Assembly: GCA_963793265.1 (NCBI GenBank)
Contig: CAWBZI010000006.1
Span: 960,001-1,024,000 of the forward strand
From: an uncultured cyanobacterium
GTDB taxonomy: Bacteria > Cyanobacteriota > Cyanobacteriia > Phormidesmidales > Phormidesmidaceae
Direction: 5' to 3'
Length of the DNA stretch: 64,000 bases
Below the pieces are notes generated by a model, which saw only the letters and a list, made by a program, of their open reading frames with translations, ran no database searches and was not told the origin of the DNA. Shown here piece by piece: positions 1 to 64,000 of the stretch. The translations under genes were made by a program, and so were the position numbers. The stretch's first letter is position 1. Each line of letters begins with the position of its first letter.

Positions 1-429
1 AAGCACTAGGCCACCGCGATCGATTAGATCAATCACTCGCCCTGGCGTACCGACAACGACCTGAGAACCGCGCTTGAGGCGGCTAAGCTGCTGACCAATA
101 GACTGTCCGCCATAGACAGACGTGACGTATATCCGCTCGTCCACGATGAAGCTCTCCATCGCTTTACTCACCTGCATAGCGAGTTCGCGGGTAGGCGTGA
201 GAACTAAAGCCTGCACGTAGCGATTGGCAGCATTGATCTGCTCCAATATAGGCATTGAGAACGCCGCTGTTTTTCCGGTGCCTGTCTGCGCGAGGCCGAC
301 AACATCGTGGCCAGAGAGCAACTGCGGAATGGCCTGAGCTTGGACTGCCGTGGGCTCGGTAAATCCCATCTCGGTAAGATGAGCAACGCGGGCAGAGGAG
401 AGTCCTAAGTCAGCAAATGAAGAGGTCAT
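1..429 (-). CDS. crhR: DEAD-box RNA helicase, CrhR-like (5' part only; runs off the window start)
   Basis: Not in the ORF track. Manual translation from the ATG at 429 gives MTSSFADLGLS...GFTEPTAVQAQAIP (Q motif), AQTGTGKT (motif I), LTPTRELA (motif Ia). Lies directly downstream of rimO, the rimO-crhR order known in cyanobacteria. Confidence 0.9.
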   Translation of the reverse strand, partial: MTSSFADLGLSSARVAHLTEMGFTEPTAVQAQAIPQLLSGHDVVGLAQTGTGKTAAFSMPILEQINAANRYVQALVLTPTRELAMQVSKAMESFIVDERIYVTSVYGGQSIGQQLSRLKRGSQVVVGTPGRVIDLIDRGGLVL

Positions 430-519
430 TATGTTCCTAAAAATTGAAAGTTAGCGTTTAGAGTTAGCGTTTAATGAAAGCTGCCATATTGACTCAGCTT
501 AAAAATTGAACTAAAAGAA

Positions 520-1896
520 TCAAACAGAGGCAGCCATAGGCGATGCAGTGATTGTGGGCTTGGAGTCAGCTGAGGCAATTTCTCCAAACAGGTCGTAGGT
601 ATCAGCAGCGGTGATAGTGACTGGCACCATCTGACCGAGGGTGATGCGATCACCGCTCGGGTTCTGGGCATACACCAGTCCATCTACATCCGGTGCAAAC
701 CGCGCGCTACGGCCAATAAGTTCGCCAGTCGAGGGATTTTCTTGCTCAATCAGCACGTCTACCACCTGGCCAACCTGAGTTTGGTTCCGACGGAATGAAA
801 TGTCTTGCTGCGCGAGCATGAGCGTGTCACGACGACGTTCTTTAACGGACTGATCGATTTGGTTAGGCAAATCAAAAGCAGCCGTGCCTTCTTCAGGCGA
901 AAAGGTAAAGACCCCTACATGGTCAAACTCGTGACGCTGCACGAAGTCTTTGAGGTGTTCAAATTGTTCCTCCGTTTCGCCTGGAAATCCCACGATAAAG
1001 GTGGTTCTCAGCACGGCTTCTGGCAGCGCCGCCTTAAGGTTTTGAATGATGTCGTCGTTAACCTGCCCCTGCCAAGGCCGGTTCATGGAGCGGAGCACCT
1101 GAGGGTGCGAATGCTGTAAAGGAAGATCCAAGTAAGGCAGTGCGTTTGGCGTTTCCTGAATGGCTTGTAGTACCGCAGGCGTTAGGCCAGTGGGATAGGA
1201 GTAGTGCATTCTGACCCAGGGCACGTCTACTTCACCCAGCGCGCGGATGAGTTCGGCAAGCTTAGGTTTGCCGTAAAGGTCTACGCCATAGTTGGTCGTG
1301 ATTTGAGAGATTAGGACGAGTTCTTGAACGCCCTGGGCAGCGAGCTGATGGGCTTCGGCCACGATTGATTCTATGGGGCGTGATCGCTGCTTTCCTCTCA
1401 GGTGCGGAATAATGCAAAAAGCGCACTTATAGTCACAGCCTTCAGCCACTCGCACGTAGGCCACGCCTTCAGAGGTCGTACGATATCGAGGCACCGTCTC
1501 ATCGGCAATGTAGGTAGGCTCTGCCGAGACAGCTTTTACTCGTTCGCCCGCTTCGGCCCGTTCAATGACGTTGACAATTTTGTTGTAGTCGCCTGTGCCC
1601 ACGAGCGCGACCGCTTCGGGAATTTCTTCTAGTAGCTCATCTTGAAAGTGCTGGGCTAAGCAGCCGGTAATCACGATTTTTTTCTTCGCCTCGGCCAGCT
1701 CCACCAGCGTACGCACCGACTCTTCTCTAGCCTCCTGTATAAAGCTACAGGTATTGACGATCACGTAGTCTGCGAGTTCCTCGTTAGCATCTACGCCGTA
1801 GCCTGCCTTCACCAGTAGCCCCAGCATGTGCTCGCTATCTACTCGGTTTTTCTCGCAGCCAAGGTGCGACAGTGCAATTGTGGGTTTGCGTCCCAT
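520..1896 (-). CDS. rimO: Ribosomal protein S12 methylthiotransferase RimO
   Basis: [12 protein letters not shown]-terminal motif, radical [12 protein letters not shown]-terminal TRAM-like region with APDVDG. Confidence 0.95.
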
Positions 1897-2224
1897 AAAA
1901 ATTCTCTTGATAGTTCACAAAGCAGGTGTAGCGATCGCTTCATGAACAGTCTTAAGCAAATCTTCTACGCAAGAATCATAACATAACTACACAATTGACG
2001 AGAGAAAAACACGGTTGACGGCTGAAGGACACCCAAAGAACGTCCAGATAACACGCAAAGAAGGTTCTGACGCTCAACGACATCCGGCTATCGCTAAGGA
2101 TGATTGCCCAGCGGCTCCAAACTCTCAACATTGGCTGTTAATGTAGATCGAGGCTCCAGAATGGAGGCCCTTTCATATTCGCGCAAAACAAACCCATGTC
2201 ACGAGTCCGAGATTAAAACCCCCC

Positions 2225-3088
2225 GTGGACTTAACCCAAATTTTTAAGACGCCTAATCCTGTCATTGGCGTCGTTCATCTGTTGCCACTGCCAACCTCTG
2301 CTAGGTGGCAAGGCGATTTGCCTGCTGTCATTGCCCGCGCTGAGCAAGAGGCTACGGCATTAGCCTCGGGCGGCGCTCACGGCCTGATTATCGAAAACTT
2401 TTTTGATGCGCCTTTTCCTAAATCTCAAGTAGACCCAGCAGTCGTCAGCGCGATGACGCTGGTGGTGCATCGCCTTAAGCAGTTGGTGATGCTGCCAATT
2501 GGGCTGAACGTGCTGCGGAATGATGCGCGTAGTGCGCTGGCGATCGCAACCTGTACAGGCGCAAGCTTCATCCGAGTGAACGTGCTCACGGGCATTATGG
2601 CGACCGATCAGGGCCTCATAGAAGGCCAGGCACACGAGCTTTTGCGCTATCGCCGCGAGCTAGGTTCTGACGTGAAGATATTTGCTGATGTGCTGGTAAA
2701 ACACGCTCAGCCGCTTGGCCATCCAGATTTAGGTGCGGTCGTTAAAGACACGATCGTTCGCGGCTTAGCAGACGGTGTAATTTTGTCGGGTACGGCTACC
2801 GGAGAGCCGCCTAGCGTAGATGAGCTAAAGATAGCAAGAGCCGCCGCCGGAGATACGCCTGTACTGATTGGAAGCGGAGCGAGCATTGATAATATTTTTC
2901 ATCTGATTCAGTCGGTAGATGGCGTTATTGTGTCTAGCTCACTTAAGCGCAAAGGCCAAATAGAGCAGCCGATTGACCCCATTCGAGTGCGCGACTTTGT
3001 AACAGCGTTAGGGTTAGGGCTATCGTCTCGCACATCGACGGCTGCAAGCGACAGCAAGAGTGTCAATCATTCGATGGCAAATCGCTAG
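2225..3088 (+). CDS. btpA: Photosystem I biogenesis protein BtpA (BtpA/SgcQ family)
   Basis: IGVVHLLPLP, IENFFDAPF, GLNVLRND, ADVLVKH motifs; GTG start. Confidence 0.92.
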   Translation: MDLTQIFKTPNPVIGVVHLLPLPTSARWQGDLPAVIARAEQEATALASGGAHGLIIENFFDAPFPKSQVDPAVVSAMTLVVHRLKQLVMLPIGLNVLRNDARSALAIATCTGASFIRVNVLTGIMATDQGLIEGQAHELLRYRRELGSDVKIFADVLVKHAQPLGHPDLGAVVKDTIVRGLADGVILSGTATGEPPSVDELKIARAAAGDTPVLIGSGASIDNIFHLIQSVDGVIVSSSLKRKGQIEQPIDPIRVRDFVTALGLGLSSRTSTAASDSKSVNHSMANR

Positions 3089-3328
3089 CGTTTTATTGCA
3101 TTCTTGAGTTAGTGAAGGCGTCGCTTTATCGGCTGTGACATATTCTTTTTCAACAGCGGGTATTTTTGTCTAGGATCTCACTTGGGGTCTTTTGGGGTCT
3201 TTCTCAGCATTTTCTCTCAACATTCTTAGTGCGATTAGAGAAGCGCTGTCCCAAAATTTCTAATAATGTTGATATTTCTACTATTCGCCGAGCACTCAAC
3301 TATTAAGCACACACATTAAGCACACACT

Positions 3329-4306
3329 ATGAGCAAAGCACGCAGTACAAGAAGGCGTCGTCAGGAAACGACCTGGATACATAAGTGGTCACGCCCGATT
3401 ATTGGCGCGATCACAGCCGTAGGTGCTCTCGGAACTGGCTACCTCACCATTACCAAGCTGATGCAAACGTCAGCCGCCTGCGCTGCAGGTTGCGACAAAG
3501 TGCTCAACAGCGCTTGGGCTGAGGTGTTTGGCCTGCCGCTGACGCTGTTTGGCTGCTTAGCGTATCTTTCGGTGCTGGGACTGGCGATCGCCCCTCTGCT
3601 TGTAAAAGAAGAAAACAGAGAGCAGCGCACGAAGTTAGAGGGCATCACCTGGCCTCTACTGTTTGTCGCGACCACTGGCATGATGGTGTTTAGCGGCTTT
3701 TTAATGTTTGTGCTAGTCACCGACATCAAAGCGGTCTGTCCTTATTGCATTGCCTCTGCGCTGATGTCTGCCACGATGTTTGCACTTACCCTATTGGGCA
3801 GGCGCTGGGACGACCGCGGTAAGCTCCTATTCAACGGCGCAATCGTCGCCATGATTGCATTGGTCGGCACATTAGGCATGTATGCCGTTCCCGGCGGGCC
3901 TTTGAGTTCGGGCTCTCAGGCTGCTGAAGTCGCGGGTAGTGGCCCGCCCGTTACGACCCCTTCTAGCGAAGCCGAAATTGCCTTGGCAAACCATCTAACT
4001 GAGGTAGATGCCAAGATGTATGGTGCCTATTGGTGTCCTCACTGCCATGATCAAAAGCAGCTATTTGGGAAGGAAGCTTATAAGGACATTCCTTACGTTG
4101 AGTGTGCTGAGGACGGTCGTAATTCTCAGACTGCGGTTTGTAGGGCGGTGCCTGAGGTGACAGGTTATCCAACTTGGGAAGTGAACGGGGAGTTTTTGTC
4201 TGGCTCTCAGAGTTTGGAAACGCTGGCGCTGGCGTCTGGATATGAGGGGCCAGATGACTTTATCAATGGTGCAGGGGCCGTAGGTGGGACTTCAGATGGG
4301 GGTTAG
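3329..4306 (+). CDS. Vitamin K epoxide reductase-thioredoxin fusion (disulfide bond formation)
   Basis: Multi-TM VKOR domain with loop cysteines and CPYC, followed by a Trx-like domain with YGAYWCPHC and YPTW. Confidence 0.9.
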   Translation: MSKARSTRRRRQETTWIHKWSRPIIGAITAVGALGTGYLTITKLMQTSAACAAGCDKVLNSAWAEVFGLPLTLFGCLAYLSVLGLAIAPLLVKEENREQRTKLEGITWPLLFVATTGMMVFSGFLMFVLVTDIKAVCPYCIASALMSATMFALTLLGRRWDDRGKLLFNGAIVAMIALVGTLGMYAVPGGPLSSGSQAAEVAGSGPPVTTPSSEAEIALANHLTEVDAKMYGAYWCPHCHDQKQLFGKEAYKDIPYVECAEDGRNSQTAVCRAVPEVTGYPTWEVNGEFLSGSQSLETLALASGYEGPDDFINGAGAVGGTSDGG

Positions 4307-4334
4307 CGAGGGAATCTGCTGGAGGGCGTTAAGA

Positions 4335-4376
4335 AAGAGGTAAGAGGCAAGAGGCAAGAGGCAAGAGGCAAGAGGG
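4335..4376 (+). repeat. Heptamer tandem repeat (AAGAGGC)n
   Basis: Four perfect AAGAGGC units at 4342-4369, flanked by AAGAGGT and AAGAGGG variants. Confidence 0.9.
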
Positions 4377-4393
4377 CGTAAGGCCTTACGCCC
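4374..4393. repeat. Perfect 20 bp palindrome, REP-like
   Basis: GGGCGTAAGGCCTTACGCCC is its own reverse complement. Confidence 0.75.
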
Positions 4394-4439
4394 AGTGCAA
4401 TACCTGTTGCAGCAGCGATATTTCTATCTCGACAAAATT

Positions 4440-4478
4440 AAAAACGCCTGCTTCTGAACTAACGAAGCAGGCGTTTTT
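4440..4478. terminator. Bidirectional intrinsic terminator
   Basis: AAAAA-CGCCTGCTTC-loop-GAAGCAGGCG-TTTTT between convergent genes. Confidence 0.85.
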
Positions 4479-4490
4479 GATGGCTGTTAA

Positions 4491-5930
4491 TCACTGTTTC
4501 CAGTGAGATTTCAGATCGAGCTTGTCGGCTAGCTCGGCTCGAATCTGGCGCATGATGGAGTCTTCGTCAAGGTCGTTGAGAATCTTGGCGACAACAGCCT
4601 TAGGGCTATCGTTGCCCCAGGTTGCGCCGTTAGCGAGATAGGTTTTGGTGACTTGAGCGATCGCATAAGTAGACACTCCCGACACCGCCGCTTGAGTGAG
4701 CGCCACCGTCACATAAGGCGTTGCTGTAAGCCCGCCCGTCGGAATCGAGGCGGCAGCTAAAGCGCTTTTGAGCCCGCTCAGGCCAAAGCTAACGGCCAGT
4801 TCACTCAAGGTCAGCCCGCCCATTGAGAGCGCAATCTTTCTCAGCAGCTTAGCCGCACCCTTTTGGGTCATTTCTAAATCATAAAGCCGGGCAAGGGCTA
4901 CAATTAGCGCCACATCAATGGCAGCACCGCCAAGTAGATCAACGACCATCAGCGGATTGAGCGCGACGGCAATGGACTTGGTAATGGTGGTTTTCCAGAT
5001 AGTGTCATCAGCTGCGCGATCGCGTATAGCCAGCTTTTGAGCCACCACCTGCTCATTGATTTCGTCGGCATACAGCAGCGTATTGAGCGCCACGAGCGCC
5101 TTACCCTCTCGATGCAAGATCTCTAATATTTTGAGCTTGAGGGCGCTAATATCTGGCTGACCACGTTCGGTGTGCGTACTGAGCTTGCCATTAGCATCTC
5201 TAACTGCCTGAGTAATTAGAGGAGCCGCTGCCGTGACCACCATATTCTCGGGCGGCAGCAAATCTACGAGTCGCTCCTCGCGCAGGGTTGCCAGGATTTG
5301 ATTGCGATCGCCCTGAGGATACTGATCGACTTTATTAAATACCAGCAAAATTGGCTTGCCCGCATGGCGCAGTTCGCTGAGCGCGTCGTATTCGAGTTGG
5401 GTGAGATCGCCTGCAATGACGAAGAGGATCAGGTCGGCTTGATGGGCAATTTTTTGGGCGATCGCCTGCCGTTCGTCACCCCCCACCTCATCAATTCCCG
5501 GCGTATCTATCAGCTCTACCCGCGAAGCTGATTGCCCCGATAGCGTCGCTCGATACACGTCTTGATACAGGCTTTCATGCTCCGTATCCCAAGGAATGCT
5601 TTCAGCTTGGCGAGTGACCCCGTGCAGTGGCCCCGTCTTAAAAATTGGCTGACCAACCAGCGCATTCAGCAACGAAGACTTACCTCGCCCAACCATGCCG
5701 AACACCGCAATATGAACCACCTCATTCTCTAATTTTTCAAGGACGCCGTGGAGGTGATTGATCTCAGTTTTTAGCGCGGATCGCTCACGTTCTGAGAGAT
5801 CCAGCTTGCTGATAAGGGTGGTGACTGAGGCGATCGCCTGACTGTATCGCAGGTCTTCGGCAAGCTGATCAAATCCATCAATCTCTGAAGGGTTAGCGGC
5901 AGGGCTATCGAGTGCTGATGCGTTATCCAT
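4491..5930 (-). CDS. Era-like GTP-binding protein with C-terminal DUF697/YcjF-like membrane region
   Basis: G1 GMVGRGKSS, G3 DTPG, G4 NKVD; hydrophobic C-terminal helices. Confidence 0.85.
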   Translation of the reverse strand: MDNASALDSPAANPSEIDGFDQLAEDLRYSQAIASVTTLISKLDLSERERSALKTEINHLHGVLEKLENEVVHIAVFGMVGRGKSSLLNALVGQPIFKTGPLHGVTRQAESIPWDTEHESLYQDVYRATLSGQSASRVELIDTPGIDEVGGDERQAIAQKIAHQADLILFVIAGDLTQLEYDALSELRHAGKPILLVFNKVDQYPQGDRNQILATLREERLVDLLPPENMVVTAAAPLITQAVRDANGKLSTHTERGQPDISALKLKILEILHREGKALVALNTLLYADEINEQVVAQKLAIRDRAADDTIWKTTITKSIAVALNPLMVVDLLGGAAIDVALIVALARLYDLEMTQKGAAKLLRKIALSMGGLTLSELAVSFGLSGLKSALAAASIPTGGLTATPYVTVALTQAAVSGVSTYAIAQVTKTYLANGATWGNDSPKAVVAKILNDLDEDSIMRQIRAELADKLDLKSHWKQ

Positions 5931-6084
5931 GAACGGGTAGGTTCGTTTGATACAAGCTGAATTAATAGGGTAGCGAAATCGACCGCTTGAGTGCGTTTAA
6001 TCAAAAGAACTTGCTAATAACCGGAAATTAGACGACGAACTGTGATGAGGAGAGTAGCTAAAGAGTGAGAGAATACAAATACAA

Positions 6085-6561
6085 ATGGTTTATTACAATT
6101 CTTTACAGCCTATGGAGTTTGAGAGTACCGCACAGAAAGCCTGTTATCAGCGTATTGTGCCGTGGATGGAAGACTTATTTGGCGAATCCGCCGTTGTCTT
6201 TGAAGACGAACCCCTATTTATTGTCACGATTGGCTCAGCCGTCGCCTCTACCCGCGTAGTGCCTTGGGGCGACAACGATGCCCTCATTACGAGCCGCTCC
6301 TTTGTGGTCACAGACGTCACCGTCACCCCAGAGCTGAGCTACTATCTGCTGCGCGCCAACAACGGCATTCACTTTGGTCGGTTCGCGCTTGATGGCGAAA
6401 ACGACATTGTGTTTGAACACAGCCTAGTCGGCTCCACCTGCGACCAAATTGAGCTAAAACACTCAGTCGCCACCGTCATTCGGATCTCTGATGACTACGA
6501 CGATGAAATTGTGGCGCGTTGGGGCGGGCAGAGGGCTCTGGAACGGTGGTCTGCTTCTTAA
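6085..6561 (+). CDS. YbjN / T3SS-chaperone-like domain protein (start may be the ATG at 6112)
   Basis: LLRANNGIHFGRFALD...IVFEHSL and terminal DDYDDEIVARWGG pattern typical of the YbjN-type family. Confidence 0.7.
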   Translation: MVYYNSLQPMEFESTAQKACYQRIVPWMEDLFGESAVVFEDEPLFIVTIGSAVASTRVVPWGDNDALITSRSFVVTDVTVTPELSYYLLRANNGIHFGRFALDGENDIVFEHSLVGSTCDQIELKHSVATVIRISDDYDDEIVARWGGQRALERWSAS

Positions 6562-6784
6562 TCAGTTATTGAGTAGCGCTGCATGGACAAGCTTTTCTTC
6601 GGAGAAGTGCTTATTGAGAAAGCGATATACATAATCCATGGGACTGTTAATTGCTTTCTAGTATTGCTTCTTATTGAGGGATACTGTCTCCAAACTACTG
6701 CAAAAAGCTGCTCAGGTACTAGCTACTTAAGCAGCTTTTTGGTTTCACAAACCTTTCAATATTAAATATCGATCAATTGATCAG

Positions 6785-6822
6785 CAAGTTGCTCTCTTTT
6801 TGAGAGCAACTTGGGTTATAGT
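6785..6822 (+). promoter_or_regulatory. Putative HigA operator (12 bp inverted repeat) next to a -10 element
   Basis: CAAGTTGCTCTC-TTTTT-GAGAGCAACTTG at 6785-6813; TATAGT at 6817-6822, about 55 bp upstream of higB. Confidence 0.65.
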
Positions 6823-6875
6823 GAGAAGAATCAGACTTTACAAAAATACAAAAAAATGACAATTACTAGAGAGCT

Positions 6876-7184
6876 ATGCGGTTCATTAAGAAAACTAATC
6901 TTATTCAAGACCTGAATGACGTTCCTACCGCTGTAAAGAATTCCGCCTTAGAGTGGCTGTCAGTAATTGGTGACAAAGCACTCATGTGGCACAGCTTTAT
7001 GGACGTGAAGAAAAAATATGTCAGGGCTAGCCAGGTTAACAAGCTTTACGTCTTCAATATCAAAGATTATAGGCTTATTGTAGGCATCAGTTTTAAACGA
7101 CAGATCGTGTATTACAAGACGATACTGTCACATTCTGAATACGAAGAAGGTTATTGGAAAAGTAAATATTCGCGGTCTAAATAG
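6876..7184 (+). CDS. higB: Type II toxin, HigB family (RelE-like)
   Basis: YVFNIKDYRLIVGISF...ILSHSEYE matches the HigB toxin pattern (VFNI..N.YRLI...THxEY); toxin-first gene order. Confidence 0.8.
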   Translation: MRFIKKTNLIQDLNDVPTAVKNSALEWLSVIGDKALMWHSFMDVKKKYVRASQVNKLYVFNIKDYRLIVGISFKRQIVYYKTILSHSEYEEGYWKSKYSRSK

Positions 7185-7195
7185 TTTGGCTATTC

Positions 7196-7648
7196 ATGAC
7201 CGTCATGTTGTGGAGAAGTGCAATGTACAGTGCGGTTGATTCTGCTATCAGCGTTGAGAACAAAGAGTACGGACAGCTTTTAAGCTTAGTCCAACCTAGA
7301 AAAATAGAATCAAAACAAGACTACGAGAGGTCTGTTGCCTTACTAGAGTCGTTACTGGAAGAAGAGGAAGAGGAGGGTATATCACAGCAAGAGGAGACTC
7401 TTGTTGAGCTGCTTGTTGTGTTGGTTCAGGACTATGAGCGCGAAAACGTTAACGTTTCCACGCCCGAGCCGCTTGCCGTTTTAATCCACTTGATGGAGGC
7501 TGGTGAGTTGAAGCAATCTGATTTGGTTGGTGTTTTGGGTTCTAGTGGCATCGTCTCAGAAGTTATCAACGGGAAGCGAGAAATTAGCAAGACGCAGGCA
7601 CGTAGCTTAGGTAAGTTTTTCGGCCTATCTTACAGACTCTTTCTCTAA
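7196..7648 (+). CDS. higA: HigA antitoxin, HTH domain
   Basis: LVQDYE...LIHLMEAGELKQSDL...SEVINGKREISK HTH pattern; 11 bp downstream of higB. Confidence 0.85.
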   Translation: MTVMLWRSAMYSAVDSAISVENKEYGQLLSLVQPRKIESKQDYERSVALLESLLEEEEEEGISQQEETLVELLVVLVQDYERENVNVSTPEPLAVLIHLMEAGELKQSDLVGVLGSSGIVSEVINGKREISKTQARSLGKFFGLSYRLFL

Positions 7649-7685
7649 TGACCTGCTTGCAAAGTCGTAGATACGTTCAATATCT

Positions 7686-7723
7686 AAAAGCTCCAACATT
7701 CAGCTTATAGAATGTCGGAGCTT
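7686..7723 (-). terminator. Intrinsic terminator downstream of ugd
   Basis: On the minus strand AAGCTCCGACATTC-loop-GAATGTTGGAGC-TTTT. Confidence 0.7.
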
Positions 7724-7788
7724 CTCAATCTAAATCACTACGTTATCGGCAATGATCTCTTAGTGATTAGACGATCTACCAGTACCTT

Positions 7789-9171
7789 CTATCGACCGAC
7801 GCCCAGGTAACGGAAGCCTGCATCCTCAAGCTTCTTTTGATCCAAGAAGTTGCGACCGTCAATCATAACAGGAGCATTCATCAGACTCGCCATTTTGGTG
7901 TAGTCCAGGTTCTGGAACTTTGCCCAGTCTGTGACGAGTACCAAAGCATCGCAGCCATCGGCTAGGCGCTCAGGGTCAGTTTCAACAATAACGCCCGAAA
8001 GACCCTGGCTGACGCCGCTTTGAGAAACGATGGGGTCGTAAGCTTTAACCTTAGCGCCCAGGCGGTTGAGGCTTTCGATCATAATCAGCGAAGGGGCATC
8101 GCGCATGTCGTCTGTGTCAGGCTTGAAGGTGAGGCCGAGTAAACCAACCGTTTTACCTTTTAAGATTTTGAGCACTTGCTGAAGCTTTTCAACGGTGAGC
8201 AAACGCTGACGGGTGTTCACGTTAATGGTGGCTCTGAGCAGCTCAGCTTCGTAGCCGTAGTCTTCAGCGGTATGCAGTAGCGCTGATACGTCTTTGGGGA
8301 AACATGAGCCGCCCCAGCCAATGCCTGCCTGCAAGAATTTGCTGCCGATGCGGGAGTCTAGCCCGATGCCTGCGGCGACCTGGGTGACGTCAGCGCCGAC
8401 GCGATCGCAAATATTCGCCACTTCATTAATAAAGCTAATCTTAGTCGCCAAAAACGCATTAGAGGCATACTTCACCATTTCAGCCGAGCTGAGATCGGTC
8501 ACCACTACCGGTACCTGGGGCGCAGCCGTGTCTTCGGCAAACTTGCGCTCTACGATGGGGGTGTAGAGTTCTTTCATCATTGCGATCGCCTTTTCGCTAT
8601 CGCTACCCAGCACAATGCGATCCGGGTTAAAGGTATCAAATACCGCCGAACCTTCTCTTAAGAACTCAGGATTACTCACGACATCAAAAGCCGCTCCAGC
8701 AGCAGGAGCCTCTACGGGCGCGCCTGCACCAACGGGCACTTTTTGACGCTCAGCGATCCCGTCTAAAACGATCATGCGCACCCAATCGCCCGAGCCGATA
8801 GGCACAGTGGACTTGTTCACAATCACTTTGTAGCCGCCGTTGAGGTGCTCGCCAATGCCTCGTGCTACGGCTTCTACATAGCGCGTATCGCTCTCACCTG
8901 TAGGCAAAGCAGGCGTACCGACCGCGATGAAAAGAATATCGCCGTGACCAACACCCGCACCCAAATCAGAAGTGAACTCTAAATTGCCAGAAGCCATCGA
9001 AGACTTCATCAGCTCAGATAAACCGGGCTCATAGATAGGAGACTGGCCCGACTTCATGAGCTGAACTTTTTCTTCGTTGTTATCTACGCAAATAACATGA
9101 TGGCCGATGTGAGAGAGGCAAACTCCCGTCACTAATCCTACATAGCCGGTTCCAATAACGCATACACGCAT
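7789..9171 (-). CDS. ugd: UDP-glucose 6-dehydrogenase
   Basis: GTGYVG Rossmann motif, SNPEFLREG, catalytic GGSCFPKD. Confidence 0.95.
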   Translation of the reverse strand: MRVCVIGTGYVGLVTGVCLSHIGHHVICVDNNEEKVQLMKSGQSPIYEPGLSELMKSSMASGNLEFTSDLGAGVGHGDILFIAVGTPALPTGESDTRYVEAVARGIGEHLNGGYKVIVNKSTVPIGSGDWVRMIVLDGIAERQKVPVGAGAPVEAPAAGAAFDVVSNPEFLREGSAVFDTFNPDRIVLGSDSEKAIAMMKELYTPIVERKFAEDTAAPQVPVVVTDLSSAEMVKYASNAFLATKISFINEVANICDRVGADVTQVAAGIGLDSRIGSKFLQAGIGWGGSCFPKDVSALLHTAEDYGYEAELLRATINVNTRQRLLTVEKLQQVLKILKGKTVGLLGLTFKPDTDDMRDAPSLIMIESLNRLGAKVKAYDPIVSQSGVSQGLSGVIVETDPERLADGCDALVLVTDWAKFQNLDYTKMASLMNAPVMIDGRNFLDQKKLEDAGFRYLGVGR

Positions 9172-9243
9172 GATGGTAAAAACTCTCTAAATAAATGACA
9201 AAAGATAGATCTAGGGTAAATAGCGGCCCGTAGACCTTTTAAA

Positions 9244-10230
9244 CTAGGGTGTGGTCACAGCAGGTTCGGCCGTCTTGCTAAGCTTTTCGCTCAGGGTGCC
9301 GTTAGCTGCCATGCGATCGCGAAAATCAGCAATCGTCTTCTCCAAGCCTTCTTGAAGCTGCACATTAGGCTCCCAGTCAAAAAACTGCTTCGCCTTAGTG
9401 ATATCTGGCTTTCGGCGACGCGGGTCATCTTGGGGCAGCGGCTTATACTGCACCTCAGAGGCAGGATTCACCATCTTTTGAATCGTTTCAGCCAGCTCCA
9501 AAATTGTGTACTCACCCGGATTACCCATATTGATTGGGCCAGTCTGATCGCCGTTCATCAGCCGAATAAAGCCCTCTACCAAATCAGAGACGTAGCAGAA
9601 GCTGCGCGTTTGAGAGCCGTCGCCGTATACCGTTAGCGGCTGACCACTCAACGCCTGCACAATAAAATTACTCACCACACGACCGTCGTTTTCGAGCATT
9701 CGAGGGCCGTAGGTATTAAAAATACGCACCACGCGAATGTCTACATCGTTCTGCCGGTGGTAGTCAAACGCGAGAGTTTCGGCCATCCGCTTGCCCTCGT
9801 CGTAGCAGCTACGAATCCCAATCGTATTCACGCTACCCCGGTATTCCTCAGGTTGAGGATGCACTTCCGGGTCACCGTAAACCTCTGAGGTAGAGGCTAG
9901 AAAAAATCGCGCCTTAGTCCGTTTTGCTAAGCCCAACATATTGAGCGTACCGAGTACATTAGTTTTCACTGTCTTTACAGGGTTGTACTGGTAGTGAACC
10001 GGAGAAGCAGGACAGGCCAGATGGTAGATCTGATCAACTTCTAAACGAATCGGCTCTGTAATATCGTGACGGATCAGCTCGAAGTAAGGGTTGTCGAGCC
10101 AGCGCAAAACGTTGCGCTTGTGTCCGGTATAAAAGTTGTCTAAGCAGATGACCTCGTGGTTAGCTTCCATCAGCCGATCGATCAAATGGGAGCCAATGAA
10201 GCCAGCTCCCCCGGTGACTAGAATTCTCAT
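9244..10230 (-). CDS. UDP-glucuronate decarboxylase (UDP-xylose synthase family)
   Basis: [31 protein letters not shown] motifs; upstream of ugd on the same strand. Confidence 0.92.
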
Positions 10231-10519
10231 AAGTTTTGAATATCTGAAAGGATATCTGACGGACAGCGCAGAGCTATTAGCACAAAGCCTCTAGCGCAAA
10301 GCTACCAGCTCAGAACAGCGCAACATGTTGCTGGCTGAAAGCTCTTTTGGATGACGAGAGCGTTTTTAGCAAGTGCCTACAGGAACGGAACTTTGCAGCA
10401 ATTGGGGTGAAACTGTCTAAAAATGTAACAAAGTTTCTTGATTTCAAAAAATGAAATGGCTAGGTTTCACTAAAACTTCAACCGTTCCTATAAATACCCA
10501 AAAAGTTTGATGCGTTATC

Positions 10520-10550
10520 AAAAAAGCGCGGAACACTAACGTTCCGCGCT
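10520..10550 (-). terminator. Intrinsic terminator after lepA
   Basis: GCGCGGAAC/GTTCCGCGC stem followed by six T on the minus strand. Confidence 0.85.
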
Positions 10551-10574
10551 GTATAAAATGATCGGCCTCAGGTT

Positions 10575-12389
10575 TTAACTACTCGGCGTCAGCTTCAACA
10601 CGGCCATAAACGCCTCCTGTGGCACATCTACCGTACCGATAGACTTCAAACGCTTCTTACCTTTTGCCTGTTTTTTCAGCAGCTTTTTCTTCCGCGAGAT
10701 ATCGCCGCCATAGCACTTTGCCAGTACGTCCTTGCGCAACGCTGGAATACTCTCACTGGCAATAATCCGGCTCCCAATTGAAGCCTGAATTGGAATTTTG
10801 AACTGGTGGCGAGGAATTAGCTCCTTAAGCTTTTCAGTCAGCGCGCGACCCACATAGTAGGCATTGTCCTTGTGCACAATCGCCGCTAGCGGATCAACCT
10901 TATCGCCGTTAATCATCACGTCTAGCTTCACCAAAGCATTCGTACGGTAGCCAATCAGGTTGTATTCCATGCTGGCATAGCCCCGGCTACGCGACTTCAT
11001 CTGATCAAAAAAGTCGGTGACAATTTCAGCTAGAGGAATCTCATAGGTGAGCGTCGTACGGCCTGGGGTGAGATACTTCATATCTTTAAAGTCACCCCGA
11101 CGCTTTTGACACAGCTCCATCAGGGTGCCGACAAATTCTTCGGGCGTAATTAGATCTACCTTCACGTAGGGCTCATCAATTTTTTCGCGCTGCTGTGGCT
11201 CAGGTAACATACTCGGGTTGTCAATCTCGACCACATCACCACTAATGGTCGTCACACGATAGATCACCGAAGGCGCTGTGGTGATCAAATCAAGGTTGTA
11301 CTCGCGCTCTAGGCGCTCTTGAACGATTTCCATATGTAGCAGACCCAAGAAGCCACAGCGAAATCCGAAGCCCATCGCACTCGAAGTTTCAGGCTCGTAC
11401 TGCAAGGCCGCATCGTTGAGGCGCAGCTTGTCTAAAGCTTCTCGCAAATCTTCGTACTGATCGGAGTCAGTTGGAAACAGGCCGCAAAAAACCATCGGCT
11501 TAGCTTCTACGTACCCCTCTAAAGGTTCAGCGGCAGGGGCTTTAGCGAGCGTAATCGTATCGCCTACTCGCGCATCTTCTACCGATTTAATCGAAGCCGA
11601 AATGTAGCCCACTTCACCCGCATGAAGTTCATCGACCTGCACTTGATTAGGCGAGAGTACGCCTAGCTCATCAATGTCGTATTCTTTGCCGGAGGCCATC
11701 AGGCGAACGCGATCGCGCTTATTAATCACCCCATCTGTCACCCGAAAATACACAATCACGCCGCGATAGCTGTCGTAATAGCTATCAAAAATCAGCGCGC
11801 GCACAGGACTATCTGTCGTATCGGCGGGGGGCGGCACCAGGTAGGTGATGGCTTCTAAAATCTCAGGCACACCAATGCCCTCTTTTGCTGAGGCCATAAT
11901 CGCGTTGCTACAGTCGAGGCCAACGACCTCCTCAATTTCGGCGCGCACCCGTTCAGGGTCGGCTCCCGGCAGATCAATCTTATTGAGAACAGGAATAATT
12001 TCTAGATCGTTTTCAAGCGCCAAATAAACGTTTGCCAGGGTTTGCGCTTCAACCCCTTGAGAAGCATCTACGACTAGCAGCGCGCCTTCACAGGCAGCTA
12101 GAGATCTCGATACTTCATAGGTAAAGTCCACGTGCCCCGGCGTGTCGATGAGGTTGAGCACGTACTGCTCGCCGTCTTTGGCGGTATAGTTCATGCGGGC
12201 GGCTTGCAGCTTAATGGTGATGCCGCGCTCGCGCTCAATGTCCATAGAGTCGAGAAACTGCGCCTTCATGTCGCGATCGCTCACCGTACCCGTAGTCTGT
12301 AGCAGCCGATCGGCCAGGGTAGACTTACCGTGGTCGATGTGGGCAATGATAGAAAAGTTGCGCAGACGTGAAACGGGAACGTCGGTCAT
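10575..12389 (-). CDS. lepA: Elongation factor 4 LepA
   Basis: [33 protein letters not shown] motifs. Confidence 0.98.
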
Positions 12390-12628
12390 GAAAAATCCGG
12401 CTAAAAAGCTTGGCTAATACTTAATCGCCAAGCCTTGATTGTAAGTCTTGACGTGAGGATTTGGATAAGTGGTTGGGTTTGCTAAATACTAACGAAGCTT
12501 GTGGGCAACCGTGCGTTAAAAAGTTTCGCGATCGCCCACAAGCTAGCTGTAATATGGCCGCAATATGATACTGCAGCCACAATATCTGCCAATAAGAGAT
12601 AATCTTGATTAGAGTAGCCTGAAAACTG

Positions 12629-14479
12629 ATGCCCCGGTCTGTTCAACCCCAATCGACAGCTCAATCAACGCCAATGCCCGAAGACAAGTCGGCACCGAGG
12701 CTTAACCCTGCAATTCGACCTAACGGAGTTTCTAGCGGCGCTTCTGCAAATGTTTTAGTCGTGACGCATACAGGCCAAGGCGAGATACTGTCGCTTCATT
12801 GGCCCCAGTCTAGCGACTGTCAGAACTGCGAGAACCTGACAGGTCAATCTGTCGAGGCTCTCTTTGGGCCAGTTGCAGTAGAGCCTTACCTAGCGCGCGT
12901 GCAAAAAGTATTGGCTACCGGTCAGCCAGACGAATTTCAGTGCGTGGTGCGCTGCGGCCATCAGCCAGTTAGCTTTGAGTTTTTATTAAGTCCTTTGCCA
13001 CTGAGCGCCCAGGAAGCAACGACTGGTGTGGTTGGCGTCGGACGTCGAATTGTAGCTGAAGTGGCACAGCTTGCAGAAGTGAAGCTGACTAGAAGCAACA
13101 GCCCGGCTGGTAATAGCTACTATGCACTGCTCTCTAGCGTCGCCTCTAGCATTCGTAAGACGCTAGATCTCAACACCATTTGGCAGCAGACAGTAAATGG
13201 GCTAGGCAACATGCTGGGTCTAGATCGCTGCTTGGTGTGTGACTATTCGCAGGCGATGCAAACGCTTACGGTCGTCGCGGAATATCACGAAGCCGAGCTA
13301 CATCCCTGCATTGGTAAAACTTTCGATCTGTCGCAAAAGGCAGATTTTCTAGAAACGCTACAAAGCTTAGAGCCGGTTATTTCTGACTTTGAGCGCGGCG
13401 ATGAGCAAGGTGAAGCCGAGCGGCCCTACACCGTTTTGACCGTCGCGACCTGCTATCGCAATGAGCCCAATAGCATTTTGGTATTGCAGCAGGCACCCTA
13501 CCGCCCCTGGCAACCATTTGAGATTGAGCTAGTGCAGGAGCTGACCGATCAGGTCGGTACTGCGATCGCACATGCCAAGCTCTTTAGCGAAAGCCACAAC
13601 ATCACCCAAGAGCTGCGCAAAAAGTCTTACGCGCTCAGGCAAACCAACGATGAACTCATGCGCAAGCATGACGAGCTTGAAGAAGCCCGTCAGCAGGCAG
13701 AAGAAGCCTCCCGATTGAAAAGTGACTTCTTAGCGAATACTTCTCACGAGCTGAGAACGCCACTCAACGGCATGATCGGCTTTTTACGCCTTGTGCTAGA
13801 CGACATGGCCGATAGCGCCGAAGAGCAAACCGAATTTATTCAGGAGTCTCACAATTCAGCGCTGCATTTGCTGAACCTGATCAACGACGTGCTTGATATT
13901 GCCAAAATCGAAGCAGGCAAAATGGATCTGCCGATGAGCGCTGTGAGCCTCACAGAACTGCTCGCTGAGGTGAAGCACTTTATGAGCCCGCAAATTGAGC
14001 GGCGCGGGCTTGACTTTAATATCGTGCTGCCTGCAACCCTTGATGAAATTAAGCTATATGGCAACTATCAAAGGCTAAAGCAGGTGTTGCTCAACCTCGT
14101 CGGTAATGCCAACAAGTTTACGCACGAAGGCGGAATCACTATCGGTGTCGAAATCAAGCCTCAGCCCGTGGTGTTTGCCGATCAGTCTTGGCCTGGCCTG
14201 GTGAAGCTGAGCGTGGCAGATACTGGCATCGGCGTTTCATTAGAAAAGCAAGACCGGCTATTTCAAACCTTTTCTCAGGTCGATAGCGCCCGCACCCGTC
14301 AGTACGAAGGCACCGGTTTGGGCCTCGCTATTTCTCAGCGGCTTGTAGAAGCAATGGGCGGCAAGGTGCAGTTTATTAGTATGGGCGAAGGGCTTGGCTC
14401 TACGGTGACCTTCACGGTGCTGCTCTATCAGGAGCCGGTGATGGAGTTAGGGCCAAATGCTCAAATAACTGAACTTTAG
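12629..14479 (+). CDS. Cytoplasmic sensor histidine kinase (PAS-like, GAF, HisKA, HATPase_c)
   Basis: GAF region (IRKTLDL...DRCL...AIAHA), H-box SHELRTPL, NLVGNA, DTGIG, GTGLGL; no adjacent response regulator. Confidence 0.9.
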   Translation: MPRSVQPQSTAQSTPMPEDKSAPRLNPAIRPNGVSSGASANVLVVTHTGQGEILSLHWPQSSDCQNCENLTGQSVEALFGPVAVEPYLARVQKVLATGQPDEFQCVVRCGHQPVSFEFLLSPLPLSAQEATTGVVGVGRRIVAEVAQLAEVKLTRSNSPAGNSYYALLSSVASSIRKTLDLNTIWQQTVNGLGNMLGLDRCLVCDYSQAMQTLTVVAEYHEAELHPCIGKTFDLSQKADFLETLQSLEPVISDFERGDEQGEAERPYTVLTVATCYRNEPNSILVLQQAPYRPWQPFEIELVQELTDQVGTAIAHAKLFSESHNITQELRKKSYALRQTNDELMRKHDELEEARQQAEEASRLKSDFLANTSHELRTPLNGMIGFLRLVLDDMADSAEEQTEFIQESHNSALHLLNLINDVLDIAKIEAGKMDLPMSAVSLTELLAEVKHFMSPQIERRGLDFNIVLPATLDEIKLYGNYQRLKQVLLNLVGNANKFTHEGGITIGVEIKPQPVVFADQSWPGLVKLSVADTGIGVSLEKQDRLFQTFSQVDSARTRQYEGTGLGLAISQRLVEAMGGKVQFISMGEGLGSTVTFTVLLYQEPVMELGPNAQITEL

Positions 14480-14499
14480 ACCGGGCTTTAAGGCGGGCT

Positions 14500-15342
14500 T
14501 CATTCGGAGACGAAGTGTGATCGCCCCTCGCAGGTTTCTTTGAGCTGATAAGCGATCGCCTGCCAGTCTTCAGCTTCCAAATGCCCAATTGTCGTATCGA
14601 TAACATCACGATATTTTTTGAGCGATCGCAATACCTCAGCCCGATTGTACTGAGCCATCATCAGCCCTAATTCTGGATTACCGCCGCCCACTCGACTCGT
14701 ATCTCGAAACCCAGAACTCGCTAGCTGCTGCGAAAGCTCAAGCACCTCAGCATCAGGCTCTTGCAGCGCAGCTTGGATCAGACCAGAGCTGACCATTACA
14801 GGCAAATGAGAAATCCAGGCCACGGCTCTATCGTGATCTGCTGGCGAACAGTGATAGAGCTGCGAGCCGATCTGTTTGGCTAGCTGTTCAACAACGGCAA
14901 CGGCGCTAGGTTTCGTGCTCTCGACCGGCGTAATCACATAGGGCCGCTGCTGAAAAATGCCAGGCTCAGCCGCACCCAAACCAGCTTCGCTCTTACCGCT
15001 CATCGGATGACCGCCCACAAAATAAGGCCACGCCTGTGTCGCTTCAGCCGTAATTGCAGACTTCACCGAGCCCACATCAGTTATCACCGTACCGGGCTCT
15101 ACTAACGCCGCTAGCTTTTTTACCATTGGCACAATAGTCGCAATCGGCGTACAGACAATCACCACATCGCAGGGCGGCAGTGACGCTATATCAGTACTAG
15201 CCGTATCTACTAGCTCCCTACGCAAAGCCTGCTGACAGGTTTCGAACCTTCTGGCAACGCCATGAACGCGATGGCCCAAAGCTTTAAAATCCAACCCTAG
15301 ACATCCACCAATCAGCCCAAGTCCTACAATCGCGATATCCAT
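14500..15342 (-). CDS. tyrA: Prephenate/arogenate dehydrogenase
   Basis: GLGLIG, TDVGSVK, GGHPM, HDRAVAWISHLP, GFRDTSR motifs. Confidence 0.92.
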   Translation of the reverse strand: MDIAIVGLGLIGGCLGLDFKALGHRVHGVARRFETCQQALRRELVDTASTDIASLPPCDVVIVCTPIATIVPMVKKLAALVEPGTVITDVGSVKSAITAEATQAWPYFVGGHPMSGKSEAGLGAAEPGIFQQRPYVITPVESTKPSAVAVVEQLAKQIGSQLYHCSPADHDRAVAWISHLPVMVSSGLIQAALQEPDAEVLELSQQLASSGFRDTSRVGGGNPELGLMMAQYNRAEVLRSLKKYRDVIDTTIGHLEAEDWQAIAYQLKETCEGRSHFVSE

Positions 15343-15456
15343 ACCGTCCTCTTTCTACCTACGGGCCAACTGTACGAATGTGTCACAATAAAAGTCACCG
15401 CGAAAGTCACCGTTTGCCCTACTATCTATACTTCTCACGCTTCTACCCATACACCT

Positions 15457-17028
15457 GTGATCGAAACAGAAGTTCATCAGCGCCTCCGGGCTTATCTCAG
15501 AGATCAAGGGCATACCCAGTGGCCACACCATCTGACTATGGCACGGTTGGTCGCCAGGGCTTTGCGCGTAGATAGAAGCGCACTTTTGCAGATAGATAGT
15601 CTGGCCGCTTATCAGGGGAGCCATCGCCTCAGCTACCTGATGCCTGCGCTGCTATGGCCAGAGCCTGCCGTTTTAGCGCTGCCCGACGCGCTAATAGAAA
15701 CGGTGCTACGGCAAGATATTCCTAATTTGCAGCAGGGGCTACCGGTGGTAAAGCCGGTGGTATCGGGCGATCGCTGGCCCGACCAAAACTTTAGAGGACT
15801 GCTGGTCACCTCGGCACAAAGCTGGCTGAGCGATCGCCTCAACACCCAGCGCCATCCAAATCACCCAAGCCGCTTTGTACCAGGCATTCCTACTCTCATA
15901 GACGGCGCTGGCTCGCTAGAGCGCTGGGCTCAAGACCTGCTTAGCTCAACGCTTTCTGCCACAGACTGGGAAACGCTCATGCTGGCCTATCCCAGTCAGC
16001 GGGAATTTATCCGAGACATGCGGGTGCGAATTACCCATGCCATTTTTCAGCATCCGGTTAATCCCTATAGCTGCCATCTCATCGAAGATCCTGAAAAAAT
16101 ACTGCTGCACGAGCTGTATGAATGGCTAAAGATTTACGGAGATGATAGCCAGATGCCTACTTGCTGGGAGCGATTTTGGCAGCAGTTTTCGCAGCCTGAA
16201 CGACTGGCTTGGAGCAGCCTAGACCGCGAGCTAGGCAGTGTAAAACTTCACTGTGGCCCGGTCGATCTTAAGAGAGCTTTGGCTCCCGTCTGGAAACAGC
16301 AGCCGATTGTGCTGGTGGGCGCAGCGCTAGACGCCGAGCCTCAGGCACAGCAATATCGCGATCGCCTCGGACTCGGGGATATGACCTGTCTTCGCTTCGG
16401 CCCTGATCGCCACCATGATTTGGTACAGCTCTACCTGCCCGATCGCCTGCCCATGCCCAACACCAGCCACTTCAAAGACGCCGCTCTCAAAGAGATTCGA
16501 GAACTCCTGAGCGTGCGTGGGGCCACTGACGATCCGACCGTGATTTTGATTGGTGACGTGCCGCTCAAAGCTCAGTTCGCGGCGGTACTAGCAGCTGAGT
16601 TTGGCTCTCGGGTAAAGCTCGAATCACCTGTTAGTAGCCAGGGAATTTTGATTACCGGGTGGGATTACTGGCGATCGCACCAAACCCAATTCACAACGCC
16701 TGGCCTTCTGATTATCACCACCCTGCCGATCCCCTCTCTCGAAAATCCCTTAGTCGCCAGCCGAGTTGCCGTCTACAAGCGTCGCCGTCAGGACTGGTTT
16801 AAGGCGTACTTATTGCCCGCTGCGCTGAGTGAATTGCAACATGCTGTGGCACCTGTGCGATCGCGCCACGACGACAGCATCGGCATCATCGCCCTACTAG
16901 ACAACCGAGTAAACTATCGCAGCTATGGCGCGCGTGTTTTATCGGCTCTGAGCCCAGCAGCTCGCAGCAGCTACCTCAACGAAGACTGGTTCAACCACAG
17001 ATCACCATCAGAGAATTCGTCTTTCTAG
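15457..17028 (+). CDS. DinG-like helicase C-terminal domain protein (degenerate)
   Basis: C-terminal LIITTLP...IIALLDNRV...YG pattern of DinG/Helicase_C_2; Walker A and DEAH not recognisable. Confidence 0.7.
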   Translation: MIETEVHQRLRAYLRDQGHTQWPHHLTMARLVARALRVDRSALLQIDSLAAYQGSHRLSYLMPALLWPEPAVLALPDALIETVLRQDIPNLQQGLPVVKPVVSGDRWPDQNFRGLLVTSAQSWLSDRLNTQRHPNHPSRFVPGIPTLIDGAGSLERWAQDLLSSTLSATDWETLMLAYPSQREFIRDMRVRITHAIFQHPVNPYSCHLIEDPEKILLHELYEWLKIYGDDSQMPTCWERFWQQFSQPERLAWSSLDRELGSVKLHCGPVDLKRALAPVWKQQPIVLVGAALDAEPQAQQYRDRLGLGDMTCLRFGPDRHHDLVQLYLPDRLPMPNTSHFKDAALKEIRELLSVRGATDDPTVILIGDVPLKAQFAAVLAAEFGSRVKLESPVSSQGILITGWDYWRSHQTQFTTPGLLIITTLPIPSLENPLVASRVAVYKRRRQDWFKAYLLPAALSELQHAVAPVRSRHDDSIGIIALLDNRVNYRSYGARVLSALSPAARSSYLNEDWFNHRSPSENSSF

Positions 17029-17161
17029 AACACGCCTTAAATAACCTTGAACAAATAATAAATTAGCGCCAATCTTTTCAAGTTCCTATAACCAGACCGC
17101 TATGATATGAAGCAAGAACGCCGCCGCAATGGCTACAACACGACACTACTGGGCTTTCGAC

Positions 17162-17377
17162 ATGGGAGAATCCAACCGCAGAAAAAAAGCATTAGGCGAA
17201 GACTACGGCAAGCCCAAACCCTTCATTCGCGGCTTGCCCATCAGTAAAGAAACGGGCGCTAAGTTCGTCTCCTGGACAACCACTGGCGCTTGGCTCGGCA
17301 TTGCTCTAATGATCGTAGCCTGGCTCACTATTCGGTTTATTGGGCCAGGCTTTGGCTGGTGGACACTTACAAATTAA
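17162..17377 (+). CDS. DUF2839 family small membrane protein
   Basis: MGESNRRK start and terminal RFIGPGFGWW typical of DUF2839. The ORF-track start at 17129 is probably too long. Confidence 0.8.
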   Translation: MGESNRRKKALGEDYGKPKPFIRGLPISKETGAKFVSWTTTGAWLGIALMIVAWLTIRFIGPGFGWWTLTN

Positions 17378-18138
17378 AGAACGCTAGATCAAAAAAGCGA
17401 TCTCGAGCACAGCACAACAGATGTCTTTGTAAAGATTAATTTAGGCGTAACGGCTTGAGCGCATATCACCCATCCTTTGTAATCTCTCTACAGACATATC
17501 TGTCCGGGGTTTCAAAGTATTCACTTAGATATATTTACGAGCAGGCTGTGTCAACTTTTGTCATATTTTTGATCCCCTGGTCAGTGAATCTTTTAAATAG
17601 ACGCTAGTTGCGTTAGAACGGTTAGAGCAGTTAAGCGGCATTTAGATCGGTTCAAGTAAGCAAAATTCAATAAAACAGTCCGCATAGCTCTTCTCACAAA
17701 TACAAGGAATCCGAGAAACGCATCAAGAAAACCTGCTGATTTAAGCAACTGTGCTCAGAAGGTATGTCTACGTGCTCACTGGTGACATGACCTGACAAAG
17801 CTTTGTCAACAGCCAAATGTACTTTTTTGGATAGACAAGCTCGTAAGATAAGTTGGCTACAGTCTGAGGCTAGCTTAAATGTTAGGTCTAAGCTGCTGAG
17901 GTCAAGAATGGTTGATGGATTAGTCCATTGGGTACCTTGCAGTATCCATTCGCTAAAACTGTCATAAAACGTTACGATTTTGGAACGATTCCTATATTCC
18001 TTAATTTAAGGGCGCTCTAGAAGCGTTTGTGATCTGTCTTCAGGTCGGCCGTTTTCTCCGTCAGTTGCTTTCTTAAGAAACTTCTTAAGAAAGTGTTAAG
18101 TAAATATGTAAAATCGAAAGATGGTGTAGAGGAAAGAC

Positions 18139-18471
18139 ATGTTTGTCAGACTTGCAAATCAACATCGACAGTTCGTTCAAGACTTAGTGTTAGATCTAAA
18201 GGCCTTGGCTGTTGTTCTAGAAAAAAGAGGGTACCTAGCGTCCTGCTATACCTGTGGCGATGAACTCAACAGCGCTTCATTTATGGTGAGCCTGGGTGGA
18301 GATCATCTCATTCGTTTTTTGGTTTCCGACTACGGAATTACCTGGACGGAAATGCGCGACGACCGTGAGCTAATGAAGCTTGAAGGGGCTGAAGCCATTA
18401 ATCAGCTTCAAGAACTCGCCAACCTAGTTAAGTATCAAGTGAGTCCGGCTGAATATGAAGTCGTTGGTTAA
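18139..18471 (+). CDS. DUF1815 family protein
   Basis: MFVRLANQHRQFVQDL...ASCYTC...IRFLVSDYGITWTE, a conserved cyanobacterial family; GAGG ribosome-binding site upstream. Confidence 0.85.
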   Translation: MFVRLANQHRQFVQDLVLDLKALAVVLEKRGYLASCYTCGDELNSASFMVSLGGDHLIRFLVSDYGITWTEMRDDRELMKLEGAEAINQLQELANLVKYQVSPAEYEVVG

Positions 18472-18542
18472 ACCCAACGGCAACTGGGCCTAAAGGCTGT
18501 TGGCTAGAGCCGTTAGTGGTTCGTGTTTGGTCATGTGTTTGG

Positions 18543-19595
18543 TTAAACGGACAAAGCAGGCACCTGTAGCGCTTCGCGTACCTGCTGCTCTATAACCTGG
18601 GCGATCTGTAAGTTTTGAGCGAGATATAGCACCGCATTATCTCTTCCCTGGGCAAAGTTATTGTCCTGGTAGCTATACCACGCGCCCTTTCGCACAATCA
18701 CGCCTGTCTCTTCTGCCAAATCGATAATGCAGCCAACCGTCGAGATGCCTTTCCCGAACAGAATATCGAACTCAGCAAGGCGAAAGGGCGGTGCAATCTT
18801 ATTTTTGGCGACTTTTACCTTCACGCGAATGCCAAAGTTATCGTTGCCCTTCTTAAGAGTCTGTACTCGTCTAATATCGAGCCTGACAGAGGCATAGAAT
18901 TTTAGAGCATTGCCGCCAGTCGTCGTTTCTGGACTGCCATAAACAACCCCAATCTTTTGCCTGAGCTGGTTAAGAAAGATGATCGTGCAGCCTGATTTAC
19001 CCAGGTTGCCAGTAAGTTTTCTTAGCGCCTGACTCATCAGCCGCGCTTGCAGCCCCATGTGAGAGTCACCCATTTCCCCTTCAATTTCCGCGCGGGGAAC
19101 CAGCGCCGCCACAGAATCTATCACGATAATATCAACGGCGGCTGAGCGCACAAGCTGATCGGTAATTTCTAGCGCTGTTTCACCGTTATCTGGCTGAGCA
19201 ATAATCAGGTTTTGAGTATCTACGCCAACGGCTGCGGCGTATACCGGATCGAGCGCGTGTTCTGCATCAATAAAAGCAGCCGTGCCGCCTTGCGCCTGAA
19301 CAGAAGCGATCGCATGAAGCGCCAAAGTCGTTTTCCCTGCGCTCTCGGGCCCATAAATCTCAATCACCCGACCTTTTGGCAAGCCACCCCCTAGCGCCAA
19401 ATCCAAAGGCAGCGCGCCGCTCGGAATAGTTTCGACCTTAAGCTGCTGCGCCTCACCCAAACGCATAATCGATCCCTGACCAAAGTTGCGCTCAATATGA
19501 GTCAGCACGCGCCCTAATGCCTGATCGCGCTCAGTCGCAGCAGCTCCTTTTTCTGAGCTAGTCTTCGCAGTATTCTCGACGGTCGATAGGTTCAT
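18543..19595 (-). CDS. recA: Recombinase RecA
   Basis: [30 protein letters not shown] motifs. Confidence 0.97.
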
Positions 19596-19623
19596 AGGAG
19601 CGCACGCTAAAGGGTATGCGTTA

Positions 19624-19637
19624 AATACGTATGTACT
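19624..19637 (-). promoter_or_regulatory. Putative cyanobacterial LexA box upstream of recA
   Basis: Minus strand AGTAC-ATAC-GTATT, two mismatches to RGTACNNNDGTWCB, about 30 bp before the recA start. Confidence 0.55.
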
Positions 19638-19769
19638 ACGTTGTACTCTATAATATCGCTTCTGGCTAGCGAATACTCTTATTATATTGACGAATATTAA
19701 TAGGGCTTTCTGCTGAAGTCATGAATAGAGCTACTTGATTAATCGTGCTCAAACGATAAGATCTTAAGC

Positions 19770-21002
19770 ATGGTTAATATCAGCGCCCAATCTACAACTG
19801 ACCTAGCCGTAGGCGTTGCTGGGCTCACGGATTATTTGAAGCTGCTGCTAGAAGAAAATCCTCAGCTCAGCAAAATTTGGGTCGTAGGCGAAGTTTCTAG
19901 CGCTCGCAAGCATCAGCAGGGCTGCTTTTTCACGCTGCAAGAGCCAGATGGATCGGCTGCGGTGAACTGTGTGGTGTGGCGATCGCAACTCCCCCGGCTT
20001 ACGGCTATGCCTGAAGTGGGCGAACAGGTCACCGTACTTGGTCAGATCAAGCTCTATCCCAAGCGCGGATCGTATCAGCTCACCGTTTGGCAAGTGCTCC
20101 CGGCTGGTGAAGGGCTTCAGGCGCTGCGTTACAAGCAACTGCGATCACGCCTTACCGCCGAAGGACTCTTCGATCTTGCCCGCAAGCGTCCTTTACCCAC
20201 CTATCCACAAACGCTAGCCGTCGTTACCTCGCCTCAGGCAGCCGCCTGGGGTGACATTCAGCGCACTTTGCTACAGCGCAATCCCAATATCGAAATCTTG
20301 CTTTCCCCAGCGACGGTTCAAGGCGCGCAGGCACCGGCTTCAATTGCCAGAGCGATCGCGCGCGTGAGCAAAGATGGCCGCGCCGACGTATTGCTGCTTG
20401 CTCGCGGCGGCGGTGCTAGTGAAGATTTGGCCTGTTTTGATGATGAGCAGGTGGTGGTGGCGATCGCCCAATCTGCCATTCCTGTAATCACTGGAATTGG
20501 CCACGAACGCGATGAGTCACTGGCTGATTTGGTCGCAGATGTGTGCGCTCATACGCCAACGGCTGCTGCCGAGCAGGTCGTACCGAGCTTAGAGGCGCTT
20601 TATGCTGAGCAGGTTCAGTACTTGCAGCGGATGGTGCAAATAGTGACGCGGCGGCTGCAATTGGGACAGAGCCAGGTGCGATCGCTTCAAACCCGGCTTC
20701 AGCGCCTGCGACCCGACCGCCAAATTGCCCAGCAGCAACAGCTCATAGACTGGCAGCGACAGCAGCTCATCACCGCGCTATCTCAACGCCTACAGCTCGC
20801 CCAGCTTCAGCACCAGCGACTGCAAGAAAAGCTAGCCGCACTCGATCCCGCCTCAGTCATTAAGCGCGGCTATGCCCTTGTTAAAGCAGAAGGCGAAATT
20901 GCCACAGATGCCCGGCAGCTTCCACCCGGCACCAAGTTAGAGATTCAGCTAGGTACTGGAAAGCTCACGGCAACCGTAACAACAAACGACACTCATTCCT
21001 AA
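19770..21002 (+). CDS. xseA: Exodeoxyribonuclease VII large subunit
   Basis: WVVGEVS OB-fold, ARGGG, GIGHERD, TPTAAAE motifs. Confidence 0.95.
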   Translation: MVNISAQSTTDLAVGVAGLTDYLKLLLEENPQLSKIWVVGEVSSARKHQQGCFFTLQEPDGSAAVNCVVWRSQLPRLTAMPEVGEQVTVLGQIKLYPKRGSYQLTVWQVLPAGEGLQALRYKQLRSRLTAEGLFDLARKRPLPTYPQTLAVVTSPQAAAWGDIQRTLLQRNPNIEILLSPATVQGAQAPASIARAIARVSKDGRADVLLLARGGGASEDLACFDDEQVVVAIAQSAIPVITGIGHERDESLADLVADVCAHTPTAAAEQVVPSLEALYAEQVQYLQRMVQIVTRRLQLGQSQVRSLQTRLQRLRPDRQIAQQQQLIDWQRQQLITALSQRLQLAQLQHQRLQEKLAALDPASVIKRGYALVKAEGEIATDARQLPPGTKLEIQLGTGKLTATVTTNDTHS

Positions 21003-21014
21003 AGGGAACCTGCT

Positions 21015-21272
21015 ATGCCTCCCGCCAAAAAATCATCAAAGACACCAGCGCCATCTGAAAAGACATTGCCGGACAATTGGAGCTACGAAGATACGCTCTC
21101 TCAAATAGAAGATATTACAGAACAGCTAGAGACTGGCGAGCTGCCTTTAGCCGAAGTCTTCGAGCAATTTGTAGATGCCGTAAGCGCTTTGCAGCAGTGC
21201 GACCAGTTCTTACAGTCCAAGCAGCAGCAGGCTTCTTTACTCATAGAAACGCTGGTTGGAGAAGATGATTAG
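21015..21272 (+). CDS. xseB: Exodeoxyribonuclease VII small subunit
   Basis: SYEDTLSQIEDITEQLETGELPL pattern; directly after xseA. Confidence 0.9.
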   Translation: MPPAKKSSKTPAPSEKTLPDNWSYEDTLSQIEDITEQLETGELPLAEVFEQFVDAVSALQQCDQFLQSKQQQASLLIETLVGEDD

Positions 21273-22813
21273 ACGCTTGCAAGCGAAGCGGTTGAGCTGC
21301 CCGAGGAGCTACCAGAGCGCACAAAGCTAGCGTGATTAGCAGGCGTCTGTGAGCCTAATGTTTGTGAGCCAGCGGCTACTGGGGCGATCACAGACGGCGC
21401 TGAATGACATATCGGTAGCAAAATTGTGAGCGTAGTCCCCTGATTTTGAGCACTTTCAACGGAGATACTGCCGCCCATTCGCGCGACCAACTGCTGTACG
21501 AGCGTAAGTCCTAACCCAGCACCAGGCGCACTCTCGCCGCTAGCAGGACAGCGATAAAAGGCGTCGAACAGCCTGTCTGTATCCGTCTTCGCAATACCTG
21601 CGCCCGAATCTCGTACCGTTAGCGCGATAGCGTTAGCGTCGTGAGCAGCAGCAGCGACCCAAACTCGCCCCCCTTGAGGCGTAATTTGAATACCGTTTTT
21701 AATTAAATGAATCACGATCTTTTTCAGCTCTGACTCTACGCACAGCACCTCGTTCAGGCTAGCGGGAATCGTGTATGCCAGCATAATGCCGCGCTCTTCG
21801 GCGATTGGCTGATAGGTGCTCACAATGCCTGGAATAATCTCGGCTAGCTGCACGGGCTGAGGATTGATAGCCTGAGTTGTTTGGATTTTAAGCAGGTCGG
21901 TGATGCCGTTGATCAATGACTTTTGGCGATCGCACTGCGTACTGATCATCTCCAGATATCGCTGCCTCTGCGGCAGCTTTAGCGCCGGGGAACCAAGCAA
22001 CGTCAGCGCCGTTTTAATCGTGGTCAGCGGCGAGTGTAGCTCCTGACGCGCCTTGGCTAAAAACTCAGGCGAAAGCGAACGCTCTGAAAGTTCCGAGTCG
22101 TCTTTACTGGCATTGCGGTAGGTGGACAGCTGGGATCGCAAGTCCTCTTGAAACTGTAGCTGCCAGGCTAAAAAAGTGCCGGTTAGCGGGAGCGCTTCAT
22201 GAGCCAGCAAATCGACAGGAAATAATCGATCCCACTGACTTAGCGCCGCTCTGCCTTGCACAGATTCGTCCGTGTTTTGCAGCGGCTCAGTTGACGGCTC
22301 GTTCGACTGCTCAGCCGTGTCGCTCAAGCTATTTTCGATAATCTGCCTGATTCCTACGCCGAGTGCAGCCACCGAGCGCCCAGCAGTAGAACAATAGAGG
22401 CTGATAGTGCGCTTATCGGTGGTCGGCGGTGCGCTAGGCGGGTTACGAACAGCTAGCAGTGAGACGACAAAATTATCAGCGATCGCCACACACATATACT
22501 CTCGCTTGAGATCGTCGTCTTGATCAATCGCAATCGGGCGCAAGCTCGCTGCTAGATTATCTGGTGGTGTGCCTGTCTGATCTCCTAACGCATAGACTGT
22601 GCAACCTGCGGCCTGCTGAGCGTACTGCCAAACATCCGTCCACCAGGCGTCTCCTTTGGGCAGCTTGAGCCAAAGGGTCGCCGGAACCTGATGAGCAATC
22701 AGAAAGTTAGTCAGCGATTGCAGGGCAAACTTAAATCCCTTCGGCCCCATGAGAACTGCCGATGGTGGTGATTGGATACTGACCAGATGAGTCTGTAACG
22801 ATAAAGACGGCAT
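21269..22813 (-). CDS. Histidine kinase-like protein with a DICT-like N-terminal sensory region; phospho-His replaced by Gln
   Basis: HATPase_c with DSGAGI and GAGLGL; H-box reads RQELHSPLT instead of SHELRTPL. Confidence 0.8.
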   Translation of the reverse strand: MPSLSLQTHLVSIQSPPSAVLMGPKGFKFALQSLTNFLIAHQVPATLWLKLPKGDAWWTDVWQYAQQAAGCTVYALGDQTGTPPDNLAASLRPIAIDQDDDLKREYMCVAIADNFVVSLLAVRNPPSAPPTTDKRTISLYCSTAGRSVAALGVGIRQIIENSLSDTAEQSNEPSTEPLQNTDESVQGRAALSQWDRLFPVDLLAHEALPLTGTFLAWQLQFQEDLRSQLSTYRNASKDDSELSERSLSPEFLAKARQELHSPLTTIKTALTLLGSPALKLPQRQRYLEMISTQCDRQKSLINGITDLLKIQTTQAINPQPVQLAEIIPGIVSTYQPIAEERGIMLAYTIPASLNEVLCVESELKKIVIHLIKNGIQITPQGGRVWVAAAAHDANAIALTVRDSGAGIAKTDTDRLFDAFYRCPASGESAPGAGLGLTLVQQLVARMGGSISVESAQNQGTTLTILLPICHSAPSVIAPVAAGSQTLGSQTPANHASFVRSGSSSGSSTASLASV

Positions 22814-23132
22814 GGCTTACTGAGTTAGGAATAACTGGCCAGAGAATTCCGGCGCACGAGCGTTAGGTGTTTATAGAGTCCGATCACACTTTCAAAGCTG
22901 TCAACGGTATGGCCAACAAGCGGTGACTAAATGCAGTGAAAAGACCGTGTTTCCACGGACTCTATAGAAAACGAATAAAAGAGCGAAATGATTAAGCGGC
23001 AGGGGCTAACTGCCTTAAAGATGCCCAAAACAACTCTAGTTGTTAGCGGCAGGGGCATAAACATTCCGCGTTTTTGCCCTTATCACCGCATCTAATGCCC
23101 TTTTAATGCGGTCTGCCCCGTATTGACGGCAG

Positions 23133-24662
23133 CTACGCCCTCGCTGATATCCGCGCTTTCAAAGCCTCTCTAGACTGTTCGCGGTCATCAAAGTGAATTT
23201 TCTCAGTGCCCAAAATTTGATAGTCTTCGTGGCCTTTACCGGCAATTACAATGCCGTCTCCGGCCTGGGCTTGCAAAATAGCGCTACGAATGGCCTGGGC
23301 GCGATCGCAAATCACCTGATCCTCATCCAGCGGCCCCTCAATTCCAGCCACCACATCTTTTAGTATCTGCTCAGGATCTTCGGTTCGCGGATTATCGGAA
23401 GTCACAATCGCGCGATCGGCTTCTGCGTAGGCAATGCGGCCCATTTTCGGGCGTTTGGTGCGATCACGATCGCCCCCACAGCCAAACACACAAATCAGAT
23501 TCCCCGACACAAAAGGCCGCGCCGCCCTCAGCGCATTCTCTAAGCTATCGGGCGTATGAGCATAGTCCACAATCACACTGATGTCTTGATCAGGTTCTAC
23601 CTGCACACGCTCCATTCGCCCAGGCACACCTGCAAAACCGGGCAGGGCGGCCACGATTTGCTTGAGCAGCACATCCATATATAGCGCCGCGCCAACAGCT
23701 GCTAATAAATTTTCTAAATTAAACTGACCGACCAAAGGCGACGTAAAAGCAGCTTTGCCTTGAGGCGTGCAAAGCGTACCGCTTACCCCAGTCGCGCTAT
23801 AGCTCAAATCTTCCATATAAAGATCGGCGCTGGTGTCGTCTACGCTATACGTCCAAACTTTGCCTTTATCTAGGCGACTAATCAGCTTTTGCCCGTAAGC
23901 GTCGTCCTTATTAATAATCGCTTGGCCCTTTAGATAGTCAGGCCCAAACAGCAGCGCCTTCGACTCAAAATAGTCGTCCAGATCTTTGTGATAGTCGAGG
24001 TGATCTTGCGTGAGATTTGTAAAAACTGCCGCTTCAAACGGAATTCCCCAGGCCCGGTGCTGAGCCAGTGCGTGAGAGCTAATTTCCATAACGGCATTTT
24101 CGCAGCTTGCATCACGGGCACTGGCTAGCTCTGCCTGCAAGTCAATAGGAAAGGGTGTGGTGTGAACTGCCGTTTTTTCGTAACTTGGCCAGCGAGTGTA
24201 GAGGGTTCCTAAGATGGCCGTCTTTTGCTGAGCCTGATTGAGAAAGTATTCGATTAGGTGAGTCGTGGTGGTCTTGCCATTCGTACCCGTGACGCCGACC
24301 ATATTCATCGCCCGAGCGGGCCAGCCATAGAAATTCGCTGCTAGCTTCGCGCAAACACGTGCCATATCATCAGATGTCAGCACAAGGGCAGTCGCCTCGT
24401 TTGGCTTAGCTTCTAGCGCTTGAGGTGAAACCAAAGCAGCAATAGCGCCTTTATCGATGGCACCCTGCCAAAATTCGCCACCGTCCACGCGGGTGCCGGG
24501 CATTCCAACGAAAAGGTTGCCGGGGGTGATCGCCTGTGAATTGGCTGAAAGTCCGGTCACTTCCTTTTCCCAACTTGGATGCCCTGCCAAGCTATCTGAC
24601 ACCGTAAACCCCTTCAATTCAGAAAAAAGTTCTTTGAGCAGCATGTGTTTTCGCCTCTTCAC
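23133..24662 (-). CDS. murE: UDP-MurNAc-tripeptide synthetase (meso-DAP adding)
   Basis: GTNGKTT, DYAHTPD, DNPR (DAP specificity), AGKGHE motifs. Confidence 0.97.
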   Translation of the reverse strand: MKRRKHMLLKELFSELKGFTVSDSLAGHPSWEKEVTGLSANSQAITPGNLFVGMPGTRVDGGEFWQGAIDKGAIAALVSPQALEAKPNEATALVLTSDDMARVCAKLAANFYGWPARAMNMVGVTGTNGKTTTTHLIEYFLNQAQQKTAILGTLYTRWPSYEKTAVHTTPFPIDLQAELASARDASCENAVMEISSHALAQHRAWGIPFEAAVFTNLTQDHLDYHKDLDDYFESKALLFGPDYLKGQAIINKDDAYGQKLISRLDKGKVWTYSVDDTSADLYMEDLSYSATGVSGTLCTPQGKAAFTSPLVGQFNLENLLAAVGAALYMDVLLKQIVAALPGFAGVPGRMERVQVEPDQDISVIVDYAHTPDSLENALRAARPFVSGNLICVFGCGGDRDRTKRPKMGRIAYAEADRAIVTSDNPRTEDPEQILKDVVAGIEGPLDEDQVICDRAQAIRSAILQAQAGDGIVIAGKGHEDYQILGTEKIHFDDREQSREALKARISARA

Positions 24663-24754
24663 TCTATAGCTAACTTGTGGCTAAATATATCGGATCAAAC
24701 GCACCTCAGCTCATATATCAACCACCGTTGCTAACTAAGATCGTTTGGCTGAGA

Positions 24755-25033
24755 TTATGCCGTGAAAGGGCCTACATGCGTCTGTATCATCTGAGCTACC
24801 TTAGCCACTGAAGCCCGAGGCGAAGGTCTGGGCAATACTCGTTCAGTCTGACCCTCTTCTAAATCTTCTTGAATCGCGCATAAAACAGGCACTTCGTACT
24901 GATATTTCTGAAACCACACTTCATTGGTGGTGATATCTCGAACGTCTATTTGGATAGGTAGCGCTGCGAGCTTTTCGGCTAAGCCTTCGCAGAGATGGCA
25001 TCCTGGCTTGCTGTATAGAATAAGCGTCTTCAT
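24755..25033 (-). CDS. Glutaredoxin-like protein (DUF836)
   Basis: LYSKPGCHLC and YEVPVL motifs. Confidence 0.85.
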   Translation of the reverse strand: MKTLILYSKPGCHLCEGLAEKLAALPIQIDVRDITTNEVWFQKYQYEVPVLCAIQEDLEEGQTERVLPRPSPRASVAKVAQMIQTHVGPFTA

Positions 25034-25302
25034 TGTGTTGCGGGTAATTTTGTCATCAATTTAATCTATAGCGTTTACAAGCCGCCTGGCACTTGGCATT
25101 CAAACCTACTTTCGACCCGAATAAAATAATGTCCGGTATTCCGATCGGTTTATGCGTGATTAATAGAGTAGGATTAAAACTGTCATCTTAAAAAGCCGTT
25201 TAGAAGGCGCGTTTTTTAAGCAAATGACCGTTTGGATACTTCTTTATTGGCAAACCACTTCCGGCCACTATTTTTGACCGGCACTCATACCCAGCAACTA
25301 TT

Positions 25303-26055
25303 ATGGTTCAGTGCATAGAAGCCCTTCCCACCGCTCTTTCCAGTAGGGCTCCAAATACTTTCGATGGCGATGCGTTGGATTGCGATCGCCTCAATCAGCA
25401 ATTTGAGCAGGCCACCCCTCAAGAAATCCTGGCCTGGTGCATTTGCAATATCCCCGAAGGCTTAGTTCAAACCGCTTCTTTCAGCATGTTGACAGTTACT
25501 CACATGCTGTATAAAGAGCTAAGCCACCCAGTTCCTGTCATCTTTTTAGACACCCTTCACCTGTTCCCTGAGACGCTAGAAACCGTCAAGAAATCGGACT
25601 TCATTTACGACCTGGATCTCCACACGTACAAAGCGGTAGGTGCTGATACCCGTGAGGCATTTGCCGAACGCTATGGCGATAAGCTATGGGAGCGAGATGT
25701 CGATCAGTTTTACGCCATTACAAAAGTAGAGCCTCTACAAAGAGCTTTAGACGAGCTGCAAGTGAAAGCTTGGATCACAGGCCGTCGCCGCGATCAGTCT
25801 GATAGCCGTGCGCAGCTTCCTATCTTTGAGAAGACTGAGCAAGGGCGATTGAAGATTAATCCCCTGGCAAACTGGACGCTGAAAGACGTATGGGCCTATG
25901 TTGACGAGCACAACGTTGTCTACAATCCGCTACTCGACCAGGGCTATACCAGCATTGGCGATCAGCCTTTAACAACGCCTACGGCTAGCGGCGAAGATGA
26001 GCGTGCGGGCAGATGGCGCGGTACTGAGAAAACTGAGTGTGGTATTCACTGGTAG
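25303..26055 (+). CDS. cysH: Phosphoadenosine phosphosulfate reductase
   Basis: FLDT, WITGRRRDQ, GYTSIG and terminal ECGIH; no Fe-S cysteine pair, so PAPS type. Confidence 0.93.
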   Translation: MVQCIEALPTALSSRAPNTFDGDALDCDRLNQQFEQATPQEILAWCICNIPEGLVQTASFSMLTVTHMLYKELSHPVPVIFLDTLHLFPETLETVKKSDFIYDLDLHTYKAVGADTREAFAERYGDKLWERDVDQFYAITKVEPLQRALDELQVKAWITGRRRDQSDSRAQLPIFEKTEQGRLKINPLANWTLKDVWAYVDEHNVVYNPLLDQGYTSIGDQPLTTPTASGEDERAGRWRGTEKTECGIHW

Positions 26056-26085
26056 GTAAGGGTCACTGTAACTTGAGCCTACAAA

Positions 26086-26526
26086 TCAAGCCTTTTCAGA
26101 GGTTTCGCTAGCTAGTAATAAAACCTTCTTTTGCATCGTCTTAAAAATGTTGTAAAAGCCGTTTGCTCTTGAAGGCGTTAGGCTTACGTCTAACTGGGTT
26201 TCTTGAATGAAATCGGGCTCAAGGTGAACAATTTCAGCGGGCGTTAGGCCGCTCAAACCTTCAATTAACATCGCCAGTAGGCCCTTCGTAATTTGAGCAT
26301 CTGAATCGCCTTGAAAAGCGACCTTACCTTCGTTTATATCAGCCGTAATGTACACCTGAGAAACGCAGCCCGGCACCTTATTTTCAGGCACCTTTCCTTC
26401 AGATGGAAAAGGCGTTAGTTTTTTGGCATACCAAAGTAGCTGCTCGTAGCGGCGCTTGGGCTCGCTGATGCGGGCAAATCGTTTGACGAGTTTATCGAGT
26501 TGAGCAGGGCGAGAAGAAGCAGTCAT
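26086..26526 (-). CDS. sufE: Fe-S assembly sulfur acceptor SufE
   Basis: KVPGCVSQV, GDSDAQITKGL, LTPSRANG motifs. Confidence 0.95.
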   Translation of the reverse strand: MTASSRPAQLDKLVKRFARISEPKRRYEQLLWYAKKLTPFPSEGKVPENKVPGCVSQVYITADINEGKVAFQGDSDAQITKGLLAMLIEGLSGLTPAEIVHLEPDFIQETQLDVSLTPSRANGFYNIFKTMQKKVLLLASETSEKA

Positions 26527-26596
26527 GCAGGGTATGGAAGGAAAAAGCTTTCAAAGATCAGGTACTCTCCCACCATAGCGCTACAAGAGCGAGCTG

Positions 26597-26887
26597 TTAC
26601 TTGCTATTGGCCAAACCTTTTGAAGCGACTTCCTTTACCGCTCCTGATTCTTTGTTGCCAACAAAGCGATGGGCCACGGTTTCTGGTTGAATAGCCGACA
26701 AAATGACATGCCCTGAATCAGTGACCATCACGGCCCGAGTGCGCCTGCCATAGGTGGCATCGACAAGCTGACCGCGATCGCGTGCCTCAGAAATTACCCG
26801 CTTGATTGGAGCAGATTCTGGGCTCACAATGGCCACGAGTCGGTTGGCAGAAACAATGTTTCCAAATCCAATATTGATAAGCTTCAT
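26597..26887 (-). CDS. remA: RemA/YlzA (DUF370) family regulator
   Basis: [26 protein letters not shown] motifs. Confidence 0.9.
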
Positions 26888-27466
26888 GTTCTTATTTGAA
26901 TTACTAAAGTGCTAGATGATGAATGGGAGTGATATGACTTAGAGTGAGTACAAGCAAGAAAGCGCAATAGAGCCGGTGGCCTTATCCGAGCAGCTTTGAT
27001 TAGCTGCCACACCGCAGCGGGCTAAACCGCACTGTCTAATTGATTCAAATATTGTTCACAGCGATTCTGGGCGTTGACAACAAACGCCTAGAATCGATAT
27101 TCAAAACAAGTACTCAAGAAAAACGAACTTTTTCGTAGGCCCACCCATATAAAAAACAGCCCTATCAGGAGCTGCCTTTGGGTAGAGCTACGCACACCTT
27201 TTAAGTTGATATCTTGTTTTACAATGCTAGCGAACAAGTAAGGCTTTTGTGTTGGCTTATGACACATCATTAGCCACAAAAACGAAAGCATTCGAGGATT
27301 TAGCGCTATATAGCCCTCAATGAGTACGCTAAAAGATTTATCAGGGCTTATAAATCTAGCTTTTCTAGGATTTACCTTACTTTTTTACGTTTGTTCTTAT
27401 TTATTAAGGAGCGTAAAAATTACCTACGAAAGGGTAGCTTCCAACAGTTTTTTCTAAGAGGTTTTC

Positions 27467-29257
27467 GTGCAGCCGGTCGATTTTACAACTCTCACGGCGG
27501 TCAGCGCTGATTTGCGATCACGCTGGCTTCCGGCGAGGTGCGAGCAGGTATACCAGCGCGACCCCTACACGCTCTTCATCGCTCTAAGAACGCTAGATTC
27601 ACGCGGCTGGCTGGCCATATCCTGGCATCCTCAAGCGGCCCGACTCCACATGGCCGAACCACCGCCAAAGCAGCCCGACACCTTCACCTTCTCCCAACAG
27701 CTCAAGCACCAGCTCGGCGGCTTAGCGCTCACGCACATTGCCACCGTCGCCCCCTGGGAGAGAGTTCTCGATCTTCAGTTCGCCCGCCGCCCCGACGAGC
27801 CTGCCCTATGGCATTTATATGTCGAAATTATGGGCAAATACAGCAACGTCATTTTAGCCACCGCAGATAACCAGATCGTGACGGCGGCTCATCAGGTCAG
27901 CGAGCAACAGTCAAGCGTTCGCCCCATTCAAACCGGCAAACCCTATGCCTATCCGCCCGCTATTCGTGGCAAGTTGCCGCAAATAGCAGAGCCGTTTGAA
28001 GACTGGCAGGAGCGTGTAGCCCTGATTCCTGGCGCGCTTAAGAAAATGCTGGTGAAGACGCATAGTGGTGTGAGTTCTGCGATCGCTAGCCAGCTCATCG
28101 TGGCTGCTCAGCTACCCTCAGGCGCTTTGACCACCGAACTTTCTGATAATGACTGGCGCACTCTCTTCAAACGCTGGCAGTTTTGGCTACACAGTCTAAA
28201 AGACGAAACCTTCACCCCCGGCTGGCAAGACAAAAGCTTCAGCAGCTACACCGTTTTAGGCATCGGTATAGAGAAGCCTGCTGACAACGTTCAAACACTG
28301 CTAGACGAGTATTACCGCCATCAGTTCAATCAAGAGGAGTTCCGCCGCCTGCACAACCGTATCAGCCAAAGGCTCAAAACGCTGCTCGCCAAGTTCCGGC
28401 AAAAAGCAAGTACCTTCTCTAAGCGACTAGATCAATCTGAGCAATCTGAGCGCTACCGGCAAAAAGCAGATCTGCTAATGGCCAATCTGCACCAGTGGAA
28501 AATCGGGATGTCTCAAATTGAGCTGGCCGACTTTGAAACAGGCGAGCCCGTTGTATTGCCACTAAATCCTGAGAAAAATGCGGTACAAAACGCGCAGGCG
28601 CTCTACAAACAAAGTCAGAAGCTAAAGCGGGCTAGAGCCGCCGTGATGCCTTTGCTGGCGGCAGTGAATGCCGAAATTAGCTATTTAGAGCAGGTAGAAG
28701 ATAGTTTGCAGCAGGTACCGGCTTATGAGGTGGAGGCTGATTTGCGATCGCTCGAAGAAACCCGCAGCGAACTCATCGCCCAAAGCTACCTGCGAGACAC
28801 CACTGGCTATCAGGCCGAAACCTCCTCCAACAAATCCGCCAAAAACCAATCTGGGCGAGGCAAAGGCAGCGTCAACTTCCGCCAGTTCAAAACGCCTCAG
28901 GGCTTTGACCTACTCATCGGTCGCAACAACAGCCAAAACGAACAGCTCACCTTCAAACAGGCCAGTGACTACGACCTGTGGTTTCACGCTCAAGAAATTC
29001 CCGGCAGTCATGTTTTATTACGCCTTGACGCTGGAGACACTCCCAGCGACGACACGCTTAATCTCGCTGCGAGCTTTGCCGCGTACTACAGCAGAGCCCA
29101 GCAGTCTGAGCAGGTGCCGGTTGTCTACACCGAGCCCAAGCACGTGTACAAGCCTAAAGGGGCCCTACCTGGCATGGTGATTTACAAGCACGAGCGAATT
29201 CTATGGGGGCAGCCGCAGCGGGTTCAGGGGCTAGTTGAGCGATCGCTAGAAAACTAA
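27467..29257 (+). CDS. NFACT/RqcH (FbpA-like) ribosome quality control protein
   Basis: ERVLDLQF, EIMGKYSNV, NAQALYK, GRNNSQNE, WFHAQEIPGSHV motifs. Confidence 0.9.
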   Translation: MQPVDFTTLTAVSADLRSRWLPARCEQVYQRDPYTLFIALRTLDSRGWLAISWHPQAARLHMAEPPPKQPDTFTFSQQLKHQLGGLALTHIATVAPWERVLDLQFARRPDEPALWHLYVEIMGKYSNVILATADNQIVTAAHQVSEQQSSVRPIQTGKPYAYPPAIRGKLPQIAEPFEDWQERVALIPGALKKMLVKTHSGVSSAIASQLIVAAQLPSGALTTELSDNDWRTLFKRWQFWLHSLKDETFTPGWQDKSFSSYTVLGIGIEKPADNVQTLLDEYYRHQFNQEEFRRLHNRISQRLKTLLAKFRQKASTFSKRLDQSEQSERYRQKADLLMANLHQWKIGMSQIELADFETGEPVVLPLNPEKNAVQNAQALYKQSQKLKRARAAVMPLLAAVNAEISYLEQVEDSLQQVPAYEVEADLRSLEETRSELIAQSYLRDTTGYQAETSSNKSAKNQSGRGKGSVNFRQFKTPQGFDLLIGRNNSQNEQLTFKQASDYDLWFHAQEIPGSHVLLRLDAGDTPSDDTLNLAASFAAYYSRAQQSEQVPVVYTEPKHVYKPKGALPGMVIYKHERILWGQPQRVQGLVERSLEN

Positions 29258-29320
29258 ATTCAAAAAATCGTCAGGGACATTGTTTTATGATTGATATTGG
29301 TCAATAAAACCAGGAACAGA

Positions 29321-30349
29321 ATGCGGCCCCTCAGCATTGCGCCCATGATGGATCGAACCGATCGTCACTATCGGTACTTCATGCGGCAAATTACTCGGCG
29401 AACGTTGCTCTACACCGAGATGGTTACCAGCATGGCCATTCGCTACGGTAATTTAGAAAAGCTTGTGGGCTTTAGCGCCGAGGAAAATCCTTTGGTACTG
29501 CAAGTGGGCGGCGACGATCCTAAAATGCTGGCGCACTGCGCCCGTGTCGCTGCTGAGTTTGGCTATAGCGAAATTAACTTGAATGTGGGGTGTCCGAGCG
29601 ATCGCGTTCAAAGTGGTAACTTCGGTGCGTGCCTGATGGCCCAACCCCAACTCGTAGCCGATTGCGTCGCTGCAATGATGGCCGCTTCAAGCCTGCCCGT
29701 GAGCGTCAAGCATCGCATCGGCATTGATGATCTTGACGGCTACGAAGACATGGCACGCTTTGTCGAAGTCGTCTCATCAGCGGGGTGTAACCGATTTAGC
29801 GTTCACGCTCGCAAGGCTTGGCTACAGGGTCTTAGCCCCAAAGACAATCGCACCGTTCCACCGCTCCGCTACAGCGACGTTTACCAGCTCAAGCAAGACT
29901 TTCCACAGCTTCAAATTGAGATTAACGGTGGCTTCAAAAATCTCGATCAGGCCAAAGCCCAGCTAGCGCATGTAGACGCCGTGATGATTGGCCGCGCAGC
30001 CTACGACAATCCCTACCTATTTGCGAGCGCCGACCGAGATATATTTGGCGATACGGCCCTACCACAGAGCCGCCACCAAGTTGTGCAGGCAATGCTGCCC
30101 TACATTGAGCGAACAGTTCACCAAGGCACTAGGCTACACAGCATCACGCGCCATATGCTGCACTTATTTCATGGTCAGCCGGGTAGCCGTATCTGGAAAC
30201 GCACTATCACTGAGCAAGCCTCGCAGCCGGGAGCAGGCGCGCAGGTCGTCGTCGACGCTTTAGCGCAGGTTAGTACAGCCGCCGACTTAGCTTTACATCA
30301 TCAGCAAAACGCAGATAGCACAGTGCTTGCAAAAGTAGACTCACGCTAG
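29321..30349 (+). CDS. dusA: tRNA dihydrouridine synthase DusA
   Basis: SIAPMMDRTD, NLNVGCPS, VKHRIG, HARKAWL, NGG motifs; the ATG at 29321 is preferred over 29291. Confidence 0.93.
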   Translation: MRPLSIAPMMDRTDRHYRYFMRQITRRTLLYTEMVTSMAIRYGNLEKLVGFSAEENPLVLQVGGDDPKMLAHCARVAAEFGYSEINLNVGCPSDRVQSGNFGACLMAQPQLVADCVAAMMAASSLPVSVKHRIGIDDLDGYEDMARFVEVVSSAGCNRFSVHARKAWLQGLSPKDNRTVPPLRYSDVYQLKQDFPQLQIEINGGFKNLDQAKAQLAHVDAVMIGRAAYDNPYLFASADRDIFGDTALPQSRHQVVQAMLPYIERTVHQGTRLHSITRHMLHLFHGQPGSRIWKRTITEQASQPGAGAQVVVDALAQVSTAADLALHHQQNADSTVLAKVDSR

Positions 30350-30475
30350 CGATATATTTTCAGAAAATTAGGTTTAATCATCTACAGATTCCCGTTTATT
30401 TGACGGGCACTTTGGGAAAGAACAGGCGGTACATGCCGTACAGCCGGAAGCGCGAGCCTAAGGAGAATCTAATTT

Positions 30476-31075
30476 ATGTCTATCGCAGGAATAGTACTGC
30501 TGATATCAATCACCATCATTGTGTTGGCGGTTTCGGTGGTGTGGAGAAGCTACAACCGACTGGTTACACTCCGTAATCGCTACCAAAATGCTTACTCACA
30601 AATCGACGTACAGCTACAGCGACGCTACGACCTGATTCCTAACTTAGTCGAGACTGCCAAGGGCTATATGGCTCACGAGCGCGAAACGTTAGAAGGCGTA
30701 ATTGCCGCGCGCAATCATGCTTTTAGCGCAGCTAGAGGCGCAGCGGCAGCACCCGGCAATCCTCAGGCAATGCAGCAGTCTGCTGAAGCTGAAGCGGGCC
30801 TGACCGGAATGCTAGGTCGGCTCATGGTGCTGACCGAGGCTTACCCCGACTTAAATGCCGATCAGTCTATGCAGACGGTCACCGAAGAGCTGCGCGTTAC
30901 TGAAAACAAGGTTTCGTTTGCGCGTCAGGCTTTTAACGATGAGGTGATGCTTTACAACACCAGCCGCGAAGTTTTTCCGAACAACATGATTTCTGGAGCC
31001 TTCAATTTCTCGCCTGCTGAGCTGTGGGCAGAGATGACGTTAGACGCTCGTCAGGCTCCTAGAGTCGCGTTCTAA
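30476..31075 (+). CDS. lemA: LemA family protein
   Basis: N-terminal TM, IDVQLQRRYDLIPNLVET, EAYPDL, FPNN motifs. Confidence 0.93.
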   Translation: MSIAGIVLLISITIIVLAVSVVWRSYNRLVTLRNRYQNAYSQIDVQLQRRYDLIPNLVETAKGYMAHERETLEGVIAARNHAFSAARGAAAAPGNPQAMQQSAEAEAGLTGMLGRLMVLTEAYPDLNADQSMQTVTEELRVTENKVSFARQAFNDEVMLYNTSREVFPNNMISGAFNFSPAELWAEMTLDARQAPRVAF

Positions 31076-32989
31076 ATGAAAAACTTTTTTGAGCATCAGG
31101 CTAGAGCTAAGCAAACGACTCATTATTTGCTCTTTTTGTTTAGCTGTGCGATCACCAGCACGATTGCGGCCTTTTACGTCACCATCATCACCATTGCCGT
31201 TCGTCAAAACGTGGTGTCCTCGATCTGGCAACCGCTATGGCTTTTGGGCACAGCGATCTGGGTCTGTCTTATCATCGGCTTTGGTAGCGCCTATAAAATG
31301 AACTCGCTACGAGGTGGCGGTGCGGTCGTAGCCCAAAGTTTAGGCGGACAGCTCATCAGTCAGCATATGGCTGACGGGCAAGAGCGCCAGTTGCTTAACG
31401 TGGTAGAAGAAATGGCGATCGCATCAGGCATCGCCGTTCCAGACGTATACCTCCTTCCCGAAGCTAGCATCAACGCCTTCGCCGCTGGCCTCACACCCAA
31501 CCGCGCCGTCATCGGCGTGACGCGTGGAGCCCTGAGCAAGCTTAATCGCGACCAGCTACAGGGCGTGATCGGTCATGAATTTAGCCATATCGTCAATGGA
31601 GATATGGCACTCAACCTCAAGCTGATGGGGTTAATACACGGCCTACTGCTGATTCACTTAGGCGGCAGAGAGATGGCGTTTAACGGGCATCGCCGCTCGG
31701 CTTTCTCAGATCGAGACGGCAACCAATTTGCCTGGTTGGCCTTTGCTTTTGCCATGATGATAATTGGCGGCATCGGCTGGATATTTGGGCAGCTCATCAA
31801 AAGCGCGATTTCTCGACAGCGTGAGTTTTTAGCGGACGCTTCTGCGGTTCAATTTACACGTAACCCTGAGGGCATTGCTGACGCGCTTAGATGCATCGCC
31901 CAACAGTCTCATCAATCTCGAATATCTTCGGCAGCGGCTGAATCCGCCAGTCATTTATTTTTCAACAACGTCTCTTTCATCGGCTCAATTGCCACAGTCT
32001 TCTCAACACACCCACCGTTAGAAGTTCGTATCCGACGCTTAGGTGGCGCTTCAGCATCACTGCCAAATACGCAGAAGCCTTCCGTTAGCAGTATCGCTAA
32101 CGGTATCAGTGCTCAACAGTCCGCAATTGCTGGGGCCTCAGGATTCGCACCCGATGCTGTAGTTGCCAACATTGGCACGGTAACGCCTGCTCACCTCACG
32201 CAGGCCCAGTCTATTTTGAGCCATTTACCAGACGGTCTTTTGCAAGCAGCTAGGACGCAGGCCGGTGCTGTCGCGGTGACTTATGGATTGCTGCTAGATA
32301 CAAAAGAGAGTGTGCGATCGCACCAAAAGCAGATTGTTGCCAGTAGCTCAAAAACAGTGCACAGCCTTGTAGAAGACATGGAGTCTCTTTTTGCAGGCGT
32401 ACCATCGGCATCGCGTCTCCCGCTGCTAGAGCTTTGCATTCCCAGCTTAAAAACACTCAAACCCGACGTCGCCATTCAGTTTTTTAATCGCGTCAAAGAG
32501 CTTGTCAAAGCAGACGGCAAGCTTTCCCTAAGCGAATATGCCCTACAGGCTGTTTTGCAATATCGCTTAGCCCCTCACTTCCGCCCCGAGCCGATACCAG
32601 CCGTCAGCTATGCCCATCTCAATGACATTTGGCCCGACTGCTTGGTTCTTATCTCGGCCTTAGCCAAAACAGGCTACACAAAGCCTGCACAAATAGACTA
32701 CGCCTTCCGCAACGGCCTCTCTCAGCTACCCGGCGTCGCGAAGCAATCAATACCCACCGTACCCCCTAGCCACACACTGCACGACGTTAGCCTATCGCTG
32801 AGTCGGTTACGACAAGCCGTGCCAAAACTCAAGCAGGCCATTGCAGAAGCCTGCGCGCATACTGTGCTGACCGATGGACAAACCACCGATCAAGAATCAG
32901 AACTACTGCGGGCAATTTTAATTGCGCTTGGCTGTCCTATTCCACCGTTTCTGAATGCAGTTGCTCAGAACGCTGCGCTAGCAGCTTAG
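31076..32989 (+). CDS. M48 (HtpX-like) membrane zinc metalloprotease with C-terminal extension
   Basis: NAFAAG, HEFSH, SRQREFLAD, STHPPL; the ATG directly follows the lemA stop codon. Confidence 0.9.
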   Translation: MKNFFEHQARAKQTTHYLLFLFSCAITSTIAAFYVTIITIAVRQNVVSSIWQPLWLLGTAIWVCLIIGFGSAYKMNSLRGGGAVVAQSLGGQLISQHMADGQERQLLNVVEEMAIASGIAVPDVYLLPEASINAFAAGLTPNRAVIGVTRGALSKLNRDQLQGVIGHEFSHIVNGDMALNLKLMGLIHGLLLIHLGGREMAFNGHRRSAFSDRDGNQFAWLAFAFAMMIIGGIGWIFGQLIKSAISRQREFLADASAVQFTRNPEGIADALRCIAQQSHQSRISSAAAESASHLFFNNVSFIGSIATVFSTHPPLEVRIRRLGGASASLPNTQKPSVSSIANGISAQQSAIAGASGFAPDAVVANIGTVTPAHLTQAQSILSHLPDGLLQAARTQAGAVAVTYGLLLDTKESVRSHQKQIVASSSKTVHSLVEDMESLFAGVPSASRLPLLELCIPSLKTLKPDVAIQFFNRVKELVKADGKLSLSEYALQAVLQYRLAPHFRPEPIPAVSYAHLNDIWPDCLVLISALAKTGYTKPAQIDYAFRNGLSQLPGVAKQSIPTVPPSHTLHDVSLSLSRLRQAVPKLKQAIAEACAHTVLTDGQTTDQESELLRAILIALGCPIPPFLNAVAQNAALAA

Positions 32990-33006
32990 TCCAGCAAACT
33001 TCGTAA

Positions 33007-33663
33007 TCAATCCGTATTGCGATACTGCCAAAAAAAGCTAGAAACAAAGTTAGTGGTCACATGGGCCACGATGGGTACCAGCAGATTGCCAGTGACCAAA
33101 GCGCTGCCGCCGAGAACAAAGCCAATTGCGATCGCCCACACCGCATAAGGCCACTGCCGCAAACTAGACATATGCAGCACCCCAAAACAGGCACTCGAAA
33201 CAATCAAACCTGTTGCATTAAGCCCGATAGCAGGCAACAACACGCCTCTAAACAACAGCTCCTCACTTAATCCAGGTAGTAGCCCCACCCAGATAGAATC
33301 TGCCAATAGCAAAGGCGATAGAACAAAAGCCAGGTAGTAATCGGCGCTTCGCTGATAAGCAGGCCAAAATCTGTAGATCATCAGGCTCACACTAGATATA
33401 GCAAGCCCCAAGCCTACGCCCATACCAGCACTTTGCCAGCGTAGCGAGATAGAGAAAAGTATAGGCTCAAAAAATAGCCATACGCGCGCGATGAGCAGCA
33501 GTATCACAGCCGTTGCAGCCATAGCTACTAATAGCTGTGATCGACTTAGCAATTCCATCTCTGGGCCTTTCTCCATGCCCTTCTTGACACCTCTTTTTGA
33601 GCTTTTAGACTGAGAGCGGTTGTGTTGCTTAGGAGGCTCTGGACGCTTAGAAAGTCTTGCCAC
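33007..33663 (-). CDS. CPBP (Abi/CAAX) intramembrane metalloprotease
   Basis: EELLFRG, FGVLH, AHVTTN motifs. Confidence 0.9.
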   Translation of the reverse strand: MARLSKRPEPPKQHNRSQSKSSKRGVKKGMEKGPEMELLSRSQLLVAMAATAVILLLIARVWLFFEPILFSISLRWQSAGMGVGLGLAISSVSLMIYRFWPAYQRSADYYLAFVLSPLLLADSIWVGLLPGLSEELLFRGVLLPAIGLNATGLIVSSACFGVLHMSSLRQWPYAVWAIAIGFVLGGSALVTGNLLVPIVAHVTTNFVSSFFWQYRNTD

Positions 33664-34409
33664 GCTACTTTCACTTAGCCTCAGCGTTGAACGATGTTCC
33701 CTATTCTATTGGATAAGTTCTACGAGATATGAGAGATAGCTACTGATACAAAGGAAAAAAGAGGCTGAAGGGAACTTTGTCACCCCTAATACCTTCTTAC
33801 TTTACAATTCCTTTACAAAATTTCAAGGAATTAATGTACGTAGATAAAAACAGTGCTCTGTTGTTCTGATTATCAATCAGACCCAGGTAATCCCTACAGG
33901 ACAGGCATTAGCCGATATGTAGGAGATAGCCGCACTTTATGGTTCAAATGTCTATTATTTTGGGGCCGATCGAATTGAATCAATAAATCAAAGTTTATCT
34001 GTATAATTGTTGGCTTAAACGTTCCTGTCGTCTGTTGGTTGACGTGAAAGTTGATACTTTCTTAATGATTTATGCATGCTTCTATGAGGTTTCCAGAACA
34101 GAGCGAACTTGTTAAGAACTTGTCCGTAATCGATCTGGTCTAAGAAGTATAAAAAGTTGGTCAAAGTATATTAGAGGCCGCCTTTCTTACGCAATCTATC
34201 GACCAAAATTGATTCTATAAGCATTAGGAGAAAGCCGCTCATATCAACTTCTTAAGGTGTTATCTCAAAAGAGATTAAGGGAATTCAATAGTTACTCAGA
34301 TGGTCTGATTTTGGAGCGGGATTAACCGCTAGATAGATGCTCAGACGCTGATTTTTAGGGTCTGCCGAATTCTTTAGATTTATTAGCCTGCGGAACTCAA
34401 ACTTAAGAT

Positions 34410-34688
34410 ATGGACAGTTCAACAAATCGAGCTTTACCCGATAGTGACGTTGGGATTTATGAGTGCGAAGTACGCCTCAAATTTCGAATTATAGAGGAAC
34501 AGCTAACGATGACAAATAAAGAACAGTTAGTAGAAACGCTAGTAGACGCATTTGCCTATGGTAGCGATGAGTATTTAGAAGCTTTGGATAGCGATGTCGA
34601 TATTCAGCAGCTTCAGGATGTAGGCGATGCCTCCCCACAGATGCGCAGACAGCTTATTCGCCTGAAGAACTCTAGCCGCTTGGCCTAA
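34410..34688 (+). CDS. Npun_R1517 family protein
   Basis: VGIYECEVRLKFRIIEE...GSDEYLE...ASPQMRRQLIRL matches my recollection of this family. Confidence 0.8.
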   Translation: MDSSTNRALPDSDVGIYECEVRLKFRIIEEQLTMTNKEQLVETLVDAFAYGSDEYLEALDSDVDIQQLQDVGDASPQMRRQLIRLKNSSRLA

Positions 34689-34809
34689 TAGCCTAGACTA
34701 AGAAGCTAAAGCGACCATTGGCTTTTGATAAGCTTTTTGGCGTTGTGCTCTAACTGGTAAGCGTAAATCTATCAAAGGAAGAATAAAAGAAAAAACAGGT
34801 CAACAAGGT

Positions 34810-34839
34810 TTGACACAAAGCGCAAATAGCAGGTATCTT
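34810..34839 (+). promoter_or_regulatory. Sigma70-type promoter of tRNA-Glu
   Basis: TTGACA (34810-34815), 18 bp spacer, TATCTT (34834-34839). Confidence 0.6.
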
Positions 34840-34859
34840 TATAAAGGTTCAAACCACAG

Positions 34860-34932
34860 GCCCCCATCGTCTAGAGGCCTAGGACACCTCCCTTTCACGG
34901 AGGCGACAGGGATTCGAATTCCCTTGGGGGTA
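34860..34932 (+). tRNA. trnE: tRNA-Glu(TTC)
   Basis: GCCCCCA/TGGGGGT acceptor stem, anticodon arm CCTCC-CTTTCAC-GGAGG, T-loop TTCGAAT; CCA not encoded. Confidence 0.97.
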
Positions 34933-34937
34933 TAGCG

Positions 34938-34975
34938 AAAGTCGCGCAGACTGTAGATGTCTGTGCGGCTTTTTT
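34938..34975 (+). terminator. Terminator after tRNA-Glu
   Basis: AAAGTCGCGCAGAC-loop-GTCTGTGCGGC-TTTTTT. Confidence 0.8.
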
Positions 34976-35039
34976 GTTGCCTGGCTGCTCAATTGCTGAA
35001 ACACTCTGAGCTTTACCTACTGCTTGAGAAGGCTTACAC

Positions 35040-35079
35040 AAAAGCGGCTCTCACAGTTTGGATCGTGAAAGCCGCTTTT
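35040..35079 (-). terminator. Terminator after the SRPBCC gene (possibly bidirectional)
   Basis: AAAAGCGGCT...AGCCGCTTTT stem. Confidence 0.7.
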
Positions 35080-35104
35080 AGATTACAAGTTTTAGCGCAG
35101 GTGT

Positions 35105-35674
35105 CTAAGCTATCTCTAAGGTTCTTTGACGAATAGCCAGCAGATTCGTGGTGAGGTTGTGGCAGATATGCCGCTCGATAAGCGCAGCTGGCATTGCTCT
35201 TGGCGGCTTAAGGAATAAATCGTACGAGAGCTGAGTGCTCTGGCCTGCTGCAGTTGGCTCCAACCTCCAGGTACCTTCAAACTGCTTGAAGTCACCCTCT
35301 TTGAGGACGAAGCCTAGCTCGTTTGGAAACTTCTCAGTCATATCTATGACGACACGGGCGCAAAACTTGAATTTTAGAAAGCACTGACTACCGATTTGCT
35401 CTAGGCGGATACGGCCTTCTGAGTTGGGCACAAGCTTGCTAGAAGTCAGGTTTGGCACAAAGTCAGCGAGGCGCTCGTAGTCAGTAAGAACCCGCCACAC
35501 GCTGTCTATGGGCTGAGGGATATCAATAGTTGCAAGAATGCGCCTTTCTCTATCAGAGCGCTTTTCGGTTGAGATCTCGACGTAGGCGTTATCGTTGACA
35601 GGCAGATCGGTTTGTCGTTCACCGGAGGAGACGCGCTCAGTCGATGGGGAGGAATGTAAGGAGTTTTGAGTCAC
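35105..35674 (-). CDS. SRPBCC (polyketide cyclase/dehydrase-like) family protein
   Basis: VWRVLTDYERLADFVPNL and GDFKQFEGTW motifs. Confidence 0.88.
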   Translation of the reverse strand: MTQNSLHSSPSTERVSSGERQTDLPVNDNAYVEISTEKRSDRERRILATIDIPQPIDSVWRVLTDYERLADFVPNLTSSKLVPNSEGRIRLEQIGSQCFLKFKFCARVVIDMTEKFPNELGFVLKEGDFKQFEGTWRLEPTAAGQSTQLSYDLFLKPPRAMPAALIERHICHNLTTNLLAIRQRTLEIA

Positions 35675-35971
35675 AGGCGCTCTGGGTTCTTAAATTTCTG
35701 TGTGGTTACTCTTCAGTATTCTCAGCGCAGTAATCAATAGCACTCAGTAATTTAGCGGATTTGCGATCTTTATTCCGCACGGCAGGTCACACAGCAGACC
35801 GGATGCAAGATATAGCTACATACACAATAGCAATATTATTTGTTGAAACGATCAATTTTCAGCGATCTCTTTGCGCCGTAAATCTCTCGGCATAGTAAGT
35901 TTGTATGGGGTAGGCGTGTGAACTGTGGTCGTACCTGCTATAAACATCATTAACAAGATTCTTGCGTAGTA

Positions 35972-37666
35972 GTGGCAATGGTTAAAGCTTCAGCGAATGC
36001 TCATTCCAGCGTTATCGGAACGGTCAAAGGCCCTGGCGAGAATGGGAACCAGTATCTTTTTATTACGGCTGATAACCGCCATGTGAAAATCGGCGAGTTT
36101 GTATATTACGAGGTGTCTGCGCCGGACGGGAATCAGCTACTGCAAATTTTGGGCAAAATTTCAGACCGGCGGTTGAGCGACCACCTGCCCGATCGCATTT
36201 TTGCTGATACCGAGATCAGCCCAGAGGCGATCGCTGCCCTGGTCGGATTTTCTCATCCTAGCCCCGAAATCTACGAAGTCACCGTCGATGTCATCGGCTA
36301 CTTCAACCCAGCTTTAGGATTTATCAACCCTCGCCTCACGCCCAATCCAGGCGCAAAGGTGTCAATTGTTGACGATGAAACGCTGCTACAGGTTGTGAAT
36401 AAAAAGCAGCCCGGTGAAGTGGGCTCAGCGAACGTGGGCTCGCTGCTGCTGAGGCCGAGCGGCGCGGTGCAAGTGGCGCTAGACGTAAAAGAGCTAGTGA
36501 GTACACACATGGCGATTTTAGCGGGCACAGGCTCCGGTAAGAGCTATACCGCTGGTGTGTTGATTGAGGAATTTTTGCAGCCCTATAATCGAGCTGCCGT
36601 GCTGATTTTTGATCCGCATGGAGAGTATGGGACGCTCGCTGAAATGAGAGGACATCCCAAGTTTCAGGGGGATGACGGCTACGCCCCTGACGTAAGAATT
36701 TTGACGCCGGATGATATTACGATTCGGATTTCGTCGCTGGACTACCATGACGTGCTGACGCTGCTGCCGGAGATGAGCGATCGCCAGCAGTCAATTCTCA
36801 ATAAAGCCTTCAGAATTTTGCACCGTCACAAGCGCGGCGAATACCGTTGGAATGTAGATGACTTAATTGCAGCGGTCAATGAAGCTGACACCGCCGAAGA
36901 TGACGAAGGTAATCTGAAAATTGGATCTTCTGCCCCAGCGATTTCTTGGAAGCTAGAGCGATTCGCTAACTCGCCTTACTTTCACCAAACCCATCACCTC
37001 GCGCCGAAAGATCTATTCATGCCAGGCCGAGTGACGGTGCTGCAAATGAATGAAATTAGCCAGGAAGAGCAGCAGGTTATCTGTGCAGCGGTGCTAAGGC
37101 AAAGCTACCTGGCGCGCATCAATACCGAGAAAGACAAAATTACTGAAGGCGATGAGAACTACTTGCCTTACCCGGTTTTCACGCTCGTAGAAGAAGCTCA
37201 TCGATTCGCACCTGCTAAAGAGCCTTCTCGATGTAAGGCCATTTTGCGAACGATCTTAAGTGAGGGGCGAAAGTTTGGTTTGGGTGTAGGGCTAATTACG
37301 CAGCGGCCCGGAAAGCTTGATTCAGACGTGCTCAGCCAGTGTATGAGCCAGTTTCTGATGCGGATTGTTAATCCGGTAGATCAGGAAAGCTTGAAGTATG
37401 GCGTGGAGGCGGCTGGGCGAGATTTGCTAAAAGAGCTGCCAGCGCTGACGAAAGGGCAGGTAATTATTTCGGGGGCCTGTGTGAATACGCCAGTGCTATG
37501 TCAGGTTCGGCAGCGGCTGACGAAGCACGGTGGTGAGACGCTGAATGCACCGACAGAATGGCAAAAGCACTTTCAAAGCCATCGGGTGCGATCACAAGAA
37601 ATTGAGCGAGCGCCCATAGCTGCCAAGTCCGTTGCCAAAACCTTCCAAGGCGTCAGCATCGAATAA
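35972..37666 (+). CDS. HerA-type ATPase (HAS barrel + DUF87)
   Basis: HMAILAGTGSGKS (Walker A), IFDPHGEY, LVEEAH (Walker B), EGRKFG, TQRP motifs. Confidence 0.9.
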   Translation: MAMVKASANAHSSVIGTVKGPGENGNQYLFITADNRHVKIGEFVYYEVSAPDGNQLLQILGKISDRRLSDHLPDRIFADTEISPEAIAALVGFSHPSPEIYEVTVDVIGYFNPALGFINPRLTPNPGAKVSIVDDETLLQVVNKKQPGEVGSANVGSLLLRPSGAVQVALDVKELVSTHMAILAGTGSGKSYTAGVLIEEFLQPYNRAAVLIFDPHGEYGTLAEMRGHPKFQGDDGYAPDVRILTPDDITIRISSLDYHDVLTLLPEMSDRQQSILNKAFRILHRHKRGEYRWNVDDLIAAVNEADTAEDDEGNLKIGSSAPAISWKLERFANSPYFHQTHHLAPKDLFMPGRVTVLQMNEISQEEQQVICAAVLRQSYLARINTEKDKITEGDENYLPYPVFTLVEEAHRFAPAKEPSRCKAILRTILSEGRKFGLGVGLITQRPGKLDSDVLSQCMSQFLMRIVNPVDQESLKYGVEAAGRDLLKELPALTKGQVIISGACVNTPVLCQVRQRLTKHGGETLNAPTEWQKHFQSHRVRSQEIERAPIAAKSVAKTFQGVSIE

Positions 37667-37709
37667 GTTCACCGGTAGTTCACTGGTAGTTCACTGGTAG
37701 TTCGCTGGC
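37666..37709 (+). repeat. 11 bp tandem repeat (AGTTCACTGGT) x4
   Basis: AGTTCACCGGT, AGTTCACTGGT, AGTTCACTGGT, AGTTCGCTGGC between convergent genes. Confidence 0.85.
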
Positions 37710-37724
37710 CGCTGAAAGCTAGCT

Positions 37725-38768
37725 CTATTCCGTCTGCGGTTCAGTTTGGGGTTGAGCCTGAGGCTGATCTTGCAGGGCAGCCGCTTCTTGAAGTGCGGAT
37801 TTGCTGTTGGCCTGGTAGGTAGTGATGCGGTCTTGAGCTATTGCATACTGCTCGCTACCCACTGGAATGTTACTCATTAAATCAGACGCTTTTTGCCATC
37901 TGGCGGCTAAGTCCAACCATTCAGCAGCAGTCGTCACCGTTTGCCCATCAACAGCAGCCTTTTCAGCCACCCGGACGGCTTCAGAAAAAGCATCCGACAC
38001 ATCACCAGAATTACTGCTATCTGGGGGCGTTGGACTGGTATTAGCACTCGCGGGTGGGGGCGTCGTTTGATTGGATTGGCTAGCAGGCGGCGTTGCTGGC
38101 GCACTTGGCGTTGGAGGCGTTGTATCGGCCGAGCGATCGCCGTCTGAGCCAGGCGAATCTGGGGTAGGCGCGTCTGAGCTAGGCGCAATTTCAGTTGAAG
38201 TTATCGTCGGATCAGACGGCTGAACTGGATTGATGTCTTCTCTGAACACCCAGAGCACGGCCAGCAAGAGTGCCGCTAAACTCGCACCGCCAATGAGCTT
38301 GCTAGAGAAGCTGGTTTTAGAAGGCTCAGGTTCTGTGATGTCTTTAAATATGGGGCCAGCGGGCTTTAGATCGCGATCACGAATCCAACGCTGTACAAAG
38401 AAAGGACGCTTGAGCGTAATCACCTCATCCCATAGCAAATTATTTTCAGGGTCGCGGTTGATTTCTTCTAGCCAAAGCAACTGCTCTTCCTTGACGATAC
38501 GGCTGTTGATTTTGACTTTTTTGATGCGCTGCGGGCTGATGGCTTCTAGCTCGCTACGAACGCGATTGACGACCTTTTCCTTCTCAAGCTGCTCAGCCGT
38601 AGCTGCCTCACACAAAAGCTGAAGCATTCCATCAGAAACCACCGCGCGGGTGCGGATACCAATATCAGCTAAGCGCTGATTAAGCACTTGAATAATTGCG
38701 GCTACGCTACCTTGCCGGGCCTGACCAAATGCCTCGGTCGCGGGGTTAACTGTGCTAGCTTCTTTCAT
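37725..38768 (-). CDS. Hypothetical single-pass membrane protein
   Basis: N-terminal domain, one TM (LIGGASLAALLLAVLWVF), Pro/Ser/Thr linker, helical C-terminal domain. Confidence 0.75.
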   Translation of the reverse strand: MKEASTVNPATEAFGQARQGSVAAIIQVLNQRLADIGIRTRAVVSDGMLQLLCEAATAEQLEKEKVVNRVRSELEAISPQRIKKVKINSRIVKEEQLLWLEEINRDPENNLLWDEVITLKRPFFVQRWIRDRDLKPAGPIFKDITEPEPSKTSFSSKLIGGASLAALLLAVLWVFREDINPVQPSDPTITSTEIAPSSDAPTPDSPGSDGDRSADTTPPTPSAPATPPASQSNQTTPPPASANTSPTPPDSSNSGDVSDAFSEAVRVAEKAAVDGQTVTTAAEWLDLAARWQKASDLMSNIPVGSEQYAIAQDRITTYQANSKSALQEAAALQDQPQAQPQTEPQTE

Positions 38769-38862
38769 TTAGCTAATGCCCGATCCAAACGTATACGAGA
38801 ATACCTGACATTGGGGCCTATCGTCTTCTTCGGCTGTCCTTTAAGTATCGCAGACCGATCAA

Positions 38863-39573
38863 CTATTGCGGGTCAAGATGCGCGCAGTCGTTGAAGCGAC
38901 GAAGAACCCAAAATTCAGGATTGAAGCGATCGCCCCCAAGCTGCTGCCACTGATTATGATCTTGCGTGCTCGCTAGCCAAAACTCAAACAGGGCAGTGTG
39001 CGGTATGCGAATCTGCCAGGTGCGATCGCAGCCCATCATCACCGATACCAACTGCTGTAAAAACCCCTCGTGAGAAACGGCCCACACCACATCGCCTAGC
39101 TGGTGCTGCTTTAAGACATGTCTGACCCACGATCTAGCTCTGGCTCTAGCTGCGACCAAAGATTCAGCTTGCGGGATAGGCTGCCACGCTAAAGAAGACA
39201 TAAGCTGCGCGCAGATATCGGGATAATTCGCCTGCGCCTGCGACCAAGTTAGCCCCTGAAAGATACCTTGATGAAGCTCTTGTAAAGCTTCAGTCTGCTT
39301 AAGGTGACAACTGTGGCGACCGCCCTCATCATCTCGATCTACTTGATTAAGCTCTACTTGATCTAGTAAAGACTGGGCGGTCTGCGTCGCTCTTAGCAAT
39401 GGACTGCTATAGCAATGTGTCGGCAAACCCTGCTGGCTCAAATATTTACCTAGTCGCGCTGCTTGAGCATAGCCTTCAGTAGACAGCTCAGTAGAACTTT
39501 GACCTTCCATAACACCTTGAACATTGCCGATAGACTGGGCGTGACGGATGAGTAAGATTTTAAGATAGGCCAT
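38863..39573 (-). CDS. Histidine phosphatase (phosphoglycerate mutase) family protein
   Basis: LIRHAQS, SSPLLRA, VSHEG motifs; the ATG at 39573 is preferred. Confidence 0.9.
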   Translation of the reverse strand: MAYLKILLIRHAQSIGNVQGVMEGQSSTELSTEGYAQAARLGKYLSQQGLPTHCYSSPLLRATQTAQSLLDQVELNQVDRDDEGGRHSCHLKQTEALQELHQGIFQGLTWSQAQANYPDICAQLMSSLAWQPIPQAESLVAARARARSWVRHVLKQHQLGDVVWAVSHEGFLQQLVSVMMGCDRTWQIRIPHTALFEFWLASTQDHNQWQQLGGDRFNPEFWVLRRFNDCAHLDPQ

Positions 39574-39637
39574 GGGAAGGACATTGTAACGAAGGGGCAG
39601 CGATCGCAATAACGCACTCGCAGGCTAAACGTTTACA

Positions 39638-40012
39638 ATGACAGCAGCTCAACTATCCACCAAGCCTATGCTGCTAAAATCCACTACCCGCCACGTTTTA
39701 ATCTACGCGGCGACCATTGAAAACAACGAAATCGTGCCGAGCGAAAACCAGCTCACCTTAGATGTTGATCCAGAAAACGAGTTTACCTGGAGCGATGAAG
39801 CGCTGCAAAAGGTGTACCGAGAGTTTGACCGCTTGGTAGACGATTATGACTCAGAGGCCCTAACAGACTATAATTTGCGACGTATTGGCTCTGATCTAGA
39901 GCATTTTGTCCGTGCCCTGCTACAGTCGGGAGATATTAGCTACAACCTGGAGAGCCGTGTGCTGAACTACAGCATGGGTCTACCGCGCGTTGTTGAAGGG
40001 GCATCTTCTTAG
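39638..40012 (+). CDS. ndhM: NAD(P)H-quinone oxidoreductase subunit M
   Basis: MLLKSTTRH, LDVDPENEF, YNLRRIGSDLE, NYSMGLP motifs. Confidence 0.95.
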   Translation: MTAAQLSTKPMLLKSTTRHVLIYAATIENNEIVPSENQLTLDVDPENEFTWSDEALQKVYREFDRLVDDYDSEALTDYNLRRIGSDLEHFVRALLQSGDISYNLESRVLNYSMGLPRVVEGASS

Positions 40013-40061
40013 CTAAGCATCCACCTCTTGGCCTCTACTTAAGCTAGGGTCTATTTCCTCC

Positions 40062-42557
40062 GTGATTAACTGCCCCAATCCCAGTTGCAAAGCGGCCAAT
40101 CCTGAAGGCAACGATACCTGTCAGGTTTGTCAGTCGGCAATCCCCCATCGCTACCTATGGGGGGTGGGAAATCTGGTGGCAACGCTCGAGCCTGGTGCAC
40201 TGCTTAATCAGCGCTATTTACTGAAGCGCGATCGCACCTTTCTAGATACTCAGCCCGGATTAGTTCCCGAATCTCTCATAGAGATGCCTGAGTTTTTACT
40301 TCCCTATCTACACCTATCAGCCTATCCATTGCATATGCCGCGTCCGTATGCGGTGATACAAACGCCTGAGAGAGACTACGTGCTGCTGCTAGAGTCCAGC
40401 GCCTTAGCCACAGCAGTGAATGGCGACGAGGTGCCCGCTCAGCTCCCCCAACTTTCAGCTCGTTGGGCCGATGCGCCGCCGCTACGGCAGCTAAGCTGGC
40501 TGTGGCAAATTGCGTATTTATGGGACGCCTTTCAAGCCGAGCAGGCTGCTTCGACACTTCTAGAGAATTCCTTACTGCGCGTAGACGGATCGATATTGCG
40601 ACTGGGTGAGCTGTCATCACCATCTACTGGCGAGCAAGCAGTGCGGGCAATCACTCAGGTAACCGCTAAGCAGCCGACGCTGCTCGATCTAAGCCGTAGC
40701 TGGCAACCGCTCGTGGGAAGCGCGCATCAAGCAATAAGAGTATTTTTAGACCGGGTATGTGAGCAGCTAGACCGGCGACAGATGAACGCTGAACAGCTTA
40801 CAGAGCTTCTGAGCCAGGCAATTTCGATGTGTGCTCAGGGGCAGTCAGTCAGCTACGACTTGGCCGTTTATACTGACCAGGGGCCGACTCGAAAGCGAAA
40901 TGAAGACGCCTGCTATCCCGCCAGCGGCACTGCTCAAACGTTGACAAGCGAGCAAACCAAAACGAACTCTCAGCTACTCATCGTGTGCGATGGTATTGGC
41001 GGACATCAAGGGGGGGACGTGGCATCTAAGCTGGCGATCGCTACCATAGAATCCAGGCTGCAACCGCTGCTATCGGCTGATTCGCTTGAGCTAACCGCTA
41101 CTGAAATAACGCTGGCTATCGAAGCGGCGATTTGCGCAGCTAATGATGAAATTTCGGCTCAGAACGATCAGGCGCAGCGGCAGGCGCGCGATCGCATGGG
41201 CACGACGCTGGTGCTGGCATTAGTTAAGGGTGCGGACGTATACATTGGGCATTTGGGAGATAGCCGGGCCTACCGGATAAGTCAGCGCAACTGTCAGCAG
41301 GTCACTTTAGACGATGATGTCGCCTGTCGGCAGGTCAGGCTCGGTGGCGGTCTATATCGTGAAGTGCTCACGCATCCTGGCTCAGGGTCGTTAATCCAAG
41401 CGCTGGGGATGAGTTCTTCGCAAACGTTGAGGCCGACGGTGCAGCGGTTTGTGCTGGACGAAAACTGTGTGTTTTTGCTGTGTTCGGATGGGTTGAGTGA
41501 TAGCGATCGCGTCGAACAGTTTTGGCAGCAGGTGCTGCGACCTCTCGTCTTAGAAGACAGAACAATCGGGCAATCAACAGCAGAAGTCGGTCAGCGCCTT
41601 GTGAACCTGGCAAATAAATACAACGGTCACGATAATGTCACAGTTGGCCTGCTAACGGCACAAGTTATTAGAGCGTCGGAGCGACGAGTGCCAAGAGATT
41701 TATCAAGTTTGAGCGCGGGTGATACAGTTGCCCCTAGCCGAGCAGCTAGAGGGGCCACCAGGATAGTGAGCCTGCCGCAAGTTGACACTACGGTGAATAG
41801 GTCAACTTCTCAGCCCTCTGCAGATGAAGTGCCCGGCGAGAGCGCAGGTGGCTTAACAACCAGTACATCGGCCTCGACTAGCCTGGGCAAACCCGCCACA
41901 AAGACTTCAGAGTCGTCTGGTAAAAGAGATATTAAAAAGATAGGCGCTGTTGTTGCCCTGCTAGCGGCTTTAGCAGGCGGGCTGTACTTCCTATTTCCGG
42001 GGCTGACCTATCGGTTTACGGCTGATTCGAGAGAAGAGGGCAGTTCCTCTACGGCAGTGACAGCACCCGCAGAACCTTTGGAAGCGACTGAAAATGGGGG
42101 CGTGGGACGACCGCCTGCCGATATTCAATTAGGCGCTTACCTCCGCGTACTACCTAACCTATCGAACCGCACAGAGGCAAACGGTCAGTACGAACCGCTC
42201 AGGCTCTATCCCAATCCCCAAATCGACGACAAGGAGCTGGCCGTTACGATGCCATCTGGCAGCATCGCGCAAGTCGTTGAGCAGGCAACAGAAGGAAATA
42301 CGCAGTGGGTGCGACTCACACTATGTTCTATTCCTTCAGGCGCGTCGCTGGCTGACGTTCCTGCTGAGACAGACGCGCTGCCGCTAGACCAAGAAAGCTC
42401 GCCTACAGGTCTGAGCGATCCAGAAGCACTCAGTGCCGATCAGCCCCTTCCTTTGGATGCAGGGAAAAAGGCTTGGGCTGTGAAATCGTCAATTGCCAGT
42501 GCCTCGGAAAATATTAAAGATTTGCAGCCCACCCAGCGCGGAAGCTGTGGAAGCTGA
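40062..42557 (+). CDS. PP2C Ser/Thr phosphatase with N-terminal 4-Cys zinc ribbon and degenerate kinase-like region, one TM and a C-terminal extracytoplasmic domain
   Basis: CPNPSC...CQVC; RKRNEDA, CDGIGGH, GTT, GDSR, CSDGL, GHDNVT; TM IGAVVALLAALAGGLYFLF. Confidence 0.9.
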   Translation: MINCPNPSCKAANPEGNDTCQVCQSAIPHRYLWGVGNLVATLEPGALLNQRYLLKRDRTFLDTQPGLVPESLIEMPEFLLPYLHLSAYPLHMPRPYAVIQTPERDYVLLLESSALATAVNGDEVPAQLPQLSARWADAPPLRQLSWLWQIAYLWDAFQAEQAASTLLENSLLRVDGSILRLGELSSPSTGEQAVRAITQVTAKQPTLLDLSRSWQPLVGSAHQAIRVFLDRVCEQLDRRQMNAEQLTELLSQAISMCAQGQSVSYDLAVYTDQGPTRKRNEDACYPASGTAQTLTSEQTKTNSQLLIVCDGIGGHQGGDVASKLAIATIESRLQPLLSADSLELTATEITLAIEAAICAANDEISAQNDQAQRQARDRMGTTLVLALVKGADVYIGHLGDSRAYRISQRNCQQVTLDDDVACRQVRLGGGLYREVLTHPGSGSLIQALGMSSSQTLRPTVQRFVLDENCVFLLCSDGLSDSDRVEQFWQQVLRPLVLEDRTIGQSTAEVGQRLVNLANKYNGHDNVTVGLLTAQVIRASERRVPRDLSSLSAGDTVAPSRAARGATRIVSLPQVDTTVNRSTSQPSADEVPGESAGGLTTSTSASTSLGKPATKTSESSGKRDIKKIGAVVALLAALAGGLYFLFPGLTYRFTADSREEGSSSTAVTAPAEPLEATENGGVGRPPADIQLGAYLRVLPNLSNRTEANGQYEPLRLYPNPQIDDKELAVTMPSGSIAQVVEQATEGNTQWVRLTLCSIPSGASLADVPAETDALPLDQESSPTGLSDPEALSADQPLPLDAGKKAWAVKSSIASASENIKDLQPTQRGSCGS

Positions 42558-42569
42558 GAGGAGTGCTGC

Positions 42570-44219
42570 GTGATGTCTGAAAAGGATTCTCTGTGCCTGT
42601 GGCTGGCAATCGATAGGCTGCAAATGCAGCGCGATCACTTTGCGATGTGGATAGTGCGCGCCCCCCATCCGGGCGGGCATGTTCATTACGATCGAGAGTG
42701 GAGCCCGGAGCTAGCGCAGGCGTGGCAAAGCTGGCAGTCTATTTTTTCGCTGCGCGGACTGCCGCAGGTGCCGCATATTCCCTCAGCTTACGTGCCCCAG
42801 TTTGTGCTCGAAGACGTGGCTGAGATGCCAGATGATCCTGTCACCGGGCAGCCTGCAAGCTATAGCAGCCGGTATATGCAGCATTTGGGTGTGAGCTTAT
42901 GGCAGTGGCTATTTGAGGGGCCAATTGAGAGTAGTTTTGAGCGATCGCAGGGTATTGCCATCGGCCAAAACCAACCGCTGCGGCTGCGGCTAGACATTCG
43001 AGATCCTGAGCTGATTGCGCTGCCCTGGGAGATTATGCAGCCGCAGCCAGGTAGCCGGGCGCTGTCTTTGAACCGCAAAATTTTGCTGAGCCGCACCAGC
43101 AACACAGTCGATCCGTTGGAGATAACGGGGCTAGACAATGCGCTGAAGATTTTGCTGGTTATCGGAGAAGATAGTCCAGGGCAAGACGCCCAGCAGGATG
43201 AAGCAGATACTAATGGCGATGACGATGTAATGCTACGGCTCAGTGAGGAGGCCGTACTGCTCAAAAAAATCCTAGAGCAAAGCAGCGATTTGAGTATGCG
43301 ACCTACGGCTAGACGAACCGTAGACGTGCTGCTTCAGCCGAGCGCTGCCGAATTGAGCCGTGTGTTAGAGAAAGGCAGCTATAACGTCTTCTTTTATTCG
43401 GGGCACGGCGTACCAGGGCCAGACGGCGGGCTGTTGTTTTTATCTGATGCTGCCTTAAGTGGCACAGAGTTAGCTCAGGTGCTTGTGCGCGCGAAGGTGA
43501 AGCTGGCCGTATTTAACACCTGCTGGGGCGCGCAGCCGGAGCAAAGTCAGCAGCAGGCGCTTCCTCGTAGCAGCCTGGCAGAGGTGCTGCTATATCACGG
43601 GCTACCGGCGGTGGTGGCAATGCGTGACTCAATAGCTGATGAAGAGGCGATTAGCTTTATTCAGGTGTTTGCCCAAACGCTGGCAGAGCGGAAGCCGGTG
43701 GATGAGGCAGTTGCGATCGCCCGCCAACATCTCCTCACCCTCTACCACTTCAACCAGCCTGCCTGGACGCTGCCTGTGCTGTACATGCACCCGGACTACA
43801 GCGGCACCATTTTACTGAACGAAGAAACCACGCAAATTAACGAACACAGCGACTTTCGCCCCAGGCGGCAGCAGGCCATGTTGCGAGATGCCACTGATAT
43901 TCGCCAAATGTGGCCTATCTACAGCGACGTGATGAGAATTGGCCGCAAACCCGACGACAATGACCTAGTGATTTCTGATCCGTGGGTGTCGAGCAGCCAT
44001 GCCGAAATCTTTCACAGGCGCATCACGGCGCAGAGTCCGGGAGATGGTCTAGAAACCGCTTATTTTTTGCGGGATAATTCTCGATACGGCACGTTTTACC
44101 TCCAAGGCAACGACTGGCGAGAAGTTCACCGTCAGGAGATTACGCTACATTCAGGTACACAAATTCGCTTTGGCAGTAAGTCGGACGGGCGACTGCTAGA
44201 GTTTGTAGTAGAAAACTAG
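42570..44219 (+). CDS. CHAT (caspase-like) protease with C-terminal FHA domain
   Basis: LRLRL...LPWE, catalytic FYSGHG and VFNTCW, VVAMR; FHA motifs IGR...VSSSHA...DNSRYGT. GAGGAG ribosome-binding site; 12 bp after the PP2C gene. Confidence 0.88.
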   Translation: MMSEKDSLCLWLAIDRLQMQRDHFAMWIVRAPHPGGHVHYDREWSPELAQAWQSWQSIFSLRGLPQVPHIPSAYVPQFVLEDVAEMPDDPVTGQPASYSSRYMQHLGVSLWQWLFEGPIESSFERSQGIAIGQNQPLRLRLDIRDPELIALPWEIMQPQPGSRALSLNRKILLSRTSNTVDPLEITGLDNALKILLVIGEDSPGQDAQQDEADTNGDDDVMLRLSEEAVLLKKILEQSSDLSMRPTARRTVDVLLQPSAAELSRVLEKGSYNVFFYSGHGVPGPDGGLLFLSDAALSGTELAQVLVRAKVKLAVFNTCWGAQPEQSQQQALPRSSLAEVLLYHGLPAVVAMRDSIADEEAISFIQVFAQTLAERKPVDEAVAIARQHLLTLYHFNQPAWTLPVLYMHPDYSGTILLNEETTQINEHSDFRPRRQQAMLRDATDIRQMWPIYSDVMRIGRKPDDNDLVISDPWVSSSHAEIFHRRITAQSPGDGLETAYFLRDNSRYGTFYLQGNDWREVHRQEITLHSGTQIRFGSKSDGRLLEFVVEN

Positions 44220-44346
44220 GTAATAACACTGAACTTTGCCTCAAATGAAGGAAAATTGTTTAGCTTTGCGGAACGGTTGAACGCGCCTCTGTATCCCTTT
44301 TCTGTCACACTTTATAATTTCTGCTAGCACAGATAAACGCACCGCT

Positions 44347-44958
44347 ATGGCTAATCAATCATTCAGCTCTGAGGATAAAGACAGCAAAAACAATGGCCTG
44401 CCTGCGGCTCAAGCTGAGCTGTTGCAGGCTGTTTTAGAAACTGAGGGCTACCCCTGGCTAGCAGATGAAACATCGGTGACATATTCAAAGGAGATAGAAA
44501 ACGCTGGGCTTGCGTTAGAAATTTCTGAAGATGAAGCGGCTCAAGGTTGGCAAGGACTCTCTACACAGCTCAATCAAATGTGGGGTGATCGCACTGCTGA
44601 GGACTCTCTGACAGATCAGCTCGTCGTGAAGTTCGCTGAAAGCCTGCCGAGCGAAGTAATCACGCGCATCGGTGAGAATGCTCAGCGGATCGCCAGTGAG
44701 GCCAAGTCGTCGGGCCAAAGCATGTTGGATCAGATGGTTGCTTGTGTGCAGGATGTAATGACGCAGATGGCCGATGATGACCTGCGCGTGATGGGTAGAC
44801 CGATGGCGATGGCGATGCGCGGCAATAGTGCAGATGAGTTTGTGACGGCAACGATTCAGTCGATACGCACGGCTGAGTGGGAGGCGCTATCACCGATTGA
44901 GCAAGCGCGGCTAAGTTTAGCAGCAGCGCGATATGCCCTTTCACAGGTCGAAGGCTAA
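44347..44958 (+). CDS. Hypothetical protein, PatU3-like by motif resemblance
   Basis: 203 aa ORF with YPW, LPSEVI, AMAMRG and terminal EQARLSLAAARYAL. The ORF is solid; the PatU3 resemblance is from memory only. Confidence 0.7.
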   Translation: MANQSFSSEDKDSKNNGLPAAQAELLQAVLETEGYPWLADETSVTYSKEIENAGLALEISEDEAAQGWQGLSTQLNQMWGDRTAEDSLTDQLVVKFAESLPSEVITRIGENAQRIASEAKSSGQSMLDQMVACVQDVMTQMADDDLRVMGRPMAMAMRGNSADEFVTATIQSIRTAEWEALSPIEQARLSLAAARYALSQVEG

Positions 44959-44965
44959 AGCAGAA

Positions 44966-45313
44966 TTATTTGCCTTCAGGCTGGAATAGCTGATTGACCA
45001 CGAGCGCTCCAAGTCGGTTAATAAACGGGCAGGTGAGGCCGATGCTGAAGCCTGCTTTAAAGATAAGCTGATTGATTTCCGAGGTGGGTTTAGCAGGATT
45101 GTAGAGGGCGATGAGGAAGGCGATCGCCCCAAAAATCAGCGCAAAAATAACGGCATACAAGACCACAGATGTCACCGCCCGCTCCCACCCTTGCCACGTA
45201 TCCTCAACCCATCGACTCAGCACGGCATTGATACAGGCCGTAGCAGTGCCACTGGCAAATCCGACACAAATTGCGAGCAGAACAGTTTGATCAACGGGCG
45301 TGAGGTAGTTCAT
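44966..45313 (-). CDS. Hypothetical membrane protein
   Basis: Three hydrophobic segments; ATGA overlap with the upstream TPR gene. Confidence 0.65.
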   Translation of the reverse strand: MNYLTPVDQTVLLAICVGFASGTATACINAVLSRWVEDTWQGWERAVTSVVLYAVIFALIFGAIAFLIALYNPAKPTSEINQLIFKAGFSIGLTCPFINRLGALVVNQLFQPEGK

Positions 45314-46611
45314 GAGTTGGGCTGCGTGAGCGATTCTATTTGCTCAATGAAATAATCCTGGCGAAGATCAAGCTGATCGGCAATCACGAGCGCTCGTTCA
45401 AACGCCTTGAGCGCTTCAAAATCATTGCCTTGCTGACGCTGAAGCAACCCAATGCTGTTGTATGCATTCATCACGCCATAGCTGTTGTAAGCCTGCTGCT
45501 CTACAGGCACCAGCAGATTGTAAGCCCCTAGCGCTTCATCAGTAAGGGCAAGGCTTTCGTAAAGCGCACCCAAATCTATAAGCACTTGAGCCGAAAAGCT
45601 GAACTGATCGAACCTTTGGGCGGCGCTGTAGGCTGAGCGATAGTAGGCGATCGCATTGTCAGGCTGGTTGAGTCTGCGGTAGTTTTGAGCGATCGCAAGC
45701 AGCAGTCCCGGCAGCTTCTCTTCGTCACCCTGCCCCTGGTACAGCAAAAGCAAATCCGTCTGTGCGCGGGTCGCATTGGCAAATGAGTCTGCCTGCTGAT
45801 AGCTATAAACTAAACGCTCTAAGTAATCTATTTCCTGAGCCTGATCGCCGTTTGCTCTGGCCGTTTGCAATAGCGCTAAATAAATATCAGCCGCATCGGC
45901 AAATTGAAACCAGGCCAAGTGGAGTTCGGCTAGCGATCGCCGCTGCGGAGTAGGGTCAACCCCTTGCTGGCCAGCAAGCTCAATAAGCTGGCTGTAGACT
46001 TCTACGGTCGAATCAATGTCTCTAAGCGTAGAGAAGGTTTGAGCGATCGCATTTAGCACGACTAAATCCGACTCAGCATCACCGCTAACCAGCAGCCGGG
46101 CTGGTGCCGACTCATCAGGCGGAATTTCAGCAAACTCTTCCGTCTCAGGCTCTAAACCTAACGTCGCCTGTACCGTCTCCCAAATTTCACGCATTCGTAA
46201 GGTCAGCAGTTGCACATCGACCGCGCGCTGATTTTGCCAGGCCAGCGTGGCCGTTCGACTAATCGCATTAAACTCCTCAACCGGGCCGAATATCCGACGC
46301 AGCCGTAGCTCTCGTCGAAATAGCTCAAAGGCCCGATCGACGTTGCCTAGAGCTAGCTGTTGCTGTGCGGCCTGATTCAGTTGTTCTACGCCTGTAGCGA
46401 CTGCGCTTAGCTCTAGCGGGCTGAGGGGCCTATCAACGGTGAGTTCAGGCAGCAGCGGATCGCGAGGTGCGGCGGTGAGGGGGTCAGCAAGAAAGTTTTG
46501 TCGGAGCTGAGGGCTGACCTGTTGGGCGGTCGCTTTAGCAGAGAGAAGACTACCCAGTATTGTTAGGGCGATCGCTGGGTAAAAAACAGCTTGACGTAAC
46601 AGTGAATACAC
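45310..46611 (-). CDS. Exported tetratricopeptide repeat protein
   Basis: Signal-peptide-like N-terminus ending ATA-QQ; TPR-like helices (NAIAYYRSA, EALKAFERAL). Confidence 0.8.
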   Translation of the reverse strand: MYSLLRQAVFYPAIALTILGSLLSAKATAQQVSPQLRQNFLADPLTAAPRDPLLPELTVDRPLSPLELSAVATGVEQLNQAAQQQLALGNVDRAFELFRRELRLRRIFGPVEEFNAISRTATLAWQNQRAVDVQLLTLRMREIWETVQATLGLEPETEEFAEIPPDESAPARLLVSGDAESDLVVLNAIAQTFSTLRDIDSTVEVYSQLIELAGQQGVDPTPQRRSLAELHLAWFQFADAADIYLALLQTARANGDQAQEIDYLERLVYSYQQADSFANATRAQTDLLLLYQGQGDEEKLPGLLLAIAQNYRRLNQPDNAIAYYRSAYSAAQRFDQFSFSAQVLIDLGALYESLALTDEALGAYNLLVPVEQQAYNSYGVMNAYNSIGLLQRQQGNDFEALKAFERALVIADQLDLRQDYFIEQIESLTQPNS

Positions 46612-46725
46612 AGTTGTTTGCAGAACTTTATGTTCGACGGGCTGGGGGCGAAGCGTAGGCTGAAATTGCGGTAGGCTTGTGACCTGAATAGCAGATCACC
46701 CACCATAGCAAACGCCCACCTCAGT

Positions 46726-47685
46726 ATGTCTTCTAACGTTGCCACTCGTACCGTTCGGATCGGTTCTCGCAAAAGTCAGCTCGCCCTCGTGCAAACCCAC
46801 TGGGTTCAAGCTGAGCTGAGCAAGGCGTATCCCGACATCACCTTTGAAGTCAATACGATGGAGACAAAGGGCGACAAGGTGCTAGACGTGGCGCTCTCAA
46901 AAATCGGTGATAAGGGTCTGTTCACCCAAGAACTCGAAGACGACATGCTCAGTGGCGACATCGATTTTGCGGTGCACTCACTCAAAGATTTGCCCACAAA
47001 TTTGCCCGAAGGGTTGCGGTTGGGCTGTGTCACCAAGCGCGAAGATCCGGCGGACGCTATGGTCGTGCACGAAAAGCACAAGGACAAACAGCTCGATACG
47101 CTGCCTGAAGGGGCAGTGATTGGCACCTCTTCGCTCAGACGCTTAGCACAGCTACGCCACCATTTTCCTCACTTCAAGTTCAAAGATATTCGCGGCAATG
47201 TGAACACCCGGCTGCGCAAGCTAGATGAGGGTGAGTATGACGCGATTGTTTTGGCAGCAGCCGGACTGAATCGGTTGGATATGAGCGATCGCATCCACCA
47301 GCTTCTACCCCCCGAAATTTCACTACATGCCGTTGGGCAAGGGGCTTTGGGCATCGAATGTCGTCAGGGAGACGATGACATCCTCGGATTGCTCAAGGTA
47401 CTAGAGCATGAGCCCACCGCGCAGCGCTGCTATGCCGAAAGAGCCTTTTTGCGCGAATTAGAAGGGGGCTGTCAGGTCCCTATTGGCGTGAATACTATTA
47501 TTGAAGGCGATACGCTGACCCTGAAGGGGATTGTGGCTAGCTTGGACGGGCAGCGCTTAATTTCGGATACGGTGACGGGCGCGCCGGTAGATGCTGAGCA
47601 CATGGGTACTGAGCTGGCGAAACGGCTGCGTGACCAAGGTGCGCAGGAAATTTTGGATGAGATTAATGCGCAGAATCGGTCTTAG
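46726..47685 (+). CDS. hemC: Hydroxymethylbilane synthase (porphobilinogen deaminase)
   Basis: [29 protein letters not shown] motifs. Confidence 0.98.
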
Positions 47686-47822
47686 GTCTGTCTGTGGGGG
47701 TTGGGGTGATCGCTCATAAAGCGCACTTCTGATAGATGTTTGAAAGTCGGCTTTTCGTTAAAAATAGGAAACTATTCAATCAAAAAGTTCGTTTAAGCGC
47801 TTTTGAAAAGCCCAAGCATCCT

Positions 47823-48248
47823 ATGAGAATTACGCCCAACGTTTCCTATCGCGGCATTGAGAAGACCGACGCTTTGGAAAGTCTGATCAATGAAAAAATT
47901 GAAAAGCTAGAGAAGTTTTATCACCAGATTAGTAGCTGTCGGATTGCCTTAGAAAAAGTGCACGATCATCCTGAGAGTGGTTCGCCCTACCGAGTTCGCC
48001 TCGATATTACTGTGCCTGAGAGCCGCGAAGTTGTAGTTGATAAAAGCCCTGATAACGGCGTGCAGTATGCATCTTTAGAAACCGTCATTCGAGATGCCTT
48101 TGACGTTGCAAATAGACAGCTTAAAGAGCTAAACGAACAGCAGCACAACCACATGAAAACGCATGTTCCGGGCCAGCGCGAAATTGTGCTAGATGACCTA
48201 CCGGCTGGCGAAGTGCCTGCCCCCCCGGCTGACGTGACGGCAAGCTAA
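47823..48248 (+). CDS. HPF/RaiA family ribosome-associated protein
   Basis: MRITPNVSYRG...KIEKLEKF...SCRI...YRVRLDITVP...IRDAFD pattern; the ATG at 47823 is preferred over 47736. Confidence 0.8.
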   Translation: MRITPNVSYRGIEKTDALESLINEKIEKLEKFYHQISSCRIALEKVHDHPESGSPYRVRLDITVPESREVVVDKSPDNGVQYASLETVIRDAFDVANRQLKELNEQQHNHMKTHVPGQREIVLDDLPAGEVPAPPADVTAS

Positions 48249-48275
48249 CGCGGCGAAGACAATCCATAATTTGCG

Positions 48276-48309
48276 AAAAGACGGCTAGTTAGATCAAGCC
48301 GTCTTTTTT
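48276..48309 (+). terminator. Intrinsic terminator
   Basis: AAAAGACGGCT-loop-AGCCGTC-TTTTTT. Confidence 0.85.
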
Positions 48310-48468
48310 GTGCGCTATATTCTGTCGTCATTCCTCTGACGTTTTGTCAAGACACCTGATCAGCGCGCTGCTGAGCGTCAGGAAGATTGCAAAAGTCTTA
48401 TCTAGAGACATTCCAAATCACTATAAACTTGAACTTATTAAAAATAAGATTGTTAGATAGGTCGTGAT

Positions 48469-49890
48469 ATGCGAATTTTATTTGTGGCCGCCGAAGCCGC
48501 GCCACTGGCTAAAGTTGGTGGCATGGGTGATGTGGTGGGCAGCCTGCCTGCCGTTTTAAGGGCGATGGGCCATGACGTGCGCGTATTCATGCCCTACTAC
48601 AACATCATGGGCGATAAGCTAGAACCGCCCGGCAAGCCTATATGGTGGGGCCAAGCCATGTTCAACTCGTTTGCTGTGTACGAAAGCAGGCTTCCGGGTA
48701 CGGACGTGCCGCTGTATCTATTCGGCCATCCTTGCTTTGATAACGGCATCATCTACGGCGGCGATGATGAGAGCTGGCGATTTACCTTTTTCGCCAATGG
48801 CGCAGCCGAGTTCGCCTGGAACTACTGGAAGCCCAATATCATCCACTGTCATGACTGGCACACTGGAATGCTGCCGGTTTGGAATCATGAAATCTCAGAT
48901 GTTGGCACGGTTTTCACAATTCACAACCTAGCCTATCAAGGCCCCTGGCGTTGGGAGCTAGAGCGCATTGCGTGGTGTCCTTGGTTTATGCAGGGCCACA
49001 ACACAATGGCCGCAGCATTGCAGTATGCAGATCAGGTCAATACGGTATCGCCAACCTATGCCGACCAGATTAAAACACCAGAATACGGTGAGGAACTAGA
49101 GGGTTTGCTGTCCTTTATTAGCGGCAAGCTGAGCGGCATTGTTAATGGCATCGATACAAAGTCTTTTGACCCAGCAACGGATACCAAAATTGAGCATAAC
49201 TACACGGCAAAGACGCTAGATAAGCGGTCAAAGAATAAGGCCGTTGTGCAAAAGGAAATGGGCTTAACTGAGAATCCAGATGGATTTTTGATTGGGCTGG
49301 TGAGTCGGCTGGTGGAGCAAAAGGGCATCGATCTGATTTTGCAGACGATGGATCGGTATTTGGCCTATTCGGATGCGCAGTTTGTGATTTTGGGGACGGG
49401 CGATCGCGTCTATGAAAACCAGCTTTGGGAACTTGCCGCCCGCTACCCAGGTAGAGCCAGCGCCTACATCATGTACAGCGACAGCCTCGCCCGCAAAATC
49501 TATGCAGGCTGCGATGCCTTCCTCATGCCCTCCCGCTTCGAGCCCTGCGGCATCAGCCAAATGGTCGCGATGCGTTACGGCTGCGTACCCATCGTTCGCC
49601 GCACAGGTGGCCTCGTTGATACCGTCAGCCATAACGACCCTGAGAACAAAGCCGGTACAGGCTACTGCTTCGACCGCTACGAGCCTTTAGACCTATTTAC
49701 CTCAATGGTCAGAGCGTCTGAGGCATATCGCTTTAAGCCTCAGTGGGAGGCGCTGCAAAGACGAGCCATGGGTGAAGACGTGGGCTGGGAGAAGTCAGCA
49801 GTAGAGTACGTCAAGCTGTATAGCAAAGTCATGAACATACCCGCAGAAGATCAGCTACCCGTGCAGTACGGCGGCACGGTTGAGATTTAG
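48469..49890 (+). CDS. glgA: Glycogen synthase
   Basis: KVGGMGDV, HCHDWH, TIHNL, SRFEPCG, RRTGGL motifs. Confidence 0.97.
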   Translation: MRILFVAAEAAPLAKVGGMGDVVGSLPAVLRAMGHDVRVFMPYYNIMGDKLEPPGKPIWWGQAMFNSFAVYESRLPGTDVPLYLFGHPCFDNGIIYGGDDESWRFTFFANGAAEFAWNYWKPNIIHCHDWHTGMLPVWNHEISDVGTVFTIHNLAYQGPWRWELERIAWCPWFMQGHNTMAAALQYADQVNTVSPTYADQIKTPEYGEELEGLLSFISGKLSGIVNGIDTKSFDPATDTKIEHNYTAKTLDKRSKNKAVVQKEMGLTENPDGFLIGLVSRLVEQKGIDLILQTMDRYLAYSDAQFVILGTGDRVYENQLWELAARYPGRASAYIMYSDSLARKIYAGCDAFLMPSRFEPCGISQMVAMRYGCVPIVRRTGGLVDTVSHNDPENKAGTGYCFDRYEPLDLFTSMVRASEAYRFKPQWEALQRRAMGEDVGWEKSAVEYVKLYSKVMNIPAEDQLPVQYGGTVEI

Positions 49891-49914
49891 AGTCTCTAGC
49901 AGTTTCATTCAATC

Positions 49915-49952
49915 AAAAAGCCCTCGTCCAGCTAATGAACGAGGGCTTCTTA
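49915..49952. terminator. Terminator between convergent glgA and tRNA-Asp
   Basis: AAGCCCTCGT...ACGAGGGCTT stem; T-tract on the minus strand. Confidence 0.8.
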
Positions 49953-49982
49953 TATGCGACCTTAAGTTGTGAATAACTTAAA

Positions 49983-50056
49983 CGGGCCCGACGAGATTCG
50001 AACTCGCAACTTCCGCCGTGACAGGGCGGTGCTCTAACCAATTGAACTACGGGCCC
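49983..50056 (-). tRNA. trnD: tRNA-Asp(GTC)
   Basis: Reverse complement GGGCCCGTAGTTCAATTGGTTAGAGCACCGCCCTGTCACGGCGG...GTTCGAATCTCGTCGGGCCCG; anticodon GTC. Confidence 0.97.
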
Positions 50057-50103
50057 TTGCTTAGTAGAGGTCGCAGTTCTGCTCCCTTCTCAAGGCGATC
50101 TCT

Positions 50104-50132
50104 ATTGTGCGGATATGAGGACGCTTTGTCAA
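50104..50132 (-). promoter_or_regulatory. Sigma70-type promoter of tRNA-Asp
   Basis: Minus strand TTGACA (50132-50127), 17 bp spacer, CACAAT. Confidence 0.65.
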
Positions 50133-50249
50133 ACATTTTTAGGTGAAAATGTTTTGGATGGTCATAACAGTCTGAGATAGGAGAAGCGATCGCCAAAGCG
50201 ATGCTGAAGTTTTTGAACTTGCTGTAGGAAGAGGTGTAAAGAGGAATAG

Positions 50250-50507
50250 CTAGCGAACCTCTAGCCTATTAAGGCAGCGCATCAAGTTTTCTAAGGTCGC
50301 TGGGTACGAGAGGCTTTCACTCAACAACTGAATTTGATCTTCGCTTAATGATTGAACTTGCCTGTGAACGTCAGCAGGTAAGGTTCCGATACTCTTAGTC
50401 AACATACCTAGCATTAGTCTTGCAGCACCTTCCTGGCGACCTTCCTGGCGACCTTCCTGGCGACCTATTTCAATGCCTTCTTGCGTCCAGCTCGTGATGA
50501 TTTCCAC
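50250..50507 (-). CDS. Putative nested in-frame small protein (Rpn C-terminal antitoxin, 85 aa)
   Basis: AGGGAGG (50519-50513) lies 5 nt upstream of an in-frame GTG at 50507, just before the GRQE repeats. Confidence 0.55.
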   Translation of the reverse strand: MEIITSWTQEGIEIGRQEGRQEGRQEGAARLMLGMLTKSIGTLPADVHRQVQSLSEDQIQLLSESLSYPATLENLMRCLNRLEVR

Positions 50508-51194
50508 TGCCGCCTCCCTTGTTTCTTGAGTTTCTATTTGAGCTATCTCAATATTAAACGCTGTTTTCTCTTCGGGCGTAAGCTGCAAGTAAGTATCAAC
50601 AAAGCCAGAGATTAGCTGCACTCTAGCAGGATCTAACTTTAGTGTTACAAGCAAACGTAGGCACTCGGCTTTCACCTTAGGTCGATCTTTTACATTGATG
50701 TTCATTTTGGCCATAAGCGCTGAGGCTACAGGGTTCTGCTTCGTCAGAAAGTCACGCCAATTTAGCTGATTGAGCTGAATAACCCGGTAGTTAAAGCTTA
50801 AGACAGAGAAATCGGGAAAGTCGATTTTGAACTGGTTAGGCGCAGGCAGCTTTGGTTTGTCGTAGGAAAAGATCACGATGGGGTAAACCGGATAGTGATG
50901 TTTTTCGTAAAGGCGGGCGAAGTAGCGGAACATGCGCTGGCCAAAAGCAGCTTTTGAGGAGGACTGATTCTCAATGTGGATAAGGAAGAATGAAGGATTC
51001 CCGCGAAACTGAACTTGAGCGAGTAAATCGGTTTCATACTTGTCGCCTACGGTGACATCGGTAAAGATTTCTTTATCTAAAAACGTGATTGACCCAGGCT
51101 CAAGATAGCTGACAACTTCTGGTAGAAACAGCTCTAGAAATTCTACGAAGAAAGTAGAGAGCAGTTCTTTGAACAATCGGTCATGGTCAATCAT
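50250..51194 (-). CDS. Rpn family PD-(D/E)XK nuclease / putative transposase with DUF4351-like C-terminus
   Basis: DHDRLFKELL, TDLLA...IHIENQ, RMFRYF, GRQE repeats. Confidence 0.88.
   Translation of the reverse strand: MIDHDRLFKELLSTFFVEFLELFLPEVVSYLEPGSITFLDKEIFTDVTVGDKYETDLLAQVQFRGNPSFFLIHIENQSSSKAAFGQRMFRYFARLYEKHHYPVYPIVIFSYDKPKLPAPNQFKIDFPDFSVLSFNYRVIQLNQLNWRDFLTKQNPVASALMAKMNINVKDRPKVKAECLRLLVTLKLDPARVQLISGFVDTYLQLTPEEKTAFNIEIAQIETQETREAAVEIITSWTQEGIEIGRQEGRQEGRQEGAARLMLGMLTKSIGTLPADVHRQVQSLSEDQIQLLSESLSYPATLENLMRCLNRLEVR
50427..50466 (-). repeat. 12 bp coding tandem repeat (GRQE)x3
   Basis: ACCTTCCTGGCG three times, perfect. Confidence 0.9.
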
Positions 51195-51222
51195 TTTTAA
51201 TCGATGGGTTCTCTATTTCTTT

Positions 51223-52776
51223 TCAATCCCAAAATTCTTGAGCAAAGTTGACTAGCCAGTCTTTGACTCGGTAGGTGGCCTGACAGTCGTCTTCGTTGTA
51301 GCGGAGGATGGTGTTGAGATAGGTGCGATCGCCCGTCCTCAACCAGTCGTCATACCAGCAAATCGACTGCGCCCCGTTCGCGTCTTCATCACGCCACTCA
51401 AACCCCATCCACCGAGCCAAATGCTTCAGCGCATAGCTCTCTACCGGCAGCGCCACCGCATCCACAACGCGCTTATGAATGTCTACAAAGCGATCTAGCA
51501 AAACCTCTATATCGACACTGCCATTGCCGTACAGCTCAGCGAGTCTACGAACTGTTTGAGCTTCATAAGGGCAAAAGTGATAGATCGGAGCGTCTGGGTA
51601 GCTATCGACCAGTGCTAAAAACTCAAACCAGGCTGTTTCTTCAGCGTCAGGTGATTCTGCGACTAGGGCGTGGAAGGTTTCTTCTTTAGTTTCGTTGTTG
51701 ACGACTAAAACGCCGTGAAGATAGATCAGATCTTTGTCTGGGGCCGCTTCGATATCGAAGTAAAGTTCAATATCCGTGGTTGGAACTTGCTGTGGGGTGA
51801 GTAGGAACTTGCCGTTGTGAAGACGTGCGATCGCCTCTCCTGTCCACTGCGCCTGCGCCTGAAAGATCATCTTCTCCGTCACTGGCTGTTCCACATCTAG
51901 CTCATTGGCTAAATGAGTTGGCTGAGCCTGCGCCAACGCCTCAACGGTCGTTAGACCCATGGATACCAGCGTGGGATAGCGCGTTTTAGTCACGCCCGGT
52001 AATAGTGAAAGGTGACTTTGTTCTTTGGCAACCTGATAGCAATGGCTCAGCCAAGGGCACATATCGCAGCGGCTACGAGAGATAAACACCTCTGGCGACT
52101 CAGGTTGCCTCATCATGCCGTCTCGAACATCTAAGCAGTCGTCTAAAGCCTCTTGAAGCTTAGGAACGTAACGCTCCAGATTAACGGCATACTCTCGTTC
52201 TTTCAAAAGCAGCCCGGCCATATCAGGCCATACGCCCTGTGTTTCTGCCAGCACGTAAGCGCCAAAAGCCGAAACAAGCTGATACTCGGGCTTTGGCTTT
52301 TTGCCCATTTTGACGTTGTAAGGCACGTAGTACCAATCGCCCAGCCAAGACTCACCTTTACACTTCACCAGCACATCGGGCTCAGTGCGGTACAAAACAT
52401 CCCCCGGCCCCTGTGCGATCAGTACGCCACGATGGATAGACGCTACGCCTTCAGCCATCATCCTATAGGTCGCTTTAGCACCCGCTTCCCAATCGTATCG
52501 GTCAAAGACAGGACGCTCTAAAGGCTCAAACTGAGTCAGCATGGCGGCTCGATGATCAGCGCTATCTTCGCGGAGCTTTACAAAATAATCGCTGGGCGGA
52601 TCTTTCAGAGCAGCATCCCCATAGCTGTCAAGATATACGCGACGACGACAGCGATGGTAGTTAAAAAGCATGTGGTCGGTAAACCACGCTGGGCCAGATT
52701 CATTATCGTGGTGAAACTGCGGCAGACTGCCTTCGAGCTGCAAATTATCGCGCTGCGCAGTTGACAAACTGACCAA
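51223..52776 (-). CDS. TM0106 family RecB-like nuclease with C-terminal RNase H-like domain
   Basis: RCRRR, EPDVLVK, CDMCPW...C, YFDIE, ESYALK, YNEDDC motifs. Confidence 0.88.
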   Translation of the reverse strand: MVSLSTAQRDNLQLEGSLPQFHHDNESGPAWFTDHMLFNYHRCRRRVYLDSYGDAALKDPPSDYFVKLREDSADHRAAMLTQFEPLERPVFDRYDWEAGAKATYRMMAEGVASIHRGVLIAQGPGDVLYRTEPDVLVKCKGESWLGDWYYVPYNVKMGKKPKPEYQLVSAFGAYVLAETQGVWPDMAGLLLKEREYAVNLERYVPKLQEALDDCLDVRDGMMRQPESPEVFISRSRCDMCPWLSHCYQVAKEQSHLSLLPGVTKTRYPTLVSMGLTTVEALAQAQPTHLANELDVEQPVTEKMIFQAQAQWTGEAIARLHNGKFLLTPQQVPTTDIELYFDIEAAPDKDLIYLHGVLVVNNETKEETFHALVAESPDAEETAWFEFLALVDSYPDAPIYHFCPYEAQTVRRLAELYGNGSVDIEVLLDRFVDIHKRVVDAVALPVESYALKHLARWMGFEWRDEDANGAQSICWYDDWLRTGDRTYLNTILRYNEDDCQATYRVKDWLVNFAQEFWD

Positions 52777-52817
52777 AACCAGAAACTACTTTGATAGCGT
52801 AGCGTACTGAGGCGCTT

Positions 52818-53051
52818 TTAAGCACTAGCTACAACTCTAGGCTGCTGAGCAGATTCGCCGTCTTCAGCACAGTCCGCCAGGTAAATCTCAATCGTCTCTT
52901 CAAGGCTATTTTGAAGTTCATTCACTGTACGACCATAGGCACTTATCACATGGCTTTCGATGTTAACTACGCGCGCGCGTAGTAGATCGGCTTCGCGATC
53001 AATCTCAACATCAGCTACGTAACCCTTATACTCAATTTGGTTGGTCGCCAT
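52818..53051 (-). CDS. HicB-like antitoxin (short, orphan)
   Basis: EYKGYVADVE...VISAYGRTVNEL...IEIYLADC pattern; no DNA-binding tail and no adjacent hicA. Confidence 0.7.
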   Translation of the reverse strand: MATNQIEYKGYVADVEIDREADLLRARVVNIESHVISAYGRTVNELQNSLEETIEIYLADCAEDGESAQQPRVVASA

Positions 53052-53118
53052 CTTCAGTAACCCCTGCGCTATAACAATCTTCTCATGCCTACTTATGAGC
53101 GCGTTATGACTCAGATTC

Positions 53119-54252
53119 CTATCGAGCTAACAGCCCACCACTCAAACGCTTCAGCGCTTTTTGCACCATATCAGCATACTTCAGCTCGCCTGTAAAAATC
53201 TTACCCATCGCTCGCGTAGCTGAAGGCTGATTCAAGATTGCCTTATAGCTCAAGTGAGGCGCGGTATAAAAGGCTTTTGCCAACCTTGCAGCTAGCCGCA
53301 TTTCACTTCCTAGCTCAGTTGCGACAACATGTGTATAGTTTGCCAGCGCCTTAGCATTTCCATTTAACGACCGATCAATCGCTTCAGCCGCCTTTACGCC
53401 CGTAAAGATCGAGGGCCGAATGCCCTCCGCTGTAAATGGATCAACTACGCAAGCGGCCTCTCCAACGAGCAGTGCATTCTGCGCATGTAGCCGCTGATCG
53501 CCATCCCACAAGCAAACAGGATGACCGTGCTTTTGCTCTGCTGCGCCATCAACACCAAAGGCTGCTGCATAGTCCACCATGGGCTCAACTAAGTCTCTTC
53601 CTTTGCGCTGGTTTGTACAAAAAGCGCCGCTGCCGATTGAATAGCCATCGCGCTTAGGAAAATTCCAGACGTAGCCGTTTTTTAATAGGCCAAATTCAAA
53701 GTGGACAATATGTCCGTCTTCGACCGCCATCTTTGGCTCAATCTCGATGGCCCCGGCAGTGCTTGTCTTTCGCTCTGCAAAGCCCAGCCACTTTGCGACC
53801 GGGCCACGTCCGCCGTCTGCTGCGATTAAGTATTTGCCTTCAAAAGTTTCATTCTCGCTGGTGCTTACCTGCCAGCGATCGCTCACAAACTCAATACCCG
53901 TCGCCTTAGTCTCGTCGCGCAAGACCGCGCCTTTCTGCTGAGCCTGCTGCACAATGTAATGATCAAATTCGTTACGCCGCACCATCCAAATATCAGTGCC
54001 CAAGTCAGCTTCTATCACCTCGCCTAGCTTCCAGGTGTAGCGAGCCCGCGTGACCTTTTGAGAAATCACGGGCTCAAAGCTGAAGTCGAACCACTGCGCA
54101 ATTTCGGGAGAAACGCCGCCGCCGCAGGGCTTGTACCTGGGTAGCGAGGCTTTTTCTAGCAGCAGGACGGTGTGGCCTTGCTTACTTAGATGATAGGCAG
54201 CGCTCGCGCCCGCAGGCCCCGCGCCTACGATAATGCAGTCGTATAGTGGCAT
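53119..54252 (-). CDS. Geranylgeranyl reductase family FAD-dependent oxidoreductase
   Basis: GAGPAG, RYKPCGGG, AADG, GYVWNFPK, DPFTAEGI motifs; start at 54252 or 54276. Confidence 0.88.
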   Translation of the reverse strand: MPLYDCIIVGAGPAGASAAYHLSKQGHTVLLLEKASLPRYKPCGGGVSPEIAQWFDFSFEPVISQKVTRARYTWKLGEVIEADLGTDIWMVRRNEFDHYIVQQAQQKGAVLRDETKATGIEFVSDRWQVSTSENETFEGKYLIAADGGRGPVAKWLGFAERKTSTAGAIEIEPKMAVEDGHIVHFEFGLLKNGYVWNFPKRDGYSIGSGAFCTNQRKGRDLVEPMVDYAAAFGVDGAAEQKHGHPVCLWDGDQRLHAQNALLVGEAACVVDPFTAEGIRPSIFTGVKAAEAIDRSLNGNAKALANYTHVVATELGSEMRLAARLAKAFYTAPHLSYKAILNQPSATRAMGKIFTGELKYADMVQKALKRLSGGLLAR

Positions 54253-54305
54253 GTCCCAAGGCTCTTGATAGTCCATATCAAGTTTACCCGGTACGCGATC
54301 GCTCC

Positions 54306-54887
54306 CTACTGACAGGCCAGCACTATCCGACTGACTGATTCTGCGACAACATCTAAGTTCAGCGCGCAGCTACCCATCGAAGGCGCAGCATAGATCGCTC
54401 GCTGACTACCGCCTGATGGCACTAAAGCAGTGAAGCCTAGCGTGTCGAATACAAGATCGATAGAGTCGCCAGGACACACGCCAGAGGGCGTACAGAACTT
54501 AGGGGAGGTGGCGATAATGTCCCAGACCATTCCGCCTGAGAGGGCGACAGAAATACCGCCGTAATAGAGTATTTCATCTATGTAGGAAGTGGGGCTAATT
54601 TCTCGACTTTTTGGGGGCCCTAGCAGGCTATAGACTTCGGATTCGGTGGTGTTGAGGGTGAGTCCTGAGAGGTTGAGTTCGCCTGCGTAGACGGTACCTT
54701 TTGTGAAAGATTTAGTGAGGGCAGGTTTGCTGGTGGTGAGGTCGGGGAGGAGGGGTGTGGGATCTAGGGCGATCGCAGGAAGTGCGATCGCCATTGCGCT
54801 AACGACGGCACAGAAAAACGGATTCGTTAGCTGACGGCAGACTGTAGATGCAGATGCGGACATGACGCTTGCCTTATGTAGATGCAA
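54306..54887 (-). CDS. Hypothetical exported protein (start uncertain)
   Basis: Signal-like segment ending AIA-LD, followed by a LLGPP / TPSGVCPGDS beta-type domain. Confidence 0.6.
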   Translation of the reverse strand: MHLHKASVMSASASTVCRQLTNPFFCAVVSAMAIALPAIALDPTPLLPDLTTSKPALTKSFTKGTVYAGELNLSGLTLNTTESEVYSLLGPPKSREISPTSYIDEILYYGGISVALSGGMVWDIIATSPKFCTPSGVCPGDSIDLVFDTLGFTALVPSGGSQRAIYAAPSMGSCALNLDVVAESVSRIVLACQ

Positions 54888-55120
54888 TTTATGTCTTTAT
54901 TAATCATCTACGCAACTATACGTAGAAGCTCAACAAATAGTGGTATCTTATCGAACATTGACGTCGCAAAAATGGATTAGTTTCTGATGTTTGTGATCTA
55001 GATCATTGCAATAAGTTAAAACCAATTAATCAGCTCCGCCAATGAAGATTACTGGATTTTAGTGGATGCCGTTCACAATCGGGTTGAGGGGTAACGCTTC
55101 TATTTACAACTATCAACAAC

Positions 55121-55154
55121 AAAGCCCCCGCTGAAATCAATCAGCAGGGGCTTT
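55121..55154 (-). terminator. Terminator after tkt
   Basis: AAAGCCCC...GCTGA-loop-TCAGC...GGGGCTTT stem. Confidence 0.75.
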
Positions 55155-55198
55155 ATTAGTCTAGACTTCGCTTGTGCTAAACCGTCTTACAAACTGTC

Positions 55199-57199
55199 TT
55201 ATAGGGCCTTCGCACGAGACACAACGTTATCGATGGTGTAGCCGAACTTCTCCATCACCACGCCACCCGGAGCCGAAGCACCAAAGGTATCTACGGCAAT
55301 CATGTCGCCTTCATCACCGAAGTACTTAGCCCAGCCGAAGCTGCTCATGGCTTCTACAACCAGGCGCTTCTTGACAGCTTTAGGCAGCACAGACTCTTTG
55401 TAAGCAGCGTCTTGCTCTTCGTATAGCTTCCAGCAAGGCATCGACACCACGCGAACTTTTTTGCCTTCGCCACGTAGCTTTTCAGCCGCGTCTTCGCAGA
55501 GCTGAACTTCGCTACCTGTACCGATCAAGATAATCTCAGGCGTACCGTCCGAATCGGACATGACGTAAGCGCCTTTGGCAACAGCATCAATAGATGAGCC
55601 GGGAAGGTTGCGCAGTCCTTGGCGTGAGAAGCACATCAGCGTAGGCGCTTTGCGCTTGTTCACAGCAATTTTGTACGCACCCGAGGTTTCGTTGCCATCA
55701 GCAGGGCGGATGACGTAAAGATTAGGGATAGCGCGCAAAGAAGCGACCGTTTCTACAGGCTGATGTGTGGGGCCGTCTTCACCGAGGCCGATGGAGTCGT
55801 GCGTCATGACGTAGATGACACCGGCTTCGGAAAGAGCAGAAAGGCGAATTGCGCCGCGCATGTAGTCGGTGAAGACGAGGAATGTTGCGCAGTAAGGAAT
55901 AAGGCCGCTGTTGTGCAGGGCGATGCCGTTACAGATTGCGCCCATGCCGTGCTCACGAACGCCGAAGTGAATGTTCCGATTCTCGTAAGCGCCTTTTTGA
56001 TAGTCGCCAGAGATTTTTAGCTCGGTGAGGTTAGAGTGCGTCAAATCAGCAGAGCCACCAATGAGTTCTGGCAAAACAGGAGCTAGGGCATTGAGCGTAA
56101 CTTCAGAGTTCTTACGAGTCGCCAGCGCCTTGTCGTCAGGGGTGTAAGTAGGCAGGGCATCTTCCCAACCGTCGGGTAGCTTGCCAGAGATGAACCGCTC
56201 GAATTCTTTAGCTTCTTCAGCGTACTTAGTGCGGTAGGTGGCCAGCGTTTTGTCCCACTCAGCTTCAGAGCTAGCGCCTTTGTCGATGGCCTGACGGTAG
56301 CGGCTAAGCGCATCTTCAGGGATCTCGAAGAAGTCGTACTTCCAGTCAAGGTTTTCGCGCGTGGCAATGGTTTCTTCGTCGCCTAACATTGCGCCGTGAA
56401 TGCCGCCTGTGCCCGCTCGGTTTGGAGAGCCGTAACCAATCGTCGTGGTCACTTTGATCATGGTCGGCTTGTCGGTGACTTTTTTGGCTTCAGCGATCGC
56501 CTTCTCAATCGCATCCAAATCACTATTGCCATCTTCTACATGCAAAACATGCCAGCCATACGCCTCAAAGCGCTTGCTCACATCTTCAGTAAAGGCAATA
56601 TCAGTAGAGCCATCAATGGAAATATGGTTGTCGTCGTATAGCGCAATCAGCTTACCGAGGCCCAAGTGACCGGCCAAAGAGCAAGCCTCGCCCGAAATAC
56701 CCTCCATATTACAGCCGTCGCCCATGATGGTGTAGGTGTAGTGGTCTACAACTGTGCAGTCAGGCTTGTTGAACTTAGCGGCCAAATGCGCCTCAGCCAT
56801 CGCCAGGCCAACTGCGTTACAAATGCCCTGCCCCAAGGGGCCAGTGGTGACTTCAACACCGGGCGTTTCAAAGTTCTCAGGGTGCCCAGGCGTCGTAGAG
56901 CCCCACTGTCTGAACTGTTTGATATCGTCAATGCTTACGCTGTCGTAGCCCGTGAGATACAGCATGGCGTACTGCAACATGCAGCCGTGACCTGCTGAAA
57001 GCACGAATCTGTCGCGGTTAAACCACTGAGGATTTTTGGGGTTGTGGCGAATGAATTTGTCCCACAGTACAAAAGACATGGGAGCCGCGCCCATGGGTAG
57101 GCCAGGGTGGCCCGACTTAGATTTGTTTACAGCGTCAATTGCCAAAAATCTAATGGAATTTATGCACAGCGTTTCAAGTGATTGAGTTGCGACAGCCAT
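55199..57199 (-). CDS. tkt: Transketolase
   Basis: [28 protein letters not shown] motifs. Confidence 0.98.
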
Positions 57200-57643
57200 A
57201 GCCTTTCTTTTGTAAGGGGACAGTTTTTAGAAGCATTAAAGGTAGAGTGCGATCGCTCTACCTTATTTGAAAGCTCATTGAAAAGTGTTAGTTCAGAAGC
57301 ATCAGTTGGGAGCCATGCTCTCACTTCAACATGAGCATAAAAGTAGGATGAGGTGAGAACTAGCGGTGAGTCAAACGGCAAAGCTTAAGTTAGGTCATTA
57401 TACCTACGAATTTGTAACATCCACGACTGTTTGCAGCAGCTTTGTTTGATACCAGCTTAGCGGTCAGCGATGATACAGACAACGAAAAAGTCAGTGCGCT
57501 AAAAGTACCGAAATCTAGTCATTAAGGGCGCTCAAGCTATGGTAGCAACCAACTTTTCAGCCTTCAAGCACAGATTAAAATGTCTTGAAAACTTGATTTA
57601 TTCGCTAGATTGCTCTGATTGAACGGCTCTATGCTAAATCGCA

Positions 57644-58894
57644 CTACTTATACTTTCTGAAGGCCAGCGTGACGTTGTGTCCGCCAAAACCAAACGAGTT
57701 AGAAAGCGCGACATCTACTAGCTGATCTCGGCTTTTATGCGCCACGTAGTCCAGATCGCAGGCCGGATCGGGATTGACTAGATTAATCGTCGGCGGAACC
57801 TTGCCGTTAGCAACCGCCATTGCCGCTGCAACACCTTCAATACCGCCCGAACCGCCGAGCAAATGTCCCGTCATGCTTTTAGTAGAGCTAACCGTGATTT
57901 TGTAAGCATGATCGCCAAGTACCGTTTTGATAGCCGCCGTCTCGTTAGGGTCGTTTACAGGGGTGCTAGTGCCATGAGCATTTACATAGCTCACGTCAGT
58001 GGGCGATAGTCCACCGTCTTTGAGTGCCATCCGAATGGCCCGAGTCGCACCTTCACCTTCAGGGGCAATGCCAGTCATGTGGTAGGCATCGCAGCTCATG
58101 CCGTAGCCCACTATTTCGGCGTAAATACGTGCGCCTCTACTCAGCGCATGCTCCAGCTCTTCTAAAATTAAGATGCCGCAGCCTTCGCCTAAAACGAAGC
58201 CATCGCGGTCTTTATCAAACGGGCGGCTAGCGTGATCGGGGTCATCGTTGCGAGTAGACATGGCCCGCATCGCGGAGAAGCCACCGAAGGTTAAAGGCGT
58301 GACGGCAGACTCGCTACCGCCACAGATCATCGCTTGAGCGTAGCCGTTTTGAACCAGTCGAAAAGCGTCACCAATAGCGTTAGAGCCTGCCGCACAGGCG
58401 GTCACCGGGCAAGAGTTTGGCCCTTTCGCGCCGACTTGAATAGCGGTAAGGCCAGCAGCCATATTCGCAATCATCATCGGAATCATGAAGGGGCTACAGC
58501 GGCTAGGGCCTCGGTTGAGGTAAATTTCCTGCTGGTCTTCCATGACTTTGATGCCGCCGACGCCCGTGCCGATCATGACGCCAATTTGTTCGGCGTTAAG
58601 GTCGGTGATTTCGAGCTTGGCGTCGGCTAAAGCCATTTTACTGGTGGCGATCGCAAAGTGCGCAAACCGAGCCGAGCGCTTAACGTCTTTACGATCCATA
58701 AAGTCAAGCGGGTCAAACCCTTTGACTTCGCCCGCAATTTGGCTACCGTGCTGTGAAGCATCAAAAGCAGTAATAGGGCCAATACCGCTTTTGCCGGTCA
58801 TAAGCCCCTGCCAGTAAGCCTCCAGGGTATTACCAATCGGCGTTATCGCGCCTAACCCAGTAATGACAACACGCTTTTTCTCTAAATTAGACAT
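57644..58894 (-). CDS. fabF: Beta-ketoacyl-ACP synthase II
   Basis: RVVITG, TACAAG, NAHGTST, GHLLG, SNSFGFGG motifs; the ATG at 58894 is preferred. Confidence 0.97.
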   Translation of the reverse strand: MSNLEKKRVVITGLGAITPIGNTLEAYWQGLMTGKSGIGPITAFDASQHGSQIAGEVKGFDPLDFMDRKDVKRSARFAHFAIATSKMALADAKLEITDLNAEQIGVMIGTGVGGIKVMEDQQEIYLNRGPSRCSPFMIPMMIANMAAGLTAIQVGAKGPNSCPVTACAAGSNAIGDAFRLVQNGYAQAMICGGSESAVTPLTFGGFSAMRAMSTRNDDPDHASRPFDKDRDGFVLGEGCGILILEELEHALSRGARIYAEIVGYGMSCDAYHMTGIAPEGEGATRAIRMALKDGGLSPTDVSYVNAHGTSTPVNDPNETAAIKTVLGDHAYKITVSSTKSMTGHLLGGSGGIEGVAAAMAVANGKVPPTINLVNPDPACDLDYVAHKSRDQLVDVALSNSFGFGGHNVTLAFRKYK

Positions 58895-59092
58895 AGTTCT
58901 AAAGGGCAACGGGGGCTATGGCTTGCCGCCAAAGATTGTGATTGAAGCCATAGGATCAAATTTTAATTGAGCCATTGGCCACTGACACCTAACTTAGGCA
59001 AGTGTTGTGGCCTTGGATGTACTTACCTTTAACATCTAAATAGACCCCCTTAACTGTGGCCGCAGCAGCAAGGGTCTAATCACGATGCAGCG

Positions 59093-59332
59093 CTAAGCAG
59101 CTTTCGACTTGATGAAATCGACGGCTGCTTGCACGGTGCTAATGCTTTCAGCCGACTCGTCGGGGATTTCAATATCAAATTCTTCTTCTAGGGCCATCAC
59201 TAGCTCAACGGTATCGAGAGAGTCAGCGCCTAAGTCATTAGCGAAGTTAGCCTCTGGCTTTACTTCAGCTTCGTCTACACCCAACTGTTCAGAAACAATT
59301 TTCTGAACCTTTCCTAAAATGTCGTCACTCAT
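59093..59332 (-). CDS. acpP: Acyl carrier protein
   Basis: [14 protein letters not shown]; start at the ATG at 59332 with GGAAGG upstream. Confidence 0.97.
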
Positions 59333-59684
59333 TACTGTACTTACCTTCCAACAGCGGCAAAAAGCGCAAAAAAATAAACCCAACTTGGAATGTAAGGTGT
59401 AGCGATCGCCACGCTTACAAATCTCCAAATTTAGGTTTCATCATCTTATAGGAAAGCGTGACCCCTCGAAATTTTCTCGTCATCCTGCCGGGTTTGCAGA
59501 GCGCTGCCAAAAGAGAGTAGAGCCTCAGCAAGTATTACATTCCATAAATTTTTACCTATGAAAGTGTCGGATCACCTGTCACCACGGGATAAACTGCGGT
59601 GTGGGTTAGAGTCGCTGAAGGCATCTTAAACAAGCCTGCGCCTCCTCATAGCCTGCAAGAGAGGACTAGCGACACCAAGGCTAG

Positions 59685-59966
<282 letters not shown>

Positions 59967-60080
59967 GCTATCTGTTGAACAAGATTTAAAGGCTGAAGCG
60001 CTGAGTGCCCTAGCAAACGTTTTCTTGTGATGAGGGAAATGTAATAGGCCATTAGTGAGCTTCTTGCTTTTCAAGACTAG

Positions 60081-60130
60081 AAAATCCCTCGTTGAAGTCT
60101 GTGTAGTGACAGATATCAGCGGGGGATTTT
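60081..60130 (+). terminator. Terminator after psaC
   Basis: AAAATCCCTCGTTGA...TCAGCGGGGGATTTT long stem. Confidence 0.75.
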
Positions 60131-60170
60131 GATTTAAATAAAAATACTTCGGCTAAAGGGGTTTCTCGTT

Positions 60171-60485
60171 TTAACTGGCCGTTGCCATAAGTCCTTTCAT
60201 CCAAGCCTCACGGCCATAGACGCCCGATAGCAGGTCGGCAACTTTAAAGGCTTGATCTAGCTCATCCCATAAAATGTACTGCCCGCCACCATAGACCTCG
60301 ACAGTAGATAGTTGCTGATCTGAAACGTCTACAAGCGGCACCCAACCATCTTGTGACAACTTAACCATCTCTAGCAAACGAACTGGCCAGGCATGTCGAG
60401 AGCCATCATTTAGAGTCACAATCACTTCTCTGGCATCGGCTTTGTAGATAACACTCTTCGCTAGTTTTAAGGCTTCGTTATTCAT
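60171..60485 (-). CDS. DUF2442 family protein (putative antitoxin)
   Basis: IVTLNDG...QLSTVEV.GGG..ILWDELD...V..LL.GVYG..AWM pattern. The ATG at 60485 is preferred; the longer ORF reads through a repeat element. Confidence 0.75.
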   Translation of the reverse strand: MNNEALKLAKSVIYKADAREVIVTLNDGSRHAWPVRLLEMVKLSQDGWVPLVDVSDQQLSTVEVYGGGQYILWDELDQAFKVADLLSGVYGREAWMKGLMATAS

Positions 60486-60553
60486 AGAATTGCTCAGCGT
60501 TGTCTTTTGTTTGAGTGAGTAGAGGCGCGTAGTCAAACTAAGGATGAAACATC

Positions 60554-60688
60554 GCTCACTGCATTGCCCCCCAGCCCCCACTTTGGGGGAGCACCGCTGA
60601 TCCAGAACGTTTTGTTCTCCTAAGCAGTATCGGTTCAGCACGTCTTGCCTCAGAGCCCCAAAGTGGGGACGGGGGCAATGCAGTGAGC
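60554..60688. repeat. 135 bp element bounded by long inverted repeats (MITE/REP-doublet-like)
   Basis: Perfect 18 bp IR GCTCACTGCATTGCCCCC (60554-60571 / 60671-60688) plus an inner 13 bp IR CCCCACTTTGGGG (60576-60588 / 60656-60668). Confidence 0.8.
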
Positions 60689-60783
60689 TTCGTCTACTTT
60701 CAGTTTGATTAGGCCGACCGACCGACATCTACTAACTTTGTAACCTTACAAGGCTCTATCGACTTCGCAAGCGAGATTTCGCA

Positions 60784-61692
60784 TTATCTAGCAGCAGAGA
60801 CTTTTTTAACTGCCAGCAGGCTTCCGACCAAGCCAATGCTAACGCCCAATCCGCCCAAAGCAGTTGGCAGCAGAATCCACTGTTGCGGCGTGAGCTGTAG
60901 GCCATTTACTAAGAATTCGATGAAGGCGGGTTGCTGACTTGCCGATAGCGATTTTAGACCTTTTTGGACTGCGAGCAAAAGCCCCCAGGAGCCGCCTGCG
61001 CCGACAATACCAAACGTGCAGCCTTGCAGTAGAAAGGGTAGATAGATCCAGCTACGGGTGGCACCGACAAGCTGCATTACCTCGATTTCATGACGGCGGG
61101 CGATCGCAATCAACCGTATCGTAGTCGTCACCACCGCGATCGCTGTCATACTCAACAGACCCACCACCGTCGAACTCACCCACCGCAGCCCCGTATTCAA
61201 GTCGCGTAGCTGCTGAATGACCTCGCTCACGTAGAGCACATCATTCACCCCATCCATATTCTTCAAAAGGTTCGCAAGCTGAGGAACCTGCTGAGCATCT
61301 CGCGCTTTTACCTTCAGCTCATCAACCAGCGGGTTGCCTTTGAGCTGCGCTGAAGCATTAGACACATCAGAAAGTCCTAAGTCTTCAGTAAGCTGCGCCC
61401 AAGCCTGCTCTTTACTCACCGCTTCCACGTCTACTACGCCCGGCAATCTTCTCACCTGAGAAGTCAAAGAGCCCGCATCTACGCCGCTGTCTAAATAAGT
61501 AGAGATCACGAGCTGCGAGCCAAACTGATTGAGCAGCCCTTCTATCTGCCAGCTTGCCTGCAAGCTAACGCCGAATAGAAACAGCAGTACGGTCATGGTG
61601 CTCATCGCGGCCCAGTTCATCCAGCCGCCGCGCCGCAGACCTCGTAGGGTTTCGTTGAGCAGGTAGTCGGTTTTGGTGAGCGATCGCAACAT
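60784..61692 (-). CDS. ftsX: Cell division permease FtsX
   Basis: N-terminal TM, periplasmic loop, TTIRL...RRHEIEVMQLVGAT..WIYLPFLLQG. Confidence 0.9.
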   Translation of the reverse strand: MLRSLTKTDYLLNETLRGLRRGGWMNWAAMSTMTVLLFLFGVSLQASWQIEGLLNQFGSQLVISTYLDSGVDAGSLTSQVRRLPGVVDVEAVSKEQAWAQLTEDLGLSDVSNASAQLKGNPLVDELKVKARDAQQVPQLANLLKNMDGVNDVLYVSEVIQQLRDLNTGLRWVSSTVVGLLSMTAIAVVTTTIRLIAIARRHEIEVMQLVGATRSWIYLPFLLQGCTFGIVGAGGSWGLLLAVQKGLKSLSASQQPAFIEFLVNGLQLTPQQWILLPTALGGLGVSIGLVGSLLAVKKVSAAR

Positions 61693-61920
61693 GGGGCTTA
61701 CCTTACGTCTTAAGTCGTGGAGGGAGAATCAAGATAGGCTTCCCTTCTTCGTACCTTCTATCAACTGAATTTGATTAGGTAAAAGCAATTCGCAACGAAT
61801 TTCGCCGCACGTATCTCGAAGTGAGTGTGAGTTGTTACAATAAAAGTGTTCCACAAAACGTTTAACCACTGGTTTACCTCCTTACAAATCGAAGGGCGTT
61901 TTGACCTCATTTTTAGAATC

Positions 61921-62484
61921 ATGGCCGCAGTCATCGACGTTGAAAAAAAGAAGCTTAAAAACCCACCGCTCACCATTTCTTACCTGGGCAATCGTGGGCT
62001 AAGAACGCCCTCTAAGCGCGTCACTAAAATAGATGATGAGCTGCGATCGCTCGTACGAAAAATGCTGCAAACCATGTACAGCGAAGACGGCATTGGCTTA
62101 GCAGCACCTCAAGTTGGCGTCAACAAGCAGCTATTAGTCATAGACGCCGATCCTGAAAACGAAGACGCACCGCCGCTCGTGCTGGTTAATCCTAAAATCA
62201 CTCGCTACAGCAAAGAGATGGCAAAGGGGCAAGAAGGCTGCTTGAGCATTCCAGGCGTTTACTTAGACGTAATTAGACCGGCAGCGGTAGAAGTGAGCTT
62301 CAAAGATGAAAACGGTAAGCCGCGTAAGATGCAGGCCGATGACCTAGTAGCGCGCGTCATTCAGCACGAGATGGATCACTTAGACGGCGTACTGTTTGTT
62401 GATCGGGTGGAAAATTCTATTGCGCTCAATCAAGAGCTGAAGAAGAACGGCTTTGAGGTTAAGCACGTTCAAAAGGTGAAGTAA
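61921..62484 (+). CDS. def: Peptide deformylase
   Basis: GIGLAAPQ, EGCLS, QHEMDHL motifs; the ATG at 61921 is preferred. Confidence 0.97.
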   Translation: MAAVIDVEKKKLKNPPLTISYLGNRGLRTPSKRVTKIDDELRSLVRKMLQTMYSEDGIGLAAPQVGVNKQLLVIDADPENEDAPPLVLVNPKITRYSKEMAKGQEGCLSIPGVYLDVIRPAAVEVSFKDENGKPRKMQADDLVARVIQHEMDHLDGVLFVDRVENSIALNQELKKNGFEVKHVQKVK

Positions 62485-62583
62485 AGCGCTTTCTACAGGT
62501 CGCTTTTAGCGCTTTCTTTAGGGAGGCGATCTCCGTTAGATTGAAAGAAGACTGAATAAATAAGTTCTTAGTAGGAAACGGTT

Positions 62584-62781
62584 GTGACTCCAAAAAGTGG
62601 TGCGTATTTAGGGATAGCTTGTTTGGCTGCGATCGCCGCAGTCGGTTCCATATTTGAGCTATCTTCTGGCGATCCGAATTGGGGTCAGGGGCCAACGATT
62701 GCAACGCTAGCGCTATGTGCACCAGCAGTTGTGATTGCCTTTGTAGCAGCGGTAAAAGATGCCCGCGCCAACATGGAATGA
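62584..62781 (+). CDS. Small two-TM hypothetical protein
   Basis: AAIAAVGSIFELSSG.P..G motif with two hydrophobic segments; AGGA ribosome-binding site and GTG start. Confidence 0.7.
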   Translation: MTPKSGAYLGIACLAAIAAVGSIFELSSGDPNWGQGPTIATLALCAPAVVIAFVAAVKDARANME

Positions 62782-62802
62782 TGACGCGGGAGAGCCTTGG
62801 CT

Positions 62803-63252
62803 TTATTCGTACAGCCAGGGCTTCATAGCAGGCTCCCAGCTACAGAGTTCACTCTCATCAAACCACAGCTTAATTTCACTTTGCGCAGTTTCAGGCGCAT
62901 CGGAGCCGTGGATAATGTTGCGGCCAATTGTAATGCCGTAGTCGCCGCGAATGGTGCCGGGCTCAGCGTCTAAAGGATTGGTTGCGCCAATGATTTTACG
63001 CGCAGAGGCAATCACGCCCTCGCCTTCCCACACCATGGCCACTACAGGCGCAGAAATAATGTAGTCCACGAGTCCCTTAAAGAAAGGACGCTCTTTGTGC
63101 ACTGCGTAGTGCGCTTCGGCTAGCTCGCGAGAAACGGCCATTTGCTTGAGGCCGACTAGCGTGAAGCCTTTGGCCTCAAACTTACCGATAATGTTGCTTA
63201 CCAAGCCGCGCTGCACGCCGTCAGGCTTGATCATGATAAAACTCTTTTCCAA
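62803..63252 (-). CDS. ndk: Nucleoside diphosphate kinase
   Basis: [21 protein letters not shown] motifs; AAGGAG ribosome-binding site and TTG start. Confidence 0.98.
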
Positions 63253-63392
63253 TTGACAAGTGCTCCTTAAAAAGCCGATGAGTCGTTACGAAATTTAAGA
63301 CAGATGCGTCTAAAACCTTTCCTATGCTCAGCAACCAAGGTCAGTTTGTAAAGCGGTTTTTAGAAAACACTTTCATATTTAGCGAAATCTCA

Positions 63393-64000
63393 TCAGCCGC
63401 GTACTGCCGTCACGTCTATCGTGATCGTGCCATTACTCGAATCAGATTTGCTTGGCTGTGAGCTAGCTTTGGGCTCTGGCAACCTAATAACGGGTTTATC
63501 GGTAGGCTCTGGGTTTGAAACAGTTCTCTGCGCCACTGATTTCGCCGTTAGATCTTCAGACTGTGAAAGCTGTCGTAGCGTTCTGATTTGCTTGGCGTTT
63601 GACCAAGCCGCATGAGCCTGTTGCGCCTGGGCTCGCTCTGCTTGGGCTCTCCTTACGTGCATCTGCTCTGCATAGGCCCAAGCGGCTTCTGCTTGAGTGG
63701 CTTGCGGGTGATGCACAGAGGCTAAATTAAACACGTAGATGATGTCGCCTTGAGGCGTGGTTTCAAAAAAGGCCGAGAATGCCTGCGCCTGCGTGTTCAA
63801 GTAGGCTTGAGCTGCCGTACCGTTCATTTGAGTTCGCATTGCAAAATCTAAAACGCTGATGCGGCCCTGCTGCTGCTGAAGGAGCTGATAAAACTTGGCG
63901 TTGATTCGAGCCTGCTGCTTTTGTCTGTGCTGCTTTTGCTTGCGGTTTTGCTGCCATAGGTAATAGCTGCCTGCTGCTAAGCCAGCGATCGCAAACACTG
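63393..64000 (-). CDS. Hypothetical membrane-anchored protein (5' end probably outside the window)
   Basis: Open frame to the window edge; TM followed by GRISVLDFAM...GDIIYVF, possibly a winged-helix-like domain. Confidence 0.65.
   Translation of the reverse strand, partial: VFAIAGLAAGSYYLWQQNRKQKQHRQKQQARINAKFYQLLQQQQGRISVLDFAMRTQMNGTAAQAYLNTQAQAFSAFFETTPQGDIIYVFNLASVHHPQATQAEAAWAYAEQMHVRRAQAERAQAQQAHAAWSNAKQIRTLRQLSQSEDLTAKSVAQRTVSNPEPTDKPVIRLPEPKASSQPSKSDSSNGTITIDVTAVRG

Follow-up and report, generated by a model that had tools for sequence, protein, structure and literature searches.

What could a phosphatase, a protease, and a small protein encoded side by side in a cyanobacterium do together? 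We addressed this question for three genes in a window of 64,000 nucleotides (the whole stretch of DNA that was analyzed) from an uncultured member of the Phormidesmidaceae. The initial annotation had read them as a phosphorylation-gated proteolytic system, and the open reading frame coordinates bear out its description of three co-oriented genes. Gene 1 (positions 40062 to 42557; 831 aa) encodes a PrpJ1-type membrane PP2C phosphatase, gene 2 (42570 to 44219; 549 aa) a CHAT-FHA protease that is predicted to be soluble, and gene 3 (44347 to 44958; 203 aa) a predicted all-helical paralogue of PatU/PatU3. All three lie on the plus strand, with gaps of 12 bp between genes 1 and 2 and 127 bp between genes 2 and 3. 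The same order (PP2C, CHAT, hypothetical protein) is found in Anabaena as prpJ1(all1731)-all1730-all1729, as judged from gene order and annotation; All1730 and All1729 are the counterparts of genes 2 and 3. The ndhM gene (39638 to 40012, plus strand; Pfam NdhM, E = 8e-52) ends 49 bp before gene 1 and recurs 5' of many homologous loci, and we do not put it forward as a member of the circuit. A promoter and terminator scan of the locus gave matches at chance level. DIF1-like matches with one mismatch were seen 5' of genes 1 and 3 (n = 2); they were scored without a control and are not used as evidence.

The grouping of these genes exceeds chance. Of 82 genomes with both gene 2 and gene 3, 64 have the two side by side and the other 18 have them unlinked, and all three genes stand together in 39 of 74 scorable loci. 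The expectation that the genes co-occur across genomes thus holds for genes 2 and 3, and the link to gene 1 is looser: genes 1 and 2 adjoin in 42 of 77 loci, spread over 11 families, and are unlinked in 35, with no adjacency in the 14 loci of family f3.

The obvious point of comparison is the HetF (Alr3546)-PatU3 (Alr0101)-sigma-HetZ (Alr0099)/HetZ' (Alr0202) system of Anabaena sp. PCC 7120 (PMC9457339; PMC13342950), which recent work has made central to heterocyst patterning and to the link between patterning and cell division. Our overall reading, which we regard as probable, is that genes 2 and 3 encode a cognate pair of protease and substrate, a sister of HetF/PatU, in which the gene 3 product may restrain a HetZ-type sigma factor. 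Such a sister circuit would give all1730, all1729, and all4254 of the model strain a testable role.

The CHAT-FHA protease and its HetF relatives

The gene 2 product matches CHAT (PF12770; E = 2.3e-18, 67.1 bits versus a cutoff of 24) and carries an FHA domain at residues 456 to 535 (43935 to 44174; Pfam E = 9.8e-12), delimited by the profile match and the alignment. Bacterial CHAT proteases have, to our knowledge, few known natural substrates. The intact His/Cys dyad reported initially, His279 (43404 to 43406) and Cys318 (43521 to 43523), is kept in all 79 aligned homologues. Asp357 (43638 to 43640) is present in 74 of 79 and common to all six HetF sequences shown, and it is a candidate for the base of an Arg-selecting S1 pocket. 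Eukaryotic separase selects a P1 Arg by Asp2151 (PMC9729208); the equivalence of Asp357 to this residue is suggested by spacing and not by alignment. The CHAT part had no sequence match among solved chains at an E value of 0.01, and the FHA domain matched the solved chains of OdhI and EmbR.

Hydropathy along gene 2 peaks at 1.38, and no transmembrane segment was found. Sequence comparison indicates that gene 2 encodes a soluble clan CD CHAT cysteine protease fused to FHA and forming a sister family of HetF. When six further CHAT proteins from this genome were placed in a tree, the gene 2 family came out as the sister of HetF (support 100/100), subject to a warning of long branches. Gene 2 scored 172 bits against the HetF profile NF045509 (cutoff, 1200), under which the genome's own hetF, separately encoded at G000:C6:845832-848312, also falls (538 bits). 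Like HetF, the protease has the CHAT dyad and the shared Asp after the Cys; unlike HetF, it is predicted to be soluble and has FHA in place of the transmembrane and periplasmic TPR part. PatU3 accumulates when hetF is deleted (PMC9457339), so a protease of the All1730 type does not stand in for HetF.

Gene 3, its likeness to PatU, and the predicted cut

No Pfam or NCBIfam family matched gene 3 above cutoff, and the ESM Atlas returned only unnamed cyanobacterial clusters. Pairwise BLAST against PatU was not significant (E = 0.29), nor was the comparison of the gene 3 family with a single PatU sequence (7.8%). Family against family, HHalign gave 86% in local mode (E = 5e-6), 89% in global mode (E = 2.4e-7), and 80% with other alignments. 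The score of 44.8 compares with 15.7 for the reversed sequence, and none of 40 block shuffles exceeded 22.9. A PatU profile search of this genome ranked gene 3 second of 13,777 open reading frames (E = 0.083); the reverse genome-wide search ranked fifth (E = 1.3). Because the likeness is visible only from profile to profile, the suggested similarity of gene 3 to PatU3 holds as a remote homology. The structure models of gene 3 and PatU agree in helix order; the gene 3 model is all helix, and that of PatU has C-terminal beta-sandwich strands (283 to 378). A Foldseek search with gene 3 returned nothing at an E value of 0.001, and the best fold match (Z = 6.4, rmsd 7.6, 109 residues aligned) is no proof of a new fold. 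The C-terminal domain of PatU had no Pfam match as DUF1822 in 27 members. In all 30 PatU loci, hetZ precedes patU; gene 3 instead follows the protease gene, which marks it as a paralogue of PatU and not a member of that family. Gene 3 is most likely a distant paralogue of PatU/PatU3 that corresponds to their helical core, and unlike PatU3 it has no C-terminal beta domain.

HetF cuts PatU3 at R117|S118 (PMC9457339), a numbering we checked on sequence L137. In register with Arg117 stands Arg158 of gene 3 (44818 to 44820), the predicted P1 residue. Its column holds Arg in 101 of 103 gene 3 homologues, and the aligned PatU residue is Arg in 30 of 30. A homologous helical partner with its scissile Arg in register is thus a further likeness to the HetF system. 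The predicted complex of genes 2 and 3 scored 0.75, compared with 0.00 for the best of three controls; 116 of 157 solved pairs attained the score mark, as did 2 of 215 mismatched ones, figures that apply only approximately to the alignments used here. The runs agreed in at least 81% of contacts, with a partner pLDDT of at least 67. The interface is predicted to join protease residues 277 to 279, 316 to 318, and 354 to 360, which include His279, Cys318, and Asp357, to residues 155 to 160 of gene 3, placing the Arg158 stretch on the catalytic dyad. No solved structure resembled either chain part in sequence.

Could the three genes merely be an old syntenic block that has no common mechanism, with the PatU likeness arising by chance between helical proteins? 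The weak pairwise and reverse-profile scores would suit this, as would the conservation of ndhM and other unrelated genes as neighbors. The shuffle controls, the register of the Arg, the co-occurrence that persists in the 18 genomes where the genes are unlinked, and the complex controls at 0.00 all argue the other way, and we consider this explanation very improbable.

A parallel HetF/PatU3-like pair, as the initial annotation had proposed, is accordingly the reading that profile homology, the conserved Arg, the shared distribution, and the complex model point to, and none of the computational findings it had named as counting against its proposal turned up. In this pair, the CHAT domain of gene 2 would grip gene 3 by its helical core and cut after Arg158. 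We think that such a cut probably takes place. The complex model is compatible both with a substrate and with a bound inhibitor. A gene 3 product acting as a stable, securin-like inhibitor or adaptor, uncut or slowly cut while the true substrate is another protein, would fit that model as well. Arg158 ends a helix in the gene 3 monomer model, and two homologues (L026 and L095), both unlinked from gene 2, have Leu at its position. The genome of the first (G172) still has gene 2 with an intact dyad. Moreover, genome G011, in which gene 2 is deleted, retains gene 3 along with gene 1 and the sigma factor paralogue described below. Yet the Arg is in register with the proven cleavage residue of PatU3 and is present in every one of the 63 gene 3 copies taken from gene 2 loci, all adjoining gene 2, and a pseudosubstrate would be expected to lose it. 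The inhibitor or adaptor role is therefore unlikely in our estimation.

Co-occurrence with a HetZ paralogue

Among 301 genomes, gene 2 was found in 83, gene 3 in 83, and HetZ-related protein 2 (the All4254 type) in 84, the last being exactly the union of the genomes with gene 2 or gene 3. One genome in 270 contigs (G204) has gene 2 and HetZ-related protein 2, and gene 3 was not found there even by alignment. HetZ/HetZ' (72 genomes) instead tracks PatU (71), and the same split in distribution separates HetZ, HetZ', PatU, and HetF from the set of gene 2, gene 3, and HetZ-related protein 2. Unlike the HetF system, this set is kept in genomes that are without PatU, HetZ, and intact HetF (13 of the 84), a persistence that bears on the ancestral function of the circuit.

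In the present genome, HetZ-related protein 2 is encoded away from genes 1 to 3 (G000:C6:356817-358013), and separate true hetF, patU, and hetZ genes are present as well. The initial annotation had overlooked HetZ-related protein 2, a putative HetZ-type sigma factor from a distant site and the likely output of the circuit. HHalign aligned HetZ-related protein 2 to HetZ over the sigma regions (99.6%, E = 5e-25, 249 columns), with no alignment of its N-terminal 120 residues, and sigma70_r4_2 exceeded its cutoff in two of six members. By these matches, it appears to be a HetZ paralogue related to the sigma-HetZ subgroup of ECF sigma factors and a putative sigma factor itself. In two genomes (G144 and G278), it is fused to TPR proteins and not to gene 3. 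We rejected three other candidates, the MshEN-T2SSE neighbor of the paralogue, Npun_R1517, and a 347-aa neighbor, whose distributions do not follow the set.

In analogy to the restraint of sigma-HetZ by PatU3, intact gene 3 would restrain HetZ-related protein 2, and cleavage would free the sigma factor. Paralogy and co-occurrence suggest this anti-sigma role, to which we give close to an even chance. One could instead accept the protease-substrate pair and place its output elsewhere, in the divisome or another partner, with HetZ-related protein 2 merely sharing the same lineages. PatU3 itself has a second, division-related target, Ftn6/ZipS (PMC9457339; PMC12288457). The paralogue gene never adjoins genes 2 and 3 in the loci read (23 to 56 kb away in six genomes) and stands directly behind hetZ-patU in genome G038; in the HetF system, the substrate gene does adjoin the sigma factor gene and not the protease gene, the reverse of what is seen here. 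In a panel of discordant genomes, counted by hand, HetZ-related protein 2 agreed with the set in 31 of 31, compared with 16 to 18 of 31 for five other families, a comparison among related and therefore not independent genomes with only four families plus PrpJ as controls. This agreement, together with the identical split that sets HetZ, HetZ', PatU, and HetF apart, makes an output other than the paralogue a minority possibility in our view, though a less remote one than the inhibitor.

A related arrangement is known from Craspase, in which the TPR-CHAT protease Csx29 cuts Csx30, which binds RpoE (PMC9729208). A clan CD CHAT protease cutting a sigma-binding partner is what we propose by analogy for genes 2 and 3, whose locus, unlike that of Craspase, is without a CRISPR context. 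New here is the co-occurrence of HetZ-related protein 2 with genes 2 and 3, and the pair itself is most likely an uncharacterized twin of the HetF switch.

The phosphatase and a possible phosphothreonine control

What would control a protease that has no membrane anchor? What HetF draws from its transmembrane and TPR part is here probably provided by the FHA domain. The phosphothreonine (pThr)-binding residues of this domain are well kept in the family (Gly458 and Ser474 in 79 of 79, Arg459 in 75, His477 in 76). FHA domains usually carry a conserved Asn before Gly-Thr, and in refinement of the earlier description, this residue is replaced in the gene 2 family (Tyr in 64, Phe in 11, and Asn in 2 of 79; Tyr506 here). 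The linker between CHAT and FHA is variable except for Thr421 (43830 to 43832), kept in 78 of 79 and, by this conservation, a candidate phosphosite. The FHA domain might read this Thr or, in PrpJ-type phosphatases, the Thr motif next to the membrane; some Hanks kinase would write the mark, and gene 1 would erase it. Gene 3 was rejected as the FHA ligand, as no Thr column reached 60% in 63 rows. Membrane PP2C and FHA proteins form signaling pairs in mycobacteria (PstP/FhaA/FhaB), and GarA/OdhI use an intramolecular pThr-FHA switch. The locus resembles these in its membrane PP2C beside an FHA protein and its conserved linker Thr next to FHA, and it differs from them in having no kinase, an FHA fused to a protease, and the replaced Asn. 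We infer some pThr control of gene 2, a view that we hold tentatively and that falls somewhat short of even.

Gene 1 matches PP2C_2 (PF13672; E = 6.5e-15, 55.7 bits versus a cutoff of 24) and lies below the cutoff of the NCBIfam phosphatase PRK14559 (244 versus 374 bits). The layout comprises a Cys4 zinc ribbon (Cys4, 9, 20, and 23; 40071 to 40130), each Cys being present in 42 of 43 and weak Pfam DZR matches in 32 of 35 members, a conserved N-terminal domain of unknown function, the PP2C domain (residues ~262 to 535; 40845 to 41666; delimited by Pfam and NCBIfam profiles and the alignment), a linker, one transmembrane helix, and a variable outer domain. As described initially, the phosphatase has all its metal-binding residues (Asp282, Asp310, Asp400, Asp476, and Asp524, each in 43 of 43) and a membrane anchor, the single helix predicted after the PP2C domain at residues 627 to 645 (41940 to 41996; hydropathy 2.32 over 19 residues), preceded by basic residues and present in 43 of 43 homologues. 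Residues 30 to 260 had no kinase match in the PDB or Pfam; HHalign against 16 kinases of this genome gave 61% with the first 42 residues and 2% without them, below the best shuffle.

From the predicted topology, the C-terminal part with its Cys pair (41997 to 42554) is probably extracytoplasmic, and the initial annotation had called gene 1 a receptor: its outer domain would detect a signal and thereby determine the pThr state, on which the switching of the protease would depend. The adjacency of genes 1 and 2 (here 12 bp apart), the juxtamembrane Thr-x-x-[ILVM] in 34 of 43 orthologues, the Cys pair, an SH3b-like lead in the outer part (Atlas score 0.87, under the tool's mark of 0.9), and a PrpJ-type protein in all 84 genomes that have gene 2 or 3 would agree with it. 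The receptor label is poorly supported across orthologues: the outer domain is the least conserved region, its tail varies from 23 to 243 aa, and in 8 of 43 it is shorter than 60 aa and without Cys. The family is also wider than the pair (113 versus 83 of 301 genomes), 29 of the 113 having neither gene 2 nor gene 3, and the loci without linkage noted above and the lack of a kinase at the locus speak against a receptor. We therefore regard the receptor role as improbable. At the conserved column, gene 1 of this genome does not carry the Thr-x-x-hydrophobic motif, and the genome has a second PrpJ-type gene.

As an eraser of the pThr mark, gene 1 remains a possible candidate, a doubtful one in our judgment. 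All1731 is PrpJ, and we equated gene 1 with PrpJ1 by gene order, annotation, and size rather than direct alignment; like PrpJ1, it is a PP2C with a transmembrane helix and the first gene of the PP2C-CHAT-hypothetical series. PrpJ1 is a membrane PP2C required for heterocyst maturation, and the passages cited here state no connection to All1730 or All1729 (PMC6161253; PMC13056922). The initial annotation, which knew of no characterization of the triad, had overlooked the correspondence of gene 1 to the characterized PrpJ1; our literature search found no study of All1730 or All1729.

In its fullest form, our proposal is that duplication of the whole HetF-PatU-sigma-HetZ module gave rise to a second protease/anti-sigma/sigma circuit, in which pThr, read by FHA and erased by PrpJ1, would license the All1730-type cut of the All1729 type and release the All4254-type sigma factor. 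It is rather unlikely to be correct in full. If true, it would be a caspase-like bacterial protease gated by a phosphothreonine reader, in a circuit kept more widely than the heterocyst circuit, and it would offer a possible route of action for the Fox gene prpJ1. FHA control of a bacterial CHAT protease would be new, as far as we know and by our literature search. As the output of the circuit, cell envelope or polysaccharide remodeling is a guess, in which we place little confidence.

A convergent PrsW gene accompanies gene 2 in 37 of 71 loci and likewise in the Anabaena gene table (alr1728). The FHA-PrsW protein (Alr1728 type) was rejected as an invariable fourth component, since of the panel genomes only 3 of the 14 that have the set and 3 of the 17 that lack it encode this protein; unlike the Anabaena prpJ1 locus, this genome has no match to it. 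The FHA-PrsW protein does carry the conserved FHA Asn.

The three-gene locus and its Anabaena counterpart

The locus consists of three co-oriented genes on the plus strand, gene 1 (positions 40062 to 42557; 831 aa), gene 2 (42570 to 44219; 549 aa), and gene 3 (44347 to 44958; 203 aa), and the open reading frames confirmed the intergenic gaps of 12 bp (genes 1 and 2) and 127 bp (genes 2 and 3) reported in the initial annotation. Gene 1, described there as a membrane PP2C with metal-binding motifs, indeed encodes a Cys4 ribbon and a PP2C domain in which each of the five conserved Asp residues is present, together with a single transmembrane (TM) helix (residues 627 to 645) and a 186-aa tail. Family-model searches assigned no family to gene 3. 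The nearest named relatives are Phormidesmis/Leptolyngbya-type cyanobacteria.

We equate the three genes with the prpJ1-all1730-all1729 block of Anabaena PCC 7120, because gene order, annotation, and size match (a correspondence of these features rather than a direct alignment). A supplementary table lists, in order, all1731 (PP2C, FOX), all1730 (CHAT, unknown), all1729 (hypothetical, unknown), and the convergent alr1728 (PrsW protease, FOX) (PMC13056922); all1731 is prpJ (PMC6161253). The fetched loci repeat this order, preceded by ndhM and followed by an FHA-PrsW gene. all1729 was once counted among filament-associated genes and was later struck off the list because its tree contains unicellular taxa (PMC2821919). 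In the full-text literature covered, outside which most subscription papers fall (Jang et al. 2007 and 2009 among them), no paper treats all1730 or links these genes, and no main-text mention of all1730 was found.

Several neighbors were also recorded. Window positions 35972 to 39609 encode a HerA-type ATPase, a 347-aa membrane protein, and a histidine phosphatase, a block kept upstream of ndhM in close relatives. An Npun_R1517 family protein (fold solved, function unknown) at 34410 to 34688 is also found near the corresponding locus in comparison genome G011, and a Rpn/YhgA-like DUF4351 gene and an RNase_H_2 nuclease gene occupy 50250 to 52776 on the minus strand. In 37/71 loci (e.g., L058:5614-7005), gene 3 is followed by a convergent Fox gene for an FHA-PrsW membrane protease of the Alr1728 type, a second FHA-protease fusion at the gene 2-3 locus in those relatives; it was not found in the window's genome. 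PrsW is a family of anti-sigma-cleaving proteases.

A HetF sister protease and a remote PatU paralogue

Gene 2 is a sister of HetF and not HetF itself. It scored 172 bits on the HetF model against a cut-off of 1200, and a true hetF lies at another place in the window's genome. Whereas HetF has a TM helix and TPRs, gene 2 combines CHAT and FHA domains and lacks a TM helix. A tree of 25 rows placed the gene 2 family with HetF, apart from six other CHAT proteins of the genome (support 100/100, with a long-branch warning); those six (G000:C2, C3, C6, and C7) formed a clade of their own. The intact His/Cys dyad noted earlier in this CHAT-FHA fusion proved invariant: His279 and Cys318 were present in 79/79 rows of an alignment of the window copy with 78 homologues of at least 500 aa (two short rows were left out). 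Asp357 was present in 74/79 rows and is common to the six HetF sequences shown. In separase, Asp2151 selects the P1 Arg (PMC9729208), and Asp357 may be its equivalent, likened by spacing and not by alignment.

Gene 3 is a remote paralogue of PatU rather than a member of that family. The patU of the window's genome lies directly behind hetZ, and hetZ stood in front in all 30 PatU loci. Pairwise BLAST between gene 3 and PatU was not significant (E = 0.29), and the gene 3 family reached 7.8% against a single PatU sequence; compared with the PatU family, it reached an HHalign probability of 86% (local) and 89% (global), or 80% using other alignments. The score of 44.8 compared with 15.7 for the reversed control and at most 22.9 for 40 block shuffles. 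Among 13,777 open reading frames of the genome, the PatU profile ranked gene 3 second (E = 0.083); in the reverse search, PatU was fifth (E = 1.3). HetF cleaves PatU3 between Arg117 and Ser118 (PMC9457339). The Arg in the 325-aa PatU of locus L137, which has a near-identical site, is residue 184, which becomes 117 when counted in a 258-aa frame sharing that end. This Arg was kept in 30/30 PatU sequences, and the aligned Arg158 in 101/103 gene 3 sequences. Predicted models of the two proteins share their helix order, but PatU continues into a C-terminal beta domain of which gene 3 has no counterpart; gene 3 may therefore be PatU3-like in function while standing outside the family. The PatU3 resemblance proposed earlier thus holds for profile-to-profile comparison and the cut-site Arg and fails for pairwise BLAST and the beta domain.

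The initial annotation had also suggested structure prediction of the gene 2-gene 3 pair. With gene 2 residues 1 to 420 and gene 3 residues 15 to 203 as input, each as an alignment, the complex scored 0.75 (best control, 0.00), above a mark met by 116/157 solved pairs and 2/215 mismatched pairs that is only roughly valid here. Runs agreed in at least 81% of contacts, with a partner pLDDT of at least 67. The confident interface comprises protease residues 277 to 279, 316 to 318, and 354 to 360 and gene 3 residues 155 to 160, which would place the Arg singled out by homology at the catalytic dyad. A sequence search of solved chains found none resembling gene 3, PatU, or the CHAT part, which makes it less likely, but still possible, that the complex passed through memorization by the predictor. 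The model supports binding but does not demonstrate cleavage. Taken with the homology and the kept Arg, genes 2 and 3 are probably a protease-substrate pair, the part of the proposed HetF/PatU3-like circuit that stands; the receptor part is weak.

Phospho-control and the receptor question

The FHA domain of gene 2 keeps Gly458, Arg459, Ser474, and His477, with Tyr/Phe replacing the usual Asn. No conserved Thr was found in the gene 3 alignment. Candidate ligands are Thr421 in the CHAT-FHA linker of gene 2 (78/79 rows) and a juxtamembrane Thr-x-x-[ILVM] motif in gene 1 orthologues (34/43), absent at that column in the window copy. The locus holds no kinase gene; a motif scan found 16 kinases in the genome. 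Phosphothreonine control of the protease is conceivable, at somewhat less than even chances. Gene 1 is unlikely to be the signal receptor it had been called, because its outer domain is its least conserved part and measures <60 aa in 8/43 orthologues.

Distribution and a candidate sigma-factor output

We surveyed 301 genomes sampled evenly across the phylum; by summed family tallies, 128 of them belong to the class of the window, and the remaining 173 are uninformative. Gene 3 (single copy) and gene 2 (E 1e-40) each occurred in 83/301 genomes. The neighborhood comparison suggested in the initial annotation came out positive: genes 2 and 3 were neighbors no more than 1 kb apart in 64 of the 82 genomes holding both, and in the 80 of 83 gene 2 loci fetched, gene 1 adjoined in 42/77 scorable loci, gene 3 in 62/76, and the full triad was together in 39/74. 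In family f3, gene 1 adjoined gene 2 in 0/14. Of 478 named loci, the best 80 were read, a sample skewed to close kin; in these, gene 2 preceded gene 3 in 73/77 and gene 1 preceded gene 2 in 51/67 (L046 is a false miss due to start choice). The PrpJ-type N-terminal domain occurred in 113/301 genomes; therefore, the phosphatase family is independent of the gene 2-3 pair.

HetZ belongs to the ECF sigma factors and PatU3 is its probable anti-sigma factor, which likewise inhibits HetZ' (Alr0202) (PMC13342950). The window's genome has three HetZ-family genes. HetZ/HetZ' occurred in 72/301 genomes, tracking PatU (71/301), and the sigma paralogue HetZ-related protein 2 (All4254) in 84/301, the exact union of gene 2 and gene 3 holders. 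Its HHalign comparison with HetZ gave 99.6% across 249 aligned columns. Thirteen genomes from four families carry the set (this paralogue with gene 2, gene 3, or both) but neither PatU nor HetZ. In 12 of these, and also in G290, the gene 2 orthologue was the sole match to the HetF model; in G011, the match was a HetF that has no CHAT core. G220 is the reverse case, with HetF, PatU, and HetZ present and genes 2 and 3 and the sigma paralogue absent. A panel of 31 genomes, of which 14 carry the set and 17 lack it, was picked after the distribution was known and counted by hand. HetZ-related protein 2 agreed with the set in 31/31, compared with 18/31 for Npun_R1517, 17/31 each for FHA-PrsW and the PrpJ type, and 16/31 each for the MshEN protein and the 347-aa neighbor.

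The sigma paralogue is thus the likely output of the pair, an extension beyond the earlier interpretation, and gene 3 has close to an even chance of being an anti-sigma factor, judged from paralogy and co-occurrence. Several points weigh against the sigma link: the counts come from related, nonindependent genomes; five families are a small basis for comparison; gene 2 is missing from G011, and a search of G204 found no gene 3; and G038 has the paralogue behind hetZ-patU. The prediction is sharp and cheap to test in a model organism, and it adjoins a central developmental circuit, but it is a computational one.

Anti-HetZ ChIP peaks lie at the all1730 promoter, with a fold of 1.80 in the wild type and 1.44 in the hetZ mutant, and at the all4254 promoter, where the 1.72 given is for the wild type alone; these peaks are weak and were not found in the other three supplement files (PMC13342950). 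Common neighbors of the sigma paralogue are a bacterial sugar transferase gene and an MshEN plus partial T2SSE gene (L224:2940-4097, L226:2805-4004, L033:247-987), all4254 falls in a sigG mutant (PMC4390870), and a prpJ mutant lacks the major heterocyst glycolipid (PMC6161253); on these grounds, our guess is that the circuit's output is envelope remodeling.

Some loci were unusual. In G011 (L265, G011:C16:54986-58570; L242/L263), gene 2 is deleted between genes 1 and 3 and the HetF-like protein has no CHAT core, a natural loss of both proteases; its gene 3 lacks the invariant Met before the Arg. Six genomes (G089, G017, G083, G170, G104, and G071) have gene 2 and the sigma paralogue on one contig, 23 to 56 kb apart. 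In G041 (L270:2468-5296), a single 943-aa frame runs from hetZ into an unrelated gene, transglutaminase-looking by eye; no patU was found in that genome, though HetF is intact. In G038 (L271, G038:C1:159571-163822), hetZ, patU, and the paralogue stand head to tail in one orientation. G144 and G278 carry second HetZ-related protein 2 copies fused behind TPR-containing proteins (L268:1707-4133 and L269:1663-4167; frames of 809 and 835 aa).
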